From IMG/VR virus record IMGVR_UViG_3300028454_000499, positions 15,135-79,134 of that record: a DNA stretch of 64,000 nucleotides. One strand, given 5' to 3'. Under the pieces are notes generated by a model. The model saw only the letters and a program-made list of their open reading frames with translations, ran no database searches and was not told the DNA's origin. Shown piece after piece: positions 1-64,000 of this stretch. The translations under genes were made by a program, and so were the position numbers. The first letter of the stretch is position 1, and each line of letters starts with the position of its first letter. This stretch comes from a virus (lineage: Duplodnaviria; Caudoviricetes).

Positions 1-2438
1 GCGTTAATGGCATAGACATAAACCTTGCCGGTTCGGGAGGTCAGCGATACAGATAAAGACCTGTCCGTTGTTCGCCCCAGAAGCCCATCCGTTTCGCCAA
101 TCTTTGTATTTTTCCGTACCTCATAGTACACCACATCACTATCAGCCACATCATCCCAAGCAAACAGGAATTTTTCACTGAAATCATAGTGAAGATTCTG
201 TGGGCAGGCCGGCACCGTGCTTTTCGGCGTGACCACGCACACACAATGCGGTGCATTGGCTTCTGACGAGAGCAGCCCTTCATCCGACTTCGCCTGTACA
301 CGGAACTCATATTCATCACCGATATGCACATTCGGTATCACAAGCGTTCCCTGCGATTCCCCAGCGGATTTCCACGGTGACAGGAAGCCGAGTTTATCCA
401 GTGCTACCCCCGTGGGGATTTCCTGTACATCACTGGCTATGGCATTATTCGTCCGATAGGACACCACGGCAGTATTTACATCGTACCGCTTGGGTAGCTT
501 AAATTTCACCACAATATCATAGGCAGTGCTGCCGTCCATCCGTGTCCGATACCGTGTAACTGCGGAAAGACCACTTACCTGCCCCGGTCTGCGCCGTTCA
601 GTCGATGTATTTTCATTGGCCGGAATATAGTTATACCAACTGATGCCACCGCCTAAATCATCGTTATACAAATCCGGATTATACTGGCGGCCAGATATGG
701 TAAACTTATGTTCCTCCGTTTCCCGAATCTCGGCAATACGGATAGGCAAATCTTTGAACACATCATGGTAACTAACCGTCACCACATCGCCCGGCTCTAA
801 GTGCATTGCCTGGTAACCCGTGGTAAAACTGATTTGCAATGGACAGGCAAGGTTATAATCACGATAGAACCGCGCCAGCCGCAGGGCTTGATTCTGCGAA
901 GTCACACCGTTTAACTGTACTTCCTTCGTAACCACTTTTCCCCGTTCCTTCTGGTCGGAAAAATCCTCGCATAAGCAGGAAACCGATTGCCAGTTATTCC
1001 GTGGGTCGATGATTTTCACCGCATACTTATTCGGCGTTTCCGAGAGTTTCAGCGGTGCTACAGACAAATCAGAGCAGTTATTATCCGTGAACCTGTATGA
1101 TACCGGCTCCTGTTTTTCAATTTTCAGCTTGAATTTACCATGGGTAATGGTGAGATAAGCACAGAAGTTCGCAAGAATTTCCTGCAACCAGTTAATCGCC
1201 GAATTGCTCTGGTCGATTATCATGTTGAGTTCATAGCGTTTGGCCCTTACCACTACATTATCTGCATTGTGAAACTCGATGATTTCATCGCAGTAATCCG
1301 CCGCCTCACGCCATGAATCCTCGTCCAAATCCTCTGCCGTTACCCATTTGCCCAGACCATACCGCTTGGACAGCATAAAATCCCGCAGACAAAGTGCGGG
1401 ATTCGTGGAATACACCGTCTTACCGGTGCGAATATCATATACTTTCTTACCGCGGATAATCGCCGAAACATTGGGATTGCCATTGAGTTCAGCCGAGGTA
1501 TTGAAGTGCATATCCAGCCATGCAAGCTGCGGATAACCACCAACCTCATTGTAATTATCCGGTGCCTCACAATCATGGAAGGTGTACTTCGTACCGCCTG
1601 TTACCGTATCTGCGGTCAGCTTCAGCGGATTATTATAGCAATTTCCCGCCGTTGGCAGTTTCAAATCGCCCGGATATTTTGTGGTTGTTGCCGTAGGAAA
1701 TGCCTCCCAGCCATCGCCCATCCGATTGATATAAGCAATGAGCGAGGATATATTCATCTGCCACTCATAGAACGAACCACTGCTGTTTGCATCGTCCTTA
1801 TTGCAAAGATACACTGAATGATTTACCCCATTAGCCGACAGTGCCAACGTCTTATTCGTAAGTGAAACGGCTGCATCCGTATACTTCCTGTTCTGAATGG
1901 TGAAAACTGCTCCAGACTGCTGTCCTTCCGTGGGGATTAACAGGTCATTGGCACAGACACTTTCAATGCCATCAATGCCACCTTCGCAGAGAACAACGTG
2001 CTTATGCAGCTGATTCGCTTCGCTGTTCGTCTTATGGTAGGTCTGATTGCCGGTTACCTTGCGATAACCGTACACCACAGGGATAAGTCCATCCGATGAC
2101 ATAGTTTCCTGCGCCCGGTCAAAGCGTTGTACATCGGGAGACCCCATCGAACCCATGTCCATCTTCGGCTGATTAAATGCCGTCCACACCGTAGATGCAA
2201 TGGCCGCACCCATGACCGCCGCACCGAAATGAGCCGTGGCAGACAGACCAAACATAGCCGGATTAAACCAGCCAAACGCAGCCAAGCCAAAGGACAACAG
2301 CATTTTCCCTACGCCTTTACCACCACTGCTATGACCGAACAACTGCAAATCTATCTGAAAATCATCCGCTACAAAAGGCTTCAACAGCTCTCTGTCATGT
2401 GCCCTGTCCGAAAGAACATTTCTCGCATTAAAATCCAC
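1..2438 (-). CDS. Phage tail tip / host-specificity protein (gpJ-like, with Fn3-like C-terminal region); partial, runs off the left edge
   Basis: Translated by hand from GTG at 2438 (SD AGAGGTG); the frame is open to base 1, probably why it is absent from the ORF track. Motifs IPVVYGYRKV, YSTNPALCLRDFML, LEPGDVVTV are typical of tail-tip proteins. Last gene of the tail operon in the window. Confidence 0.85.
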   Translation of the reverse strand, partial: MDFNARNVLSDRAHDRELLKPFVADDFQIDLQLFGHSSGGKGVGKMLLSFGLAAFGWFNPAMFGLSATAHFGAAVMGAAIASTVWTAFNQPKMDMGSMGSPDVQRFDRAQETMSSDGLIPVVYGYRKVTGNQTYHKTNSEANQLHKHVVLCEGGIDGIESVCANDLLIPTEGQQSGAVFTIQNRKYTDAAVSLTNKTLALSANGVNHSVYLCNKDDANSSGSFYEWQMNISSLIAYINRMGDGWEAFPTATTTKYPGDLKLPTAGNCYNNPLKLTADTVTGGTKYTFHDCEAPDNYNEVGGYPQLAWLDMHFNTSAELNGNPNVSAIIRGKKVYDIRTGKTVYSTNPALCLRDFMLSKRYGLGKWVTAEDLDEDSWREAADYCDEIIEFHNADNVVVRAKRYELNMIIDQSNSAINWLQEILANFCAYLTITHGKFKLKIEKQEPVSYRFTDNNCSDLSVAPLKLSETPNKYAVKIIDPRNNWQSVSCLCEDFSDQKERGKVVTKEVQLNGVTSQNQALRLARFYRDYNLACPLQISFTTGYQAMHLEPGDVVTVSYHDVFKDLPIRIAEIRETEEHKFTISGRQYNPDLYNDDLGGGISWYNYIPANENTSTERRRPGQVSGLSAVTRYRTRMDGSTAYDIVVKFKLPKRYDVNTAVVSYRTNNAIASDVQEIPTGVALDKLGFLSPWKSAGESQGTLVIPNVHIGDEYEFRVQAKSDEGLLSSEANAPHCVCVVTPKSTVPACPQNLHYDFSEKFLFAWDDVADSDVVYYEVRKNTKIGETDGLLGRTTDRSLSVSLTSRTGKVYVYAIN

Positions 2439-2449
2439 GCTCTCACCTC

Positions 2450-3244
2450 TTATCTGTATACGGATTCAAAGGGTATTGCCGGGAATCCACTGTAATGCTT
2501 CATATTCCCATACGCCTTGCACCGTTCAACCGTCTTATTGCAGCCACGAACTAAAGCCGCTGACTTTCCCACCGTTTCATGGGCAAAGCCCACATTTACC
2601 GTCACCGTATTGCCACTGGAGGACGAAACCACCCGTGATTCCCCTTCCACGCTGATAACGCCGTCTTTCCAGTAATCCTTATCGTGACTTACGCTTAATG
2701 TCAGCGTATTACCGTTTCGCCCTGTCACCGCCACATCTTCACGCGCAAGGCTCATACCACATTCACTGTCCCCGAACTCACTGTTACACGCAAGGCGATA
2801 ATTGCGGTTAGGACAGTTTATCTCCGGCATCCGCGCATTGATTTTCGCCGAAAGCATCCCGTTACTGAATGACGGTTCATCAATGAAACCACTGAATACC
2901 AACTGCACCGCATTGGCATTTTTTAGGCTGTCCGGATATTGAATCCGCAGAATAGTAGCCGTGCATCCACGGAAGTCAAAACCGTTCATCACGAATTGCA
3001 GCATTTCATAAGAGCAGTCAGCCAAGGAAATTTCCACAGCATCATTGATGGTATCAAGGTTTCGCCCTATATCCCCGCGCTGCACCGGCACCGCCAAGTA
3101 CGTTTCACCGGCAAAGGTGATGTTTTCATCACAGGCCGCCAGTCTTGTAACCCCCGTCCGCAGATTCAGAATGTACAGTTCAATGAAAAACGGATTATTG
3201 CTCTCCTTGGCTTTTGCCATGCACACCGGTAGAACAATACTCAT
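2450..3244 (-). CDS. Minor tail / hub protein (gpL / BR0599-like)
   Basis: Cys-rich C-terminus (CNSEFGDSECG...GCNKTVERCKAYGNMKHYSGFPAIP); lies between the NlpC gene and the tail tip; ATGA overlap with the upstream gene. Confidence 0.8.
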   Translation of the reverse strand: MSIVLPVCMAKAKESNNPFFIELYILNLRTGVTRLAACDENITFAGETYLAVPVQRGDIGRNLDTINDAVEISLADCSYEMLQFVMNGFDFRGCTATILRIQYPDSLKNANAVQLVFSGFIDEPSFSNGMLSAKINARMPEINCPNRNYRLACNSEFGDSECGMSLAREDVAVTGRNGNTLTLSVSHDKDYWKDGVISVEGESRVVSSSSGNTVTVNVGFAHETVGKSAALVRGCNKTVERCKAYGNMKHYSGFPAIPFESVYR

Positions 3245-3654
3245 GCTTTCCTCCGGAAACCGCACTTAAAGCAGTTTTTCCACATCGGACGATGATAAAT
3301 CGTAGATTCGCTTTCGCCCTCCACCGTAGGAACTTCCATTGCCAGCATTTTGCCATACTCCAGATATATTCCCATGTGTATGCAGCCGTTTATCTTAAAG
3401 ACCACCACATCGCCAAATTTGAGATTTTTCATATCCACCTTGGTAAAATTCCAAAGCAGATATTCGTACAATCTGCGCCAAAATCGTGGCCTTGCATACT
3501 CATACTCTTTCGGATACGGCTTTCCATCATCGAATGTCTGTGGCCAGCCATGCTCCTTATAGAAAAGCTGAACCAGACCAAAGCAATCACATTTATCAAA
3601 ATCATTCCCGGCATAACCATGTTTTATACCGATGAATTTACTTATATTTTCCAT
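3241..3654 (-). CDS. NlpC/P60 tail-associated protein (gpK-like)
   Basis: DCFGLVQLFY and GDVVVF...HMGIY motifs; position in the tail operon. Confidence 0.85.
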   Translation of the reverse strand: MENISKFIGIKHGYAGNDFDKCDCFGLVQLFYKEHGWPQTFDDGKPYPKEYEYARPRFWRRLYEYLLWNFTKVDMKNLKFGDVVVFKINGCIHMGIYLEYGKMLAMEVPTVEGESESTIYHRPMWKNCFKCGFRRKA

Positions 3655-4343
3655 CAGACAACCTCCAATTCCATCTGACATTCATAGCCAATGATAGTTT
3701 TTAATTCGCGCTTGTCCTTTATCTCCAATTTATCGGGGAATACCACCTTTAGCACCTCGCCATTATAACGGAAGGTCAGCGGTACCCGGCAATGAGCATT
3801 GAACAAGCGTATCAGCTTGTCGCGCTCTGGTTTCAGCCCCGACCACTTCCCCGTAATCATCCGAACAGGTTTCGTCTGCCTTGCCCTGCGCTCCGTGCGC
3901 TGTCCTGCGGTCACAAGCTGGGTATGCCAGTCGAATACCTGGTCCGTTTCACCGTATGGCGCAGGTAGTTCATCCGTTTCAAGCGCAGCAGGATAAGCCG
4001 TTACCTGCCGGTCAACCTCCAACGCCACCTCACAGGAATACGCCTTAATAACGCCGTTCTCACGCTTGCACCGTGGATTTATCGCCTGTGCGAAATAGCA
4101 GACCTCGGTCACCCCATCATAGGTAAAATAAAAAGGCTCTAAGAGCCCCTTGTGTCTGTCATAAAATTTAACCAGGTCCGCAAGCTGCAATCCACTTACC
4201 GTAAAACTATAGGTTTTCTTCGCATGAATCCTGCGGCGGTAATACTGCTTCGTATAATTTTCCGATGCCATTGCCTTGGAATCCCATTGATAGCCAATGG
4301 TCACATCACCGTATGGCGTAAACTTGAAAACTTCCATGTACAT
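3654..4343 (-). CDS. Distal tail protein (gpM / DUF2460-like, two similar halves)
   Basis: First tail gene after the tape measure and morons; GGAGG SD before ATG 4343; F.FTYDG / F.FRYNG repeated. Confidence 0.6.
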   Translation of the reverse strand: MYMEVFKFTPYGDVTIGYQWDSKAMASENYTKQYYRRRIHAKKTYSFTVSGLQLADLVKFYDRHKGLLEPFYFTYDGVTEVCYFAQAINPRCKRENGVIKAYSCEVALEVDRQVTAYPAALETDELPAPYGETDQVFDWHTQLVTAGQRTERRARQTKPVRMITGKWSGLKPERDKLIRLFNAHCRVPLTFRYNGEVLKVVFPDKLEIKDKRELKTIIGYECQMELEVV

Positions 4344-4616
4344 ACCTCCGTTTCTTCGTTGTTTACTAATAGATAGCCCTTGCCCCCTACCCCATAGCTT
4401 CCTCACAATTTCCCAGAAAAGAAACCATGTATACTATGGAGCACATGGCAAAGAAAAGAAATCAGAGCATAGGGACTTGCACCCTACACCCTTAATAAAA
4501 AAAAGCAGGGTTTTCGCAACCCTGTTTCGGAAATTTTTTCTTTTTTGCAGGAGTTTCCGAATCATTTGTTGAATACCCTCATGGGATTTCAAAGAATGAT
4601 GAAAGGGGAAGATTAT

Positions 4617-5441
4617 ATGAAATTAAAACGCGCAATCGCCATGTTAGTTTCAGTTGTGGCGATTTTTGCTCTTGTAGGATGCGGAGGTCCTAAGACTGTA
4701 CAGAACCAACAAATGACTCTAAACCTAGCCTACGGTGATAAAACCGGCACATATAGCGGCGAAGTCAATGACCAAAACATTCCAAATGGCAAGGGTAAGT
4801 TTGAAACTAAAAATTCAGCTGGAGAGCCTTGGGTATACGAAGGAATGTTCAAAGATGGACATTTTGAAGGTCAAGGAAAAACCACATGGCCAAATGTTAA
4901 TCAGATTGAAGAAGGGACCTATTCTAATGACCGCTTGAATGGTCAAGGGAAAAAGACCGTAACTATCAATGGCAAACAAGATACCTATGAAGGTGAGTTT
5001 GTTGCTGGTCTCCCAATGAAATCTGAAACAGTTGGACTTAACACTGATGTTTCATATGCAGAATGGACTTACAAAGTTACCGATGTAAAAACACAGAAAA
5101 CTGCCGGCAATAAGCAGGCTTCTGGTCAATATCTCATTTTGACAATGGATGCTCAAAATAACGGTCAGCAAACTCGTCAGCCTGGTGGTGGAAACTTCTA
5201 TGTTCTCGCTGATATAACTAATGGCAGAGTATTCCAAATGGATACCGATGCACCTCTGCAAATCAGACTGACAACAAAAGCCTTTAATACTCCATGGTTC
5301 TTGTCCGAAGTAAACCCAGGTAACAAAGCTGTTGGCTTCTTGGTTATCTTTGATATACCAGAAGATGCAGATATTAACAATCTTGTCCTTTTGCCTAACC
5401 AAAGCAAAGGCGATGTTACCCCAATTAAACTCCAGAAATAA
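4617..5441 (+). CDS. Lipoprotein with MORN-like repeats and a DUF4352-like C-terminal domain (moron)
   Basis: Lipobox ALVGC; repeats YSGEV..GKG / YEGMF..GQG / EEGTY..GQG; opposite strand to the tail operon. Confidence 0.75.
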   Translation: MKLKRAIAMLVSVVAIFALVGCGGPKTVQNQQMTLNLAYGDKTGTYSGEVNDQNIPNGKGKFETKNSAGEPWVYEGMFKDGHFEGQGKTTWPNVNQIEEGTYSNDRLNGQGKKTVTINGKQDTYEGEFVAGLPMKSETVGLNTDVSYAEWTYKVTDVKTQKTAGNKQASGQYLILTMDAQNNGQQTRQPGGGNFYVLADITNGRVFQMDTDAPLQIRLTTKAFNTPWFLSEVNPGNKAVGFLVIFDIPEDADINNLVLLPNQSKGDVTPIKLQK

Positions 5442-5472
5442 AAAAAGCCCCCATCAAAATGATGGGGGTTTA
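5442..5472. terminator. Bidirectional intrinsic terminator
   Basis: aaaaaagCCCCCATC-aaaat-GATGGGGGtttatt. Confidence 0.75.
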
Positions 5473-5522
5473 TTGTGTCTAAATCAGCCTTTACTAGCAA
5501 CCCTGTTCAGAAAAATATTATC

Positions 5523-5894
5523 CTACCTGTCGATTTTCTTTTTGTAGCGGATGTTTACCCCTTCGATAAGGAATTCTCGCAGTTTCTCATTGTCAAATAA
5601 CGCGGATGGCGTACAGTCCTCTGGGTATTCCTCTGGTATCCAGTCCGTATACAAATTGAACGCCAGCATAATGGTACGCCTTGCTAGTGGCGTAACCCAG
5701 GCATAGGACAGACAGGCAGGTTTAATTTCATCGTTTTCAAAGTCGAATATATCACGGATGTGTTCTCGTGTTACCTTTAATAAACCAAGCAGATACACCA
5801 GTGCCACCCTCTTTGGTTCTGCTTTGTGCCAATAACCGTAATTTCCAATGAACTCTTGATGCCCTAGACTGCTATACTTACTAAAGTATTCCAT
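5523..5894 (-). CDS. Hypothetical protein (DUF6075-like)
   Basis: ALVYLLG...TREHIRDIFDF...MLAFNLY...IRY pattern recalled from this Firmicutes mobile-element family. Confidence 0.55.
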   Translation of the reverse strand: MEYFSKYSSLGHQEFIGNYGYWHKAEPKRVALVYLLGLLKVTREHIRDIFDFENDEIKPACLSYAWVTPLARRTIMLAFNLYTDWIPEEYPEDCTPSALFDNEKLREFLIEGVNIRYKKKIDR

Positions 5895-5965
5895 CCTTAC
5901 CCCTCCACAAAATGCGAATATACAAAACATCCCACACCTTGAATAAGATGTGGGATTTCGTAGTT

Positions 5966-6169
5966 TTAGCCTTTGATGGATGCCAGAACATCTTCTGCGG
6001 TCAAATTGTTTGCTGCCATGTATTCAGTAAGTTCCTTGTAATCATCAGATGCCTTCTTAGCTTTCAACTCGCCAAGTTGGGATTTGAGAGCCTTAATTTC
6101 ATTCTGCTTCTTCTCAATCTTTGCTTCGATAGCACTGATTTTTTCTTCGTAGTTTGCTTTTCTTGCCAT
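5966..6169 (-). CDS. Small coiled-coil hypothetical protein
   Basis: GGAGG-like SD, heptad pattern (ISAIEAKIEKKQNEIKALKSQL). Confidence 0.6.
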   Translation of the reverse strand: MARKANYEEKISAIEAKIEKKQNEIKALKSQLGELKAKKASDDYKELTEYMAANNLTAEDVLASIKG

Positions 6170-6271
6170 TATAACATTCCTCCTAAACAAATATAGCTAC
6201 ATTTTAAGATAAAATCGCTAATTTATCAAGTATTTTATCTACAGGAAATAATCGACTTATATTTGCTAACA

Positions 6272-6949
6272 TCAAATTGGTTCATTCTTACCATTTGATA
6301 CTGCCGTGAACGTCCCTGTTTCCGACGTGTAATTTACCATGCAATTCGCTCCATTCCCCATAATAACTACATGGTAAGATTCTATCTTTGCACCTAAATC
6401 CGTGTTTATTAGGAGTTGTAATTTTTCTTTACCTAAATTTTTTGCTCCATCTAAGTCAACACCATTTGCTCTAAAATCAAACGATACCATGAACGTATCA
6501 TCGCTCATTAAGGAAATCGAAATATTTTTTGCTTCTGGAATAACGGACTGTACTTTCTTAGCAATTTCTTTCTTTGTTGGTTCTACAAGTTTTATTTTTT
6601 CTTCTGTTTCCTTCATCAATTTTTCAGCAGCTTCCTTGTCAGCCTTTTCCTTTGACTCCTGCTCTAATTTCGCATTTTTCTCTGCTTCTTCCTGCTCTGC
6701 TTTAGCTTGTTTTTCGGCCTCCTCTTTCGCCTTCTTGTCGGCTTTTTCCTGTGCCTCTTGCGCCTTTTTTGCTTCCATAGCGGCCTTTTCTTCTGGCGTA
6801 GGTGGTGGCATAAGGACAAAGCTCAAAACAATAGCTACTGCACCAGCAATTCCAAATATTTTTTTATCCTTCTTCCTAAACCAACGCCACAAAAACACTA
6901 ACCACGAAATACCTCCCGCCAAGAATAATAATGTTGCGAATCCTCTCAA
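6272..6949 (-). CDS. Membrane-anchored protein with charged coiled-coil stalk (moron)
   Basis: Two N-terminal hydrophobic segments, PPP linker, EK/A-rich stalk, globular C-terminus; low GC. Confidence 0.65.
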   Translation of the reverse strand: MRGFATLLFLAGGISWLVFLWRWFRKKDKKIFGIAGAVAIVLSFVLMPPPTPEEKAAMEAKKAQEAQEKADKKAKEEAEKQAKAEQEEAEKNAKLEQESKEKADKEAAEKLMKETEEKIKLVEPTKKEIAKKVQSVIPEAKNISISLMSDDTFMVSFDFRANGVDLDGAKNLGKEKLQLLINTDLGAKIESYHVVIMGNGANCMVNYTSETGTFTAVSNGKNEPI

Positions 6950-7060
6950 TTCTTATTCCTCCCTATACTTCAATCCTTAATAAGTATTCGTTGCACGTCT
7001 TGCTTTTCCTGCAAAATAAAAAAATGACCTCCAAGGATTTCTCCCCAGAGGTCATTTTTC

Positions 7061-10000
7061 TTACCGGAACCCCATCCGCTGATTCCTTCCCAGAATAGCG
7101 TTGAGTGCCCGTGGGTTCTCTGCTAGTGCTTTCATCACCTGTTCCGAAGATGCCTGCGTATTGAGCACCACCAGTCCACCACTATTCCCGTCCTTGCCCA
7201 TGTTCCGCAGCAAATCCGTCTGCTGTGCCATAAGGCTTTCCATCTTGGCATTGGGATTATCACGGTTCAGCACTTCGGCTCTCCTTGTCACATTCGTGGA
7301 AATATGCGGTACATACGGCGTGGGGGAGATTGCCCCACCCGTGGCGTACTTGCCGTAGTTCATGCGGTCAAGGTTATCCTTGCCAATCCGCTGCGTGGCT
7401 TCGGCGGTCATCACATACTCACCGTTGGAAAGATACACGAATCTGTCCTTGTTGCCGATGTATGCGAGGATGGAATCGCTCGTACCCGTGCCAGCCCCAG
7501 AGATTGCCCCTGCGGTCTGTCCGCCGGATGCGTAGCCGGGAATTGAACCGCCTGTAGCCTTGCCCGGTATATCACCGCCACCTGCGAATTTCAGTCCCCA
7601 ACGCACGAACAACGCCTGTAGCTGAATTTTCAACAACTGTTGTAAAGCAAATTTGCCAATATCAGCCCAGAGTTCCTTGAAGGATTCACTAAAGGATTTC
7701 CCTGCGGTCAGCACATTGGAGAACATATTAACCGTGCCATCGAGAATCATCTTATTGAATTCCAGCTCCACCTTGCGGATTTCCTTTTCCTTCTCCGTAA
7801 GTGCTCTCGTGGTTTCATTGACCTCTTTCCGCGTATCCTGCTCTGCCTGTGTACCTACGTTTGCCAGCGACTTCCATTCCAGCCCCAGACGTTTGACTTC
7901 GGTTTCCTGCTTCGTGATTTCATCGGTCAAAGCCTCGTTGCTGCCACCACTTGCCTTGGCTTTCAGTTCCTCCAACTTGTCTACCGCCGCCTCATACTCG
8001 GTCAGCTTGTTTTCCCGCTGAATATCGCCGTCCTTCTTCGCCTCCAGAGCCGCAGCCTGCTTGCGTTCCAACTGGTCACGCAGAATATCCCGTTGGGCTT
8101 CCAAGACGTCCCTGTTGCCACGAGGGTTATCATCACCATAGGGATGGGCGAGTTCATAGTCCGTACTCATTTTTTCCATGAGGTACATATCCATTTCATC
8201 GGGATTCATGTACCCTGCCGCCTTTTCCCACGCTTGACGCTGTTCCTCGATAGCTTTCGTGGTCTGCAAGATTTTCTGCCGGATTTTTTCTTCGTCATCC
8301 ACCTGTTTCTTGAAGGAATCAACACCAGCTAGGTCAGCCAATGCTTTTTTCTCGGCAGGAACCAGCTTTTCCCATGTAGTTCCACGCTTTTCCAGCATTT
8401 CCTCAATATCCTTATGGGTATTCAGAAATGCCTTGATGCCCTTCTGCGTAGAATCCAGAGAGGTTTCCAAAATCTGCTTGGCTACCTTATGGGATGCCAG
8501 TTTCAGTTCTGCCACCGCAAGATTAGCCCTGTCTTGCCCAGCAGTCCCGCCATTGAGGAAATCTTGGGACTTGGCTTTCCATGTAGCTATATCAGCACGT
8601 TCATTGGCTCTCTGTTCCTCCCAAAGAGCCTCTTGATACGGGTCAAGCTGAAAATCGTTGATGGACTTCGGCTTTTTCTTACCGCCGCGGACACTCGTGG
8701 TATACGGCTTGCCGGCCAGTTCATTTACCGAGATAACCCCTTCGATACCGGAACTTGCAAAGGCAGTTTCCCAGTTCGTACCATAGTAAGCCGATTTTCT
8801 TCCCTGTCCGGCTGCCGCATAATAACCTTCGCCATTTTCACCAATCATAATCACATGACCGGCCTTGCCACTGCCATCGGTATTCGTCAGCCCAATGTCA
8901 CCGGCTTTCGGGATATACGCGCCGGATTGCACCTCGGAATACGGATGGAACGCATAAGAAGCATTGGTGCTCCAGTCCGGTGCCCATGCACCGAGATTAT
9001 TTACCGTATCCTCGTCCACCCCGGCGTTAATCAAGGCTTTCTGGATAAGCGTAGTGCATACCTTCTGCGTAGCATCGCGCCAAGAAGAACCGCCGTAGGC
9101 TTGTCCCAGTTCAGCCTTGACACCAGCGATGACATCATCATTGAACGAACCGGGCAGACCGAATTCGTCATCCTTACCGAAATCAAAGGATGCTTTCTGT
9201 GCCTGGTAATTCTTACGCACCTGTGCCACATAGCTGTCACTGCCGCCGTTATACGCACGGACAGCTTTCCAGAGTTCACCCGTACTATCGAACTTCTCTG
9301 CCAAAAGACGTACTGCCGTCATAGCATTGTTCAAGGGTACTGCAATATCCCCGGTGCCAAAGCGTTCTGCATCAGCGCGGGTTACCTGGAACATACCGAA
9401 ATGACCGGAGCCAGCGTAATCCTCCAGAAGATTACCATTGGCATCATATTGGCGAATCGTGGTATCACCGCCGGATTCCCGTGCGGCAATGGCACGGAGC
9501 AAAGGTTCGGTAAACTGATACCGCTGGGCAATGTCAGACTGTGCCGCCTCATGGATTGCCGCCGAAAGTTCGTCCTGCGAGTAATCAATGAGTGTCTTTC
9601 CGTGGTGTCCTTTACCGGATTGCTTGGTCTTGCCATAGTTATTGTTATCCGGCGTAGCCGTAGAATCCGTCTTAGCTGCCTCGGTTTCGACATTGGACAG
9701 CCTTACCCCGGCTTCTTCTACAGTTTTCTCCTGCTGGGCAAGCAGGGATTCCAAATCGGCTTCCTTTACCTCTAACGCCGCCAGTTCCTGCTCCAGTACA
9801 TCCGTGTTTCCGTTCTCTTTGGCACGGGATACCGCCCTGTCCTTTTTGGCAGCCCACTGGTTGTAGTTTTCACTGGCCTGTGCCCTCACGGCATCCACGC
9901 CACCAAGATTATCCACCGTCCAATCATCCAGCCAGCCGGAAACACCTCGTCCATCCTCATGGTAAGTATTAGCCATAGCCAGCAGTTTATTGGCGGTTTC

Positions 10001-13000
10001 CATGCCCTTTACCGCAGTCTTATACTCCGTGTCGTTAATGACCGTATTCAGCCAGCCCCACGCCGTTCCCGTGGCTTTCACCTGCTGAATTTCCTGTTTC
10101 AGCCCTTCAATTCTCGCTTTCAAGGAACTCAACTGGGTCTTGGTCGCTTCGGCGTTTGCCTTGGCTGTAGACAGATTATCTTTCTGCTCCTGGACATTCT
10201 TGCCCTTTTCCTTCTCCATGTATTCCTTGATGGCCCCGACCTTAAAACCGTTGTCATCAATGAACTGCTTGGCATCGGTATGGAGGATTGCCGCAATGGT
10301 TTCTTCCATATCCTTCAACTGCTCCTGCTTTGCCTTATATTCCTCGCTGCCCTCGGACACCGTAGACAGGCTCTCCTTGACCTTGTTATACGCTTCGGCA
10401 ACCTGGAGAGCCGCCGTTTCTCTGCGCTTGGTCTGGTCAAGTTCCTGTTCTGCCGTTTCAATCTTTCTTTGCAAAGCATCGGCAGCATCACTTGCCGCAT
10501 TGGCTTCTTCCCCCTCTGCCATCGCCGATAACAAAAGGTCAGCCCCAAGCGTAGCCGCGATGGTAGCCACAATGGTCATTGGACCGCCGAGAACAGCTAT
10601 AGCCGTAGACAACGTGCGGGAGGCCACCGTAGCTACCTTTTCTGCCGTGGCAAAAGCCGTAGTCGCAGCCGTGCCTATCCGCATAGCTACCGTTTTACGT
10701 CCGATTGCCCCAGTTGTTGCATTTTCTGCAACAGCTTGACGAACAGATGCCCCGGCACTTGCCGTTTTCGCGGCGGTATTCGCTGTGGTCTGTGCGGTAT
10801 TCCCTGCGGTCACATTGGATTCCGTTGCTTTGGCTGCGGATGCGGCACCGGTGCTTGCTGTGTTGCCTCGTTCAGCAGCGGTATTTGCCGTCTTACTTGC
10901 GGTATTCGCATCAGTCTGTACCGTGTTAGCCCCTTGGGCTGCGCTATTCGTCTGGAGAGCAGCGGTTTCCTCATTGATTCCCTGGGTATTCCGGCCTGTC
11001 CCCAATACGGCTGCACGTTCCGCACCTTTGGCTCTGCCAGCCTCCTTGGAATCGGTGTACATATCCCCGAAAAGACCTTCGACCTTGCCGCCTTTGCGGT
11101 ATTCCTCGCTCATATTCCAAGTGGTTTTCATAGCTTCCTTTGCCGCAATCAGCTTGCCAATCCCTGCCGATGCTGCCTTGATTGCCACCAAACCGCTTAC
11201 AACGTAGCCCAGATATTTTGCCAAGGACAATACATTGGTCTGACCTTTACCTGCTTCCTCGCTCAATCTGCGAAGTCCGGTTGCAATATCACGAATCTGC
11301 GTAGCGAGCCACTTCATCCCATCGAAACCGCCGGACTGCCCCAGCGTAGCAATGAGATTCACCGCCTCTGCCTTGGCCTGTTCCATCTTACGCTTGATGG
11401 TATCCAACTGGACAGCAACCTGTTCATCCGCAAAGCCCTTGGTCTTGCCATCGTTAAGAACACCCTGCATACGCAGAATTTCCTTGTAATTTTTGAGGAT
11501 AGCGGAAATCTTGGAATACTGATATTTACCACCGGCCAGCGTGGAGAGGAACTTTGTCGTATCCTTTTCCGTAGAACTTACCGCAAGGGAAACATCGAGA
11601 ATTTGCTGCTCCAAAGACCTAACGTGTTCCTTGCCGTCCGTCCCCAGTTCCTTCGTCTTGATGCCCCAGAGATTCAATGCCTTTTCAGCCTTTCCAGAAC
11701 CCATAGTCACAAACAGGGACTTCAATGCCTGTCCGATTTCATTACCAGAACGCGCCGTTGTACGGACACCGGTTTCCACCAATGAGGTGAAGAAGGAGAA
11801 ACTAATCCCTGCCTGTGCCGCCGAAGCACCGGCCACCTGTATTGCCTGGGAAATATCCTGCCCGGATGCAGCACCACTATGAGCAGCCCTCGTCCAAATA
11901 TCAATGATTTCCGAAGAACGGGTTATGAGGTCATTGGTATCTTCCGTCTGCAAATTCCACTGCGACATGGCGGCTTCAAGACCTTTCGTGGCTTCTTCCA
12001 TGGAAAACGCATCAGCCACCGCCATCTTCGCTGCCTGGTCAGTGAATATCTTGGTATTGATTACACCGTTCTCCCCTTGGCCATACATACGACCAATGGA
12101 TTTCGCCGCATCCAATACTTCATCCGTAGCTTGACCATATTTACCGGCTATGCCAATGAAATCCGTCATTGCCTGGTTCATCTTTTCCAGCTCATTGGCA
12201 TAGCCAACGGGGTCAGAATCCTTCATATGCGGATTCGCTTCGATGGACGGAATAACCTGCCGGATACCGGCCATACGGTAGTCAATGTTAGACATTTCGT
12301 TTTCCAGAGCCACCGGCGCACCAGCCGCAATACCAATGGCTGCACCCGTGGTAATCCACTGCATATGCGACATCGCTTTCCGTGCAAACTCGGATTGTGT
12401 ACGGGATGCCCCCTGTATACTGCGCTGATACCGGTCATATTCCTTTTCGGTCAGCCGCAAGGCATTACGCGTTTCCGCAAAAGCCCTTAGATTTTCCTGC
12501 GTAGGTGCTTTGCGGTACGTTGCATAAAGTGCCTCACAGCGGGATTGCAGACGGCGAAGCTCCTGCTCATACGAGCGAACCTCTGTAGTCTGATTGCCAA
12601 GATTCTGGGCAAGTGCCGAAGAATCCCGTGCAGCCGTGGATGCCTTATTGAACGAAACCGCATTATCGTAGTTCAGCACCGGAGAAACCGGAGCCATCGA
12701 CAACGCCTTTTTACCACCAAGGACCCGCAACTGCTCCCGGTACTCATTGGTTACCCTCTGGGCTGCCCTAAGTTCCTCGTCCGTAAGCTGCTTGCCACGG
12801 GAAATAGCCACGCCCCATTTTTCAGCATCATCCTTGACCTTTTTCCATGCGGATTCAAAGGCTGCATTGCCGTTATATTTGCCATTCTGCGCCGCAACAC
12901 TTGCTTCTACGCCCTTCCGGGTTTCCGCAACATTTCTGCGGATGCTCTCGCTGGCCGCCACCTGTTCACGGATAACTTTTGCGTAATCCGTCCATCCCTG

Positions 13001-13669
13001 CTTGCCAAAGGGATTCTCTACGGTTTCAAAACCGTACTTCTGGAGCGTTTCGTTGGAACTATTGACGATGGAACGATATTTGCCATAGGTACTCTGTGCC
13101 AATGCCTTATGGCGTTCCAACGACCTGTCATATGCTTTCAGTGCGCTGTCCTGCGCCCGGATGGCAGCGGTAACCTCGTCAAACTGGGCTTTTGCCTTTG
13201 CTCCCAAAATCTTATCAATGTCCAGATTCTTGATGCGCTGCATTTCATCCTTGACCGCCTTAATCTGCGAAAGGACAACATCGATCGTCTTGGTCTGGTT
13301 GGAATCAGCGATAACAACCTGCCCACCACGCATGATGACTTCTTTTTCCTTGTTGAGTTCACGGAGCATCGTCCGGAGCGCGGTCATATTCTGGGTAAGG
13401 CTCTCGAACCCTTCATCAATCCCCTTGCCCCCCAAGGATAACTTGTCGGCTTCCTTAGCGGCATCCCGGACTGCTTGGGCAAATCTCTTAGCCCCGCCAG
13501 CAGCAGATTCAAAGCCAGCCTTAGAGCCGAAGTCAGACATTGAATGATTGAGTTCCTTGAATGTATCCTCGAACCCCTTTATGTCCGTCCGGATTCCTTC
13601 CAAACGGCGTTTGAAGTAATCTACGTTGAGTTCGACTGTATATTTCAGTGTTCTGTTGTTATCAGCCAA
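7061..13669 (-). CDS. Tape measure protein with lytic transglycosylase and CHAP/NlpC-like peptidase domains
   Basis: 2202 aa; TP901-type TMP core; SLT motifs AIAARESGG / FGMFQV / AYNGG; Cys-His pair VCTTLIQ...AGHVIMIG; C-terminal FATGG motifs. Confidence 0.92.
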   Translation of the reverse strand: MADNNRTLKYTVELNVDYFKRRLEGIRTDIKGFEDTFKELNHSMSDFGSKAGFESAAGGAKRFAQAVRDAAKEADKLSLGGKGIDEGFESLTQNMTALRTMLRELNKEKEVIMRGGQVVIADSNQTKTIDVVLSQIKAVKDEMQRIKNLDIDKILGAKAKAQFDEVTAAIRAQDSALKAYDRSLERHKALAQSTYGKYRSIVNSSNETLQKYGFETVENPFGKQGWTDYAKVIREQVAASESIRRNVAETRKGVEASVAAQNGKYNGNAAFESAWKKVKDDAEKWGVAISRGKQLTDEELRAAQRVTNEYREQLRVLGGKKALSMAPVSPVLNYDNAVSFNKASTAARDSSALAQNLGNQTTEVRSYEQELRRLQSRCEALYATYRKAPTQENLRAFAETRNALRLTEKEYDRYQRSIQGASRTQSEFARKAMSHMQWITTGAAIGIAAGAPVALENEMSNIDYRMAGIRQVIPSIEANPHMKDSDPVGYANELEKMNQAMTDFIGIAGKYGQATDEVLDAAKSIGRMYGQGENGVINTKIFTDQAAKMAVADAFSMEEATKGLEAAMSQWNLQTEDTNDLITRSSEIIDIWTRAAHSGAASGQDISQAIQVAGASAAQAGISFSFFTSLVETGVRTTARSGNEIGQALKSLFVTMGSGKAEKALNLWGIKTKELGTDGKEHVRSLEQQILDVSLAVSSTEKDTTKFLSTLAGGKYQYSKISAILKNYKEILRMQGVLNDGKTKGFADEQVAVQLDTIKRKMEQAKAEAVNLIATLGQSGGFDGMKWLATQIRDIATGLRRLSEEAGKGQTNVLSLAKYLGYVVSGLVAIKAASAGIGKLIAAKEAMKTTWNMSEEYRKGGKVEGLFGDMYTDSKEAGRAKGAERAAVLGTGRNTQGINEETAALQTNSAAQGANTVQTDANTASKTANTAAERGNTASTGAASAAKATESNVTAGNTAQTTANTAAKTASAGASVRQAVAENATTGAIGRKTVAMRIGTAATTAFATAEKVATVASRTLSTAIAVLGGPMTIVATIAATLGADLLLSAMAEGEEANAASDAADALQRKIETAEQELDQTKRRETAALQVAEAYNKVKESLSTVSEGSEEYKAKQEQLKDMEETIAAILHTDAKQFIDDNGFKVGAIKEYMEKEKGKNVQEQKDNLSTAKANAEATKTQLSSLKARIEGLKQEIQQVKATGTAWGWLNTVINDTEYKTAVKGMETANKLLAMANTYHEDGRGVSGWLDDWTVDNLGGVDAVRAQASENYNQWAAKKDRAVSRAKENGNTDVLEQELAALEVKEADLESLLAQQEKTVEEAGVRLSNVETEAAKTDSTATPDNNNYGKTKQSGKGHHGKTLIDYSQDELSAAIHEAAQSDIAQRYQFTEPLLRAIAARESGGDTTIRQYDANGNLLEDYAGSGHFGMFQVTRADAERFGTGDIAVPLNNAMTAVRLLAEKFDSTGELWKAVRAYNGGSDSYVAQVRKNYQAQKASFDFGKDDEFGLPGSFNDDVIAGVKAELGQAYGGSSWRDATQKVCTTLIQKALINAGVDEDTVNNLGAWAPDWSTNASYAFHPYSEVQSGAYIPKAGDIGLTNTDGSGKAGHVIMIGENGEGYYAAAGQGRKSAYYGTNWETAFASSGIEGVISVNELAGKPYTTSVRGGKKKPKSINDFQLDPYQEALWEEQRANERADIATWKAKSQDFLNGGTAGQDRANLAVAELKLASHKVAKQILETSLDSTQKGIKAFLNTHKDIEEMLEKRGTTWEKLVPAEKKALADLAGVDSFKKQVDDEEKIRQKILQTTKAIEEQRQAWEKAAGYMNPDEMDMYLMEKMSTDYELAHPYGDDNPRGNRDVLEAQRDILRDQLERKQAAALEAKKDGDIQRENKLTEYEAAVDKLEELKAKASGGSNEALTDEITKQETEVKRLGLEWKSLANVGTQAEQDTRKEVNETTRALTEKEKEIRKVELEFNKMILDGTVNMFSNVLTAGKSFSESFKELWADIGKFALQQLLKIQLQALFVRWGLKFAGGGDIPGKATGGSIPGYASGGQTAGAISGAGTGTSDSILAYIGNKDRFVYLSNGEYVMTAEATQRIGKDNLDRMNYGKYATGGAISPTPYVPHISTNVTRRAEVLNRDNPNAKMESLMAQQTDLLRNMGKDGNSGGLVVLNTQASSEQVMKALAENPRALNAILGRNQRMGFR

Positions 13670-14040
13670 GTTTTATCACGCTCCTTAAAATATCGCCCAC
13701 GAGGTTCGCCCCTGTTGCTTCTCTGTACCGTCTTACATATAAACTACCGTGTTCTCCTCTAAAATTGCTCTACGGCTTTCCTACGGTTTCTGTGAATATT
13801 TGTATGGAAAAATTGCATTTTGGATAATAAAGTGTTATAATAATGTACATTGTTACACTCAATTTCATATTGCGACATTATTGAATCACTTTCCTACGCT
13901 GAAAAGCGGTTTGTGAACCTAGCATTATTGCCAATGTGGGGGGTAGTCAGCTGCTTCCTTGTTCCCTTGCACTCAATCTAACAACTGCAACGCGGTTAAG
14001 GACGTAGAGGACAAACAATTATTTTTTTGGAGGGATTCTC

Positions 14041-14214
14041 ATGGAAAACATGGAAAATGGCGCAATCGCAAAAGAACTTATGGGTAAACTTATTGGAGCA
14101 GAGCAGATTCTTTTTCTTCTGACCAAGACCCATGACAGTGAGTACACAGAAACTATCGAGATTGTACGCAGTACACTTGCAGAGGCCATGGCACTTGCTG
14201 ACGTAATTGAGTAA
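14041..14214 (+). CDS. Small acidic protein, paralog 1 of 3 (57 aa; not in ORF track)
   Basis: MENMENGAIAKELMGKLIGAEQILFLLTKTHDSEYTETIEIVRSTLAEAMALADVIE; SD GGAGGG; terminator GCACGG..CCGTGC-T5. Confidence 0.7.
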   Translation: MENMENGAIAKELMGKLIGAEQILFLLTKTHDSEYTETIEIVRSTLAEAMALADVIE

Positions 14215-14269
14215 CAAGATTCGGCACGGATTTATTTCCGTGCTTTTTATTTTTTCACAATTTACCTCT

Positions 14270-14298
14270 TGCAATGATAATTTGAAAGTGCTATAATA
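14270..14298 (+). promoter_or_regulatory. sigma-A type promoter upstream of paralog 2
   Basis: TTGCAA-17 bp-TATAAT. A similar TTGCAT-18-TATAAT with extended TG lies at about 13815-13844, upstream of paralog 1. Confidence 0.6.
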
Positions 14299-14535
14299 TG
14301 TACTGCGTTCTGATGAGAGAACGTGGGTCTGTAAAAATACATAACATCCTGCCCTCTAGAACACAATCATATAAGGATGTCTCAAAAATATAATTTAATC
14401 TAAATGAGAAAACGATATTCGATACTTTTCAAACTACTTATTTCAAATGGTTACAAAGTAACTTCAAGTTTTTTCAGCAAATAATATCATATTATGATAT
14501 TGAGATTATATTTTATATGTGGAGGCGTTTTTATT

Positions 14536-14703
14536 ATGGATTACAGTTACGATTATGTGTTGAGTAAGGTATGGACGAAGATTGCAGGTGTAGAGCAGGT
14601 TCTCTCTTATGTCTGCAACGAGGGCGATGAAGGCTACGAAGTAATTGACAACGCTCGCGAAACTCTTATAGATGCCTTAGAACTTATTGACAAAGTTAGA
14701 TAA
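14536..14703 (+). CDS. Small acidic protein, paralog 2 of 3 (55 aa)
   Basis: MDYSYDYVLSKVWTKIAGVEQVLSYVCNEGDEGYEVIDNARETLIDALELIDKVR; SD GGAGG; terminator ACACGG..CCGTGT-T run. Confidence 0.75.
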   Translation: MDYSYDYVLSKVWTKIAGVEQVLSYVCNEGDEGYEVIDNARETLIDALELIDKVR

Positions 14704-14985
14704 TAGAAATACCAAGACACGGTTCAACGCCGTGTTTTTTTATTATCCGTCTTTAATGCACATTTGTACTTTTTCAAAAAATCTGCCCTAAATTTCCACA
14801 TGAATTCAAACTTTGTGGTATAATGCGCCCTCCCCTGCAGCCCATAGGCACAATCCCCGTAAAATCAAAGTTTTTCAAAAAACTGCCCCGTTTTTCCTCG
14901 TGACAAAAAATTATTTGCTATCATAGATACCATAAACAGGGAAGCAAATTCCCCCAATAAAATAATTATATCGGAGGTATCTATT

Positions 14986-15144
14986 ATGGATAGTGAAGTT
15001 TTAGACCGGGTTTGGACAAAAATTGTAGGCGTAGAGCAGGTTCTCTCTTATGTAAGCGATGAATGTGATGAAAATTACGAGGTCATCGCTAATGCCCGTG
15101 ATACGCTGCTCGATGCCGCAGAACTTATTGACAAAGTTAAATAA
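14986..15144 (+). CDS. Small acidic protein, paralog 3 of 3 (52 aa; not in ORF track)
   Basis: MDSEVLDRVWTKIVGVEQVLSYVSDECDENYEVIANARDTLLDAAELIDKVK; SD GGAGGT; terminator GACACGG..CCGTGTC-T run. Confidence 0.75.
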   Translation: MDSEVLDRVWTKIVGVEQVLSYVSDECDENYEVIANARDTLLDAAELIDKVK

Positions 15145-15183
15145 CGGAAACCCAAGGGACACGGCTTACCGCCGTGTCTTTTT

Positions 15184-15422
15184 TTATTCCCCCAACAAAG
15201 CCCTAATAGCATCGTCACCTTCCAGCACCCCATTCGTGGATTCCCCATTAAGTGCTGCCTGTTCCTTCTCGGCGTTCTCACTAAGCCCCACCAGCAAATC
15301 CTCCATCTGGTTAATCCGCAGATTTTCAATGTCCTGCATCGTAAGGCTTGTGTTCTTGACCAAGGATGCAAACAGATTACGCCAATGCGTTTCCTCGCCG
15401 GCCTTTATTTCCGTTTTTTTTT
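15184..15422 (-). CDS. Tail assembly chaperone gpT portion (reached by -1 frameshift)
   Basis: The -1 frame relative to gpG opens across the A9 run; no good start of its own. Confidence 0.7.
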
Positions 15423-15779
15423 GAAGGTGGACAGACCAAGGAGCAGTTCTACAATCTGCGCCGCGGTTTCCAGGTCCAGCCATTCGTTAATCTGTTCCCT
15501 CGTTTCCCGGTAATCCAAAGCCAGCTCCACGATTTCCATTACATCATCCGCAAAGCCGTTATCGAAGTTCACCCGCCCATCCGGCAGCACATCCACTTCG
15601 CCATCATCGTCAATCACCGGTGCCATCGCATACAGAGCAAACGAGCCGGGGTCATACTTCGTGGTAAAATCCGTAACCGTCTGAATATCCTTGAACCGTG
15701 CCGAGTAAACCTTATGCTTCTTACCGTATCTATCGCGTACCATGCGATAAACGGACAGGGTATTTTCCTCATTCTCCAT
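15405..15779 (-). CDS. Tail assembly chaperone gpG
   Basis: Between major tail and TMP; ends TTC AAA AAA AAA CGG AAA TAA. Confidence 0.75.
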   Translation of the reverse strand: MENEENTLSVYRMVRDRYGKKHKVYSARFKDIQTVTDFTTKYDPGSFALYAMAPVIDDDGEVDVLPDGRVNFDNGFADDVMEIVELALDYRETREQINEWLDLETAAQIVELLLGLSTFKKKRK

Positions 15780-15938
15780 CAAAATCACTCCCATTTTCAC
15801 GCTCTGTGGTATAATATAAAAAAGCAAGCGATTAGCCCCTCGCCCTCTATTGGCGGGGGATTGTTAGTCGCTTGCTTTTCTTTTACGCCATTATACCTGT
15901 ATACCATTGCACCATTATAACGGTGTAATGAATCTTCA

Positions 15939-16151
15939 TTATTCTACTTCTTCAATCCTTAAAATATCTTTCATAAACAAAGTCACCAACGGGCTATTAT
16001 CCGCATAGACATCATACGCCCATTCATCATCTTCTTCTGCTGGATTATGTAAATTGACAACATACGAATCACCATCCCATAACGTGAGTTTTGCCTTATG
16101 ATGATTCTTCTGTATAGCGATTAGCCTTTTCAACTTTTCTTGTGAATTCAT
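15939..16151 (-). CDS. Hypothetical protein (70 aa)
   Basis: ORF with AAGG SD, flanked on both sides by 8-bp repeat arrays. Confidence 0.55.
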   Translation of the reverse strand: MNSQEKLKRLIAIQKNHHKAKLTLWDGDSYVVNLHNPAEEDDEWAYDVYADNSPLVTLFMKDILRIEEVE

Positions 16152-16353
16152 AGCCCATACCTTTCACTCAATAACATTGCTATGCTAGTGATTTCTACGC
16201 CTCTCCTGTTTTCTCCTCCTCAATCAATAGTATAATTGTATGACTGTGTACCATTACACCGCTATACAATTACACCGCTATACAATTACACCATTACAAC
16301 GGTGCAATAGAAGAAAAACGGGCTTCAGCCACGAAAGCCAAAGCCCACCTTCC

Positions 16354-17097
16354 TTAGTCCTTCACCTTGGAAATGGTGACCACCGCAAAGTCATCGTGAC
16401 CATCGCCGGGGTCAAGGATATTCACGGTCAGCTGCGGCGTAGAAGCCTTATCACGAGCCGTTTCCATATCGAACTTACCGTCACAACGCACACGACGAGC
16501 ATAGATGTCCACCTGGTACTTCGTACCATCGGAAGATTCCGTCTGGAACATCCAGTTAAACGTTGCTACCTCCGGCATTGCATTTTTCAGCATGGATGCC
16601 TTTACTGCGGTATCATCGTCAGCCTTGTACCACACTGCATACTCACCTGCTGCCGCATCTTCGGCAAAGGTTACCTTACCATCAGCACCAACGTTTACCT
16701 TGTCAGACTTCGCCCCGTCCGGACCCAGAATCGCAATGACCTCTACGCCAGACAGCGTTTCACCGGTCACCAGTTCCGTGGATTCCTTCGTGAGCAGCAC
16801 ACGATTGGTGCGCTTGTTGCCAGCGTTCGTCACATCAACGCCCTGTGCAATCGCCAGCTGGGACAGCTTGAACTCTGCATTGGTAATCTCGATGTTACCT
16901 TCCTTCTTGGAAATGAAGGTGTACAGAGGGAACAGGGAATCACCGCCGTACTGGTCCTCGGTAGTGGCATTGATATTCAGCTTCATGCTCTGGGACGTAG
17001 TAAGTTCCAAGAGTTTACCGGAAACCGTATTCAGAATACCTTTACCGATACCATGCAGAAGCAGGCCCTTATTCAAGATGTTATTAAGATTAGCCAT
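16354..17097 (-). CDS. Major tail protein
   Basis: Position after the tail terminator and before gpG; beta-rich, biased codon usage. Confidence 0.8.
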   Translation of the reverse strand: MANLNNILNKGLLLHGIGKGILNTVSGKLLELTTSQSMKLNINATTEDQYGGDSLFPLYTFISKKEGNIEITNAEFKLSQLAIAQGVDVTNAGNKRTNRVLLTKESTELVTGETLSGVEVIAILGPDGAKSDKVNVGADGKVTFAEDAAAGEYAVWYKADDDTAVKASMLKNAMPEVATFNWMFQTESSDGTKYQVDIYARRVRCDGKFDMETARDKASTPQLTVNILDPGDGHDDFAVVTISKVKD

Positions 17098-17118
17098 GTT
17101 TCACATCACATTCCTTTC

Positions 17119-17547
17119 TTAGTTGAATACCAGCGGCATAAATTCCAGCCGGTACTTAAATATATCCTTGATTCCAGAGGTTCTTTGCCCCTCGGCGCAA
17201 ACACGCTCGTCAAAATGCTCGTGCATAAGGCTGACAATCCTCTCTCGTATCGCTGCGGTGCTTGACCGTCGTTTCGTATAAATGTCAATTCTTAGGATGC
17301 CCTTATTCATGTAAGCATTTTTCGTTGTATTTGCATCGACGAAATAGAACGCAATGAAATTCAAATCACTTGGTTCAAATTCATCTACCTCTTGGTCCCT
17401 GCGCCGGAACTTCAAGGCAAATCTCCTGTCCTTGTCCGGGTGAAACGGAATCCCCGGCTGCGGATTTTCAATGTTAAGGCATTTTCGGAGCAAATCATCC
17501 TCGGTAAAAACCTTGGCAAGTTTATCCGTATACTGAAAAGTATTCAC
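17119..17547 (-). CDS. Tail terminator / completion protein
   Basis: Synteny; LRIDIY motif. Confidence 0.6.
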   Translation of the reverse strand: MNTFQYTDKLAKVFTEDDLLRKCLNIENPQPGIPFHPDKDRRFALKFRRRDQEVDEFEPSDLNFIAFYFVDANTTKNAYMNKGILRIDIYTKRRSSTAAIRERIVSLMHEHFDERVCAEGQRTSGIKDIFKYRLEFMPLVFN

Positions 17548-18125
17548 GTTCCTTCACCTCTCATAACGTACCTGTCGGCCATGTGACCCAAAACATTGTA
17601 CAGGTCATCCTCCATCGTCGCTATCCTTGCTGATTCGCCGGATGCAGCGGTTACGTTATCCCGGATAATATGCTGTCCCTTGATGGGACTTACCTTCTTC
17701 CACGGCTTGCCACCCCCGGCGGTTTCCCATTCGAGGTTCAAGCCATGAGGCATGGCTATCGAAGAACCCTCATGGAAATTACCGTCAAGGTCATAGTAAG
17801 GACCACGGCTGCGGATTTCGTTGCCGCTCTCGTCATTGCCCGGCGGCTTGCCACGCTCTTTATTCCATAACTCGCTTCGTTTGTAATCCGGCAAATCCGG
17901 ATTTTCTTTTTCATCATCCATTTTCGAGCCGGAGCCATGTTCGAGAATCCACATCTTTTGCCCCTGTGCCGTGTATTCCCCACGGACAACATCGTAATCA
18001 TCCTTGACTATCTGGAAGTCAATCTCGGCATTACCTTCCGGTCTTTTATGCTTTGACCAGTCGGAACGAATATCTGCCATGATACCCTTCGCCGTCTTTT
18101 CCATCACGCTTGCCAGTTCACTCAT
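17544..18125 (-). CDS. Neck / tail-completion protein (HK97 gp10-like position)
   Basis: Synteny; WILEHGSG motif. Confidence 0.55.
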   Translation of the reverse strand: MSELASVMEKTAKGIMADIRSDWSKHKRPEGNAEIDFQIVKDDYDVVRGEYTAQGQKMWILEHGSGSKMDDEKENPDLPDYKRSELWNKERGKPPGNDESGNEIRSRGPYYDLDGNFHEGSSIAMPHGLNLEWETAGGGKPWKKVSPIKGQHIIRDNVTAASGESARIATMEDDLYNVLGHMADRYVMRGEGT

Positions 18126-18682
18126 TAGCGGTTATCCTCCGACACCTGCACTTCCAAAAGATTTACATACTTGGCCGTATCCACGTTTACCACGTTGTAG
18201 TTTCTCCCATTAAGTCGAATCCGATACAGGAGGTCAATTTCAATGTCTGGCCGCATGATAATCTTCTTTACGGTGGTCTGGAGTAGACCTGCATCATACT
18301 GTTTCATGGATGCAGAAATATCCGTGAAATTCACAGGCACATTTTCCGCGATGGTTACCGCCTTTTGTTCCACGAGTTCATAATCCTCGTACACATCCTC
18401 GAACCTAATCACCTCAATGTAACCATTGATTCGCCGTCCCTGCATCTGCACAGCATCGGCAGACCGCTGTTTGGCGATGATAAGGAACTTTTCGCCGGAA
18501 ACCTCACGGGTAACCAGCTCCCCATCGGTGATTTCCGTGTCCGTATCGGTGACGATAACCTTGCCATCCGCAATGGTCTTGGGGGCCATGGACTTGCCAC
18601 GGCGCAGCACCAAGGCTTTTTCTGTCTTACCGCGGAAGGTAAGCGGCTCTAAGCGGTCAGTGTAGAACTGCAAGACATTCAT
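18125..18682 (-). CDS. Head closure protein
   Basis: Synteny; RIRLNGRNYNVVNVD. Confidence 0.6.
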   Translation of the reverse strand: MNVLQFYTDRLEPLTFRGKTEKALVLRRGKSMAPKTIADGKVIVTDTDTEITDGELVTREVSGEKFLIIAKQRSADAVQMQGRRINGYIEVIRFEDVYEDYELVEQKAVTIAENVPVNFTDISASMKQYDAGLLQTTVKKIIMRPDIEIDLLYRIRLNGRNYNVVNVDTAKYVNLLEVQVSEDNR

Positions 18683-19245
18683 TGCACCTGCACCCCGTCC
18701 AGAATCCGCTTTACTTCCTCGGTCATCACGCCGTCATTGCCCAGCGTAACCTTGATGTCGTAGTCATCGCGGGACTTCCACCGCAGGATGCCACCCATCT
18801 GCTTGATATTGCAGGCGATAATACCGCAGACACGTTTTACATCCTCCGGGATTTCCGCATAGCCACTCACATAATGCACCGTAATGTTTTTCGGGACATT
18901 GCGGAACATCAAGGCTCTGGGCATATAAAACGTGAAATATGGGGACGTATCGCCGTCGAACTCCAGACACTCCGGGTCAAATTCAAGGGAATCTACACCA
19001 AAGGGGCTGCGCGTTTTTGCGGTCACCTTATCCACGGAGATACGCGGGAAATGCACGAGCTTCCCTCTGGTTTCCTCTGTGGTTCTTCGGTAGGTCAAAT
19101 CCACCCGTTCTGTGCGCTCGACTGCCCCAAAGGAACAGCCCTTGTAGGCATCAATGAGAACGCTTGCCGCCTCAACGTGCTCCATCGTCACGCCCACGGT
19201 CAAGCCGCAATACTTCGTAAGTTCTTCCTCGGTAACGTATGTCAC
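18679..19245 (-). CDS. Head-tail connector / adaptor
   Basis: YVT.EEL start; ITVHYVSGYAEIPEDVK motif. Confidence 0.75.
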   Translation of the reverse strand: MTYVTEEELTKYCGLTVGVTMEHVEAASVLIDAYKGCSFGAVERTERVDLTYRRTTEETRGKLVHFPRISVDKVTAKTRSPFGVDSLEFDPECLEFDGDTSPYFTFYMPRALMFRNVPKNITVHYVSGYAEIPEDVKRVCGIIACNIKQMGGILRWKSRDDYDIKVTLGNDGVMTEEVKRILDGVQVQ

Positions 19246-19418
19246 TTGATGTAACCCTCCTGTCGCAGATAATCCGCAAATTCCGCAGACACCTTAATCT
19301 TCCCGTCCTTAATGGGAATCTCCACGCAATTTGCCATGAAAGACCTGCATTTCTTATACGCCTCTGCTACCTCGTATCCGGTCACTTCGACTTCATCCGT
19401 TTTCTTTTTCGCTGCCAT
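19242..19418 (-). CDS. Small head-region protein (58 aa; not in ORF track)
   Basis: MAAKKKTDEVEVTGYEV...; SD GGGGGTG; GTGA overlap with the next gene. Confidence 0.6.
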   Translation of the reverse strand: MAAKKKTDEVEVTGYEVAEAYKKCRSFMANCVEIPIKDGKIKVSAEFADYLRQEGYIK

Positions 19419-19524
19419 ACTATCACCCCCTCAATCTCACGGCTTAATTAAGCCCTTCAAGGGTAGGGCATATTGGTAAGGGCGTGGGGTTTCCCCTCAC
19501 GCACCCTTCCTTGAAGGGCATGGA

Positions 19525-20592
19525 TTAGGCCGTGGGATTAACGGTCTTGGTCAAGATGAAGTGTGCACCGGTCTGTGCTCCGTGTACGATGTAGTTGGAG
19601 AAGTCCAGTACAAACTTATCCGTCAGCAGACGGTCATTGGCCAGCGGCGTTTCCGGATTGGCAATCTCGTAAACCTTCGGGCCATCGTTGAACAGCCAGA
19701 TACGGTCAATCATTTCCGTATTCAGAGCAACGATTTTGTGCGTTACCGCACCAGTCTTTTCATCGACTTCCGGCTTGATGAACGGGGTCAGCACAATGGG
19801 CAGCACACCAGTCGGCGTGTAGAAGCCGGTAACCTTTACGCCGGGCAGGATTTCTGCCTGGATTTCACGATGGTAAATCTGCCGAGCCTGTTCCTCCTTG
19901 ACCAGCACATCGTAGGTGGCCGGATTCATGGCAATGACATTCGGCATACCCTTGTAGTCAAGGCGGGCCATCATATTGGCGATTTTCGTGTTCAGCGCAT
20001 CGGAAATCGTGGTCTTATCCGCAATAGGGGATACATCGGTAATCTGGGACAGTACGCCGCAATACTCGAAGGAATCCGTTGCATCCAGAGCAGTCTTGCC
20101 GTTCCAGAAGTCGTTTGAAGTCTTACGAGCGAAATCTACAAACATATCGTTGTAGTCCTTGGCGGTCAAATCCTCAAAAGTGCCGTAATTCTTCTCCATC
20201 TGACGAGTGAAGAAGTCATAGCGGATACCGGTAGCATATGCACGGGCAAATGCCTGTTTCCAGTTATCGCGCTTGTAATCGTTGTCCAGTACCTTCGGAC
20301 GGTAAGAAGGAGCTTCCTTCGTACCAAAACCCACACGGGGGTCAATGGCTACCGTGTTCTCCGGAATTGCCATCTGCTCATTCCAAGTATGGGGATAACC
20401 CTTGGCTCGGATGGAATTTACTTTCAGACCGATGGCGAAGTCGCGCTTCAGATAATCATGGAGCACAGTGTCATACTCGCCAACGACGAGCATATGGTCC
20501 TCGTTATATACCGTAACGGGGTTACCTGCGGATTTAATCAGCGTACCGTCTACGCCGGTAGCCATAGCCGCAGCAAATTTTTCTCTAGCCAT
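19525..20592 (-). CDS. Major capsid protein
   Basis: 355 aa, after protease/scaffold, high-expression codon bias, followed by a hairpin at about 19480-19510. Confidence 0.85.
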   Translation of the reverse strand: MAREKFAAAMATGVDGTLIKSAGNPVTVYNEDHMLVVGEYDTVLHDYLKRDFAIGLKVNSIRAKGYPHTWNEQMAIPENTVAIDPRVGFGTKEAPSYRPKVLDNDYKRDNWKQAFARAYATGIRYDFFTRQMEKNYGTFEDLTAKDYNDMFVDFARKTSNDFWNGKTALDATDSFEYCGVLSQITDVSPIADKTTISDALNTKIANMMARLDYKGMPNVIAMNPATYDVLVKEEQARQIYHREIQAEILPGVKVTGFYTPTGVLPIVLTPFIKPEVDEKTGAVTHKIVALNTEMIDRIWLFNDGPKVYEIANPETPLANDRLLTDKFVLDFSNYIVHGAQTGAHFILTKTVNPTA

Positions 20593-20638
20593 GTTTCACA
20601 TCATCCTTTCCACTAAAAAAGAGCCAATCGCCAAGCGA

Positions 20639-21652
20639 TTAGCCCTGCATACGGAGTTTGGTAATCTCTTTGAGTTTATCCATGGGATTCATTGCCGATG
20701 CCTTGATTTCAGCCAGCTTGGCTTCGCGGTCATCATTACCAGTCAGCGGATTACCCTCTACATGCTGACCGGCTTTCGGCGCGGGGATTTCCTCATTAGC
20801 AGCTTTCAGCGGTTCCGGCTCCTTGCCATCTTCGCCATCCTCTGCTTCATCGCCCTTCTGCTCGGCGGCAGCCTTGATTTCATCCACGTCGTTTTTGGCC
20901 TGTTCTGCGGCTGCTTTGACTTCATCAAGGGACTTCTGAATACCCTCAATATCCTCCTTGGAAACCTGCGCTTCCAAAGAAGCCTTGATTTCGTCCTGGG
21001 CATTTTCAATGCCCTTAATGCGTTCCTCCATGGATTCGGCAACCGATGCCGCAATCTCTTTTACCAGTGCGTCCTTTTCCTCTTTCGTCATTTCCACATC
21101 ACTCCTGTTCGCTTTCGCCGCTGCCAATTTCTCAATGAACGTATCCGAGAACGCAGCGCAGTTCTGCCAAAGGATTGCACAGCCACAACCCTCAAATTTG
21201 TCCATAAAAATTACTTCTTCATCCTCATGGGTAGCCGTTGCATACCATTCGAGCGAGAATCCCAAGGAACCAGCCCCATTGAGAATCATGTATACTTCAT
21301 CCGGGTACTTCTCTTTCCAGATGACGATTTCAGCCATGAGGTTTTCCCCCTCCGCATGAACTTCGCGGATATAACCGATGTTTACATTGCCATGGTCAGA
21401 AAACAGTTCGTCGGTATCCTCGTACCAATCTGGATATACGCAGTTCAGCGGCATCCCCACAAAGGACTGACCGCAAGCCTCAATGGATTCCTGCGTAAAG
21501 ACCACACGCTTGCCACCGGCACCACAGGGCGAACCAGTAGAAGCCTTGCCAATCGTGGCAATACAGCCGGTGACAATCATCTTATGGGCTTCCGTGGACA
21601 TCACAATGTTAGAGAGCGATGCTTCAATCTTTGTCTTTTTCGTTGCTATCAC
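20639..21652 (-). CDS. Prohead protease / scaffold fusion
   Basis: N-terminal protease-like region (HG...IGYI, LGFSLE) plus acidic coiled-coil C-terminus; between portal and capsid. Confidence 0.7.
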   Translation of the reverse strand: MIATKKTKIEASLSNIVMSTEAHKMIVTGCIATIGKASTGSPCGAGGKRVVFTQESIEACGQSFVGMPLNCVYPDWYEDTDELFSDHGNVNIGYIREVHAEGENLMAEIVIWKEKYPDEVYMILNGAGSLGFSLEWYATATHEDEEVIFMDKFEGCGCAILWQNCAAFSDTFIEKLAAAKANRSDVEMTKEEKDALVKEIAASVAESMEERIKGIENAQDEIKASLEAQVSKEDIEGIQKSLDEVKAAAEQAKNDVDEIKAAAEQKGDEAEDGEDGKEPEPLKAANEEIPAPKAGQHVEGNPLTGNDDREAKLAEIKASAMNPMDKLKEITKLRMQG

Positions 21653-22937
21653 CCCCTTCTGTATCGGTAGTGTCCTTTATACCCCCATTCCCGTTGAATC
21701 CACCGGCAATACCAAGGTCAACATTGATATTCGCCGTTTTCTCCGGGTAGGTCATATTGGCATAATCCGAAGTGCTTTCCTCGTAGCCCATGATTCTGCG
21801 GACTTCGTTCTCCGTAAGCACTCCCTTGTAATATTCATCCACCACACGCTTAGACTTGATGGACTTCTGATTTTCCGAATCCTCGAAGATATACCGGAAC
21901 TTCAATACACCGCCAAGCCCCATGTTGGCAATCACATAGTTGTTGTACAAATCCTCCATCATCGCCGCATACGGCTTGATAAGTTCCTGCAACATGGCAT
22001 TTTCCTGGTCCTCACCGGTGCTCCTGTCGTTAGCGATGACCAGACCGAGTTTTTCTGGAGGAATACCAAACGCCACGCCGACAATCTGTGTCAGCTTTTC
22101 CAGCCATTGCAGATACAGACCATCGCTGTTGATTGCCTTAATCTGCTTGGTTTCTACAGACTTTGAACCGGCCACCACAGGGATGCGCCCCGTACCTTCG
22201 ATTTCATTTTTCATATACTCGATGAATTTCTCCCTCTGCTCCGAGGTAACCCCTTCACCAAGGGAAATCAAAAATTCTGCCGTGGCATTTGTAGCCTTGT
22301 CGTTGGCCTGTTCGATGGAATCCAGGTAGAACTTCACATACTGATAAGCCATCATTATCGGCGATAAGCCGTATGGCTGATAAGTGAAATAAGACCGCTG
22401 CATATAGGCAATGTCCTTGGCGGTAAAATACTTCATGCCGTCAGATTGCTGCTGCATATACCGTGCGGCGTTATCGTCCGTGTAATCATACGGAACGACC
22501 ATCTGAATGGTGCTGCCATCCACCGGATAAAGGTATACCGGATGTTTGGCTGACCGTGCTTTAGCCACTTCCGCACACATGGCATCGAGTACCATGGCAT
22601 CGTCCAAGAGCCGCTTGGTAAACGAACTGCGGCTGTCCACGAGATTCGGATGCTCGATGCAATTCTGAATCGCCGCGATTTCTCTCACCCTCTTGCCCCG
22701 GCCACCGATTACTTCAATGGTATAAGGCTGACGAGCCAAAGCATCCTGCACAATGGTTATCGCTTTCCGAACTATGGGGTCACGGCTGAAATTCCGTAAC
22801 TGCCGCACCGTAGGATTCTTGGGGAGCACCGACTTGTGCTTTTTGTCCCGTGGAATCCAGCTCATATAAGTCTGATTCGGAAGAAGCCTTGCGAGAGGGC
22901 TTTTGCTTGCCAAATATCGTTTTACCTTGTCAAACAA
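21624..22937 (-). CDS. Portal protein
   Basis: LYPVDGSTI, YGLSPI, AFGIPPEKLG, LTENEVR motifs. Confidence 0.9.
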   Translation of the reverse strand: MFDKVKRYLASKSPLARLLPNQTYMSWIPRDKKHKSVLPKNPTVRQLRNFSRDPIVRKAITIVQDALARQPYTIEVIGGRGKRVREIAAIQNCIEHPNLVDSRSSFTKRLLDDAMVLDAMCAEVAKARSAKHPVYLYPVDGSTIQMVVPYDYTDDNAARYMQQQSDGMKYFTAKDIAYMQRSYFTYQPYGLSPIMMAYQYVKFYLDSIEQANDKATNATAEFLISLGEGVTSEQREKFIEYMKNEIEGTGRIPVVAGSKSVETKQIKAINSDGLYLQWLEKLTQIVGVAFGIPPEKLGLVIANDRSTGEDQENAMLQELIKPYAAMMEDLYNNYVIANMGLGGVLKFRYIFEDSENQKSIKSKRVVDEYYKGVLTENEVRRIMGYEESTSDYANMTYPEKTANINVDLGIAGGFNGNGGIKDTTDTEGGDSNEKDKD

Positions 22938-22952
22938 TTTTTCTCACCCCTC

Positions 22953-24581
22953 TCACCGAAAAAATCCGAATGGGGAATTTCCCATCCGGTTCCTGTTCGT
23001 ATTCATTTTCACTCCACCGGTTTCTATACTGCCGAAGGAGAAATTTGCTGCCGATGTTTCAAGCAATGGTTTCAATGCCATTTCCAGACAGTCCGGACCA
23101 TCATCGTGTCCCTTCGGATAATTCCGCAGCTGACTAAGAAGCACCTTCTGGCCGGCCTTAAATTTGATGTGTCCCTGCCGGACATGAGGTACAAGGCTTT
23201 CGATACGAGCAATCTTGCTGTCCCCATTGGTATGGTATACGTCAATCCATTCCAGATAAATCCCTGCCTGTACCAGTTCACGCTGCAAAGTCGAAGAAAA
23301 GAACAACTGCATCTGATTGGTTTCACAGACAATCTTCGGCTTGTATGTGTAATACTTTGCGATTATCTCTTTGGCATCCTCGATGATTTCCTCTGGCCGC
23401 CGTTTTTTGAGGTCGGCTTCCAAAACATAGAAATAATTGTCAGCGCACCGTGCCACAGCAACGATAGCCGAATAGTCATTTATGCGCTTACCACCGATGG
23501 CCGGGTCAATCGCAATGCAGATTTCCTTGATTTCCGGACAATCCACGTACCGGTTGTTTTCCAGCCACTCCGTCTTGAATGTCCGTGTGTTCTCCGTCTG
23601 TGGGTCATTCTGGAACTCACTTGCGAACCCTTCCTCCGATGCAATCCTGCGCTCCATCAGATGTTCGTACATATCTGCCCGCTGATTCGGCCAGAGGACT
23701 TCCGTGCCGGCCAGCATTTCTTCCTTATGCTCACGGTAAAACGCCATGGCATCCGTATAAGCATGGTCACCACGGGATAAATCCGTCATTATAGTTTCCC
23801 ACTCTGCCCACAAAGGACTATCGGAAAACTTGATGACCGCCTGGAACGTCTTGCGAACCCACGAGGAATACTCACCATCATTCAGCATATGGTAAAGCAG
23901 GGCATCGTAGGAAAGCACCGTGCCAATGTAAAAGAACGAGCACGTTGGGCAGCCCATCGGCATCACATCCGAGTTGAACCACTGTTTAAGTGAGGCGTTC
24001 TGCGAGGGACTTGCCACCTGCTCTGCCGTTTCCAAGTCATCTAAGATTACCAGGTCCGGGCGAGTGCTATTAAACTTCATCCCGCGCATCTGCGCCCCTG
24101 CGCCCTTCGACGTAAGGAACACCTTATTTCGCGTGTAGATTTCGTTGGAATTCCAAATATCGTCATTCTTCATTTCCCCGAAATCATTTTTGATTCGCTC
24201 GTTGAACTCCAGTTCGTTGCGAATGTCGATGATGAACTGCTTGGCTACCGGCCCCGTTGCCGAAATAATCACGATGAAGTGCTTATATCCATAGCAAATG
24301 CACCATATAACAAAAGCGAATGAAATCAGCGTTGACTTCGCATGGCCACGCGGAGCAGCCACAACATTTCTGGTTTCCTCGTCGCTGTGATTCAGAACCA
24401 CATCCTCAACCTTCCGAATCAGCCAAAGATGAAACTTCTCCGACCACTCGGACTTGAAAGAATCTGCAAGATAATACTCGCAGAACCGCTTGAAATCATG
24501 GGCGCAAATATCACGCATACTCTGGTCGCCCCCTTCTCTACGAAGGGTCCCGCCAAAAATCTGCTTCATTGCGTTTGCCAC
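22953..24581 (-). CDS. terL: Terminase large subunit
   Basis: APRGHAKST Walker A, RPDLVILDDLE Walker B, AIDPA and HDDGPD nuclease motifs. Confidence 0.93.
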   Translation of the reverse strand: MANAMKQIFGGTLRREGGDQSMRDICAHDFKRFCEYYLADSFKSEWSEKFHLWLIRKVEDVVLNHSDEETRNVVAAPRGHAKSTLISFAFVIWCICYGYKHFIVIISATGPVAKQFIIDIRNELEFNERIKNDFGEMKNDDIWNSNEIYTRNKVFLTSKGAGAQMRGMKFNSTRPDLVILDDLETAEQVASPSQNASLKQWFNSDVMPMGCPTCSFFYIGTVLSYDALLYHMLNDGEYSSWVRKTFQAVIKFSDSPLWAEWETIMTDLSRGDHAYTDAMAFYREHKEEMLAGTEVLWPNQRADMYEHLMERRIASEEGFASEFQNDPQTENTRTFKTEWLENNRYVDCPEIKEICIAIDPAIGGKRINDYSAIVAVARCADNYFYVLEADLKKRRPEEIIEDAKEIIAKYYTYKPKIVCETNQMQLFFSSTLQRELVQAGIYLEWIDVYHTNGDSKIARIESLVPHVRQGHIKFKAGQKVLLSQLRNYPKGHDDGPDCLEMALKPLLETSAANFSFGSIETGGVKMNTNRNRMGNSPFGFFR

Positions 24582-24659
24582 GAAATCACCTGCTTTTGCA
24601 CCGTTATACAGTTATACCATTACAGTGTTATAACGGTATACCATTATAGCGGTATAATG

Positions 24660-25619
24660 TTATTCGATTTTATATTTACGATAATGCTCCTGTATCTTCC
24701 GCAGCCGAGCCTTGGAAAACGCCGGATGCTTCGTATACCAGTCGGTTAATGGGAGCAGCCCCTTACCTCCATTGCACTCCACGCAAGCAGGTACAATGTT
24801 TTCGATAAGGTCAACTTTTTCCGGTGCCGTCTTGCTCATTACCGATTGCGGCACCAGATGTTCGGGGATAAGCGCAGCGTGCTCCTTTCCGCAGTAAGCA
24901 CACCGATACCCGAACTCTTTTTTTATCCGTTCCCATTCCACCGTATTGCCAAAGACACCATTGAGGGAAATCCATCGCCCGGTCTGACAGCGGATAATCG
25001 TTTTGGATTCCACGCCAACCACGAACTCCGTCATTACCTCCAGCGGTATATGCTCCAGCAGCCATTCCTTGACCGTGATGTTGATTTTCGATGAATACGG
25101 CACGGCAATCCCATACCATTCCCCCACGGCCTCGTAGAAATCCCTCGGTCTGTTACCGGGAACCGCAGCCAAAAACCGCGACATCAGATTGTCAAAGGTA
25201 TACCGCGGATTCACAAACGGCTTTACCACCCCGGACTGCATTAAAAGTCCTTTGAGGTCACTTAGCTGCTTGCCAACGCTGTCCACCGCAATCTCATGGC
25301 GGCTTTCCTGCGTAAGCAGCGGTAAAACATCATGGGTAACCCACCGCTGATACGCCTTTGCTCCTTCCTTGCGGCTGCTGAAAATCAGCCGGTAGATACC
25401 TGGAAGGCTCACGGCGTTCATTTTCTGCGGTCCTCCAGAGGTTTCCATGGTTATCGTCCTGCGTTCATCCGCATCAAGCCGGGATACTGCATCACGACTG
25501 TTATGAATATCCAACGCCTCGCATACGTCTTTTGCAACGTACCACCGCAGAGGCCCAATTTTCTGGCTCCGGACATTCTCAAAAATATCCGCGCCAAACA
25601 TGAGAATGTTATCGTTCAT
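24660..25619 (-). CDS. Bro-N (antirepressor-like) domain fused to a C-terminal HNH endonuclease
   Basis: WYVAKDVCEAL...YQRWVTHDVLP; CAYCG...EHLVP...NIVPACVECNGGKG. Confidence 0.85.
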   Translation of the reverse strand: MNDNILMFGADIFENVRSQKIGPLRWYVAKDVCEALDIHNSRDAVSRLDADERRTITMETSGGPQKMNAVSLPGIYRLIFSSRKEGAKAYQRWVTHDVLPLLTQESRHEIAVDSVGKQLSDLKGLLMQSGVVKPFVNPRYTFDNLMSRFLAAVPGNRPRDFYEAVGEWYGIAVPYSSKINITVKEWLLEHIPLEVMTEFVVGVESKTIIRCQTGRWISLNGVFGNTVEWERIKKEFGYRCAYCGKEHAALIPEHLVPQSVMSKTAPEKVDLIENIVPACVECNGGKGLLPLTDWYTKHPAFSKARLRKIQEHYRKYKIE

Positions 25620-25757
25620 CGTGTCTTATGATTGAAAATCTCTTTTTTCGCCCACCGCTTATCATCACGGTCTTTCACATGACGGCGAAGGTCTTTCGCT
25701 TTCTTGACATGACGCGGATGGCGTTCCTTTTCTTCCATGCTCATTTTCGATTTCTCC

Positions 25758-26399
25758 TTACAAATTACTCGGCGCAATCTTCCGTAACGATTCAATCAGC
25801 ATCGGATTCTCGCGGAACGCCCGCATGATTTCATCGTAAGATTCACTGTCCAAACGTACCCGAAGAATATCATTGATGATATTCATAGCTTTCTCTACGG
25901 TCTTATAGCAGTACACCTTCTCCTGGATTGCTCCAATCTCGGAAGAAAGCGTTTGTTGCCGTAGGGTCATCTTATCGAGCATATCAATGACCTGCTTCAA
26001 ATCTGAAACCTCTACATCACCATTGCCCACCCTGCGGTCAAGTTCATCAAGTTCAACCGAAATAATGTCCACGGCGTTGTTCACGAGGTTCAGTGCCTTT
26101 ACCTTAGTGCCATACACATTTACCACCTGTTCATCGGTGGGAGCCGTGATGTCACCGCCAAGCCCCTTGTCCCTGCACCACCGGGCAATCGTGTTGTGAG
26201 AAATCTTGTAACCGTTGGGAATCAGATTCCCTTCGTTGATTTCCTTCGTAATGTCCCGGTAACTCTTGCCCTTCATCCGCTTATCGCGGATAAGTTCACC
26301 CAGACCAAACTGTTCTACCAAAGAACCTGTTGCACCATTGGTGTGCATACGATCCGGGGCTTTGTATCCCGGTGGCGGGGCAGGATGATTCCTTGCCAT
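25758..26399 (-). CDS. Probable terminase small subunit (HTH plus coiled coil)
   Basis: N-terminal HTH (KSYRDIT...SHNTIARW), helical C-terminus, upstream of terL. Confidence 0.6.
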   Translation of the reverse strand: MARNHPAPPPGYKAPDRMHTNGATGSLVEQFGLGELIRDKRMKGKSYRDITKEINEGNLIPNGYKISHNTIARWCRDKGLGGDITAPTDEQVVNVYGTKVKALNLVNNAVDIISVELDELDRRVGNGDVEVSDLKQVIDMLDKMTLRQQTLSSEIGAIQEKVYCYKTVEKAMNIINDILRVRLDSESYDEIMRAFRENPMLIESLRKIAPSNL

Positions 26400-26538
26400 A
26401 CCGAACACTCCTTATCTTCTTTGTATAAAAAAAGAGCAAGTGCCGCAGCACTCGCCCCTCGCCGTTCCCCGCAGGTACTAAGCTACTATTTTTACACCAT
26501 TATGCCATTGTAACGCTATACCATTACACAGGTATATA

Positions 26539-27126
26539 TTAGTTAATCCATTTGATTTCCGTGGGGCCTTTGTAACCCTTTTCCCAAACAAACCACGCAT
26601 ATGCGACAGCTGAATTATACGGATAGGAAACAAAATCACCATTTTTAGCACAATTCAACCGCGAAGAACTTACATATACAGTTCGTGGAGGATTTTCTTC
26701 AAAGAATTTCTTGCGTGCCTTCCCTTCCAAGAAAAGCAACTTCAAAAACATTGCCACCTTATTCCCTGCTGGTACTGCCTCCAATGACGCCTTCACAAAA
26801 TCTAAAGCAATCTTGTATGGAGGATTCGTAACAATATCTCCGTCAAACTTATTCTGATTGGCGACGAAATCATAGCTATCTTTTTCACCATAGCCACGCC
26901 ACACTAAGTCAGTGGCCTTAACATTATAACCATGTTCCTCCAAGACCATCGCAATATGTCCTGCGCCGCAAGCTGGTTCCCAGATATTCTCAGAAAATTT
27001 CTCCTGTTCCAGCAAAAGCTCTACGGCCTTTGGCTCGGTAGCATAAAAATCATCTTTTTGTCGTTCACCCAGACTATGATTAGAAGCACCTAAGCCTGCT
27101 AACGCAATACTGCCATCTTTAGCTAT
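26539..27126 (-). CDS. Phage DNA adenine methyltransferase (start uncertain)
   Basis: WEPACGAGHI and TNPPY motifs. The frame stays open upstream of TTG 27015 through GASNH...DFYAT; the only start fitting the AGGAG SD is ATA 27126. Confidence 0.75.
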   Translation of the reverse strand: MAKDGSIALAGLGASNHSLGERQKDDFYATEPKAVELLLEQEKFSENIWEPACGAGHIAMVLEEHGYNVKATDLVWRGYGEKDSYDFVANQNKFDGDIVTNPPYKIALDFVKASLEAVPAGNKVAMFLKLLFLEGKARKKFFEENPPRTVYVSSSRLNCAKNGDFVSYPYNSAVAYAWFVWEKGYKGPTEIKWIN

Positions 27127-27185
27127 TTCGCAACACTCCTTACTAACACATGTATAACTTTATACCATTACACAATTATAATGGC

Positions 27186-27393
27186 GTTTTATTCAGAATC
27201 GGCAGGAGAAGGAATTGCACCTCCAGCATCACCGATGCACCGTTCTACATACGCTCCCACCATAAGGGGGCTTTCGCCCCATAACCTGTTTATGGCCACA
27301 GGCAAGACCTCTGCAATCAAACCTCCAACACATTGCAGCCCCCAGTTTCGTATGGGGTTTTCCGACCACGAGCAGGGGAACACCGAATAAAAC
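27186..27393 (-). ncRNA. Putative ~208-nt structured RNA containing a 61-nt tRNA-like module (27201-27261)
   Basis: Closing 9-bp stem, four hairpins including GGGGC-GAAA-GCCCC, then a cloverleaf with 7-bp acceptor and 5-bp/7-nt T-arm. Confidence 0.6.
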
Positions 27394-29050
27394 AACCACT
27401 AGCGCGAACGCCTGTCTGAAATACTCTGCGAACCCTTGTCCTCTTGTGGCATCGAGGGACGGTAGCTACGTCTTTCAACATTGCAACGGTATACCATTGT
27501 AATGGCGTACCTGTATACCTGTGCTAATTTTTATTGACACATGGTTATTATAATGGTCACCTATGGTAAAAAAAAGAATCCATAGATACCAGTGGTATAC
27601 CAAGTATACCCAAGTAACTTCCAAGGATTTAACCAAGGATAAAAGCGGTAAAGGTATGAGCAACGCGAATACCAAGTGAGCGAAGCGAACTTCAAACCAT
27701 CGAACACCAATGTATACTATGTTGCCCCCTACCCCCACATATAATACGAAAATGGGCACTTTTCGCAACCCTATTTTGGAAAAAAAATGAAAAAAATTTT
27801 TCCAAGCCCCTCCGGAGGGCATTTTCAGCGCTGAAATCCAAGGCTGCCACAAAGTCACTCCCCAGAATCGCCTCTAAGGTACTTCCAAGAATTTTCCCAG
27901 GGAAACTATCGCGGAACTCAAAACAGCCACCTTAGAACCGATGTGAGGGATTCGGCGGGCATTGGTCATTCCAAAGACCTCAAAGCTGCCTACGGTATTC
28001 TATGTATATACCTATGAGAAAAATACAGAAAATTTTTCACACGGTTGGTTTCAAGATTTTCAAGAGCGCATTGGTTAGATTCTTCGCACCCCCGGTGTAT
28101 CTCACTCGATTTCCCACGGTACGCTTGGTTTCAAAGGCGTTTGTACGGTCATCTATGGTGCTCTATGAAGAAAATCACTGTATCACCGGCTTCTTCACTT
28201 ATGCAGCAAGGGCTGACAAGGTTTTTCACAGGTATTCTATGTACATTCTTCCTGTATCACACCCAACGAAGCCTTATGGGACAAGGGATGACAAGGTTTT
28301 TACTATGAAAAAATTTGAAAATGGCGCGGATACGAACTTAGGACTATGCCCGCCCCGGATTCCCCAACGTTTGCGCCATTGGTAGGGATTTTTGCACCCC
28401 TGCCACCCTAAGAAGGAACGAAAACGGCTGCCACCGCCAAAAAAAGCACATCACAGGCACTTTTTGACCTCCCCACAACACAAAACGCCGTCAAGCCACG
28501 CCCTGCAAGGCTTCACGCCACCTATAAAAATATGACTTTATATGTATATAGTCACTTTTTACAGGGTAAAACGTCCCTTTTTTCCTATATTTTGCCATAT
28601 AATCCACCTAAAAAGCCCATAAACGCAAAAAAAGTAACCGCCTATACACTTATTCCTATTTACCATTACAAGGCTATTGCAGGGAAAATATGGGCGAATA
28701 AACCGCCTTTAATCGTTGGTATGGTATTTTTGCTTTGTTCTTTTCCATGTATCCCCTATGTAAAATCCTTATAAATCCCATTGTATCCCTATGTAATTTC
28801 TATTTTTCCCCTATGTTCTCCCCTCCTCCTGCTCATATGCAACGCCCTGGCGCTCATATTTTGCCTATATAATGTAGTTTTTATGTATTACTATGTTTTC
28901 CCTATTCTCTCCCATAATGTGACTTTATATAACTTTGCGCCGTCATCGCTGCCACTGTGACAATTTTTTTTAACACTGCAAAGCCACGCCCTGCAAGGGC
29001 TGACAGTGCTATTATAATAATTAAAATGACTTTTTATAAAAATAATGCTT

Positions 29051-29079
29051 GACTTTGTGTTTTAATAGGCGTAATATAT
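29051..29079 (+). promoter_or_regulatory. Promoter of the early plus-strand gene array
   Basis: TTGACT-17 bp-TAATAT upstream of the first early ORF. Confidence 0.5.
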
Positions 29080-29235
29080 GACTTGTCAAAAGGAAAACAA
29101 CAAAACACCGACCTACACCGTGGGACTTATCGCCGTAACTGTCAAAAGGGAGGGATTAAAGCCACAACGTAGCGGCAAAGTAGGGTTTACCAATGACAAG
29201 CCGATATTAACCAACGTTTTATAGGGGGTAAAAAA

Positions 29236-32200
29236 ATGATTAAAGTAAGCGATGAATTACAAAAAGCAATCAACGTTATCAAACAGCAGGCAAAAGATGA
29301 AGGAATGACACTTGACGAAGTATGTGGGTATACTGATTATGAGCTTTTCGACTACATCACAGGTAGGGGGAATAATCCTGCAATAGATGAAAATTTAATA
29401 AGTGTCGCAAATGAAATTAGAGAACTTCACAAACAACACAGATTAGAAAACAACTGATTTTATTTATTAACACATGAAAAGAGGGTTTAACAATGAAACT
29501 GACCTACAAAGTAAGACGTAATAACGAAGGAAAAATTATTGAAAAATATTTTGCTATTGAAAATTTTACAGACCAGGAAAAACAAAGAATTTTACAGGTA
29601 TTTGCTAATAATGGCGGTGGCCGTCTTTTAGACACTCACGACTATAAAGCAATGATTATTGCTTATGATAAAAATATGGAGTCCCTTGCAGCCTTCAAGG
29701 ATAGAATCAAAGAACTTTATAACATGGCAAAGACTTTGCAGGTTATCACTGTAAAACCTGCCGATAAAAAACAGATTTACACCCCTAAAAACACGAAAAA
29801 AAGAAAACAACGCCGTATTATTCAGATTAACAAGGCGCTTGACCTTTTAGGCGAAAAATGCACTCTATACACCGCTATACATTGCTTGTCATATGTACAG
29901 GAGAAAAGACATCGAAACGGCTATTTTATGGATTATGTAGCATAGTATATTTTTTTACCGTCAATGTTAATTATATTTGTCAGTTGTTAATTATAGGAGG
30001 TTATAACCATGTATATCAAAGTAGAACGTAACTCTTTTAATGATTTTTTTGAAAATGCTTGGAGTGGTGCGCGTGATGTATTGCAGGAAGTGGCAACGCA
30101 AGACAGAGAGGAGGAGGCCGTTAATATTATCACTGAATACATGGAGGGCGAAGAAATCCCAACAGAAACACAGGTCAATGATTTTATATGGTTTGAACTA
30201 TCCGACATCATGGACTTATACAAAGAAGAAATGGAGGGCTAAAAAATGCGTGTACTTATGGAAAACGGCAAAGAAATAAAAATGTTTGGTGGTAAATTCT
30301 GGGGTGTGGAGGTTTCGCCGTATGGCATGGAACACAAAAGACTTGACTATAAAACAATGGTTACAGGATTAACCTATAATGAGTTTTTTGATTGCGGTAA
30401 CATTCTTAATGTTATCGATGATTGGGAATGTATAACAGATAATGATTATAACGAAGAAACCGGGAAATATTACGAAATTATGAATTATTTCATAGTAAGC
30501 GAGCGGGCAGCCGAAAATCTAAAAAAATATACAGATGAAATCGTCTTTTATTCACCGTCCGCTGACTTGTATTTGTTCGGTGTAGTCCATTGTGGAACAT
30601 CCTGGGATTATGTATTGACTAGCTACGAAATTATGGGGGAATAACATCATGGATATTATCGCAAGTAAACCAGAATCTGCATTTAGTGCCATTGTCCTGC
30701 ATAGCATAGACAGTGAAAAGGTGGTGTTTTCCTACGAATGGGAGGGCGTGGACAAATTGGAACACACAAAGAAAACACCGTCAAAAATCAGATACACCGC
30801 AAAAGATAGGGCGTATTTTATCGGCAGGGGCCGCCGTCAATACTTAGATGAATTTATGAGATATTAACCAATAGAAGGGACCAGGGCAGCCCCCTGGTCC
30901 GGCAGGAGGATAAAAACCATGATTAAAAAAGCGAATACGAAAATTATTGACCTTGTGATGTATGTTATCGGCTTATATAGCCGTAAAAAAACAGTGGTGA
31001 CCTGTGACGGCGTGTTTTGTGGCTATGCTTACAGTAGTTACCCATTGCGCCGGTATTTATGGACTATGGTTTTACTTGTTGCCGTGCTCGTTGGTTTATT
31101 CGTGGAGGGATAACAATGCTAAAAGAAGAATACACCGCGACTATTACCCTGCATGATGGAACTACCGAAAAGGTAGACCGTGAAATATTCCAAAAACTAA
31201 GCAGGGGAATAATAGAGTTCCCCCCGGATATTGAAACGGCTGCATATTATGGTATAGACGATTTAACAGGACTATGGGGGGATGTTGTGCCGTTTCGTGT
31301 ATACGATAACATAAACAAGTCACCGTCTTTGTTATCTGTACGAATTGATTTAATTATCGCTATATATAACGGGGAATATATGGAGGGCTAAAAAGTGGGC
31401 ACAATGTGGATTGACGAACAAAACGCGGTTTATTTCTACGATAAAGACAGGCCAGACCAGGTTTATTGTTATGATAGATACACCGGCGAAAAATTCAAGG
31501 CAAGAATAATATTAAACAAAGAAAAGATAATTGAGAATGTGGGGCAAAAATTATATGACAAATACCATCACCAATATTTATTAGTTGACGAAACACAAAT
31601 AAAGCACCTACCGCGCGAATTTATGAATTATATTCGTAGAAAATCAAAGAATGTAAAATGTGACCTGTATTGCCATCTAGGATATTAACACATGAAAAGA
31701 GGTTGATTAAATTATGAAAATGCAAAGAATTATTGATGTATTGCCACATGGTAGCGGTGTTAATTATGACTATGAAATTAAAGTCGCGCCGAATGGTAAA
31801 AAGATTACTGTATACAACAAATATGACTATATGGACGAAAACGGCTTTTATAACGATGTATTCCCGTTTTCTGTATCGTTTACCGCTGAAAATGCAACCT
31901 TGCATTTTCATAATTTAACCAGCGGTCAATACAAGAAAATTCACCGGGAGGGAATACGCGAATACTTAGAGGACATTTATTATGATGTGCTAGGCGCAAT
32001 AATGGGGATTATGCCGTATTCGTTGGATAATGGAGGACACAGAAAATGAGAATTGAAAAGAAAATTGTTGCAGCCGTTTATATCCCTGCCCACATTGAAA
32101 CAACTAAAATCTATGAATTTAATGAACTAGCTCAGGACGTGCAAAGAAAACTGATTGTCAAAGAATTTAATAACCTTGACATTGATTTTATTGTCGATGA

Positions 32201-32889
32201 ATGGTTAAACACTGTAAAAGCAATAGGCGAACTTTTAGGGGACCAGCGGCCCCATTACGAAGTCGGCTATGGTTGCCATAACTACCTTCATTTTAATAAT
32301 CACAACGAACCAGACGAAGATTTAACAGGTATTCGCGCTATGGCATGGATACAAAACAACTGGATTAACTACGCTTACAAAGGTAAATACTTTTCAACAC
32401 CTTTTAGAAAATGCGAAAAATCACCAGAACACCCAGCAGGAATTTATTATAAACACCGCTATTCTAAAATCATGTTACAGTTAGATAATTGTCCTTTTAC
32501 CGGCGTATGTTATGATTGCTGTTTTGGCGAAGCATGGAAGGAATACAAGGAACAAATAAGACAAGGAAAACAATTAACTGTTAATGACTTTGTTTCAATC
32601 CTGCAAGAAAAACTGATTGACGATATTACAAAGGAAATTGATTACAGGTATTCAGATGAAGGAATAAAAAAAGAATTATCGGAAAATGAATACTATGAAA
32701 ATGGGGAGGTTGCATAACTTGTTAATCCCTAAGAAAAAGCATAGAAAAATAGGTTATTCCTGGGCTGTATGGAGTACAAAATATAAAAAATGGTGTTATT
32801 CGTCAATATTCCACGAATACGCAACGAAACAACAATGTAAAAACGCAATTAGTTATTATATGAAGGAAGGAAGCATTTACCATGGATAA
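29236..32889 (+). other. Array of about 11 small AT-rich hypothetical early genes (29236, 29493, 30009, 30246, 30649, 30919, 31116, 31395, 31714, 32046, 32686)
   Basis: Co-oriented, tightly packed ORFs, most with GGAGG/GAGG SDs; several are strongly acidic. Confidence 0.75.
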
Positions 32890-33571
32890 ATTAGTAAGCA
32901 AAATCCTTGAAGCCATCAACAACGACACTATGAATAATGAGGGGAAAATTATCACTATTCAAAAGTTATGCGAGGCCGCTATTTACGAAAAAAACAGGGA
33001 TAAAACCTGCAATACTACCGAAAAAAAGCGTATAAAAACCATTGAAAAATTCATGGATAACGTGGATTATAAGCCGGAAATTTGCGGTTATATCATGGTT
33101 AGCAAGGAAAAAGCAACGTATACCAACGGGCACATGATGGCAACAATTCCCCGCGAATTCGTGGCTAACATTCAAAGTAAATATTTTCTGCCTCATACAT
33201 TGCGCGAATCATTCCCCGATTGTAGCAAGGTCATTCCCAACTTACATTATGGAGTAGAAACCTGTACACTCAAATATAGTGACCTTGTATCATTCCAAAA
33301 ACTGGCAAAGATTGCCAAAAAGGGATTGAGAGGTACAGACCGCGATAGTAAAGATGTTTTCTATGCTACATTTTCCGATTCTTTAATTCGGGCCTATAAC
33401 GTAAACTATTTAATCCATTGCTGCGAAGTGGCAGGAGTAAATGAAATTACTTTGACCGTGCCCACCGGGCGAAAAAATGTATATGTACCTGCCACCATCG
33501 ACACGGAAAACGGCTGTAAATTCGTGGTATGTGGTATAAAAACACCGAGAACAGGAGAAAAAGCCGCATGA
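32882..33571 (+). CDS. Hypothetical protein with partial beta-sliding-clamp-like motifs
   Basis: TNGHMMA / FPDCSKVIP / AYNVNYL / FVVCGIK parallel DnaN ATDGHRLA / FPDYRRVIP / GFNxxYL / YVVMPMR. Confidence 0.5.
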   Translation: MDKLVSKILEAINNDTMNNEGKIITIQKLCEAAIYEKNRDKTCNTTEKKRIKTIEKFMDNVDYKPEICGYIMVSKEKATYTNGHMMATIPREFVANIQSKYFLPHTLRESFPDCSKVIPNLHYGVETCTLKYSDLVSFQKLAKIAKKGLRGTDRDSKDVFYATFSDSLIRAYNVNYLIHCCEVAGVNEITLTVPTGRKNVYVPATIDTENGCKFVVCGIKTPRTGEKAA

Positions 33572-34140
33572 ATACGATTTTATTATCATGGGACGATGCG
33601 ACAAAACTATTAGAATGGGCCTTAGAAAATAAACCGCTGGTTTATCAATTCCCAGAACCATTGAAAAATGTTTGCATAACCATTGAAAACTGGGAGGCGA
33701 AAATAGAACGCAATGGAAACAAGGTCAAAATTCGTCACCGCATGGACGGCCAAAGAAAAGGTGACCAAGAATTTAAGCTAGGTCACCCGGTACGCTGGAC
33801 CAGCGATAAAACAGAACTAATCGGACCAGACAAACAAACTATGATAACTGTTTACGCTGCGGCTATGGCATATATGGTATATGCACCGAAAAGGGTATCA
33901 AAGAAACCACACAAGACGGCAGGAAACACCCAAGGAAAGCCAAGGAAGGCCACAAAAGGCTATACCTATATACTCCATAGCATAAGCACCCAAGCACCAC
34001 AGGGAGGCCACCACAGAAGCCCACAAGGTATATTTACTGTAAGAGGTCATTACAGGCACTATAAGAACGGCAAAGTTCTATGGATAGCCGAATATAAAAA
34101 AGGCACTGGTAAAGAATTAGAGAGGACGTATAAACTATGA
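33568..34140 (+). CDS. Conserved phage hypothetical protein
   Basis: Basic C-terminal HHRSP...VRGHYRHYKNGKVLWIAEYKKG motif; ATGA overlap with the upstream gene. Confidence 0.6.
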   Translation: MNTILLSWDDATKLLEWALENKPLVYQFPEPLKNVCITIENWEAKIERNGNKVKIRHRMDGQRKGDQEFKLGHPVRWTSDKTELIGPDKQTMITVYAAAMAYMVYAPKRVSKKPHKTAGNTQGKPRKATKGYTYILHSISTQAPQGGHHRSPQGIFTVRGHYRHYKNGKVLWIAEYKKGTGKELERTYKL

Positions 34141-35923
34141 TTATCAAAACAGGTACACTGAAAGAATTTAATGGAATAAAATTTTACGATGGAGAAACCA
34201 TCACTAAAACCCGTAACCTCAACAAAGAAAATGTAATTCTTCCCGATAAATGGCGGGAAGAAATTACAGACAAGTACGGATATACAAAAGCATACTTTGT
34301 TCAAGTACGGGGTATTGAACTTAACGAAAATATCCGTAATGCAAGAAAATTAAACATTGAGAAAAACGATGTATTCTCGTTGTCTGAATATGACGAACCT
34401 AGCAGAGAAAAAGAAAAAATCCTTTATATTCCTGCAAAGTTAGAACCACAGGGAACTACCCGCAAAATGGAAAGCAAAAAAGGATATTGGCTATACGAAA
34501 AAAACCTTGTGAATTTCCCTATAGTAGTCAACGTGGAATTATGGAAGGAAATCACCAAAGAGCAGGCCGATAACTACTGTAAAGAATGGGGAGGGACAAG
34601 GAACGGCACAAAATTTGTAAAACGATTGGACGATGGGCGTTATGTGTGCATGGATACCATAGAGGTCACTTTCCCCTATTTCTCCCTGCTGACCTATAAG
34701 GAATCCGTAAAAAGTGACTACGGGCAGCGACTGGAAACAATGGTAAAAACCATTAAGGAAAAAGCAGGGGTTCACATTGACAAATACAGTCTTGAAAAAC
34801 TGCTTGAAGTTTATGATATTACACCGAAAAAACAGGAGGATTAAACCATGGATAAGCGCAATTATGAAAAAGAAAATATTACCTGGTGCATTGCAAAGTT
34901 AAATAAAATGTGTGATTATGCGCGTATCCAGCGTTGTACTCATGCAGCCGGTAATCCATTTGATAAGCCACATTATCAAATTGTTATCAATGGATATGCT
35001 ATTGTATCGTACTATGGTTTTTCTGAACTGGCTGACCGCATTGCTGACTTTGTAAATACCTTTGAAGCCGGATATAAAGTAGCTAATGGCATGGAATGTT
35101 TATAAGTGGAGGGGGCTTATGATTAAGAATGTGTTTGTGGTTTGCTTTACCGATGGAGAACCACAAGATAGATATTATGCTGACACTACGAATGGCCGGA
35201 TGGAACTATGGGAATCATTAAAACTATTTGCAGAGAATGACATTGTTTGCTTGGATAACGATTTTGACCACTATAGCCATATCATGTTTGGCACTCCCGA
35301 AAAATGCAACGAGCACATGGCAAATTGTATTATTGACAGAATAGAAGTGAGGGGATAACAATGCTAAAGAAACTGGAAGAAATTTTAATTAAACATGAGA
35401 TACAGTTTGATGTGAGCAAAACCGACAAGAACTGTTATGAATTTCGTTGGCTTAACGGCGAAGCTGACATGAGAGAAGAAGTTGAGGGAGAAACCTTAGA
35501 AGAAATCGCAGAAGAACTGTATAAAGCCTATGAAAACTTCGATGTGGATACAGAAACTGCCCTATGGATTGGCGAGGACGGACACGGCAAAAACGGTGCG
35601 CCCTATCATATCCGCGATATTATTCAAGAATTTGAACGATATGAGCAAGATTTAGACGATTTGTGGACGGCTATAAAACAGGAGGCAGACAAATGAGTGT
35701 ATGTGAAGGAAACGGAGGTTATCGAATGAACGAACTTATGATAATCTTGCAGGACAACACCTATATGTATTACCAGACCGCTGAAAATACCGCCCAAAAT
35801 GCCCTGCAAAACTTCTACACCACCTGCACCAGCAATGGAATCAATCTGGATAACATTGTGATAGCAGAGTGCCGGCTTAGAAATTCACGGCAAAAGGATA
35901 TTGATATTTTTATTGTTAATTAA
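34137..35923 (+). other. Five further hypothetical early genes (34137, 34848, 35119, 35361, ~35726)
   Basis: Co-oriented ORFs with SD sequences. Confidence 0.7.
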
Positions 35924-36009
35924 ATATGTCTTTTTATAAAAATAATAATTGTAAAAGTATTTTCTCCATGATATAATGGAAGAAATGAACACAAACGGGA
36001 GGGTTAAAC

Positions 36010-36816
36010 ATGGACTACACAGAGTTTTTGGAAGAAGTACGGAAAACACGCCGGGAATCAACATATAACAGCTACAGAATGGCACTTGAAAAATTCCCTA
36101 ACGGAACCGAAGAAGAAATCATCGACTATATTGACCAGTCACCGCACCTTGGCAGCACAAAGAAAAGCAACCTGCGAATCCTCCGCATGGCTCTGGACTA
36201 CAACGGAGCACTAACCAAAGGAATCAAACGGATAATCAAATCCTACCGCCCCGACGAATCCCTCCAGGAGTGCCCCACGGACACACAGGTAGAAAAGGTA
36301 TGGGAACACCTGCCGTCCCTGCGCGAAAAAGCAATGTTCGCCCTCATGACCTACATGGGCTTCCGTGTTGGCGAAGTCCGGAACTTGAATCTCAACGACA
36401 TCACCGACAATGGCATGATAATCATTCGGAAATCCAAAGGACACCGCCCCGACATTATGCCGATGGTTCACCAGCGAGTGGACGAATCCATCCGGGCTTA
36501 CCTCCATGAACGCAGACAATCCGATGATAATGCCCTCTTTACCGGACCTCATGGCCGTCTTAACCTTGGCTACATGAAAAACCTTTTCTCCAAACAATTC
36601 AAAGGTAACGGACTGCCACAATTCCACTGCCACTCCCTGCGCCGCTACTTTGCAAACTCCATGTACAACAACGGCGTTTCCCTTCTGGATATGCAGGACA
36701 ATATGCGGCATAAATCCCCGGAAACCACAAAACGCTACTTGAACCTTGGACAGCAGAACCGTATAGAAGCAATGCGGAAAACATGGGGCAACAACGTTTC
36801 GAGGAGGTTTGCGTGA
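36010..36816 (+). CDS. Tyrosine recombinase, Xer/Cre-like (no arm-binding domain)
   Basis: Catalytic R (GFRVGE), K (KSKG), HSLRR, H (MRHKS) and Y (TKRY) all present; 268 aa. Confidence 0.9.
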   Translation: MDYTEFLEEVRKTRRESTYNSYRMALEKFPNGTEEEIIDYIDQSPHLGSTKKSNLRILRMALDYNGALTKGIKRIIKSYRPDESLQECPTDTQVEKVWEHLPSLREKAMFALMTYMGFRVGEVRNLNLNDITDNGMIIIRKSKGHRPDIMPMVHQRVDESIRAYLHERRQSDDNALFTGPHGRLNLGYMKNLFSKQFKGNGLPQFHCHSLRRYFANSMYNNGVSLLDMQDNMRHKSPETTKRYLNLGQQNRIEAMRKTWGNNVSRRFA

Positions 36817-36885
36817 TGATTCATCTTATCTGTATTACCATTGGCGTATTTTGGTTACTACTGAAACTGTAAGGGGGCAATAAAA

Positions 36886-37452
36886 ATGATGGTATTCAAA
36901 GCAGGGGAACAATATCCCCTGGCTGACACACGAGGCAAACAGGGCTTCTTCTTCGACTACTCCGAGGACAACATAGCAAAACTGACTTGCTGCTTCCCCA
37001 ACATGACCAAAAGGGAAAGCGACCTAATCCTTGAAGAACACGGAATCGTAGGACTATTCATGTACCAGGGCGTTATCTTTTTCACCGCCAAATTCGGCCC
37101 CGTCGATGGCGATGCCGCCTATCACATTGGTATGCACGAGCATCCGGAACAGATTACCGTGGAAAATCCCCCGGACGGAACCGGTATGCCTCTCTACATA
37201 TTCGCCGTAGACAGCGCAACCAATATCCTCATAGGCACACGCCTGTGCGGTCTTGGTACGAGATTCACCCGTGACTTCCGCAAAATGACCGAAGAACAAC
37301 GCCGCATGACCTTTGACGAACCCACCTTCATCCAGAGCGTGATGGAATGTCAGAACCGCTGGACTACCAAAGACCTGCACCGCATGGCCACAACCTACAA
37401 ACTGGGCACAAAAGAAGGTGAACACCCGTTGGATATATTCTGTACACCATGA
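36886..37452 (+). CDS. Hypothetical protein
   Basis: 188-aa ORF with SD AGGGGG. Confidence 0.7.
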   Translation: MMVFKAGEQYPLADTRGKQGFFFDYSEDNIAKLTCCFPNMTKRESDLILEEHGIVGLFMYQGVIFFTAKFGPVDGDAAYHIGMHEHPEQITVENPPDGTGMPLYIFAVDSATNILIGTRLCGLGTRFTRDFRKMTEEQRRMTFDEPTFIQSVMECQNRWTTKDLHRMATTYKLGTKEGEHPLDIFCTP

Positions 37453-37487
37453 TATAATTAGGATAAGCAAGAGCAGAGGTGACCGTA

Positions 37488-37966
37488 ATGAGCGATTGGA
37501 CAGAATTAGTTTTAGTAATCCGTGACGATGAAGTAAACGCTATGCCCCCAGAGCAAGAACTGGCAAAGCTAAGACAGGAATTAGAGAATTGGCGTTGGGA
37601 ACAGATTGCACCGCTTACCTTTAAGCAAGATGTATACAAAGATAACTTACAGATTGTCTTGGATAACATAGATGAACTACCGCAGAAATATAGAGTTGAA
37701 TTTTATGTATACCATTCTAAGAAATTAGCAGTATTATCCTAAAGTGCCAGGAATGTTATCGGCTTTATAAGGTAATAAACAAGACCATAAAGGATAATCA
37801 AAATGAAACTAAAATCACTTGGAGATGAAGAACTCCGTAAAGAATATGAAACCAAAGTAAAAGAACTCTTTAAGGAACACAACATATCCGAGGATGATGG
37901 TTTTGAATTGGCGAATAAGATATTAGAGTATGCCCTTAGCTTGAAAGACAAAGACGAACAAAAGTG
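37488..37966 (+). other. Two small hypothetical genes (37488-37742; 37802-37966, 54 aa, not in ORF track)
   Basis: SDs GAGGTG and AAGG; clean frames. Confidence 0.55.
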
Positions 37967-38057
37967 ACCATTTTCTTACCACGCTAGGCATATATGTCGG
38001 CGTGGTTATCTGTTTTCTTGAAATACGAATAACTACAGGAATAGAGGTATGATATTT

Positions 38058-38984
38058 ATGAGTGAACTTACAGCAGTTAGCCTGTTCTGTGGAGCAGGTG
38101 GATTAGATATTGGTTTTGAAAATGCAGGATTTAAGACCATTTGGGCTAATGATTTTAATGAGGACGCTTGCAAAACCCATCAGAATTGGAGTGACGCAAA
38201 AGTTTATTGCGGTGATATTTCCAAAGTTGATATGACTACAATTCCTCAATCTGATATAATTTTAGGTGGTTTCCCCTGCCAAGGTTTTAGCTTATCTGGA
38301 CCACGTAAGATTGACGATTCCAGAAACACTCTTTATAAACACTATGTAAAACTTGTACGGCAAAACAAACCAAAGGCTTTCATTGGAGAGAACGTAAAAG
38401 GATTACTTACAATGGGTGATGGAAAAATCATCGAAGCTATTATTGAAGATTTTTCAAATTGCGGTTATGATGTATATTATAAGTTAGTCAACGCAAAAAA
38501 CTTTGGTGTACCTCAAGACCGAGAACGTGTTATTATCGTAGGATTTCGCAAGGATTTAGGCATAAAGGATTTTTCTTTACCAGAGAGCAACGGCAAACAT
38601 ACCACATTAGGAGAAGCACTAGCAGACCTTCCCCCCGCAAAGCCAGATGAAGTCTGCGATGCCCCTTATTCTTCCCGCTATATGTCACGAAACAGAAAAC
38701 GTGGCTGGGATGATGTGTCTTACACGATTCCAGCTATGGCAAAACAGGTGACTTTATGGCCCGGTTCTCCAGATATGGAAAAATTAGATAGGGATTTGTG
38801 GAAATTCGGTGAAGGAACTACGAGAAGGTTGAGCTGGAGAGAAGCCGCTGCTATCCAAACATTTCCCAAAGACCTCGAATTTAGCGGTAACTTGGTTAGC
38901 ATTTACAAACAAATCGGCAATGCTGTACCTGTAAAATTGGCAGAAGCAGTTGCAGAATATGTAAAACCATATTTAGATAAATAA
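38058..38984 (+). CDS. C5 cytosine methyltransferase, HaeIII/BsuRI-like (probably GGCC)
   Basis: Motifs FCGAGG, GFPCQ, ENV, QDRERV, RRLS, QIGNAV; the TRD segment YMSRNRKRGWDDVSYTI resembles the MSRNR motif of GGCC MTases. Confidence 0.9.
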   Translation: MSELTAVSLFCGAGGLDIGFENAGFKTIWANDFNEDACKTHQNWSDAKVYCGDISKVDMTTIPQSDIILGGFPCQGFSLSGPRKIDDSRNTLYKHYVKLVRQNKPKAFIGENVKGLLTMGDGKIIEAIIEDFSNCGYDVYYKLVNAKNFGVPQDRERVIIVGFRKDLGIKDFSLPESNGKHTTLGEALADLPPAKPDEVCDAPYSSRYMSRNRKRGWDDVSYTIPAMAKQVTLWPGSPDMEKLDRDLWKFGEGTTRRLSWREAAAIQTFPKDLEFSGNLVSIYKQIGNAVPVKLAEAVAEYVKPYLDK

Positions 38985-38999
38985 GGGAGTGTTTTTGGC

Positions 39000-39968
39000 T
39001 TGGCAAAACAATTAGATAACGGTAAGGCTTTTGAATACGCTTGTTTAGAGGCTCTTTACCGAGCATTAAAAGAATATGGTGAAGTGTCCATAGAACCCAG
39101 CGCACCATTAGAAACAGCAAAAGGCAAATATCTGGATTTACCTAAAGATACTCAAAACAACTTAACAGACGCAGCCAATGCTGCTACTCGTGTTATTTCT
39201 AGGCTTGAACCTCAATTAAAATATGAGGATAATTCTGCGCCATTAGTTTTAGCTATTCAATCTGATGCACATGGGATCGCTGGGGATGTTCGCGATGTGG
39301 TATGTATTCGCCGCAAGAATAAATGGGAAATAGGTTTATCATGTAAACATAACCACCATGCCGTAAAGCATAGCCGACTTTCTAGGACTATTGATTTTGG
39401 AAGCGAATGGATTGGAACACCTTGCTCTAAGCAATATTTTTTGGAAATCAATCAGCTTTTTGATGAATTACAACGTATAAAGGATAATGCTGCTCGTGAA
39501 GGTAGAAAAGCATTATGGAGCGAAATACAAAACAAAAGCGAGCGTTTTTACAAACCTCTTTTACAATCGTTTATGGACGAACTAAATCGTTTATCCATAG
39601 CTGATAAAGACGCTCCTAGCAAGTTAATACAATATCTTATCGGTAGATATGATTTTTATAAGGTTATTACTGATGATAGACATAGAACCACAAGAGTTGA
39701 AGCCGTAAATTTAGCCGGGACTTTGAATAGACCTGTAAAAAATCATAAATCCATTGTTGATATACCAAAACTCCGTTTTCCATCAAAGTTTTACCATATA
39801 GGATTTAAGGATAATTCTGATAATACCATAGAGGTTGTTTGCGATGAAGGATGGACAATTTCGATGCGTATTCACAATGCCAGTTCAAAAGTAGAAACAT
39901 CATTAAAATTTGATGTAACACTAATATCTCTCCCTAGTTCTATATATGCACAAGTAGAACCGTGGTAA
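39000..39968 (+). CDS. Type II restriction endonuclease, HaeIII family
   Basis: NGKAFEYA, GDVRD, GLSCKHNHHAVKHSRLS, RIHNASS motifs; directly after the MTase. Confidence 0.8.
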   Translation: MAKQLDNGKAFEYACLEALYRALKEYGEVSIEPSAPLETAKGKYLDLPKDTQNNLTDAANAATRVISRLEPQLKYEDNSAPLVLAIQSDAHGIAGDVRDVVCIRRKNKWEIGLSCKHNHHAVKHSRLSRTIDFGSEWIGTPCSKQYFLEINQLFDELQRIKDNAAREGRKALWSEIQNKSERFYKPLLQSFMDELNRLSIADKDAPSKLIQYLIGRYDFYKVITDDRHRTTRVEAVNLAGTLNRPVKNHKSIVDIPKLRFPSKFYHIGFKDNSDNTIEVVCDEGWTISMRIHNASSKVETSLKFDVTLISLPSSIYAQVEPW

Positions 39969-40175
39969 ATGCTATGAAAAAAATTTACTATACCATTTAT
40001 CTGACAAAAACTGACGAAATCGTAGCCTCTGGCACGAGCAAAGAATGTATGAAACAGTTAAATAAAAAATCATTAAACTCGTTTCATAGCTTGGTAAGCA
40101 AAAGCCAAAAAGGTATTCGAGAAAAATATACCGTTTATAAAGAATATCTGGAGGAAGATTAACTAGGTAAGCATT

Positions 40176-40910
40176 ATGAACAAAACAGACATAGAGCAAA
40201 TTCGGCAGATTACACTTGCCCTATACGACGAGCCTATTGCGTTAGTAAATGGTTCTGAATACCTATGCAATCACCCATACACCCACACCATCTATATCCA
40301 TTACCCTCCTGCCGTAGACCGCCTGGACCTATCCAATTCCTCCGACAAGGCTTACTACCGTAGAGAGATTGCGGAATCATTAAGCAAAGCCAGTGTCGCT
40401 CTCTGCTATGCTTACATACAGACTGCATTTAAGCTGACATGGTTCAAGAAATGCAGCCCGTATCTGTCCGATAGGCTTTATGCAAAGTATTTGAAGTCCG
40501 CATGGCTGGACGAATTTAACCCAAACATGGATGCCAATGTCAGTCGCCAAGAAGTCATCGAATACTTCCGAAAAGCCAAAAAGGGGTATATAATGGATAA
40601 GGACGAGCGTCAGCATTTCGACAATCTCTCTGATACCATAACCATATACCGCGGCGTTTCTCCCCATCGAGAAAAATATGGACTAAGTTGGACTGACAAC
40701 AAAAACATTGCCCTCGAATATATGAAAAAATTTGCTACCGAGGGCGAACAAGGCATATTACTAAGGGCAACCATAAGTAAGAATCATGTATTATGCTATA
40801 TAAACACCCTAAAAGAATGTGAACTTATTGTCGATGTATTTGCCATTATGGATAAAATAGAACCATACCAGGGAAGAAATATGAACAATATAAAGGAGAT
40901 AGAATGTTAA
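40176..40910 (+). CDS. Putative R-S-E class ADP-ribosyltransferase
   Basis: TIYRG ... LSWT ... KECELIV motif triad in the C-terminal half. Confidence 0.6.
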   Translation: MNKTDIEQIRQITLALYDEPIALVNGSEYLCNHPYTHTIYIHYPPAVDRLDLSNSSDKAYYRREIAESLSKASVALCYAYIQTAFKLTWFKKCSPYLSDRLYAKYLKSAWLDEFNPNMDANVSRQEVIEYFRKAKKGYIMDKDERQHFDNLSDTITIYRGVSPHREKYGLSWTDNKNIALEYMKKFATEGEQGILLRATISKNHVLCYINTLKECELIVDVFAIMDKIEPYQGRNMNNIKEIEC

Positions 40911-41707
40911 TAGCACTGACCGATTACTGTTCAATGGGCTGCAACCACTGTTTAAGCGATTGCACCACAGACGGAAAACACATAACCATAGAACAACTGA
41001 AAAAGAACCTGGATTTTGCCTATGACCTAATCGGTCATTCCACCATGCAGTGCATTGTTTTCTCCGGTGGTGAACCTTTCGAGCACCCAGAAATAAAACA
41101 GATTTTAGAGGTAATCACGGCGTATCAAAAAAGATTCCCACAGGTAGGGACTATTATCGCTACTAATGGTTATCCGCTGGCACACGACAAAGACCTGTAT
41201 AACTGGTACAGAGATTTTACAAAAAACCATGCAAGAAATCTTCTCACACAAGTTACCGCAGTTAAGGAATATTACCCCAAACACCTTATCGAAAAAGATG
41301 TGTACTGGCTGAACAAAATAAAAAATTGCTCCGTGGTTGACGAAAAAAGCGAGATAAACCTTTATCCGCAAGGCCGCGCATTAACCTTGGATTCCCCTCA
41401 ATGGGACACAAAAGCCCCAAAGTGCGTAAACCTACGCCTTATGTCAAAGCAAACCCAAGAAACGAGTTTCAAGCACATAGTCAACATGATGCCCGTTGGC
41501 AAATACTGTACGCCACGCATCAACATAGATGGCTCTATTTCCCTCGGTGAATCCCGGCTCTGTCCTCCGATTGGTACAGTTCATGATGACCTGCGCGTTT
41601 TAGGCGAAAAGGTCAAGAAGTTTAACTGTAAAGGCTGCTCTATCTCGCTAGAGATTCTAAAAGAAACAAACGCACTGGCTTATAATATGATAGCAAGGGT
41701 TGACTAA
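40904..41707 (+). CDS. Radical SAM protein
   Basis: CSMGCNHC (CxxxCxxC), SGGEP, TNG; extra C-terminal cysteines. Confidence 0.9.
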   Translation: MLIALTDYCSMGCNHCLSDCTTDGKHITIEQLKKNLDFAYDLIGHSTMQCIVFSGGEPFEHPEIKQILEVITAYQKRFPQVGTIIATNGYPLAHDKDLYNWYRDFTKNHARNLLTQVTAVKEYYPKHLIEKDVYWLNKIKNCSVVDEKSEINLYPQGRALTLDSPQWDTKAPKCVNLRLMSKQTQETSFKHIVNMMPVGKYCTPRINIDGSISLGESRLCPPIGTVHDDLRVLGEKVKKFNCKGCSISLEILKETNALAYNMIARVD

Positions 41708-42165
41708 TGAAATACTTATTCTTAGACATTGACGGCGTGATAAATCCGAATGATAACCGCATTATTCTTGATTTAGAAAATCAATTAGAAAAAGACGAAC
41801 CATTTGAGTTCTTAAAACAAATCATTGATTCTACAGGTGCTAAGATTATCTTATCTTCCTCGTGGCGCATAGGCTATGAACGAGGGGCATGCAAACTTCT
41901 ATCCCGGCGTTTAGCCGAATGGAACATGACCATAGAAGATATAACCCCGATAAGAAAAGATAGCCGACGCGGAAAAGAAATTCAAGACTGGCTTATAGCA
42001 CATGACTATGATGAAACCACTGATACCTTCGCTATTCTGGATGACGAAGATTTTGATATTGCAGACATCTATCCAGAGCAAATGGTAAAGACCGATGGAA
42101 AGATTGGCCTACAGGCAGAACAAGTCGAAAAATGTATTAAGATACTGAATGGAGAAATCAAGTAA
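41707..42165 (+). CDS. HAD-superfamily protein (SAK_2-like)
   Basis: FLDIDGVIN, ILSSSWR, RGKEIQDWL, AILDD motifs. Confidence 0.85.
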   Translation: MKYLFLDIDGVINPNDNRIILDLENQLEKDEPFEFLKQIIDSTGAKIILSSSWRIGYERGACKLLSRRLAEWNMTIEDITPIRKDSRRGKEIQDWLIAHDYDETTDTFAILDDEDFDIADIYPEQMVKTDGKIGLQAEQVEKCIKILNGEIK

Positions 42166-42177
42166 ACTGGAGGAATT

Positions 42178-42698
42178 ATGGTGGACCATATCGAAAAAGA
42201 TAACTGCCAATTATTTAACACTGGCCGCTTCAATGATATTGTGTTAGCCTATCTTGTTGTTGCCATGAAAACGGCTGACACGCCACACAGCGAAGCAATG
42301 AAGCTGCTTGATACATTTAATCACACCTTAGACAATCTGACCGCAGAAGAAGCTCTGGAGCGTTACAGAGGTGGTATCCAATGAGCGAAATCGAGTGCCC
42401 TTTATGCAGACAAAACATGACCAACGATGGCAGCTATTATGTATGTGAGTGGTGTGGGTATAAACAGAGAAAAATACAGAGTAAAAGCACATATCCCCTC
42501 AAAGAGATAAGGGCTATGTCCAACGCAGAACTGCTCACAACTTACAGAGCACAATGCGAACAGCTAATCATAGAATGTAATTCTCGCCGTGGCGAAACCA
42601 AGCGCACCACCACCAATGTCGCAAGACTAGAGAAAGAATTAAAGAAACGGCTGGATATTCCGGATGATTACATAGTAAGTATGGATGATAGGATATAA
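42178..42698 (+). other. Two small genes (42178-42384; 42381-42698 with an N-terminal zinc ribbon CPLC..CEWC)
   Basis: SDs, ATGA overlap; followed by hairpin CAGGAGGG-tgaag-CCCTCCTG at about 42702-42722. Confidence 0.6.
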
Positions 42699-42969
42699 AA
42701 CAGGAGGGTGAAGCCCTCCTGCTATTACCTAAAGTGAGCATTTTTGCTCGTAGGATTGGATAAAATATCCCCGAATCGAACAACCCTGTTTTGTAATCGC
42801 CAAATTCTAAATAGGTATACATGAATAAACGCCTCATGTAAATACGGGATATAAAAAAATATCCCCATTCGGGGATATTTTATCTAATTCTATCCGAACT
42901 AGAATGAAAAAGTTGTTATATGGCTATTATACCACATCAGCTTTTGCTTTTCAAATGGAGGGCTATAAA

Positions 42970-43071
42970 ATGAGGTCACTATTAGACATGATTATCAACA
43001 GTGCCTTTATTGCTTTATTCTTTTGGCTAATCATAATCGTGCTTTTCCTCCTCATTGGCGCATTTTTTTGA
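42970..43071 (+). CDS. 33-aa single-TM peptide (type I toxin-like; not in ORF track)
   Basis: MRSLLDMIINSAFIALFFWLIIIVLFLLIGAFF; SD GGAGGG; terminator AATCCCGTAGA..TCTACGGGATT follows. Confidence 0.55.
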   Translation: MRSLLDMIINSAFIALFFWLIIIVLFLLIGAFF

Positions 43072-43200
43072 CATAATGTACATAAATCCACACAAAAATC
43101 CCGTAGACACCCCAAATGGCTCTCTACGGGATTTTCTTTATCTATGCAACAGTTTATATGCGTAAATCGCTTAACGCCCCTCTACGGCGATTCTGGACGT

Positions 43201-43725
43201 TCATTCTTCAACATACTCCGGCAAAACCAACATACTTAGGTCAATCGGGCTTCTAACCGTCTTTAATCGTATTCCTTTTTCAGCCCTGCTCTTTTCCGAA
43301 TCCGAGATTTGTCTGGCAGCATAAACATAGAACCAATCCCCATGCGCCCTATGCGACCAGACCAGCGGACTATTCCTTAGATTTTTTCCATTGACAAAAT
43401 GCGTTGATACCAACGCAGCATACATATCCTTAGTTTTAACGTCAAGCCGTATTAGGCCTATCTGATAGTCAATTTTTCCCGCAAAAGCATCGCCGCTTTT
43501 CCCTGCCATGCCCGACGTATAAATCATCTTTTCCCAGTAATATATACTCTGGATATGACCATCTTTATCCCGGTAAATCTGCACAGAATCCGCATCAAAA
43601 TACTCCAGCGGCAAATCCGTCCTTCCCTCTATTTCCGGCACATGAAACATAACCCAGCTGGCAGCGTTCCCCACAGGCACGAACAGAGAAAACACCAGAG
43701 CCATCAGACACACAATGCGTATCAT
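43201..43725 (-). CDS. Secreted hypothetical protein
   Basis: Signal peptide MIRIVCLMALVFSLFVPVGNA. Confidence 0.65.
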   Translation of the reverse strand: MIRIVCLMALVFSLFVPVGNAASWVMFHVPEIEGRTDLPLEYFDADSVQIYRDKDGHIQSIYYWEKMIYTSGMAGKSGDAFAGKIDYQIGLIRLDVKTKDMYAALVSTHFVNGKNLRNSPLVWSHRAHGDWFYVYAARQISDSEKSRAEKGIRLKTVRSPIDLSMLVLPEYVEE

Positions 43726-44156
43726 TTCTTCTCCTTTATCTGCAACTCATACCCCAGAATATCCAACACCGCCTGCAACTCATTGACCTTAAAGGTTTCA
43801 TGGTTAATCTTATAGGCAAACGTAGGCTGAACATAGGTGGCCCCGGTCCGTTCATTATAAATCCGGCGCACATCTTCCTTAGTCACTCCATGAGCCTCAA
43901 AGATGGATTCAATGACCTCCTTAATCGGTGTCATCGGCAGTTCAACCTTGCCCTTGACAATCACCGGGACATACCCCAGAATATCACAGACCACCTGCAA
44001 CTCACTGGCCTTCAAGGTTTCCTTGTTTATCTTATAAGCAAAAGACGGCTGCGTGAAACTTGCCCCGGTCCTCGCATTATATTCATCAGTAAGCCTCTGT
44101 TGCGTAACCTTCCTGGCAGCCATCATCGTCTTTATGGTTTTCTTCACTTCAAACAT
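43722..44156 (-). CDS. Tandem-duplicated HTH-like protein
   Basis: Two copies of YN.RTGA...QP.FAYKIN.ET.K..ELQ.V.DILGY. Confidence 0.7.
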   Translation of the reverse strand: MFEVKKTIKTMMAARKVTQQRLTDEYNARTGASFTQPSFAYKINKETLKASELQVVCDILGYVPVIVKGKVELPMTPIKEVIESIFEAHGVTKEDVRRIYNERTGATYVQPTFAYKINHETFKVNELQAVLDILGYELQIKEKK

Positions 44157-44225
44157 AACTGTACCTCATTTCTCTTAATAATTATAACAAAGAAACCGCC
44201 AAGGATAAACCTCGGCGGCCTACTT

Positions 44226-44768
44226 TCATTGCTTCCGCTTGCACTTTTCACAATAACTGCAAACGGTCTTATCGTCCCTAAACCTTTCCGCAAGATACTC
44301 CGGGATTTTACATTTCCGCTGAAACTTCATCGCAGCATCCATCGGATACGCCACCTTGACCACGGGACTGCCGGCCTCGTAAATCGGCGAATCCGCACGG
44401 AGAAGCACATCCAGGCCCTCGGCGTACTTACGAATCGTATTCAGCCGCTTGCTCACAGCTTGATGGGTAATCCCCATACGCTCCCCGATTTCATCATAAG
44501 TCATCCCCTTGGTAACCATCACGATTACCTTCCAGTTATCCTCCGAAAGCTGCTCCCGCAGGCTTACCAAGGCTTTCTGCAACGCAGCTTCGCGTTCCTT
44601 CTCGATCAGAATATCTGCCGGGTCACGCGGAATCTTCGCATAATCCTCCGGCAAAGGCTTCTTGTTCTCGCTCCAGTCAAGGAACTCCAGCCGGTTCAAG
44701 GTATCCCCAAGAGTTACCCTGCCAGCCGTGAAATCCTCGACAAGCTGACGGAGATAATCAACAGCCAC
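44226..44768 (-). CDS. Sigma-70 region-4-like transcriptional regulator (probable late activator)
   Basis: LSEDNWKVIVMVTKGMTYDEIGERMGITHQAVSKRL HTH; C-terminal Cys pairs. Confidence 0.75.
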   Translation of the reverse strand: MAVDYLRQLVEDFTAGRVTLGDTLNRLEFLDWSENKKPLPEDYAKIPRDPADILIEKEREAALQKALVSLREQLSEDNWKVIVMVTKGMTYDEIGERMGITHQAVSKRLNTIRKYAEGLDVLLRADSPIYEAGSPVVKVAYPMDAAMKFQRKCKIPEYLAERFRDDKTVCSYCEKCKRKQ

Positions 44769-45072
44769 TTGCGATTACCTCCCGCGCATCCCTGGCCTTT
44801 TTAATCGTATTCAACTTGTACTCTGACGTAGCAAATCGCATATTATAGCCTACCTTTGAGCCAAAGAACTGACAGCGGCGCACGATAGAACCATCCGGCA
44901 GCACTCTGACCCCCTTATCCTTCTTTCCCAATTCCTCCTTGGCATCCACATAACGGACATCCGCGGAAATTTTGAGCAGTTCTTCAAGTGTCCTGGTAAG
45001 ATTGTCCGATTCGATTAACAGACGGTAAAGGTCACCGCTGTTATTCAAATCCACGAGTACAGAGTAAATCAA
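44758..45072 (-). CDS. Hypothetical protein
   Basis: Coupled ORF in the operon. Confidence 0.6.
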   Translation of the reverse strand: MIYSVLVDLNNSGDLYRLLIESDNLTRTLEELLKISADVRYVDAKEELGKKDKGVRVLPDGSIVRRCQFFGSKVGYNMRFATSEYKLNTIKKARDAREVIASGC

Positions 45073-45488
45073 ATGCCCGTGCTCCCAAAGCCGCCCCGGT
45101 TGGTACTCCCAAGGTCATTACGCACACTGAACTTAACCGCTTTCATCACCGGCACAATACGGAACTGTGCAATACGGTCACCCTTTTTAATGACCCCATC
45201 CTCCATGGCGATTGCCGGGAACTGCCATTCGTCACCATTGCCACAATAAGCATTGTCAATGATTCCCGTGGAATTCACCAGCAGAACCTTATACTTCTTG
45301 AAGGTAGAACTGCGCGGCAGCAGATGCCCTTCATAGCCCTGCGGCAACTTCATGGCCACCCCCAAAGGAATCATCACAAAGTCACCCTTCTTATATTTCA
45401 CGGTCATGCCGGCCTTCAAATCCACCCAATCCCCATGACGTTCCGGGAGCGACCCTGGGCGAATCACCTTTACTTTGATATTTACCAT
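45069..45488 (-). CDS. dut: dUTPase (trimeric)
   Basis: PRSS, GIIDNAYCG, GDRIAQ, RGGFGSTG motifs. Confidence 0.92.
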   Translation of the reverse strand: MVNIKVKVIRPGSLPERHGDWVDLKAGMTVKYKKGDFVMIPLGVAMKLPQGYEGHLLPRSSTFKKYKVLLVNSTGIIDNAYCGNGDEWQFPAIAMEDGVIKKGDRIAQFRIVPVMKAVKFSVRNDLGSTNRGGFGSTGI

Positions 45489-45633
45489 TACCTAACTCCT
45501 TATTTTTCCTCGAACACCCAAGCCAAAAGCCATGCGACCAAGGAAGTCCAAAACATTGCTCCATATACGTTATCCAACGGCGATATAATCAGAAAAACCA
45601 TCGCCAGCAGGAAACACCCCTCTTTTATCGGTT

Positions 45634-46248
45634 TCATGCGTTCACCCCCGTAAGCCCCAGTTCTTTCGCATACGGCAGACCTGCGATAAATTCATCACAG
45701 AACCAACGCCACTGCGGCAGCCGATGCGTATGCCGCTGAAAATACATCGTGCGGAGCTGGGCATAATTCGTAGAAATCCCCGCCGCAAGGCATATCCCCT
45801 CCGGCATATTCGCCTTAACCCGGAGCAGATTTTCCTCCGTAGGATTCAGCGCATAATCATCGACAATCCCCTCGAACAGCGCAAGGATTTTCTCGTCCAC
45901 CAGCCCATCGGCCATACGCTGATAATCCAGTGCCTTGCCCCGGTGCATGGTGCTCTGGGAATTTTTCGTGGTGAATACCCCGTAGGTATCAAACTGCGCC
46001 CAGAAATACCGCGGAGCCAGCAAATCAAAATCCACATGAATCTGCCGCAGGAACTTATCGTCCCCATGCCCAATCGGCGAGTGACCAAGATTACTGCCCA
46101 GGCGAAGCATATCCTCCACGGTACGCTTATCAAGGGACATATCCTCATTGACCACCGTAGCCATCGGATAACCGGCACGAATCAGTGCCTCCCGGATGCC
46201 GTACACATTCACATTGAACACCTTGAACAACCTGTCATTCATCTGCAT
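45634..46248 (-). CDS. Phage ThyX-like protein
   Basis: APRYFWAQFDTY...SQSTMHR...NYAQLRTMYFQRHTHRLPQW; next to dut and RNR. Confidence 0.6.
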   Translation of the reverse strand: MQMNDRLFKVFNVNVYGIREALIRAGYPMATVVNEDMSLDKRTVEDMLRLGSNLGHSPIGHGDDKFLRQIHVDFDLLAPRYFWAQFDTYGVFTTKNSQSTMHRGKALDYQRMADGLVDEKILALFEGIVDDYALNPTEENLLRVKANMPEGICLAAGISTNYAQLRTMYFQRHTHRLPQWRWFCDEFIAGLPYAKELGLTGVNA

Positions 46249-46400
46249 ATCTGATAATTTCCTTTCGTACTACACATGAAATTCCATTTTTCATCCTTAT
46301 GCGGCAGGTATCCTCTGCAACTTCTGCTATTGTTCCTTGGAAGAAATATGGCAGCCTCGTGGTGGGCAGGATTTCCTTCCACTGAACCTTTGTTCCAACC

Positions 46401-46622
46401 TTATACTTCATGGTTCACCTTGACCACGCCGGATGCGTCCTTCCACTTTTCCGAATCATCCGTGAACATAATCTTGACCCTCTGCTTTTCAGCACCGTTC
46501 TCGTCAAAATCCCACTTAATCGCTACGATATGCCCTCTATGCGGGTAAACCGTATTGCGAAGTGTCGGAACAATTACCTCGTCCAACAGAGAAAGCCTGT
46601 TGTTAGCCATATCTGTAAACAT
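46401..46622 (-). CDS. Hypothetical protein
   Basis: Coupled ORF with GGAGG SD. Confidence 0.55.
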   Translation of the reverse strand: MFTDMANNRLSLLDEVIVPTLRNTVYPHRGHIVAIKWDFDENGAEKQRVKIMFTDDSEKWKDASGVVKVNHEV

Positions 46623-46694
46623 TCTTATCCTCCATACCCTCTTAGAACCATCAGACAGGCCAAAACCTGTCCAATAGTCATCCGAGGGAACATA

Positions 46695-48929
46695 CTATTC
46701 GCAAGCGTTATATCCGCAGTTATCGCAGGTCCAGCACTTCGCTTCCGGGCGCAGAGTATGCTTATGACACTCCGGACACTCACGCAGACCATCGTCCTGC
46801 GGCGGTTCATCGGCTGCCATAGGTTCTGCCGGAGCAGCCAGTTTCCGGCCCATGGATAATTCCATCGCATCAGCAATGGCATTGCTGCATGAGAGCGATA
46901 CATCCTTCCCCTGCCGGCGAAGCACCTGGCAAGCAGGACACTTATTGGCGCGAAGTTCATCAATGATTTTCTTCACCTTCACCCCACTGCGGAGAGCCAA
47001 AGAAATGAGCCTTGTAATCGTATTGATATTCGACTTGCAGCCACCGGACGGATTCGTAAAGACCTCGAACACATGACCGTCCGGCGTTTTATTCGTCGTG
47101 ACATACATGGAACTTACACAAGAGGTCTGCTCCCGTACCGTAGAACCATCCACAATCTTCACTTCCCTGCGGCTTTCCTTCGGTTCGATGGTGTCATAAT
47201 CCGGAGTTACGGGTTCACCCTGCGTTTTATCACTGACCCCAAGGATATTGCCACGCTTGCACCCATCACGGAACACCGTAATGCCTTTAAGCCCCTGCTT
47301 CCATGCGGTCCTATAGATTTCCTCAATTTCCTCCACCGTAGCCGAGTTCGGCAGATTCACTGTAGAAGAAATCGCATTATCCACATAATCCTGTAGTACA
47401 CCTTGGAACGCCACACGCTCCATCGGCGGCACCTCATGGGATTCAATGAGGAACGGAAACCGCTTTTTCGCTTCTTCCGGGGAAATATCTTCGCACCCAT
47501 GATATTTCAGCAGGTCAGCCACGCCACGCGCATACACCGTAAAGGTCTTGCCACTGTCCTCCATGGAATGAGAAGTGCGCTGATAAGCGATTTTATACAT
47601 CGGCTCGATACCACCGGTAAACCCACCGGCAAACAGAGAAATCGTGCCTGTAGGCGCAATAGAAAGCAGTGTCCCATTACGCAGCCCCGCAAGTTCAATC
47701 AGATGGCGAACTTCGGGGAACGCCTTGATTACCGGAGATTCCAACGTCTTTTCAAGGTCAAACTTCCGGAACGTCCCCTTCTCGGCAGCCAGCGATGCAG
47801 AGGTCATAAGTGCCTGCTGCATGATAATTTCCATAATGTCCGCTGCCACCCATCGCGATTTCTCCGAACCATAGCGAATTCCCATGGCCACAAAAGCATC
47901 GGCAAGACCGAACACACCAAGACCAATACTGCGCCAATCCGCAATGGTTTCCCGGTTCAAATCCAGCGGCTGCATATCATAGCCATAATCAAGAATTTCA
48001 TCCAGCATCCGCACGGCAATGTCGGTAACCTCACGCAGATGGTCCTCGTCAACCGCCGCATGGTCAGTGAACTTATCCTTGATGACGTTGTAAATATTGA
48101 TGGAACCCAGATTGCAGGAGTTGCCGCCATTACCGAAGAACTCCGCGCAAGGATTCGATACGTCGATTTTATACTCCGGATAACCAGAGAGCAGATTGAA
48201 ACCGCGTACCCGGTCAATAAAGATTGCGCCGGGGTCTCCCCAATCCCACTGCGTTTCACAGAACTCACGGAAGAAAGAACGCGCATCAATGGTTTTCTCT
48301 ATATGCCCCGTTTCCGGGCTGTCATAGGAGAGTTTGAACGGCTGATTTTTCTCCACGGCTTCCATAAACTCATTCGTGAACTTGATGGAGATATTCATAG
48401 AGGACAGCTTGGAGCCATCCTGCTTAATCCGCAGAAATTCCTCAATATCGGGATGGTCACACCGCAGACCGACCATGAGTGCTGCCCTGCGCCCATTCTG
48501 ACCAATCGTGCCGCCGGTCACATCAAAGATATTAAGAAAAGACACCGCCCCGGTAGAAGTCATCGCACTGTTATTTACCGGAGCATCCTTGGGGCGCAGA
48601 TTATCAATAGCCAGCCCACAGCCACCGCCATAGGACGAAATACGGGCAATCATCTTCGCCGTATCAAAGATGGATTCAATATTATCCTCCGGCGTAGGCA
48701 GCACATAGCAATTACTCATGCTCACCTTGCGCTCACCCTTATAGCCCGCACCGAACAACGTGCGCCCGGCAGGGAGGAAATCTGCGTTCTCCAGAACCTT
48801 CTTAGCCTTTGGTTTCAGTTCATCGCTGAATATAGAAGCCACACGGTCTATGAACTGCTCCGGCTTCTCACCTTCATGCAGATACTTTCTTTCCATGATG
48901 CCCATGGAAATCTCGTTATCGTACCACAT
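46695..48929 (-). CDS. nrdJ: Class II (B12-dependent) ribonucleotide reductase
   Basis: SNCYV, NPCAE, CNLGSIN, IAPTGTIS, GIEP, KGITVFRDG; C-terminal TSCPD-like region and zinc ribbon; no beta subunit gene. Confidence 0.92.
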   Translation of the reverse strand: MWYDNEISMGIMERKYLHEGEKPEQFIDRVASIFSDELKPKAKKVLENADFLPAGRTLFGAGYKGERKVSMSNCYVLPTPEDNIESIFDTAKMIARISSYGGGCGLAIDNLRPKDAPVNNSAMTSTGAVSFLNIFDVTGGTIGQNGRRAALMVGLRCDHPDIEEFLRIKQDGSKLSSMNISIKFTNEFMEAVEKNQPFKLSYDSPETGHIEKTIDARSFFREFCETQWDWGDPGAIFIDRVRGFNLLSGYPEYKIDVSNPCAEFFGNGGNSCNLGSINIYNVIKDKFTDHAAVDEDHLREVTDIAVRMLDEILDYGYDMQPLDLNRETIADWRSIGLGVFGLADAFVAMGIRYGSEKSRWVAADIMEIIMQQALMTSASLAAEKGTFRKFDLEKTLESPVIKAFPEVRHLIELAGLRNGTLLSIAPTGTISLFAGGFTGGIEPMYKIAYQRTSHSMEDSGKTFTVYARGVADLLKYHGCEDISPEEAKKRFPFLIESHEVPPMERVAFQGVLQDYVDNAISSTVNLPNSATVEEIEEIYRTAWKQGLKGITVFRDGCKRGNILGVSDKTQGEPVTPDYDTIEPKESRREVKIVDGSTVREQTSCVSSMYVTTNKTPDGHVFEVFTNPSGGCKSNINTITRLISLALRSGVKVKKIIDELRANKCPACQVLRRQGKDVSLSCSNAIADAMELSMGRKLAAPAEPMAADEPPQDDGLRECPECHKHTLRPEAKCWTCDNCGYNACE

Positions 48930-50006
48930 TAGGCGAGAAGTTCCTTTCTGCGCTCTTTCAGCGATTCGATTTCCCTTGCCCTACGAGAGATTTCCTCATT
49001 GATTTCTTCTACTTCCCTGGCCTTATCAACGGAAACAGCATATCCCTTTAGAATCGCCGCATACTCGTCACAGCTAAGTTTTTCGCCGTTTTCGTCCAGA
49101 ATATCGCCATTTTCCATCATGGAATACGGAGAACAATAGTTTTCGCCATCCTCCGGGTCCACCAGAGAAAAGAACTTGCCGACCTTAATCCCCAGCGCAT
49201 CCGTAATGCGTTCCACTTTGGTCAGCTTGGCCAGTTGAAGTTCATTGTATTTAACACTGTTTCCGTTATCCCACTGAACTTCATAAAGCGGCTCACCGGT
49301 ATATCCGGATTCATACGCCGAAATCACCGTACCATAGTTATCATCCGGATTTCCGTAGAGATTTCCCCACGGCTTAACCCGCTCACCGACTCTAAACTTA
49401 AAAGAAGCCACGCTATCATTCCCCCTCGCGGATGCTTTCCAGTTCTTCCTCACGAACCCTAATCTTTTCCGAGAGTTCTTCCGTTGTATCCTCCAGCTTT
49501 TCGCGCAGTTCCTTAATTTCGCCCTCCAGCTGAACTTCCCGGTCACTGATGAATGTCAGTCTATTCATCAATAACGCCTCAAATTCACCCCCACTAAGCG
49601 TATCGTTGTTGCAATCCAAGAACTGCTCCCCGTCAAACATATACGGGCCATAATTAAGTCTGTCACCATCTTCATCATGCAGGTAGAACTTCTGCCCCTC
49701 ATAAAGCCCCAAGGCATCTGCGACCTTTTCAATCCTATTCAGCGGAGCGATTTCACACTCCTCACAGAAATAACAGGAGGACTTTCCCGGGAATCTGCGT
49801 TCTTCAACGGTAAGAGAATACGGTCCCTTGTGCATGAAGTCGTTTTCCTTATCCCATTCGACCAAAATGCTGTTATCATCCATTTTCACCACAGTGCCGA
49901 AACACTTATTCTTCATCCTAAAAGCCAGTTCGCCCGCAGCCTTTACGCGCATACCAAGGTAACAATCTTTATATTCCATGAATCCATCCGTCCTTTTCTT
50001 CGTCAA
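48929..50006 (-). other. Two related hypothetical genes (real starts about 49411 and 49979), each SH3-like N-terminus + shared middle + coiled-coil tail
   Basis: KVERITDALG.KVG.KF..D.DG vs RIEKVADALGLYEG.KF...DEDG. Confidence 0.6.
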
Positions 50007-50442
50007 ATAATCGAATTACACACTCTACCCTCGGATTCTGCCGGTCAATAGCAAAATCAATGTACCGCGGCAAAGCCCAACGGTCATTATCAAACACTCC
50101 GGCGTGTTCCAAGGCATCAAAAATCGCTTTCCCCTGGTTATCAACGTCACGCTTTCTGGCATCCGGCCAGTACGTCATAATGTCGATGACAACCTTGGTG
50201 CTTTCGGTGGTTTTCCACCCCTGTTCCTCCATAGCCTTGGCAATGATTTCCTCCGCAGCAGCGAACCACTCTTTCGCTTTCGCCGTGCGGATTCTCTTGC
50301 CGAACTTCGTAGTGAAGTACAGAGCGTTAATCGAAGGAACCGGGGGAAGTACCACCTTTAAGACATCAGCAGGCAAATACGCCCTCGCCGTCCCAATCAT
50401 CTGCCGGCACATCCTCTGCCGGAGAGATACGATAACTTTCAT
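49969..50442 (-). CDS. rusA: RusA-like Holliday junction resolvase
   Basis: PSINALY, RKRDVDN..KAIFDAL...DND, NPRVEC motifs. Confidence 0.85.
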   Translation of the reverse strand: MKVIVSLRQRMCRQMIGTARAYLPADVLKVVLPPVPSINALYFTTKFGKRIRTAKAKEWFAAAEEIIAKAMEEQGWKTTESTKVVIDIMTYWPDARKRDVDNQGKAIFDALEHAGVFDNDRWALPRYIDFAIDRQNPRVECVIRLFDEEKDGWIHGI

Positions 50443-51142
50443 CGTTCTTTACCAGAGAATACCAATAAGCATACTGTCTTGCCTTGTCCCGGTCAGAATC
50501 AGCCTGCCCCTTAAAATTGGCTCTCATGCTATACTTGACGAAATTCCCCAGCAGGAATCCTTTGAACTGCTCCGCAGTAAAAAGCGTCTGCATTACTTCC
50601 AGCGGCTGCATAGCGGCGTTCTTATAATGCTCCTGCTTATCAGCCAGCCCCGTGGTAACTTCATCGTCAACAATAGTTGCACAGCACATGGGGAACCAGT
50701 TTTCGCAATCGTCCTTGAACGTGTTGTCCGAAAAATCCACTTCTTCCACTACACGCGTAGTACCGCAATATTCCTTTCGGCTTCTATAGAACGGCATATT
50801 CGGGGTCTTAATGTCCCCATCTTCGTCAACGCCAAATTCCTCTGCTATGGAATCCCAGGAACGAATCAGAACCCTGTCCCCTGCCTTTAATGCTCTCGGC
50901 TCTTTCGCAGCCTTCAAGGTGTTTTTGGCGAACCAATATGTGTCCACCCCCTCCAGCATATAGCTGTCATCGTATTCATCGACTGAGGCAATCTGCCGAA
51001 CCTCACCACAGTAGCGGCTCATACCTCCGACAAATGAAGGAAGTACCTTAATACGCCCATCAATTTCACCATAGAGTTTCGCCATTTCTTCCCATGGACG
51101 AATACGAACATAATCACCTTTGCTGAACTTACATTTTCCCAT
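50366..51142 (-). CDS. Protein with tandem SH3-like domains and C-terminal DUF3310-like domain
   Basis: KGDYVRIRPW / AGDRVLIRSW repeat; HYKNAAMQPLEVM...FLLGNFVKYSMRANFKG. Confidence 0.7.
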   Translation of the reverse strand: MGKCKFSKGDYVRIRPWEEMAKLYGEIDGRIKVLPSFVGGMSRYCGEVRQIASVDEYDDSYMLEGVDTYWFAKNTLKAAKEPRALKAGDRVLIRSWDSIAEEFGVDEDGDIKTPNMPFYRSRKEYCGTTRVVEEVDFSDNTFKDDCENWFPMCCATIVDDEVTTGLADKQEHYKNAAMQPLEVMQTLFTAEQFKGFLLGNFVKYSMRANFKGQADSDRDKARQYAYWYSLVKNDESYRISPAEDVPADDWDGEGVFAC

Positions 51143-51179
51143 GCTTATTACTCCTTTGTTTAACAACTGTTACTTATAA

Positions 51180-51551
51180 TTAACACTCAAAGCCTAAAAA
51201 AAGACCTTGCTCCCTCATTGCGCCAAAAATCGCTACCAGCACCGGAACACAAATACTGTTCCCGGCCTGTTTATAAAGCTGACTATCGGACAGCCCATTT
51301 TCACTAAGCATATCCGCATCCTCTTTTCTGAACCCCTGCAAAGCAAAGCACTCACGAGGGGTTAATTTACGAATCCTGCCATTTACCATGATTCCTTCAC
51401 CTCTACCTGCTGATGTTAATGTGTGGGCAATCCCCTTCGCGACCCGTCCTCGATGCCCTGTTTCCGCATGAGGATACGACAAGGCTATGCCATCGTACTC
51501 ATTGGCTACCATGTAGCCACGCTTATCGCCATTGCGGCAATAACAAATCAT
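51180..51551 (-). CDS. Split C5 MTase, C-terminal part (TRD-like + motifs IX-X)
   Basis: RGRVAKGIAHTLTS; RKLTPRECFALQGF; QLYKQAGNSICVPVL. Confidence 0.85.
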   Translation of the reverse strand: MICYCRNGDKRGYMVANEYDGIALSYPHAETGHRGRVAKGIAHTLTSAGRGEGIMVNGRIRKLTPRECFALQGFRKEDADMLSENGLSDSQLYKQAGNSICVPVLVAIFGAMREQGLFLGFEC

Positions 51552-51877
51552 TCTTCGACCTCAACCTTGGGCATATTATTTCCACCGGACCCCGTAGGAA
51601 TCGTTGGCGCAACACCATTCAGACCGTAGACACGTTTGAGGTAATCATGGCCGCTAATGGATGCCAATGTTCCTGCCCGGACTATACCATCGGTAATTCC
51701 CTGTGGACTATCGAAGGAAATAAATCCCTTCAACTTTTCATCAGAGTAATAATATTTCTCCGCTACATCGCGGTCACAAATATCTTTCAAATGAACCTGC
51801 AGCGGCACCGGATTCGGAAAATCAAACTTCATCAGCGGAATGTCCACCGTTTTTCTTGCCCGTTCTACTCTATTCAT
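51548..51877 (-). CDS. Free-standing MTase linker + TRD module D
   Basis: FDFPNPVPL..HLKDICD..V.EKYY; RVYGLNGVAPTIPTGSGGNNMPKV. Confidence 0.75.
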   Translation of the reverse strand: MNRVERARKTVDIPLMKFDFPNPVPLQVHLKDICDRDVAEKYYYSDEKLKGFISFDSPQGITDGIVRAGTLASISGHDYLKRVYGLNGVAPTIPTGSGGNNMPKVEVEE

Positions 51878-52178
51878 AAACCAGCACCATCTTAGGCATC
51901 TTATAATCCGAGGCATTAAGTGCCGGACAAATGGAATCCATGTGCATTACGCTCCCCCACTGATGAATCTTCCCATCAGCCGAGGTCAAAAACAGCGCAA
52001 GATTCGGATTCCTGCTCGGTACGATACGAGAGTACCAATAATCAGCCAATGAATATCTCGCCGGTGCCTTTGCATCGAGCAGATTTCTAAGCCGCACCAC
52101 TATATCTTTGCCCTGCGGAAATTCAAATGCCAACTTAGCAATTTTCAGTCCCGCCATCGCTTTCTCAATCCTGTTCAA
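51870..52178 (-). CDS. Free-standing MTase linker + TRD module C
   Basis: TTG start; FEFPQG..VRLRNLLD; SICPALNASDYKMPKMV. Confidence 0.7.
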   Translation of the reverse strand: MNRIEKAMAGLKIAKLAFEFPQGKDIVVRLRNLLDAKAPARYSLADYWYSRIVPSRNPNLALFLTSADGKIHQWGSVMHMDSICPALNASDYKMPKMVLVYE

Positions 52179-52476
52179 GATACACCATCCTCGCCTGTTT
52201 GTAGTCCGTGGCCGCCAAGCATGGGGCAATAGACCCAACATGACACACTTCGTAATGCTGATGAATTTTCCCATCACTAAGCGTAAGACCAAAGGCAAAA
52301 TTGGGATTCTTCACAGCCTTAATCCGGGAATACCACATATCAGCCATGAAATACTTTACCGCCACTACCTTATCCAGAATATCTCCCAAGCGGATAGTCA
52401 GCGGAATCTTCTGCGGAAAAACAAAGGGAAGTATCGGAACATCAATGCTTTTCCGTGCCCGTTCAAGATTAGTCAT
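52165..52476 (-). CDS. Free-standing MTase linker + TRD module B
   Basis: FVFPQKIPL..RLGDILD.VV..KY; SIAPCLAATDYKQARMV. Confidence 0.75.
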   Translation of the reverse strand: MTNLERARKSIDVPILPFVFPQKIPLTIRLGDILDKVVAVKYFMADMWYSRIKAVKNPNFAFGLTLSDGKIHQHYEVCHVGSIAPCLAATDYKQARMVYLEQD

Positions 52477-52999
52477 CCTCACGCAGCCTTGAAATACAGA
52501 AGATACGCTCACGATTCTGCGGCACTCCATAATCCTTGGCGTTCAACACATCAAAAGTGGATTCATACCCCATTTCATCGAGAGCCGCCAAGTATTCCTG
52601 GAATACCGGCAAGTGCTTCGGCGAAAGCACATTCGGTACATTTTCCCACAGAACAAACTTGGGTTTCTTGACCCTCACAATCTCCACCGTATTCCAAAGC
52701 AGTGATGACCGTGTGCCACTGCCCTTTTCTCCCCCTTCACCTCTGCCGGCCACAGAGAAAGACTGGCAAGGACTGCCATGGAAAACCATATCAAAATCCG
52801 GAAGTTCCTCCGGCACAATCTTCGTAATATCTCCGAGATTCATACTTTCGGGGACATGATGGAGCAGGGAATAACTCTTGGCTGCGTACTTGTCGATTTC
52901 ACAGTATGCCACCAGCTCAAAGGGAATCCCTGCGGTGTCTAGTGCCCTCTCCGGTGCACCAATGCCCGAAAACAGGCTCAATAATCTTAATTTCTTCAA
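52469..52999 (-). CDS. Split C5 MTase, catalytic N-terminal part (motifs I-VIII only)
   Basis: LFSGIGA, EID, GDI, GSPCQ, ENV, QNRERIF, then stop. Confidence 0.9.
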   Translation of the reverse strand: MKKLRLLSLFSGIGAPERALDTAGIPFELVAYCEIDKYAAKSYSLLHHVPESMNLGDITKIVPEELPDFDMVFHGSPCQSFSVAGRGEGGEKGSGTRSSLLWNTVEIVRVKKPKFVLWENVPNVLSPKHLPVFQEYLAALDEMGYESTFDVLNAKDYGVPQNRERIFCISRLREDD

Positions 53000-53295
53000 T
53001 GCTTACTCTCCTTTGGGTAAATAACGATATTGTCCTTCCATACCGTAGTAATCGTATTGGTGAATAACGAACTCCGTGGCTCTATCGTCTGCACATAGCC
53101 ACCCTGTCCATTAGGTCTGCCCCTTATTGCGCCAATGGTAAGCACCGTTGGCCATGGCTTCTTCATTGTAAGTTTCTGATAAAACTCACCGCCAACAAAC
53201 CTATCATCGCTAGGATTATCGTCAAGACAATCCGTTATTGTCTTGGATAATTCCATAGGAGCAGGAAAGACAAAGAAATTACTTCTTCCCACCAT
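52996..53295 (-). CDS. Free-standing MTase linker + TRD module A (upstream of the catalytic part)
   Basis: SD CAGGAG; FVFPAPMEL..TITDCLD; AIRGR...IEPR...TNTITTVWKDNIV. Confidence 0.7.
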   Translation of the reverse strand: MVGRSNFFVFPAPMELSKTITDCLDDNPSDDRFVGGEFYQKLTMKKPWPTVLTIGAIRGRPNGQGGYVQTIEPRSSLFTNTITTVWKDNIVIYPKESKH

Positions 53296-54154
53296 AGTGC
53301 TCCTGCCAGTAAGGACAGAATTCATGGACATCACACCAATCACGGCATTTCCGGTCTGGATACGACTTTGACGTATCCCATCGGTCACGCTTACTGCATA
53401 CCGGCGGAATCTCGTGCTTCTCCAGCGCAGCCATCAACCGGTCATACTTGGCCTTCATATATGCCCTTACCCATGTAAGCGAAATAAAGTTGATAGGAAC
53501 AATATAGCCGGCCTGCGTAATCCCATACTTCTTTGCCGTTGCATCCACGCCACCGCGAACAAACATATTCACGTTGATGCCTTTGACATGAAGCCCATGA
53601 TTTTCCATCAAGTAGCGATAGTAATTAAGCTGAATGGCAATCTCACGAATATCGCGGACACCCCCCGGCTCAAATACCTGCTCCCATTTTTCCTTCCCCT
53701 TGTCCTTGCCACGCGTGACAATCCTGCGCTGCCACTTGGCCTTGAACCCCAGAGCCTTGGAAATACGGAACGCACCAAAGAACTTCCAGTCCCAAAGAAT
53801 CTGATTCTTACAATCGTAAGCATCGAACTGTCCGGAGGTAATGTCATCCTCCAGACGAACCTCTGCCAGCCACCCGTTAGGCTGATTTTCCTCGAAAGCC
53901 TTATGGCTGTTCGTGCCAATCATTGCCGCAATGCCCCCCATGGGGTCAATAGCATAATCATGGACGATTTCAAGGTAAGTCTGACGAGTGGGCTTGATAA
54001 GCTGTGTTACACTCGGCTTACCAAACCAGTGCCTTGTCGATTCCACCGCACTTTTCAGTGCCGGCAGCGACATACACCGCTGGTCACATCCGTTCAAGCA
54101 TTGCTCAAACGGCACTTTTTCTCCGGTCTTACACCGGAAGAACTTAGCAGGCAA
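53279..54154 (-). CDS. PD-(D/E)XK (Cas4-like) exonuclease
   Basis: GTNSH, SGQFDAYD, WDWK, QLNYY, Cys cluster CRDWCDVHEFC. Confidence 0.8.
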   Translation of the reverse strand: MPAKFFRCKTGEKVPFEQCLNGCDQRCMSLPALKSAVESTRHWFGKPSVTQLIKPTRQTYLEIVHDYAIDPMGGIAAMIGTNSHKAFEENQPNGWLAEVRLEDDITSGQFDAYDCKNQILWDWKFFGAFRISKALGFKAKWQRRIVTRGKDKGKEKWEQVFEPGGVRDIREIAIQLNYYRYLMENHGLHVKGINVNMFVRGGVDATAKKYGITQAGYIVPINFISLTWVRAYMKAKYDRLMAALEKHEIPPVCSKRDRWDTSKSYPDRKCRDWCDVHEFCPYWQEHYGGKK

Positions 54155-54335
54155 CTAAGTTCCCAACTCCTTGTGATTCAACATAAATCCTCCTTCGTAC
54201 ACCATTACGCCATTATAACGCTATACTATCATAATGGTGTAACAGTATACCATTATACCGCCGTGCCTTATTGCCCGGCAACATAATATATTCTACATCT
54301 GACAATTTTAATTGTCAAGTGTTAATTCATTTACT

Positions 54336-56324
54336 TCACGAAGAAATTTTTTCCGTAAGCCTCGACTTCTCCGGGTCATAAACCAAATTGAACAACGTAT
54401 CTTCACTGCGGCGTTCACGAGCCTTTACCAGCTTTATCATGGAATCATACTTATACTTCTCACGGTCAATCGGAGAAAGCGTAGAATCGAGAGCCTTACG
54501 CCACAGCAGATAAACGTAATCCCCGGAATCACCAATAGCACCAGAGCCACGCAGATCCTTCTGCTCTGGCTCATGGAATCTGCCCCCCTGCTCCTTGCCC
54601 TGCCCAGACTTATTCAGCTGCGAAAGCAGCACAAATAGTACATTGAGGTCTTTGGCAAAATCCTTGGTCTTTTCCGCTACCACTTCTTCATCGACCAGTG
54701 TATCGCGCCCACGCATCTTCTGAAAATAATCCACGGCAACAATATCAACCGGCGAAAGTCTGGCATTGGTCAGCTTCACATATTCTTCCATCATATCCAA
54801 GGTAAGACCGGGCTTATCAACGATAAACAAATGCTTCTCCAGCTTATCGCTAATCATCGTAATGAGATTCGGATTCATCGCAATATAGCCGGGAACATCA
54901 TACCGACGAATCCCTATGATTTTGGCCACGAGAATCTTCATTATATCTTCCTTGGGCATTTCCAGCGAAAAGAACAGCACGGTTTTCCGCAGCTTGACCA
55001 CCCAATGCAAAATCCATTCGAGCAAAATTTCCGTCTTGCCAGAGTTCGATGCCGCACCAAGGATAACTACATTTTTACGCTTGAATTTCGCTGCCTTATC
55101 AACATTCGGGTATCCCACGCCGAAATATTCCTCGTCCTTTATGGATTCCAAGGCATGAAAAGAATCTATTGCCGAGGCAATGTCCTTCATCCGTTCTTCG
55201 GTGGTATCCTCTTTGATGGAAAGCAGTTCCCGGACAATGCCAATGTCCCGCTGCCACATTTTTGCAAGAAACTCTGCGATGTCCTGGCGAATCATCGGAT
55301 TTTCCACAGTTCGCACGAAATCCACGATATTCTTCTCCTGCACCTCTCTATCATCGGTTTCAGAGATAACCTGCTTGGCCACATAGAAATCAAGGGACAC
55401 ATACTGGCAATCTTTGGCAATATCCCTGCCGGCCACCAGCATATCATTGAAGTCTTTGTATGGGCTTGGGATTTCAGCCACCTTCACGACAATTTTAGGC
55501 GCGTGTTTTTTGAACAAATCCCTTGCCCGCCGAACAAACTTCGATGCTTTACCGTCATTGTCCGGGCAGAGCACCACCTTCCCATTCTCGATGGGCGTAA
55601 GCAAACTCTTGATGTGCTCCACATGATTCTTGGTGACACTGATACCGCAGTAAGCCACGGCACAGTTCCCCTGTTGCACCGCAGACATCGCATCGAATGA
55701 ACCTTCGCATAAGATGATTGTCTTGGTGTCTTTGAGGTGCTTTAATGCCTGGGGCAGACCAAAGAGAAATTCACCTTTAGTAAATAAGCCCTTCACATTC
55801 TTGCTGTTTTTATACTTAGGCTTACCCTCGAAATAACGGTAAAGGAACGCCACTGGTCTGCCCCATTCGTCATACATGGGGATTGTGAGGGCCTTGATTT
55901 TGTCCGAGTACCCCAATCCATAGGATTCGATGGTTTCATCGGTCAGACCACGCTTATGCAGGTATTCGATTACCGCAGGAAGTTTGGCTTTCATCTGCTG
56001 AATCCATGCCGTATTTCGCTCGGTGATACCCAGATGCTGCTTGTATTCATCCGTATCGCTGATGGTCAGCCCAAAGTCATCACACAGGGTATGCACAGCC
56101 TGTTCAAAGCTGCATCCATCCCTGCCCATGACAAAATGGATTATATCGCCACTAGCCTGGCAGGAAAAACAGTAGAACTTATTATCCGGATAAACCACAA
56201 ATGTTGACGGATTTTCCCCGCCATGGATAGGGCAAGCGCATCGGTACGTCCCATCGCTTTGCAATTTAAGGTCTGGGATATACTCAACCAATGACTTGCC
56301 ACGAATTACATCAATGATATTCAA
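54336..56324 (-). CDS. Primase-helicase fusion (CHC2 zinc finger + TOPRIM + DnaB-like helicase)
   Basis: CPIHG..FYCFSC; EGSFD; DNDGK; GAASNSGKT; VDYFQ; LSQLN. Confidence 0.92.
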   Translation of the reverse strand: MNIIDVIRGKSLVEYIPDLKLQSDGTYRCACPIHGGENPSTFVVYPDNKFYCFSCQASGDIIHFVMGRDGCSFEQAVHTLCDDFGLTISDTDEYKQHLGITERNTAWIQQMKAKLPAVIEYLHKRGLTDETIESYGLGYSDKIKALTIPMYDEWGRPVAFLYRYFEGKPKYKNSKNVKGLFTKGEFLFGLPQALKHLKDTKTIILCEGSFDAMSAVQQGNCAVAYCGISVTKNHVEHIKSLLTPIENGKVVLCPDNDGKASKFVRRARDLFKKHAPKIVVKVAEIPSPYKDFNDMLVAGRDIAKDCQYVSLDFYVAKQVISETDDREVQEKNIVDFVRTVENPMIRQDIAEFLAKMWQRDIGIVRELLSIKEDTTEERMKDIASAIDSFHALESIKDEEYFGVGYPNVDKAAKFKRKNVVILGAASNSGKTEILLEWILHWVVKLRKTVLFFSLEMPKEDIMKILVAKIIGIRRYDVPGYIAMNPNLITMISDKLEKHLFIVDKPGLTLDMMEEYVKLTNARLSPVDIVAVDYFQKMRGRDTLVDEEVVAEKTKDFAKDLNVLFVLLSQLNKSGQGKEQGGRFHEPEQKDLRGSGAIGDSGDYVYLLWRKALDSTLSPIDREKYKYDSMIKLVKARERRSEDTLFNLVYDPEKSRLTEKISS

Positions 56325-56591
56325 AATTAACCCCTCTTATACTTATCTTTTAAGCACCAGCAATGCAACGTCCCTGCCAGCGGTTCCAAGATGCGCCCTG
56401 TGGTAAAATCACAAAGACAATACACCGCCTCTCCCAAGACCAAAACCGGCATGAGCAATACTACTTTCCAAGTAACCAAACTATCGTTAATCATCGGTAT
56501 TCCTCCGTTTTCCTTCATTACATACCTGTATACCATTACAACGGTATAACTGTATAACGCTATAACATTGTAATGATACAACGGTGTAATG

Positions 56592-56978
56592 CTATTCGAT
56601 TATTTCCACAGGAATCCACTGGCGGCCAAAGGAAAAACACTGCTCCGTAGTTTCCATGAGCAGGTCAATCCTGTTCTCGTAGCCACCGCCGAACCGGTCC
56701 TGTACCACCCATATTTTCCCATCAATGCGAAGTTTCGTCCCAAAGGGAAGGTCATCTGCCGCGCAGGTGTAAAAAGGCGTTCCCTCTACACCACTGGCCG
56801 TCAGACCATCGCCATTTCCTTCGGCTATCGTGTAGGCCGATACGTTCATGGTTATAACCGTGGGCTTCTTTTCGACCTTCTCTGCTACTGCCGGTGGTAG
56901 TTCCGGCGTAGCATAGATTTCCGTGTTCGATACATGGAATGTCCCCGGTGCTGCCGATGGATTTCCCACGAACAACAT
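56592..56978 (-). CDS. 3D-domain (cell-wall related) protein
   Basis: VSAYT, AADDLPFGTKL, VQDRFGG, RIDL; the true start may lie further upstream. Confidence 0.8.
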   Translation of the reverse strand: MLFVGNPSAAPGTFHVSNTEIYATPELPPAVAEKVEKKPTVITMNVSAYTIAEGNGDGLTASGVEGTPFYTCAADDLPFGTKLRIDGKIWVVQDRFGGGYENRIDLLMETTEQCFSFGRQWIPVEIIE

Positions 56979-57028
56979 TGCTGCTACCGCAGCCGCTATT
57001 TTACAACCGATAATCTCACCGTTCCTTG

Positions 57029-57885
57029 TTATTTCCCAATTCTACCCACTACATAGGAAATCAAGGCAACAATCCCCACTACCTGTGCGCTGAAATATGC
57101 CGTCCCCATAAGCCAATCGAACAACCAAACAGCCCCTGCGGCCAAGGCTACATTGAACAGCACATTCAGTACGAATACAACCACTGCAAGGCCGATAATC
57201 GAAATAGTTTCAATCAAATCCTTCATCTTTACCACCTATCCTTCCTACCACTTATCATTTCCTCGATACGATTTTTCACATCGGACACCAGGTAGGTTAC
57301 GACCCAGCCTGTGAAGCCCACCAAGCCAATACACGCACAGACCGTCACTACCCAACAGAACAAATCCCCTTGTGTCAAAAGAATCGCCGCCTTACTTCTT
57401 GGATTCCTTGCGTTTCTTCTGATGTGCCAGCGTTTCAGCCCTGGCCTTGGCATCGACAATCTTCATCTGCTCCTTGAAGTGATGCGGGGCCACGGCCTTC
57501 TGCTTGCGCTCGTAGTGATGGCTCATGTTAAAACGCTTTGCCAGCTTGATAATGTCCTTCTTCGATACAGTCATCTTTACCATTCCTCCAACAATTTCAG
57601 ATAATCCGTTACCGTAGTTTCCTTGATGACGGTCATCCTCTGCCTCTGATTCCACTCCGGTGCCTTATAAAACAGGTCACGCATGGTAAGTCCCGGATTC
57701 TTCCCGGTGGCCGCCATATACTCGTGAAAAAGGTTCAGCACCGATTCATCTAATTTCTTAAAGAAGTTCCATACCTTGAAAAAGTCCCGTGTGGGTTTAC
57801 CACCGGCAAACGCCTGTTTGCCGATGGTTCCCAGGAACTCCATTGCCAACCGGTGTGGCTTCTTGGATTCTTCCCATGATTTCAT
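57029..57885 (-). other. Several small hypothetical and membrane genes (57029, 57229, 57392, 57577)
   Basis: Coupled short ORFs, two of them hydrophobic. Confidence 0.55.
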
Positions 57886-58194
57886 TGATTAACCCTCTCG
57901 TGTGTAATATAGTAGCAATGTGTTAAAAATAATTGTCACTCACTGCTAAATAATAAGCACCTTCAATACTGCGGCACATACTTGTCATGGATGTCATTAG
58001 AGATATTCTCCACCTGCTCTGCAAGTATATCCATTGCTGCGCCCTGCTGACAATCCGAACTTTCAGCGAGCCCCCGCAAAATCTGTGCGATACCATCCAA
58101 TTTATATACATAATCTTCCAAGTTCAAGTCCTCCAATAATCACCATTTATGCCAAGGGTTCATCCCTGGCATGATACCAGTTACGAATCAACGA

Positions 58195-58794
58195 TTAAAC
58201 AGGGATTTCCTCGTCGGATGCTTCGTCAAACGGATTGCTTTCCTCATGCGGCGTTACGCCGAAAGCATCATAATCGATACCGCCACCGATGTAGCGCACC
58301 AGCTTGTCTACGGCAATCTGTGAGATATAGAGGTTGATACCATTGGCTCTCGCAGAGGACCAGTACGCACTCGGCTGGAAAAGCACACGAATGACAGAAC
58401 CTTCACCGATGGCTACATCTTTATCCAGCGGGCAGCCGTGAACCGTATCGAGCACCGGGATAAACTTCTGCTTTTCCTCGCCAGTCTGACGGTCCGTATA
58501 GAAAGCCGTAGTCTGGAAATTGAACAGCAGAGTACCATCTTCCTGCTCCTTATAGCCGGTGGTAGCATCGCCAGACCACTTCTTGCCCTCGAACTTGGCA
58601 TTAGCCTTGGCAGCTTCCAAAAAATCATCGCAGATTTTCTTCATCTTAGCCTCGTTCTCTTTGTCGAACTTCAAGGACACTTTGTACTTGCGCTTGCCCT
58701 CGTACTCGTCGTAACGAGTATTGATTTTGGGCCATACGGCCTTACCAGCCAGAGATACCATGGGTTTGTCGGTGAGATTAACATTGATGTTCAC
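58195..58794 (-). CDS. ssDNA-binding protein (T7 gp2.5-like)
   Basis: GKAVWPKI, YKVSLKF, GEGSVIRV, acidic C-terminal tail ending in a hydrophobic residue. Confidence 0.75.
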   Translation of the reverse strand: MNINVNLTDKPMVSLAGKAVWPKINTRYDEYEGKRKYKVSLKFDKENEAKMKKICDDFLEAAKANAKFEGKKWSGDATTGYKEQEDGTLLFNFQTTAFYTDRQTGEEKQKFIPVLDTVHGCPLDKDVAIGEGSVIRVLFQPSAYWSSARANGINLYISQIAVDKLVRYIGGGIDYDAFGVTPHEESNPFDEASDEEIPV

Positions 58795-58967
58795 TACACA
58801 TCGCTCCTTTAATTATAGTTAAAACACGTTGATTTTATTTGTCACCATAAGCAGACTGTTGTCAAAAATATTTCACGTTATCCATTAACACTTGTTGATT
58901 TTATTAAACAGCCGTGTTATAATATGGCTAAAAGTTAATATTGCTCCGCTTTCCGGTGACTGTATCC

Positions 58968-58996
58968 AGTATAGCAGTGTCACATTATGTTGTCAA
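58968..58996 (-). promoter_or_regulatory. Near-consensus promoter of the replication operon, divergent from the repressor
   Basis: TTGACA-17 bp-TATACT on the minus strand. Confidence 0.7.
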
Positions 58997-59279
58997 GCGT
59001 TAATTTTAATTAACATCAAATTTTTTTTGTGGTTATTAAAAATGTCACTTTGGCCCCTACCAGAGCAGACATAGAGCAATATAGAAAAAATAAAGTACCA
59101 GAGGTGATTCATACAGTAGATAAGAGAACATATCGGGACAGAGCCACGCCATTACGTTAGGGGGCATAGTAATAAAGAGTAATTACCGTTTGTTGAAAGG
59201 AGGGGCGGTGGTTGCTTGGCAGATGGTTCGACCAAGAATTGATTGTGCTTGTGCACCTCTGCATAGGAGGAAAGGAACC

Positions 59280-59639
59280 ATGAAAACGAAAAACAGAGTT
59301 AAGGAACTTCGGGTGGCCAAGGGTCACGATAGCCAGCGAGAATTCGCTAATTTCATTACGAATACTTTAGGATGCCCTGTATCCTACGCAACGATTAGCA
59401 AATTGGAGAAACAGACTGCTAACCCCACATGGGAAATCGTAGACACTCTAGCTGGATATTTCGGTGTAACCACTGACTATTTAATGGGTAGAACCAATCA
59501 GAACTTAGCGGTAGCAGCTCATACAGACGATAATATAGCAGATGATTTACCCCCCGAAGCCAAAATTGCAGTAGATACATTCTATAACAAAATGAGGGCA
59601 TTATATGGTAAAAACAACGGAACTGGAGAAAATAACTAA
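59280..59639 (+). CDS. XRE-family HTH repressor
   Basis: NRVKELR...SQREFA...ISKLEK...P.WEIVDTLAGYFGVTTDYLMGR. Confidence 0.9.
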   Translation: MKTKNRVKELRVAKGHDSQREFANFITNTLGCPVSYATISKLEKQTANPTWEIVDTLAGYFGVTTDYLMGRTNQNLAVAAHTDDNIADDLPPEAKIAVDTFYNKMRALYGKNNGTGENN

Positions 59640-60105
59640 AGACGAAGGAATCATTATCGGTTACGAGAATTTTCCCGCACCAATCAAAGGAATTTATATT
59701 CGGGACAACAAAATGCCAATAATTGGACTGGATACCAGATTAGACCCAATAGAAAAACGATGTATTCTTGCAGAAGAAATAGGACATCATTTTACATTAT
59801 CAGATGGAATGGATTTAAGAGAAGCTCATAGATATGGTATATTAGAAAAACGTAGATATTATGAAACAAGGGCAAGAGCATACGCCGCACTACTTCTAAT
59901 GCCACAAGACCAATGGCGAAAAGAAATAAATAAAAAAAATGTTACCCTAGAAGGACTAATGAGTACGTTTATGGTAACAAAAGAAATGATATTTTTTAGA
60001 ATAATAATTAGCCAAATGATGGCAAGACAAATAAAAGCAACTAAGAGATATCAAGCAAAACAAAAGAAATTACAAAGAAAAAGACAAGCACAAAAAATAG
60101 CATAA
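59605..60105 (+). CDS. ImmA/IrrE-family metallopeptidase (anti-repressor)
   Basis: KRCILAEEIGHH and E.RARAYAALLLMP; directly downstream of the XRE gene. Confidence 0.85.
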   Translation: MVKTTELEKITKDEGIIIGYENFPAPIKGIYIRDNKMPIIGLDTRLDPIEKRCILAEEIGHHFTLSDGMDLREAHRYGILEKRRYYETRARAYAALLLMPQDQWRKEINKKNVTLEGLMSTFMVTKEMIFFRIIISQMMARQIKATKRYQAKQKKLQRKRQAQKIA

Positions 60106-60148
60106 AAAAAAACCGCAGGGAACATCGCCAACCCTGCGGCTTTTTCTT
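60106..60148. terminator. Bidirectional terminator
   Basis: A8-CCGCAGGG...CCCTGCGG-ctttttc. Confidence 0.75.
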
Positions 60149-60987
60149 ATGAAAATAAGTAAATCACGAAAGAAACACCCATGCAACCAATAACTCCTTG
60201 CCGAACATGAATCCCAAGATAATACCTACTACGCCCGCTACTCTCCAGCCCCCTGCAACTTCCGTAACGCCCAATCTTCAAAGGCTCATAATCTGTAACT
60301 AATTGTGGATATTTTTCTTTGAAATATCTTGTTGACTTATTGGTGTTTTTATGATGGAAACCATAGGAAACGGTGGAGCGGAACAGAGTGCCACCTTAGA
60401 CATTGAAAATACAAAAATCTACTGTAGCACTACAAAAAGGATGTGGAATCCATGAGGTTTCCGGCATCGCTTTCACAATCCAATTAGTCATTACCACTAC
60501 GGCAATGCAGAGGTTTAATAGTGGTCTAAGTACCCCACACTACCACGCCCCTCGGCGCGTTCCTCTGGCCCGGCTTATTTCATCCGTACTCTGGGCAAGG
60601 TAACGAAATATCTTGCCCTTTTAGCCCCCGCAGGCTTCTTAACGCTCCGCAGACAACAAAAAAAGAGCGCATAATGCGCCCTTACCTGTTTCATATACCA
60701 GTATCTTAACCTTCCACGGTCCCAGTATACCGTCTGCCTACGCTTATTATGGGAGTTAGCCTGTTCTTCACCCACTTAGGTCACAGACAGGACATTGAAC
60801 GAATCCCATCTGACCCCGCCGATATTCTGTGCTTCCGCTGGCGATACGGTGGACTCTCTACGAGTTGCCGGGATTATACTGCTCGCGTGCAGTGCGATGG
60901 GTTTCCCCTCGTTTCCCGCAATAAGGACACGGGCAGCCTATGACAGCTTCTTCCTGCCATTGAGGAACACGAAACACTGCCGACAAC

Positions 60988-61096
60988 TTGACAAGCCCTT
61001 TATTTATCTGTATACTAGGCTTATAACTAAAAACTTACATCGCTGTTGTGGCGGTGATAGGACTTGGATGTACGCCAATACTTCCAAGTCTTTTTT
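60988..61096 (+). ncRNA. Promoter plus ~75-nt two-hairpin small RNA (antisense/ctRNA-like)
   Basis: TTGACA-17-TATACT; hairpin CATCGCT-gttgt-GGCGGTG; terminator GACTTGGA..TCCAAGTC-T6; no ORF. Confidence 0.6.
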
Positions 61097-61138
61097 CTAT
61101 GTTCTTTTTCGATTTTCAGTTCAATATCCCCAGAAATC

Positions 61139-61189
61139 TGTGGATAATTCTACGCTCATAATATTACCACAGTTATCCACAATCGTCAA
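61139..61189. promoter_or_regulatory. Two perfect DnaA boxes at a leftward promoter
   Basis: TGTGGATAA 61139-61147 and TTATCCACA 61173-61181; minus-strand TTGACG-17-TAATAT at 61189-61161. Confidence 0.7.
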
Positions 61190-61257
61190 GAAGAAATCCC
61201 CTTATCATTTTCCAGTTATATTATGAATCCCCGAGAATAAAAGGCTCTTATGATATA

Positions 61258-61378
61258 AACGCCATTACACCATTACACCATTATACAGGTATTTCGACAT
61301 TATAACGCTATAATGGCTTGACTGTATAACGTTGTAGCGTTATAATTGTATACAGGTACAGCGTTATAACATTATAAT
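61258..61378. repeat. 8-bp-periodic array (centromere / operator-like) over the parA promoter
   Basis: cgccatta|caccatta|caccatta|tacaggta...; the same units recur at about 9 other sites. Confidence 0.75.
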
Positions 61379-61400
61379 GACATAAAAGGGAGGAATACCA

Positions 61401-62162
61401 ATGATTACAGTAGTTATCAGCAATAAGAAGGGTGGCGTTGGCAAGACAACCACGGCCTATAACCTTGCAGCCGGATTAAGAAAACGAGGAAAATCCGTTC
61501 TGGCCATTGACCTTGACCCACAATGTTCCCTCACGAAGTTTTGCGGCGTAAACAAAAATGGCCCAACTTCTTTCGGTGTCATTACCAAAGAAGTAAACAT
61601 TAACAGTGCTATTTTGAAGCTGGAATTCTTCGACCTTATCCCTGGTAGTCCTCTGCTGAACAGTGCGGACCAGAACCTTCCAGAATCCGTAAATCGGCTT
61701 ATGCGAATTCGTGAAGCCCTCTCGGAACTGGCTACCGATTACGATTATGTCATCATGGATAACGCACCTGCTCTCGGCGTTGTCACCGTCAATGCGTATA
61801 TGGCCACAGATTATGTAGTAATCCCTGCCGAAGCCAACGAACTATCCACGGATGGCATCGCCAACGTCTTTGAATCCGTCCTCGATGTCCGCAAATATGT
61901 AAATCCCAATATTAAAATCGCCGGTATCCTGCTGACCAGATTCAAGCCCAATACGGTTTTGAATCGCGAATATACCGATATATTCAACGAACTGGCCAAA
62001 GGGATGGGAACAAAGGTTTTCAAGACGGCAATCCGTGAAAATGTAAATCTCGCAGAACTGCCATCCATTCATGTGCCAATCTTCGATTACAAACCAAATT
62101 CCACTGGTGCCGAAGATTACAATAAGTTCATCGACGAATTTATCAAAGGAGTAGAGAAGTAA
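61401..62162 (+). CDS. parA: ParA/Soj partition ATPase (type Ib)
   Basis: KGGVGKTT, DLDPQ, MDNAP motifs; no N-terminal HTH. Confidence 0.93.
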   Translation: MITVVISNKKGGVGKTTTAYNLAAGLRKRGKSVLAIDLDPQCSLTKFCGVNKNGPTSFGVITKEVNINSAILKLEFFDLIPGSPLLNSADQNLPESVNRLMRIREALSELATDYDYVIMDNAPALGVVTVNAYMATDYVVIPAEANELSTDGIANVFESVLDVRKYVNPNIKIAGILLTRFKPNTVLNREYTDIFNELAKGMGTKVFKTAIRENVNLAELPSIHVPIFDYKPNSTGAEDYNKFIDEFIKGVEK

Positions 62163-62163
62163 A

Positions 62164-62544
62164 ATGCCAATAGATAGAAGCGAACAATTCCACAAGCGGA
62201 AATCCGATGCTATGCGCTTAATCAGTGGTGCAATCGAAAAAGCAAAAGAGGCACCAGAAGCTGAAATCGTAGAAGCACTCAAAGAGGCCGATAAGCCAAT
62301 CGTAAAAGCACCACCGGCAAAACCGCAGGTAAAGCATGAACAGCCAAAGGTCGATGAAAAAGAACGCCGCAACAAACGTGTCACCCTCTATCTTACCGAG
62401 GATGAATACGAAATGTTCCGCGAACAGGCTTTCCGCCGCCGCAAAAAACTGAATGAGGTCATCGTAACGGCTGCCAAGAAAAACATCGGCAGACCCCCTG
62501 CACCTCCGAAGAAGTATACCGAAAATAACGAAGAAAACGAATAA
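62164..62544 (+). CDS. Ribbon-helix-helix centromere-binding protein (ParG/omega-like)
   Basis: Disordered N-terminus, then KRVTLYLTEDEYEMFREQAFRRRKKLNEVI; cotranscribed with parA. Confidence 0.75.
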   Translation: MPIDRSEQFHKRKSDAMRLISGAIEKAKEAPEAEIVEALKEADKPIVKAPPAKPQVKHEQPKVDEKERRNKRVTLYLTEDEYEMFREQAFRRRKKLNEVIVTAAKKNIGRPPAPPKKYTENNEENE

Positions 62545-62844
62545 GCCTCTTGCCTTGCCTTACCTTACTTTGATATAATATTAAAGTCTTGTATATGGTC
62601 ATTTATTTGTAGATGAATTGCTGTAATCTCAAGGCAAGCGTACTGAATTAGCTATCATCCAACCTGGATGAAGCTTCCCCAAACCCTGCTATCCCCATGT
62701 AGCAGGGTTTTTTACTTTCTAAAACGAAAAAAATCCGTAGACTAATTAACACTTTGTCTGCGGATTTTTTCAATGCAATGCAATAGTTTATATGCAAAGT
62801 TTTTTTCATGCCCCTCTACGCCAATCCTGGGCGTTCAATTTTTT

Positions 62845-62900
62845 CGCCATTACACCATTACGCCATTATAACGCTATACAATTATACAATTACGCCATTA
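62845..62900. repeat. 8-bp-periodic array downstream of the par operon
   Basis: cgccatta|caccatta|cgccatta|taacgcta|tacaatta|tacaatta|cgccatta. Confidence 0.8.
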
Positions 62901-63480
62901 TCTTACCCAATCGTCGGAAAAATGCCCTTATTTTACGAGGGGTCATTGTTCCAGAATCCTTTAGTCCTTCTGACACTTCCAAAGCATACGGATGAAAGTC
63001 CTTGTTAATTTTCAATGCGTTTTCTCTGTCAACATTAGCGGCCAGTATTACCGACTTATGCAACGTTGCTATATCGCGCGCAAGATTACCATTTTTATAG
63101 TTCTGTTCACCTATGTCGAGCAAAATCATTTCCGCAGCACTATTTTCAGCTTTCTCAACGGAGAACAACTCATTGTAATAATATCGCTTAATAACCGGAC
63201 AAGGCATTTGACGGATATATTCATTGCTTTCGTCCCCGTTAAGCTGCACATAATCCAAGCCGACCATGGTGGCTATTTTTTTCACCCGGTCAATGTCATC
63301 ATCCGTAAACACACCAACCTTGCGAGTTCGAGGAATCTGTTGCGCCAGAGCCATAGCCCTCTCTGGTGTCACAAAATCCTTGTTGTCTAAATCGAAGTTA
63401 AAGCTGATGAAATCAGCCCCACATTCCTCCGCTGTTATAGCCGCGAACATATCCGTAATCCCCGAAATCTTTGCCCTCAT
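62890..63480 (-). CDS. TrpF (PRA isomerase)-like protein with degenerate active site
   Basis: AKISGIT, VGVF, VQLNGDES, ILLD, ILAANV, EVSEGL parallel KICGIT, QLHGDE, LAGGL, DVSSGV. Confidence 0.75.
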   Translation of the reverse strand: MRAKISGITDMFAAITAEECGADFISFNFDLDNKDFVTPERAMALAQQIPRTRKVGVFTDDDIDRVKKIATMVGLDYVQLNGDESNEYIRQMPCPVIKRYYYNELFSVEKAENSAAEMILLDIGEQNYKNGNLARDIATLHKSVILAANVDRENALKINKDFHPYALEVSEGLKDSGTMTPRKIRAFFRRLGKIMA

Positions 63481-63856
63481 GTATAATCCCCACGCTTTCT
63501 TTAACAACTAAAGATATACCTAACATTATAACATTAAGTCTTATAATTAGATATATATGGTTGTAGATGTATTAAATTACTACTACATGGGGCCATTATA
63601 TAAATTCTGTTATCCGCTATGAAAATTTTTTCAAAAAGACCATAACACTTTCCCTTCTTCGAGGATATAAAGAACAAAGGTTCAATAGCCACCCACGGTA
63701 TCGGTCATATTAGAAAGTATGTGGTAATAAAATATACAAAAACCTTGACTTTGTTTACCCAGAGGATTACACTATGATAGTACAAACCCAATGACCTCGG
63801 GCAGTACATTCGATTGAGGCTGGCCGTCGCAACCGGCCTTACCTTGAAACCCATAA

Positions 63857-63908
63857 AAAGAGGCGCTGTGATGAAATGCGAAAGCATTTTATCCACAGCG
63901 CCTTTTTG
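63857..63908. terminator. Long bidirectional terminator hairpin
   Basis: AGGCGCTGTG...GC-GAAA-GC...CACAGCGCCT-T5; an off-window minus-strand gene ends at about 63935. Confidence 0.75.
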
Positions 63909-64000
63909 TTCATAAGCATATGGCTGAAACACATTATATTTGCTCTTTGGATTTTTTAGTGCTCGACAGAAGCTTAACAAGGTCACTGCTGATTTCCACC

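What the first reader, a model, noticed from the sequence alone, without database searches (positions are those of the whole stretch)
27186..27393. 61-nt tRNA-like fold lacking a normal anticodon loop, inside a ~208-nt structured RNA upstream of the packaging operon
Seen (minus strand, 27261 to 27201): GGTGGGA|G|CGT-ATGTAGA-ACG|GT|GCATC-GGT-GATGC|T|GGAGG-TGCAATT-CCTTC|TCCTGCC. This gives a 7-bp acceptor stem (two G-U pairs), a mini D-arm, a 5-bp arm with only a 3-nt loop, and a canonical 5-bp/7-nt T-arm. CCA is not encoded. Four hairpins precede it (CCCCA/TGGGG, CTGCAAT/ATTGCAG, CCTGT/ACAGG, GGGGC-GAAA-GCCCC), and a 9-bp stem (GTTTTATTC/GAATAAAAC) closes the whole. The GNRA loop reads only on the minus strand, the late-operon strand. 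Inference: it cannot decode, so it may be an RNase P/Z processing element (mascRNA or t-element-like), a tRNA decoy against anticodon nucleases or tRNA-sensing defences, or a new phage ncRNA class.
Basis: partly seen in the sequence, partly recalled or inferred. Interest (0 to 1): 0.75.

Follow-up and report, generated by a model that had tools for sequence, protein, structure and literature searches.

The report
Anticodon-less tRNA tail on phage RNA
A phage carries a tRNA-shaped element that has lost its anticodon loop and sits at the 3' end of a conserved, previously undescribed folded RNA; in related phages the same spot holds a real tRNA, another anticodon-less tRNA shape or a terminator, so it most likely serves to cut or end that RNA rather than to decode.

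Summary
The 61-nt cloverleaf (27261-27201, minus strand) and the four hairpins before it are in the sequence. ARAGORN and Rfam find no tRNA or known family there.

The cloverleaf derives from a tRNA. Its T-arm and 3' acceptor strand match a real phage tRNA-Met exactly.

It lies directly 3' of a conserved RNA, about 27469-27262. I found this RNA in about 13 distinct phage contigs related by small terminase. Helices P1-P4 covary strongly: 92.9% standard pairs, and 23 of 30 pairs change on both sides.

The slot after this RNA holds one of:
- a genuine tRNA (Tyr, Met or Lys);
- a tRNA body whose anticodon loop is cut to 3, 4 or 6 nt, for example a GAAA tetraloop that still scores 54.8 bits as tRNA;
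- a terminator.

The junction is always ...AU|G.

Best reading (about 0.5): a new phage small-RNA family whose 3' end is made by tRNA-processing enzymes acting on a non-decoding tRNA handle, or otherwise by a terminator. This resembles MALAT1-mascRNA.

Weak points:
- there is no expression data;
- fold energies are unremarkable;
- the function of the core RNA is unknown.

The scan had noted this same stretch once before, in this genome only.

The parts
27201..27261 (-). Anticodon-less tRNA-like element. Acceptor 7 bp, D stem 3 bp, a 5-bp 'anticodon' stem capped by the triloop GGU, T arm GGAGG-UGCAAUU-CCUUC. No CCA is encoded.
   Evidence: Sequence. The minimum-energy fold is the cloverleaf. 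No ARAGORN or Rfam call. The T-arm and acceptor are identical to the tRNA-Met at L083:286-360. L085 is 60/61 identical. The same slot in relatives holds tRNAs or tRNA-likes.
27262..27469 (-). Conserved structured RNA. The 5' domain starts with the palindrome GUAGCUAC. A lineage-specific insert of about 75 nt follows, then the core P1-P4 and the tail CUUAU.
   Evidence: Homologous in L084, L085, L099, L086, L095/96/105, L103, L111, L113, L116, L118 and L121. Covariation.
27340..27357 (-). P1 hairpin: CCCCA / UGGGG with the conserved loop motif ACGA.
   Evidence: 88.8% standard pairs over 15 sequences; 5 of 6 pairs change on both sides.
27311..27338 (-). P2 hairpin: CUGCAAU / AUUGCAG. The loop ends in the conserved GGUUYG.
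   Evidence: 95.2% paired; all 7 pairs change on both sides.
27285..27302 (-). P3 hairpin: CCUGU / ACAGG with the conserved loop GGCCAUAA.
   Evidence: 98.7% paired; 5 of 5 pairs change on both sides.
27267..27280 (-). P4 hairpin: GGGGC-GAAA-GCCCC. The loop is GNRA in most lineages. In L113 and L111, P4 plus its U-rich tail scores as an intrinsic terminator.
   Evidence: 100% paired; 3 of 5 pairs change on both sides. Terminator scans.
27259..27296 (-). Possible pseudoknot between the P3 loop (27296-27290) and the 3' tail UUAUGGU (27265-27259). The last three partners are nt 1-3 of the tRNA-like element.
   Evidence: Hand-registered pairs: 84% standard. The four A/U pairs are nearly invariant, with one compensatory change in L103. 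The G/C pairs fail in L116, L118 and L111. Tentative.
27477..27508 (-). Promoter-like or operator block A (ACGCCAUUACAAUGGUAUACC...), just 5' of the RNA.
   Evidence: Direct repeat D3 with 27156-27187. The same type of block stands before the RNA in L099 and L121.
27156..27187 (-). Promoter-like block B (..CCAUUAUAAUUGUGUAAUGGUAUAAAG..), between the tRNA-like element and the methyltransferase gene.
   Evidence: Conserved in L084 and L085.
26539..27141 (-). DNA methyltransferase gene. The open frame has no ATG, GTG or TTG before 27015.
   Evidence: PHROG 799 at E 6.6e-60, matching residues 17-200 of the read-through frame. ORF list.
26431..26460 (-). Strong intrinsic terminator: 13-bp stem plus UUUUUUUAU, about 15 nt before the small-terminase ribosome-binding site. 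It is preceded by promoter-like block C at 26495-26535.
   Evidence: Equivalent terminator-like hairpin + U-run sequences read (not scanned) before the small-terminase gene in L084, L099, L116 and L121.
27741..27768 (-). Sigma-70-like promoter (TTGCGA-16-TATTAT) in a block conserved in distant relatives.
   Evidence: Block 27800-27736 is conserved in L103 and L095/L096.

Best explanation
The 61-nt cloverleaf descends from a phage tRNA gene of the tRNA-Met type. Its anticodon loop has been cut to three bases, so it no longer decodes.

It is the 3' module of a separate, conserved small RNA of about 205 nt in this phage. That RNA has a core of four hairpins, P1-P4, and perhaps a pseudoknot that tucks in the tail ...CUUAU. 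It is transcribed on the late-gene strand from a promoter-like block at about 27480-27510.

Proposed mechanism. The tRNA-shaped module recruits the host's tRNA-maturation enzymes. RNase P cuts between U27262 and G27261. This gives the small RNA a defined 3' end and separates it from the downstream methyltransferase message. RNase Z or exonucleases, and perhaps CCA addition, trim the 61-nt by-product.

In relatives the same job is done by a genuine tRNA, by other anticodon-less tRNA bodies, or by an intrinsic terminator.

Shown: tRNA descent, the conserved RNA with covarying helices, slot interchangeability, and selective loss of the anticodon loop.

Inferred: transcription, RNase P/Z cleavage, and 3'-end protection.

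Unknown: what the core RNA itself does.
For: 1. tRNA descent. The 20 nt of T-arm plus acceptor match exactly a true tRNA-Met (L083) and a truncated relic (L082). The D-loop GUAGA is also shared.

2. A conserved RNA lies immediately 5'. Over 15 sequences and 410 pair cells, 92.9% are standard pairs and 23 of 30 pairs change on both sides. With slid partners the figure is 33-49%. None of 1000 column shuffles reaches the observed values (11-sequence version). G-U cells outnumber A-C cells 33 to 5, so the minus strand is the RNA strand.

3. Occupancy of the slot 3' of the core:
- tRNA-Tyr in L103;
- tRNA-Met in L098, and tRNA-Lys plus tRNA-Met in L087;
- a tRNA body with a GAAA tetraloop in L111, scoring 54.8 bits as Rfam tRNA and called 'tRNA-??? 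(aa)' by ARAGORN;
- an AGAA tetraloop in L121, 37 bits;
- the 6-nt loop GAUGAG on stems that differ by compensatory changes in L116 and L118;
- a non-canonical 7-nt loop in L084, 36.3 bits;
- a hairpin plus U-run in L095/96/105, z = -3.5;
- P4 plus a U-run acting as terminator in L113.

4. Only the anticodon loop is lost. Acceptor and T arms are kept throughout, and the D arm in most members. This is the part of a tRNA that RNase P, RNase Z and the CCA-adding enzyme recognise (established knowledge).

5. The junction reads ...AU|G in the 13 sequences (10 lineages) that carry P4 and still have the tail. U at -1 is the leader base bacterial RNase P prefers (my knowledge).

6. The phage has no other tRNA gene, so this is not part of a working tRNA set.
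Against:
- Fold energies are not exceptional.
- The near-identity of window and L085 from P3 to the end of the cloverleaf (96-98%), against 62-74% further 5', looks like recent recombination. It cannot be read as purifying selection.
- L099 carries a deletion that removes most of the 5' acceptor strand. L084 has two acceptor mismatches. Some copies are therefore decaying.
- Some relatives by small terminase lack the RNA altogether: L114, L115, L120, L093 and L094.
- My covariation table is registered by hand to the proposed helices, because the MAFFT and covariance-model alignments were out of register. This favours pairing.
- The window's cloverleaf has only a 3-bp D stem and an unusual T-loop, and it fails the tRNA model.
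Confidence: 0.5

Rival explanations
1. Plain relic. The cloverleaf is a dying tRNA gene left from a phage tRNA cluster and has no function of its own. Only the upstream RNA, or nothing, is under selection.
For: - Relatives carry true tRNAs in and around the slot.
- A tRNA-Met 3' remnant is visible in L086.
- L099 has a disabling deletion and L084 has acceptor mismatches.
- A bare acceptor/T-arm remnant of the same tRNA type sits in the unrelated phage L082.
- The window's copy fails the tRNA model.
- The window-L085 identity can be explained by recombination.
Against: - Random decay should hit stems as often as loops.
- Instead, four or five separate lineages keep intact acceptor and T arms (and in most a D arm) and replace only the anticodon loop with a tidy 3-6-nt cap. 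L111 still scores 54.8 bits and L121 37 bits.
- L116 and L118 keep the same 6-nt loop on stems that differ by compensatory changes.
Confidence: 0.17
2. Cis-acting leader. The folded RNA is a transcription-control element of the late operon: an attenuator, a riboswitch-like element, or a put-like antiterminator. The tRNA-like or terminator hairpin would be its expression platform, and the pseudoknot would compete with the first bases of that hairpin.
For: - The RNA always lies between a conserved promoter region and the small-terminase gene.
- A strong terminator precedes the small-terminase gene in the window (scanned); terminator-like hairpin + U-run sequences sit at that place in relatives (read by eye).
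- In L095-type phages the RNA is followed at once by a hairpin plus U-run.
- The pseudoknot's 3' strand overlaps nt 1-3 of the next stem.
Against: - A terminator-type platform is absent in the window: no U-run follows the cloverleaf.
- In L103, L098 and L087 the 'platform' is a genuine tRNA.
- In L095, L105 and L118 the RNA follows a tRNA by 9-10 nt, with no room for a promoter of its own, and in L116 a tRNA lies just upstream too. This fits co-processing with tRNAs better than a leader switch.
- RNase P cleavage would sever a put-like RNA from the polymerase.
- The G/C part of the pseudoknot is not conserved.
Confidence: 0.15
3. Decoy or sponge. The anticodon-less tRNA body is itself the product. 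It would be a non-cleavable tRNA mimic that soaks up host tRNA-directed defence enzymes or other tRNA-binding proteins.
For: - The tRNA body is kept while the anticodon loop, the usual cut site, is removed in several lineages.
- Phage tRNAs are known to evade anticodon nucleases through loop changes (PMC10264068, found; title and abstract only were read).
Against: - The tRNA-like type is not conserved: Met-type 1, Met-type 2 and long-arm types occur. It can also be replaced by a terminator (L113, L095), whereas the upstream RNA is the constant part.
- Anticodon nucleases generally need the loop to bind.
- No defence or counter-defence gene is linked to it.
Confidence: 0.12
4. DNA-level element. 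The conserved block is a packaging (pac/cos) or replication site, read as double-stranded DNA between repeated protein-binding blocks, and not an RNA.
For: - It lies just upstream of the small-terminase gene, between repeated GGTATAC / TAATGG blocks.
- An HNH protein sits between the two terminase genes.
- A Rep_3 initiator borders the same gene-free region in L111.
Against: - Helix-preserving double changes in four hairpins, and a 33:5 excess of G-U over A-C cells, are signatures of a single-stranded RNA of one strand.
- True tRNA genes sit inside the unit in relatives.
Confidence: 0.04

Closest known systems
MALAT1 / MEN-beta with mascRNA (vertebrate nuclear long non-coding RNAs)
   Same: A cloverleaf of about 61 nt with a shortened anticodon arm sits directly 3' of a longer non-coding RNA. 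By inference it is cut off by RNase P, making the upstream RNA's 3' end, which is then held in a local structure. Here that structure is possibly a pseudoknot; there it is a triple helix.
   Different: Phage and bacterial setting. No A-rich triple-helix element. Cleavage is not shown. In relatives the handle can be a working tRNA or a terminator. No sequence relationship.
Phage T4 species 1 and species 2 RNAs (rnaC, rnaD) and the P1/P7 C4 RNA precursor
   Same: Small stable phage RNAs that mature through tRNA-processing enzymes, RNase P among them. The T4 RNAs are encoded inside the phage tRNA cluster. (From my own knowledge, not checked here.)
   Different: No sequences were at hand to compare. 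The T4 RNAs carry tRNA-like ends within themselves rather than a separate cloverleaf. C4 is matured at its 5' end and acts as an antisense repressor. No antisense target was found here.
GOLLD and ROOL RNAs
   Same: Structured RNAs of unknown function in phages and prophages, often near tRNA islands. GOLLD sometimes has tRNAs in its linker (PMC12286853). ROOL is named rumen-originating; where these contigs were sampled was not established.
   Different: No Rfam match even at E<=10. The core is about 105-205 nt, against 580-800 nt or more. The secondary structure differs.
Bacterial Y RNAs (YrlA)
   Same: Non-coding RNAs with a tRNA-like module that RNase P can cut and that can receive CCA. They also occur in phages (PMC4201824).
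   Different: In YrlA the tRNA-like module is internal and its anticodon stem continues into the Ro-binding helix. Here the acceptor end is open and the anticodon stem is capped. No Ro/TROVE gene in the phage. No Rfam YrlA match.
Murine gammaherpesvirus 68 tRNA-miRNA units
   Same: Virus-encoded tRNA-like elements that are not used for decoding and serve as processing handles for linked small RNAs. (From my own knowledge.)
   Different: There the tRNA-like element lies upstream and RNase Z releases the downstream hairpins. It is a eukaryotic virus transcribed by RNA polymerase III.

Membership tests
tRNA (Rfam RF00005 / ARAGORN) | Score at or above the family gathering score (29 bits), or an ARAGORN call | tested here: not met
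   No hit in the window at gathering score or at E<=10, and none in the whole record. ARAGORN makes 0 calls. The counterparts in L084, L121 and L111 do pass, at 36.3, 37.0 and 54.8 bits.
tRNA (Rfam RF00005 / ARAGORN) | 7-nt anticodon loop with U33 and a purine at 37 | tested here: not met
   The loop is 3 nt, GGU, on a 5-bp stem.
tRNA (Rfam RF00005 / ARAGORN) | Cloverleaf with acceptor, D and T arms, and descent from a tRNA gene | tested here: met
   The minimum-energy fold is the cloverleaf. The 20-nt T-arm plus acceptor string is identical to a true tRNA-Met. True tRNAs occupy the same slot in relatives.
mascRNA-type tRNA-like 3'-end processing element | Cloverleaf with a reduced anticodon arm directly 3' of a longer conserved non-coding RNA | tested here: met
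mascRNA-type tRNA-like 3'-end processing element | RNase P cleavage at the 5' end of the cloverleaf; RNase Z trimming and CCA addition | not testable with these tools
   Indirect only: U-1 is conserved at the junction, and the parts of a tRNA these enzymes recognise are retained.
mascRNA-type tRNA-like 3'-end processing element | The upstream RNA's new 3' end is protected by local structure | tested here: inconclusive
   Pairing of the tail UUAU with the P3 loop is possible in most members but is nearly invariant. There is one compensatory change, and it fails in part in L116 and L118.
YrlA / bacterial Y RNA | Match to the family model and a linked Ro60 (TROVE) gene | tested here: not met
   No Rfam match. 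No TROVE domain in the 79-kb record.
tmRNA | tRNA-like domain plus a tag reading frame, detectable by ARAGORN or Rfam | tested here: not met
GOLLD / ROOL | Match to RF01998 / RF03087; size of several hundred nt | tested here: not met
   No match at E<=10 over 27000-29300, nor in relatives.
Intrinsic-terminator-ended small RNA | GC-rich hairpin followed by a U-run at the RNA's 3' end | tested here: inconclusive
   P4 plus its tail passes the terminator scan in L113 and L111. It does not pass in the window, where the tail is CUUAUGG.

The most novel reading that the evidence does not exclude
Phages use a bacterial counterpart of the MALAT1-mascRNA device. A new family of pseudoknotted small RNAs gets its 3' end from RNase P cutting at a purpose-kept, anticodon-less tRNA body. 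The released 'blind' tRNA (with a tri-, tetra- or hexaloop instead of an anticodon) is itself a stable product that occupies tRNA-binding host factors late in infection.
Probability: 0.25. Interest if true: 0.8.

Novelty: new variant of a known kind. Interest (0 to 1): 0.66.

Why it matters
Two things would be new if this holds.

First, a structured phage RNA family with clear covariation that is not in Rfam 15. It is confined so far to one lineage of roughly 50-80-kb phages that share a small terminase, all known only from metagenome-type contigs and IMG virus records. It sits in the long gene-free region ahead of the packaging genes.

Second, a set of natural tRNA bodies whose anticodon loop has been cleanly replaced by short caps. 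One such copy still scores 54.8 bits as tRNA with a GAAA tetraloop.

This is direct comparative evidence that a tRNA shape can be kept for something other than decoding in a bacterial virus. It gives a testable bacterial parallel to tRNA-like processing signals known from vertebrate long non-coding RNAs and herpesviruses. It also bears on the old question of why phage tRNA clusters carry non-tRNA stable RNAs, such as T4 species 1 and 2, GOLLD and ROOL.

For annotation, such elements are missed by tRNA finders or reported as 'tRNA-???'.

Tried and rejected
- Known families: Rfam at gathering score and at permissive E-values, on the window and on relatives, gave only chance hits such as SNORD87, Bacilli-1 and bxd_5.
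- BLAST of the region against 50,697 phage records: no match.
The large terminase is only about 36% identical to Mu-like phage terminases. The host stays unknown.
- Link to the methyltransferase: 80 phage loci with the same methyltransferase family lack the RNA.
- DNA patterns from the core gave only the two known relatives, or chance hits inside genes (L108-L110).
- Antisense target idea: reverse complements of the conserved single-stranded stretches occur at chance frequency in the window.
- Y RNA idea: no TROVE gene.
- Closing 9-bp stem: not conserved.
- Automatic alignments: MAFFT alignments A4 and A7 and covariance-model alignments A5 and A6 put P1, P2 and the pseudoknot of the L095 group, and the window's cloverleaf, out of register. 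I therefore registered the pairs by hand from sequence indices. An automatic hairpin finder picked spurious alternative stems.
- The paper on 10,006 candidate viral structured RNAs (PMC10690425) could not be checked for this motif, because no supplement is held.

Full report
**Where it lies**

The window is part of a 79,134-bp IMG/VR virus record with 98% estimated completeness. The finding sits on the minus strand inside a region of about 2.1 kb without credible genes (27130-29235).

On one side, on the minus strand, are:
- a DNA methyltransferase (PHROG 799);
- the small terminase (25758-26408);
- a Bro-N/HNH protein;
- the large terminase (PHROG 38);
- portal, protease and capsid genes.

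On the other side, small plus-strand genes start at 29236.

**Check of the observation**

RNAfold returns the cloverleaf for 27261-27201 and the four hairpins before it.

No known family claims the element:
- ARAGORN finds no tRNA or tmRNA in the window.
- Rfam gives nothing at gathering score and only chance hits at E<=10.
- The tRNA model finds nothing in the whole phage record.

Fold energies are not better than shuffled sequence: z = -0.5 for the cloverleaf, -1.1 for the core and -1.8 for the 208 nt. Energy alone therefore does not show that the element is real.

**It derives from a tRNA**

The 20 nt GGAGGTGCAATTCCTTCTCC (T arm plus the start of the 3' acceptor strand) occur exactly in two unrelated phage contigs.
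- In L083 they are the T arm of a tRNA-Met called by ARAGORN (286-360). That tRNA also shares the odd D-loop GUAGA.
- In L082 they form a bare acceptor/T-arm remnant next to a six-tRNA array.

The unusual T-loop UGCAAUU is therefore that of a real tRNA type.

**Relatives and the conserved upstream RNA**

I collected relatives through the small terminase from three sources:
- IMG/VR;
- metagenomes;
- the large protein collection followed by contig look-ups.

nhmmer and a covariance model (R1) find a homologous RNA directly upstream of the tRNA-like slot in these loci:
- L084, L085, L099, L086, L095/L096/L105 and L103;
- L111/L112, L113, L116/L117, L118/L119 and L121;
- a reduced P1-P3 form in L098 and, by eye only (the R1 model scored no hit there), L087.

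It is absent from 80 phage loci that share only the methyltransferase. It is also absent from some relatives by small terminase (L093, L094, L114, L115, L120).

The conserved RNA begins with a palindrome (GUAGCUAC, or GCUAUAGC in the other subgroup) followed by CCGU. In the window that is at 27469. It ends in the tail (C/U)UUAU just before the tRNA-like element.

**Covariation**

The automatic alignments were out of register for part of the family. I therefore fixed the pairs from sequence indices and counted them.

Over 15 sequences and 410 pair cells:
- 92.9% are standard pairs;
- 23 of 30 pair positions show changes on both sides;
- with the 3' partner slid by 1-3 positions, pairing is only 33-49%;
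- none of 1000 column shuffles reached the observed pairing or the number of doubly changed pairs.

| Helix | Standard pairs | Pairs changed on both sides |
|---|---|---|
| P1 | 88.8% | 5 of 6 |
| P2 | 95.2% | 7 of 7 |
| P3 | 98.7% | 5 of 5 |
| P4 | 100% | 3 of 5 |

G-U cells outnumber A-C cells 33 to 5, which fixes the minus strand as the RNA strand. Single-sequence folds of the divergent members give the same four hairpins independently.

Caveat: an alignment fitted by hand to a structure leans towards that structure.

A pseudoknot between the P3 loop and the tail is possible. AUAA or GUAA would pair with UUAU, followed by CC with GG. The A/U part hardly varies, with one compensatory change in L103. 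The G/C part fails in L111, L116 and L118. It would also use nt 1-3 of the next element. I rate it tentative.

**What follows the core in each lineage**

This is the most informative result.

| Locus | Element 3' of the core | Evidence |
|---|---|---|
| L103 | Genuine tRNA-Tyr (49.4 bits), starting right after ...UUUAAU | |
| L098 | tRNA-Met | |
| L087 | tRNA-Lys plus tRNA-Met | |
| L111 | Perfect tRNA body with a GAAA tetraloop for the anticodon loop (54.8 bits; ARAGORN 'tRNA-??? (aa)'; the fold is a clean cloverleaf) | |
| L121 | AGAA tetraloop (37.0 bits) | |
| L116, L118 | Same 6-nt loop GAUGAG on stems that differ by compensatory changes (UGUAC/GUACA against CGCAC/GUGCG) | |
| L084 | tRNA-like with a 7-nt loop lacking U33 (36.3 bits, no ARAGORN call) | |
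| L099 | The same type as L084, with a deletion that removes P4's 3' strand and most of the 5' acceptor strand | |
| L086 | Acceptor and T arm around a 17-bp hairpin | |
| L095, L096, L105 | 7-bp stem with an inner hairpin, followed by a U-run (z = -3.5) | |
| L113 | No extra element; P4 plus UUUAUUUU is itself terminator-like | |
| window, L085 | Triloop version | |

In the 13 sequences (10 lineages) that carry P4 and still have the tail, the junction reads ...AU|G.

Upstream neighbours:
- In L095, L105 and L118 the core follows a tRNA-Met by 9-10 nt; in L116 a tRNA-Tyr lies about 65 nt upstream of the R1 core match.
- In the window, L099 and L121 it is preceded by a promoter-like block.

**Reading**

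The constant part is the folded RNA. The variable part is whatever makes its 3' end.

Real tRNAs, 'blind' tRNA bodies and terminators replace one another at this spot. The blind copies lose only the anticodon loop and keep the acceptor and T arms (and the D arm in most). That is the part recognised by RNase P, RNase Z and the CCA-adding enzyme (established knowledge). This fits a processing handle better than free decay.

U at -1 is the leader base preferred by bacterial RNase P (my knowledge). Where the intrinsic terminator is strong (L113, the L095 group) no tRNA shape is present. Where P4's U-tail is broken, as in the window (CUUAUGG, no terminator call), a tRNA shape follows.

In the window no terminator follows the cloverleaf. 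A cut there would separate the small RNA from the methyltransferase message. That message ends at a strong terminator (26460-26431) about 15 nt before the small-terminase ribosome-binding site.

**Limits**

- No transcript data could be obtained.
- Identity to the window is mosaic:

| Segment | L084 | L085 |
|---|---|---|
| 5' domain | 81% | 62% |
| P1-P2 | 86% | 74% |
| P3 through the tail | 69% | 96% |
| Cloverleaf | 49% | 98% |

  This points to recombination inside the unit, so the 60/61 identity of the cloverleaf cannot be used as evidence of selection.
- Some copies are damaged (L099, L084).
- The function of the core RNA is unknown. Searches for antisense targets in the window were at chance, and no Ro/TROVE partner exists.

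**Comparison with known systems**

It works most like the MALAT1-mascRNA arrangement: a cloverleaf with a reduced anticodon arm, 3' of a non-coding RNA. It also resembles small stable RNAs matured with tRNAs in phages, namely T4 species 1 and 2 and the P1/P7 C4 precursor (from memory, not tested).

It shares the 'phage RNA next to tRNA islands' setting of GOLLD and ROOL (PMC12286853). It shares the 'tRNA mimic that RNase P can cut' property of YrlA (PMC4201824). It is a member of none of these by model or by partner gene.

It fails membership in tRNA on score, ARAGORN call and anticodon loop, although it is tRNA-derived.

**Verdict**

- The upstream RNA is a new covarying family.
- Novelty: a new variant of a known kind.
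- Interest: 0.66.
- The scan had noted the same stretch once before, in this genome only (e1-5893213).

Noticed in passing
window 27130-29235: A region of about 2.1 kb without credible genes lies between the late operon and the plus-strand small genes. It has many short repeats, such as ..CATAG.., CCTTGCAGGGCGTGGCTT twice, and GGGGGTAGGGGG. Blocks of it are conserved even in distant relatives (27800-27736, 28554-28531, 28406-28306, 29078-29011 with L103). Comparable gene-free stretches of 0.8-2.4 kb precede the small-terminase gene in all relatives. In L111 the stretch borders a Rep_3 initiator gene, so an origin with iterons or further RNAs may lie here.
   Followed up: partly
window 27477-27508, 27156-27187, 26495-26535: Three copies of a promoter-like or operator block (..CCATTAyAAT.., GTAATGGTATA, extended -10-like TGGTATAAA). 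They stand before the RNA, before the methyltransferase and before the small-terminase leader. GGTATACC palindromes lie at 27594-27601 and 27488-27495. L095-type phages have a different repeat (AGAGGTATRG, five copies) at the same place. These could be late promoters or terminase-binding sites.
   Followed up: partly
window 26431-26460: A strong intrinsic terminator (13-bp stem, UUUUUUUAU) lies about 15 nt before the small-terminase ribosome-binding site. Terminator-like hairpin + U-run sequences sit at that place in L084, L099, L116 and L121 (read by eye, not scanned). Late-operon transcription would need read-through or antitermination.
   Followed up: partly
window 27015-27141: The methyltransferase frame is open and homologous upstream of its first ATG/GTG/TTG at 27015; the PHROG match starts at residue 17 of the frame read from 27141. 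After the AAGGAG at 27141-27136, the only nearby candidate starts are ATA (27126) and ATT (27108). So the start codon is non-canonical or the N-terminus is broken.
   Followed up: partly
L103:3313-3387 and L111:3376-3446: Two tRNA-like genes with 8-nt anticodon loops. ARAGORN reports four-base 'anticodons' gcag and agta. They score 43.5 and 47.6 bits as Rfam tRNA and lie upstream of the core RNA or the methyltransferase gene. They could be further blind tRNAs or quadruplet-type tRNAs.
   Followed up: no
L082:8455-8490 (minus strand): An unrelated 79-kb phage carries a bare acceptor-stem plus T-arm remnant of the same tRNA-Met type just upstream of a six-tRNA array. The D and anticodon arms are deleted.
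   Followed up: no
L084:3610-3769 and L121:2568-2727: Weak partial matches to Rfam throat-1 RNA recur at equivalent places in two relatives (18-20 bits, E 0.3-0.5, far below the gathering score of 124). They lie in an insert that the window lacks.
   Followed up: no
window 27462-27469 and relatives: The RNA's 5' end is an 8-nt palindrome that changes as a palindrome between subgroups (GUAGCUAC against GCUAUAGC). This suggests either a dimeric protein site at the transcription start or RNA-RNA self-pairing.
   Followed up: no

Follow-up and report, generated by a model that had tools for sequence, protein, structure and literature searches.

C5 methyltransferases are, in the textbook account, single-chain enzymes. 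The natural split exceptions named in 2012, M.AquI and M.EcoHK31I, both consist of two chains (PMC3404938). M.AquI of Agmenellum quadruplicatum is encoded as an N-terminal polypeptide with motifs I-VIII and a separate C-terminal polypeptide with motifs IX-X (PMC3404938); part of the variable region remains on the large subunit. M.EcoHK31I likewise needs two polypeptides to form a C5 methyltransferase (PMC3404938), with motifs I-VIII, motif X and the recognition domain on the large chain, motif IX only on the small chain, and no free recognition subunits. Furthermore, when monomeric C5 methyltransferases are divided into inactive N- and C-terminal fragments, these can reassemble in vivo, best of all with a cut in the proximal variable region, and efficient complementation requires an intact small domain (PMC3404938). 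A different arrangement is found in the temperate Bacillus phages, where, according to the review PMC12707154 (citing Trautner et al. 1996), M.SPRI, M.phi3TI and the SPbeta enzyme MtbP carry several recognition domains per catalytic core and defeat many restriction systems.

The locus described here shares features with each of these systems and departs from all of them. As in M.AquI, motifs I-VIII and motifs IX-X are encoded separately, but the catalytic half stops short of the variable region, and beside or between the two halves lie two to four additional genes that each combine an F.FP segment with a recognition domain. As in M.EcoHK31I, the parts of a C5 methyltransferase are spread over more than one polypeptide, whereas here recognition domains are free standing. 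Like the multispecific Bacillus phage enzymes, the locus offers several recognition domains per catalytic core; in those enzymes, however, the domains are arrayed in a single polypeptide with one F.FP, while here every domain is encoded by a separate gene that brings its own F.FP and start codon. In the engineered split forms of M.SssI, M.HhaI and M.BspRI, detached fragments also reassemble into active enzyme, and the best cuts fall near the place after motif VIII where the present enzyme is naturally divided (PMC3404938), yet these are laboratory constructs of two fragments with no alternative recognition subunits. Finally, there is an analogy to HsdS of Type I systems, where specificity resides in a subunit of its own that programs a common methyltransferase core (PMC12707154), although the proteins are unrelated, the methylation is of adenine and the architecture is other, so that no homology is claimed.

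Organization of the locus

The window, the 64,000-nucleotide stretch of DNA analysed here, comes from a 79-kb IMG/VR virus record (IMGVR_UViG_3300028454_000499) rated 98% complete. On the minus strand between positions 51180 and 53295, six overlapping ORFs were confirmed where a preliminary description of this DNA had placed them, in the 5' to 3' order A, catalytic half, B, C, D, closing half, with no intergenic space between them (Table 1). The assignment of motifs I-VIII to one ORF and of motifs IX-X to another, made in the same description, is borne out by matches to the Pfam family DNA_methylase (PF00145), which cover profile positions 2-163 of 324 in the catalytic ORF (E 7e-51) and 266-322 of 324 in the closing ORF (E 7e-11). 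The translation of the catalytic ORF shows FSGIG, PCQ, ENV and QNRER; motifs IX-X are not on this polypeptide but in the separate ORF, 0.9 kb downstream and in another frame.

Table 1. Features of the split methyltransferase locus (positions in the window)
Feature	Position	Strand	Description
Module A	52996..53295	-	99 aa; free-standing F.FP and recognition domain of the RGR..Q.IE..NTITTV.KDN type; upstream of the catalytic half
Catalytic half	52469..52999	-	176 aa, TTG start; motifs I-VIII; ends 11 residues past QNRER, before F.FP
Module B	52165..52476	-	103 aa; N-terminal extension MTNLERARK, F.FP..L.D.L, recognition domain DGK.HQ..PCLAATDYK
Module C	51870..52178	-	102 aa, TTG start; old paralogue of B with altered loops (PALNASDYK)
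Module D	51548..51877	-	109 aa; extension MNRVERARK, F.FP..L.D., recognition domain GHDY.KRVY..G.APT.PTGSGGN
Closing half	51180..51551	-	123 aa; recognition domain of the RGRV..HTLTS type, motif IX (RKLTPRE), motif X (GNS); without F.FP
Ribosome-binding site AAGGAGAG	53006..53013	-	6 nt ahead of the TTG start of the catalytic half; read directly
AAGG in catalytic half	52487..52490	-	within Ser-Arg-Leu codons; 10 nt ahead of the B start; GAGG in five relatives
GAGGA in module B	52188..52192	-	within Ala-Arg-Met codons; 9 nt ahead of the TTG start of module C
GAGG in module D	51559..51562	-	7 nt ahead of the closing-half start; GAGGT at -11 kept in the window, L081, L085, L088 and L092
Promoter-like site TTGACA, 17 nt, TAGAAT	54290..54318	-	ahead of the exonuclease gene leading into A; consensus match 11/12, a pattern match only, with no more matches in the region than in shuffles

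The four small ORFs, referred to as modules A to D, match no Pfam or PHROG family (4 of 4). Their make-up is as first reported, each consisting of F.FP, then L.D.L, then a T/L-type loop, and the paralogy of B and C claimed along their whole length is seen as 43% identity over the full proteins. The earlier count of four specificity domains holds for the free-standing modules, but the total is five, for the closing ORF carries a complete recognition domain of its own (GY..A..YDG...RGRV...HTLTS) ahead of motif IX. The closing half can be aligned to the last 110 residues of continuous relatives. An N-terminal extension of the MNRVERA type is conserved on B, C and D, and also on the C-terminal half of a two-gene relative (L112), and the TTG start of module C aligns with the starts of B and D. 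The idea that this extension is a vestige of motif VIII, having the pattern N-R-x-E-R and the same 11-residue spacing to F.FP, is unsupported, as profile alignments start only at F.FP.

Ahead of the six ORFs on the minus strand lie a primase-helicase gene and the gene of a PD-(D/E)XK-type exonuclease (PHROG 2139), and downstream of the closing half are a DUF3310 gene and a RusA gene. The genes flanking the locus are intact, and no recombinase gene adjoins it. Units at the locus repeat at 298 and 301 nt, and over 34 nt the inter-unit repeats reach only about 71% identity.

Relatives with split layouts

The layout, which the preliminary description took to be isolated, does have relatives with two, four and five parts. 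Full-text literature searches turned up no account of C5 recognition subunits that stand alone, or of a six-part layout. The same six-part layout is present in an ENA contig (L092) that is 87% identical to the window at the nucleotide level, with 2 gaps in 3.8 kb. Four parts, namely catalytic half, B, D and closing half, make up the locus in L001, L081, L085-L087 and L089-L091 and in a contig of an NCBI assembly, where they lie in the same phage neighbourhood. A more distant five-part array (L093, one low-coverage contig) consists of a catalytic half, three modules and an 83-aa closing half in which the recognition domain is reduced to a stub. In L094, a B-like module lies upstream of the catalytic half and one module after it, and the closing half retains its own F.FP. 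The plain two-gene form, a catalytic half followed by a D-type module fused to motifs IX-X, occurs only in the distant L112, whereas in the window the two halves are parted by three module genes. Altogether, besides L092, identical cut points are found in at least 14 other assemblies with two- to five-part versions, the split assemblies being drawn from IMG/VR, ENA, Logan and NCBI. The split points are conserved while the number of modules varies, from 0 to 1 upstream of the catalytic half and from 0 to 3 between the halves, a pattern that the preliminary description had named as one that would support its reading.

The catalytic half is 98% identical in amino acid sequence to that of L092 and 86-90% identical to those of L001, L081, L085 and L090, and the closing half is 98% identical to that of L092. 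The modules have counterparts of their own: orthologues of A are found in L092 (79% identity) and L081 (56%), B has free-standing 102-aa homologues at 72-79% identity, C has a free-standing 102-aa orthologue in L092 at 85% identity and branches outside all B orthologues in a tree, and D has orthologues in seven loci at 60-86% identity. In one locus, L088, modules that are 99.6% identical to those of L085 are joined at motif VIII to an unlike catalytic half (35% identity), an arrangement that points to modular exchange.

The family is rare and known only from uncultured material; beyond the window, its members come from one further IMG/VR record and a few metagenome contigs. Profile searches with modules B and D found no relative in the contigs of 185,579 species genomes and no match among PDB sequences, and blastn of the locus against GenBank phages gave no match. 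Pectobacterium phage PcaP2EGY was considered as a split relative and rejected, its gene being continuous and encoding 372 aa. No longer (fused) protein related to module B was found by search, which is weak evidence, and close relatives yielded no continuous ORF, in line with the earlier view that simple decay of one long gene did not produce the locus. In the ESM Atlas, matches of module B stayed below 0.9 and were to transposases, and were disregarded; for module D the best match was a 64-aa viral cluster at 0.95, a lead only.

All six ORFs are under purifying selection, judging from omega values estimated by the method of Nei and Gojobori. Between the window and L092, omega is 0.14 for A, 0.02 for the catalytic half, 0.06 for B, 0.11 for C, 0.35 for D and 0.045 for the closing half, and for more distant orthologues of B and D it is 0.07-0.26 at dS 0.5-2. 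The low values measured for the modules speak for the preliminary reading, which a high dN/dS in the modules would have contradicted. Because the same ORFs recur in independent assemblies with omega well below 1, chance ORFs are excluded.

Relationship of the modules to continuous enzymes

Viral loci with a catalytic part of 45-60% identity number 72. In 45 of them the enzyme is continuous and of the ordinary kind, 316-746 aa long, and many of these enzymes have tandem recognition domains. When aligned to a profile of 18 continuous relatives, modules A to D all fall on positions 171-254, from F.FP on. Because they share this one stretch of the profile, the modules are paralogous units for one slot rather than successive pieces of a broken chain; a broken multi-domain chain would, moreover, have F.FP once only, so the modules are not consecutive fragments. 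The proline of F.FP and the downstream L.D.L are invariant, and the segment is present in every continuous relative aligned.

Recognition cores of the A, B, D and closing-half types occur in tandem in continuous multi-domain relatives. For instance, a D-like domain is followed by the closing-half type on one chain in L066, L072, L049 and L053, and an A-like domain by the closing-half type in L070, L055 and L057. Module A matches the variable region of the continuous methyltransferase of L070 over residues 8-98 (E 6e-14), which there lies in the same frame between the catalytic and closing parts, and module D is 28% identical over residues 1-105 to the variable region of phi3T/SPbeta MtbP (E 3e-7).

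An AF2 model of the L066 enzyme (pLDDT 75) matches M.MpeI (Z 30.7) and M.HhaI (Z 30.5), and has a complete seven-stranded sheet inside motifs I-VIII, including strands at 141-149 and 160-168. F.FP..L.D.L, with pLDDT >90 like the catalytic core, is modelled as a confident extended tail; the closing-half-type domain is moderately confident and the D-like domain unconfident. Strand 7 of the catalytic sheet was considered as the identity of F.FP and rejected, given that the L066 sheet is already complete within motifs I-VIII. AF2 applied to module B alone gave pLDDT 38, too low for the model to be informative.

Translation of the six ORFs

The junctions, in gene order, are TTGA, ATGACTAA, a 14-nt overlap, ATGAATAG and ATGA, confirming the tight stop/start overlaps with individual start codons first noted from the letters, and adjacent ORFs never share a frame. 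Two features are conserved across relatives: the upstream stop overlaps with a start codon (ATG, GTG or TTG), and a GAGG or AAGG stands 7-14 nt upstream of the start. Codon usage at these internal sites is unusual: AGG is the rarest Arg codon in the long ORFs of the window, at 8% of Arg codons, and is used for the Arg of the catalytic half's Ser-Arg-Leu site in 8 of 8 loci and in the Pro-Arg codons ahead of the module D start in L001, L081, L085, L089 and L090. Sequence conservation of this kind shows six separately initiated genes that rely on their own start codons, stop/start coupling and the internal GAGG sites. The TTGACA/TAGAAT site ahead of the exonuclease gene is a possible candidate for the operon promoter.

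Module B is offset from the frame of the catalytic half by +1 in the window, L089 and L092, and by -1 in L001, L081, L085 and L090. Because the offset differs among relatives, no single frameshift signal is conserved, and programmed frameshifting was rejected on the same ground. There are no runs of six or more G or C and no dinucleotide tracts in 51100-53450, which argues against slippage switches at the locus.

A proposed multi-chain enzyme and its alternatives

The reading to which we lean, by a modest degree, is that the locus encodes one multi-chain C5 methyltransferase whose core takes alternative specificity subunits. From the sequence comparisons we infer that the modules may dock in turn on the core and set its specificity; whether they are true trans-acting specificity subunits, such that core and closing subunit are programmed by whichever F.FP-plus-recognition protein of about 100 aa docks, we judge to be evenly balanced. 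All six genes lie in one operon. The catalytic half (176 aa) holds the full seven-stranded AdoMet-binding and catalytic sheet with motifs I-VIII, and the closing half (123 aa), which has one recognition domain along with motif IX and the helix of motif X, would complete the enzyme. Modules A to D, at about 100 aa each, carry F.FP..L.D.L, with which the catalytic domain ends in single-chain enzymes, together with one recognition domain. A module would dock on the catalytic half through its F.FP tail, completing the large domain and tethering the recognition domain; the catalytic and closing halves are both without F.FP. Each three-chain assembly would then resemble a continuous two-domain relative, and the assemblies would be alternatives to one another, because there would be one docking site for four modules. 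Together they might cover up to five target sequences and so shield phage DNA from several host restriction enzymes, and the autonomy of the modules would allow gain, loss and duplication without breaking the enzyme. The probable role of the system is that one core marks several sequences, so that the phage escapes host restriction.

The multi-chain model is fitted by the stub recognition domain of L093, by the modular exchange to which L088 points and by the reassembly of fragments in the laboratory (PMC3404938). In L093, specificity could come only from the modules, because the closing half has nothing but the stub. Counting against the model is the placement of a module and motif IX on different chains, when efficient complementation in the laboratory needed an intact small domain (PMC3404938). 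So does the low confidence of the D-like domain in the L066 model, an enzyme in which two recognition domains would share one motif IX.

The alternative that survives best, though we regard it as unlikely, is that the catalytic and closing halves alone form a two-chain enzyme like M.AquI and that the modules are otherwise employed, either regulating or inhibiting by competition for the core or occluding DNA sites from restriction. The closing half does have a complete recognition domain along with motifs IX-X, the two-gene relative L112 exists, and the modules are without motif IX, which is normally packed with the recognition domain (PMC3404938). However, an enzyme of these two halves would miss the F.FP segment that every continuous relative aligned possesses, the closing half of L093 is without a usable recognition domain, and the modules keep recognition cores of the kinds found in tandem in continuous multi-domain enzymes.

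Considerably less probable is the idea that the modules are silent or alternative cassettes that become expressed when recombination moves them, specificity then being phase-variable in the manner of shuffling Type I hsdS loci. The 298- and 301-nt repeat of units, the variation in number and order of modules among relatives and the recombination breakpoint at motif VIII in L088 could all be read in this way. Against it, the inter-unit repeats, over 34 nt, are no more than about 71% identical, the neighbouring genes include no recombinase, a start codon and a ribosome site are retained for each module, and the locus has no G/C run of six or more and no repeat tract.

If ribosomes recoded every junction, whether they shifted frame or read through with coupled reinitiation, the product would instead be one long multispecific chain like M.SPRI; the collinear, overlapping ORFs and the continuous multi-domain relatives of 450-850 aa speak for such recoding. 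This reading is very improbable, for the offset between the catalytic half and B runs in opposite directions in different relatives, the junctions are unlike in sequence and lack a slippery motif, the yield after four recoding events in a row would be negligible, and F.FP is repeated in each module where single chains carry one. Least probable of all is a decaying multi-domain pseudogene or a set of assembly indel errors: frame breaks are indeed seen in about one third of the more distant viral loci, some of them in clearly error-rich assemblies, but the same cut points recur in at least 15 independent assemblies, omega is 0.02-0.35 across all six ORFs, there are no internal stops and the flanking genes are intact. 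Artefact, decay and recoding are effectively excluded.

Implications

If the multi-chain reading is true, this would be a C5 enzyme with the subunit logic of Type I systems, and a plug-in anti-restriction kit of phages that grows by single small genes; it would explain how phages add specificities, one small gene each time. Were natural selection to have produced an enzyme of at least three chains whose recognition subunits can be exchanged, recognition would prove fully separable from catalysis in the C5 fold. Furthermore, programmable split methyltransferases, until now built by trial and error, would gain ready-made natural parts from the locus, namely a core, a closing piece and a docking tail.

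Gene order and possible exchange at the split loci

In three relatives of the window locus (L081, L085 and L090), the catalytic half is separated from module A or from the exonuclease gene by a conserved ORF of 74-77 aa, which has no match in Pfam or PHROG. This ORF is missing from the window and from its six-part relative L092, and it is for this reason that module A directly abuts the catalytic half in both. A different arrangement was found in contig L088, recorded in two samples, which is 99.6% identical to the four-part relative L085 from motif VIII onward, whereas the sequences upstream of motif VIII are unrelated. The two contigs carry the same modules, which in L088 are joined to a different, HhaI/Dcm-like catalytic half (35% aa identity to that of L085).

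Coordinates of sequence features at the window locus and related methyltransferase loci
Feature	Location	Compared with
(AG)n tract at motif VIII	L038:4440-4500; L039:2311-2371; L042:4440-4506; L048:4440-4500	L009:4455-4515
Conserved 74-77 aa ORF	L081:3278-3502; L085:59-292; L090:448-672
Differing catalytic half	L088:240-740	L085:314-838
Broken catalytic half	L089:3135-3661
Enzyme with intein-like insertion	L100:1546-4113
Run of seven T (minus strand)	window 51196-51202

Frame breaks, repeats and insertions

Four viral contigs (L038, L039, L042 and L048) carry an (AG)n tract that spans the motif VIII (QNRER) codons and is one AG unit longer than that of L009, a continuous relative. The added unit breaks the frame precisely at motif VIII, generating an ORF of 164-167 aa followed by one of 304-360 aa. 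It could reflect an on/off switch operating through repeat length, or else a difference in assembly. In the Logan contig L089, the catalytic half is split over two frames at approximately residue 88-90, with intact modules downstream; this break may be an assembly error or mark a dead copy. The only homopolymer of at least 6 nt in the window locus, a run of seven T, falls in the final codons of the closing half (..GLFLGF..). L100, an IMG/VR contig, encodes a continuous multi-domain C5 methyltransferase of 855 aa, with an intein-like insertion of ~340 residues separating the P-C of motif IV from the next CQD.

Possible relatives of module D

The ESM Atlas cluster nearest to module D (score 0.95) is a 64-aa unnamed protein with 55 members, mostly viral, which may constitute a family of still smaller detached recognition modules.
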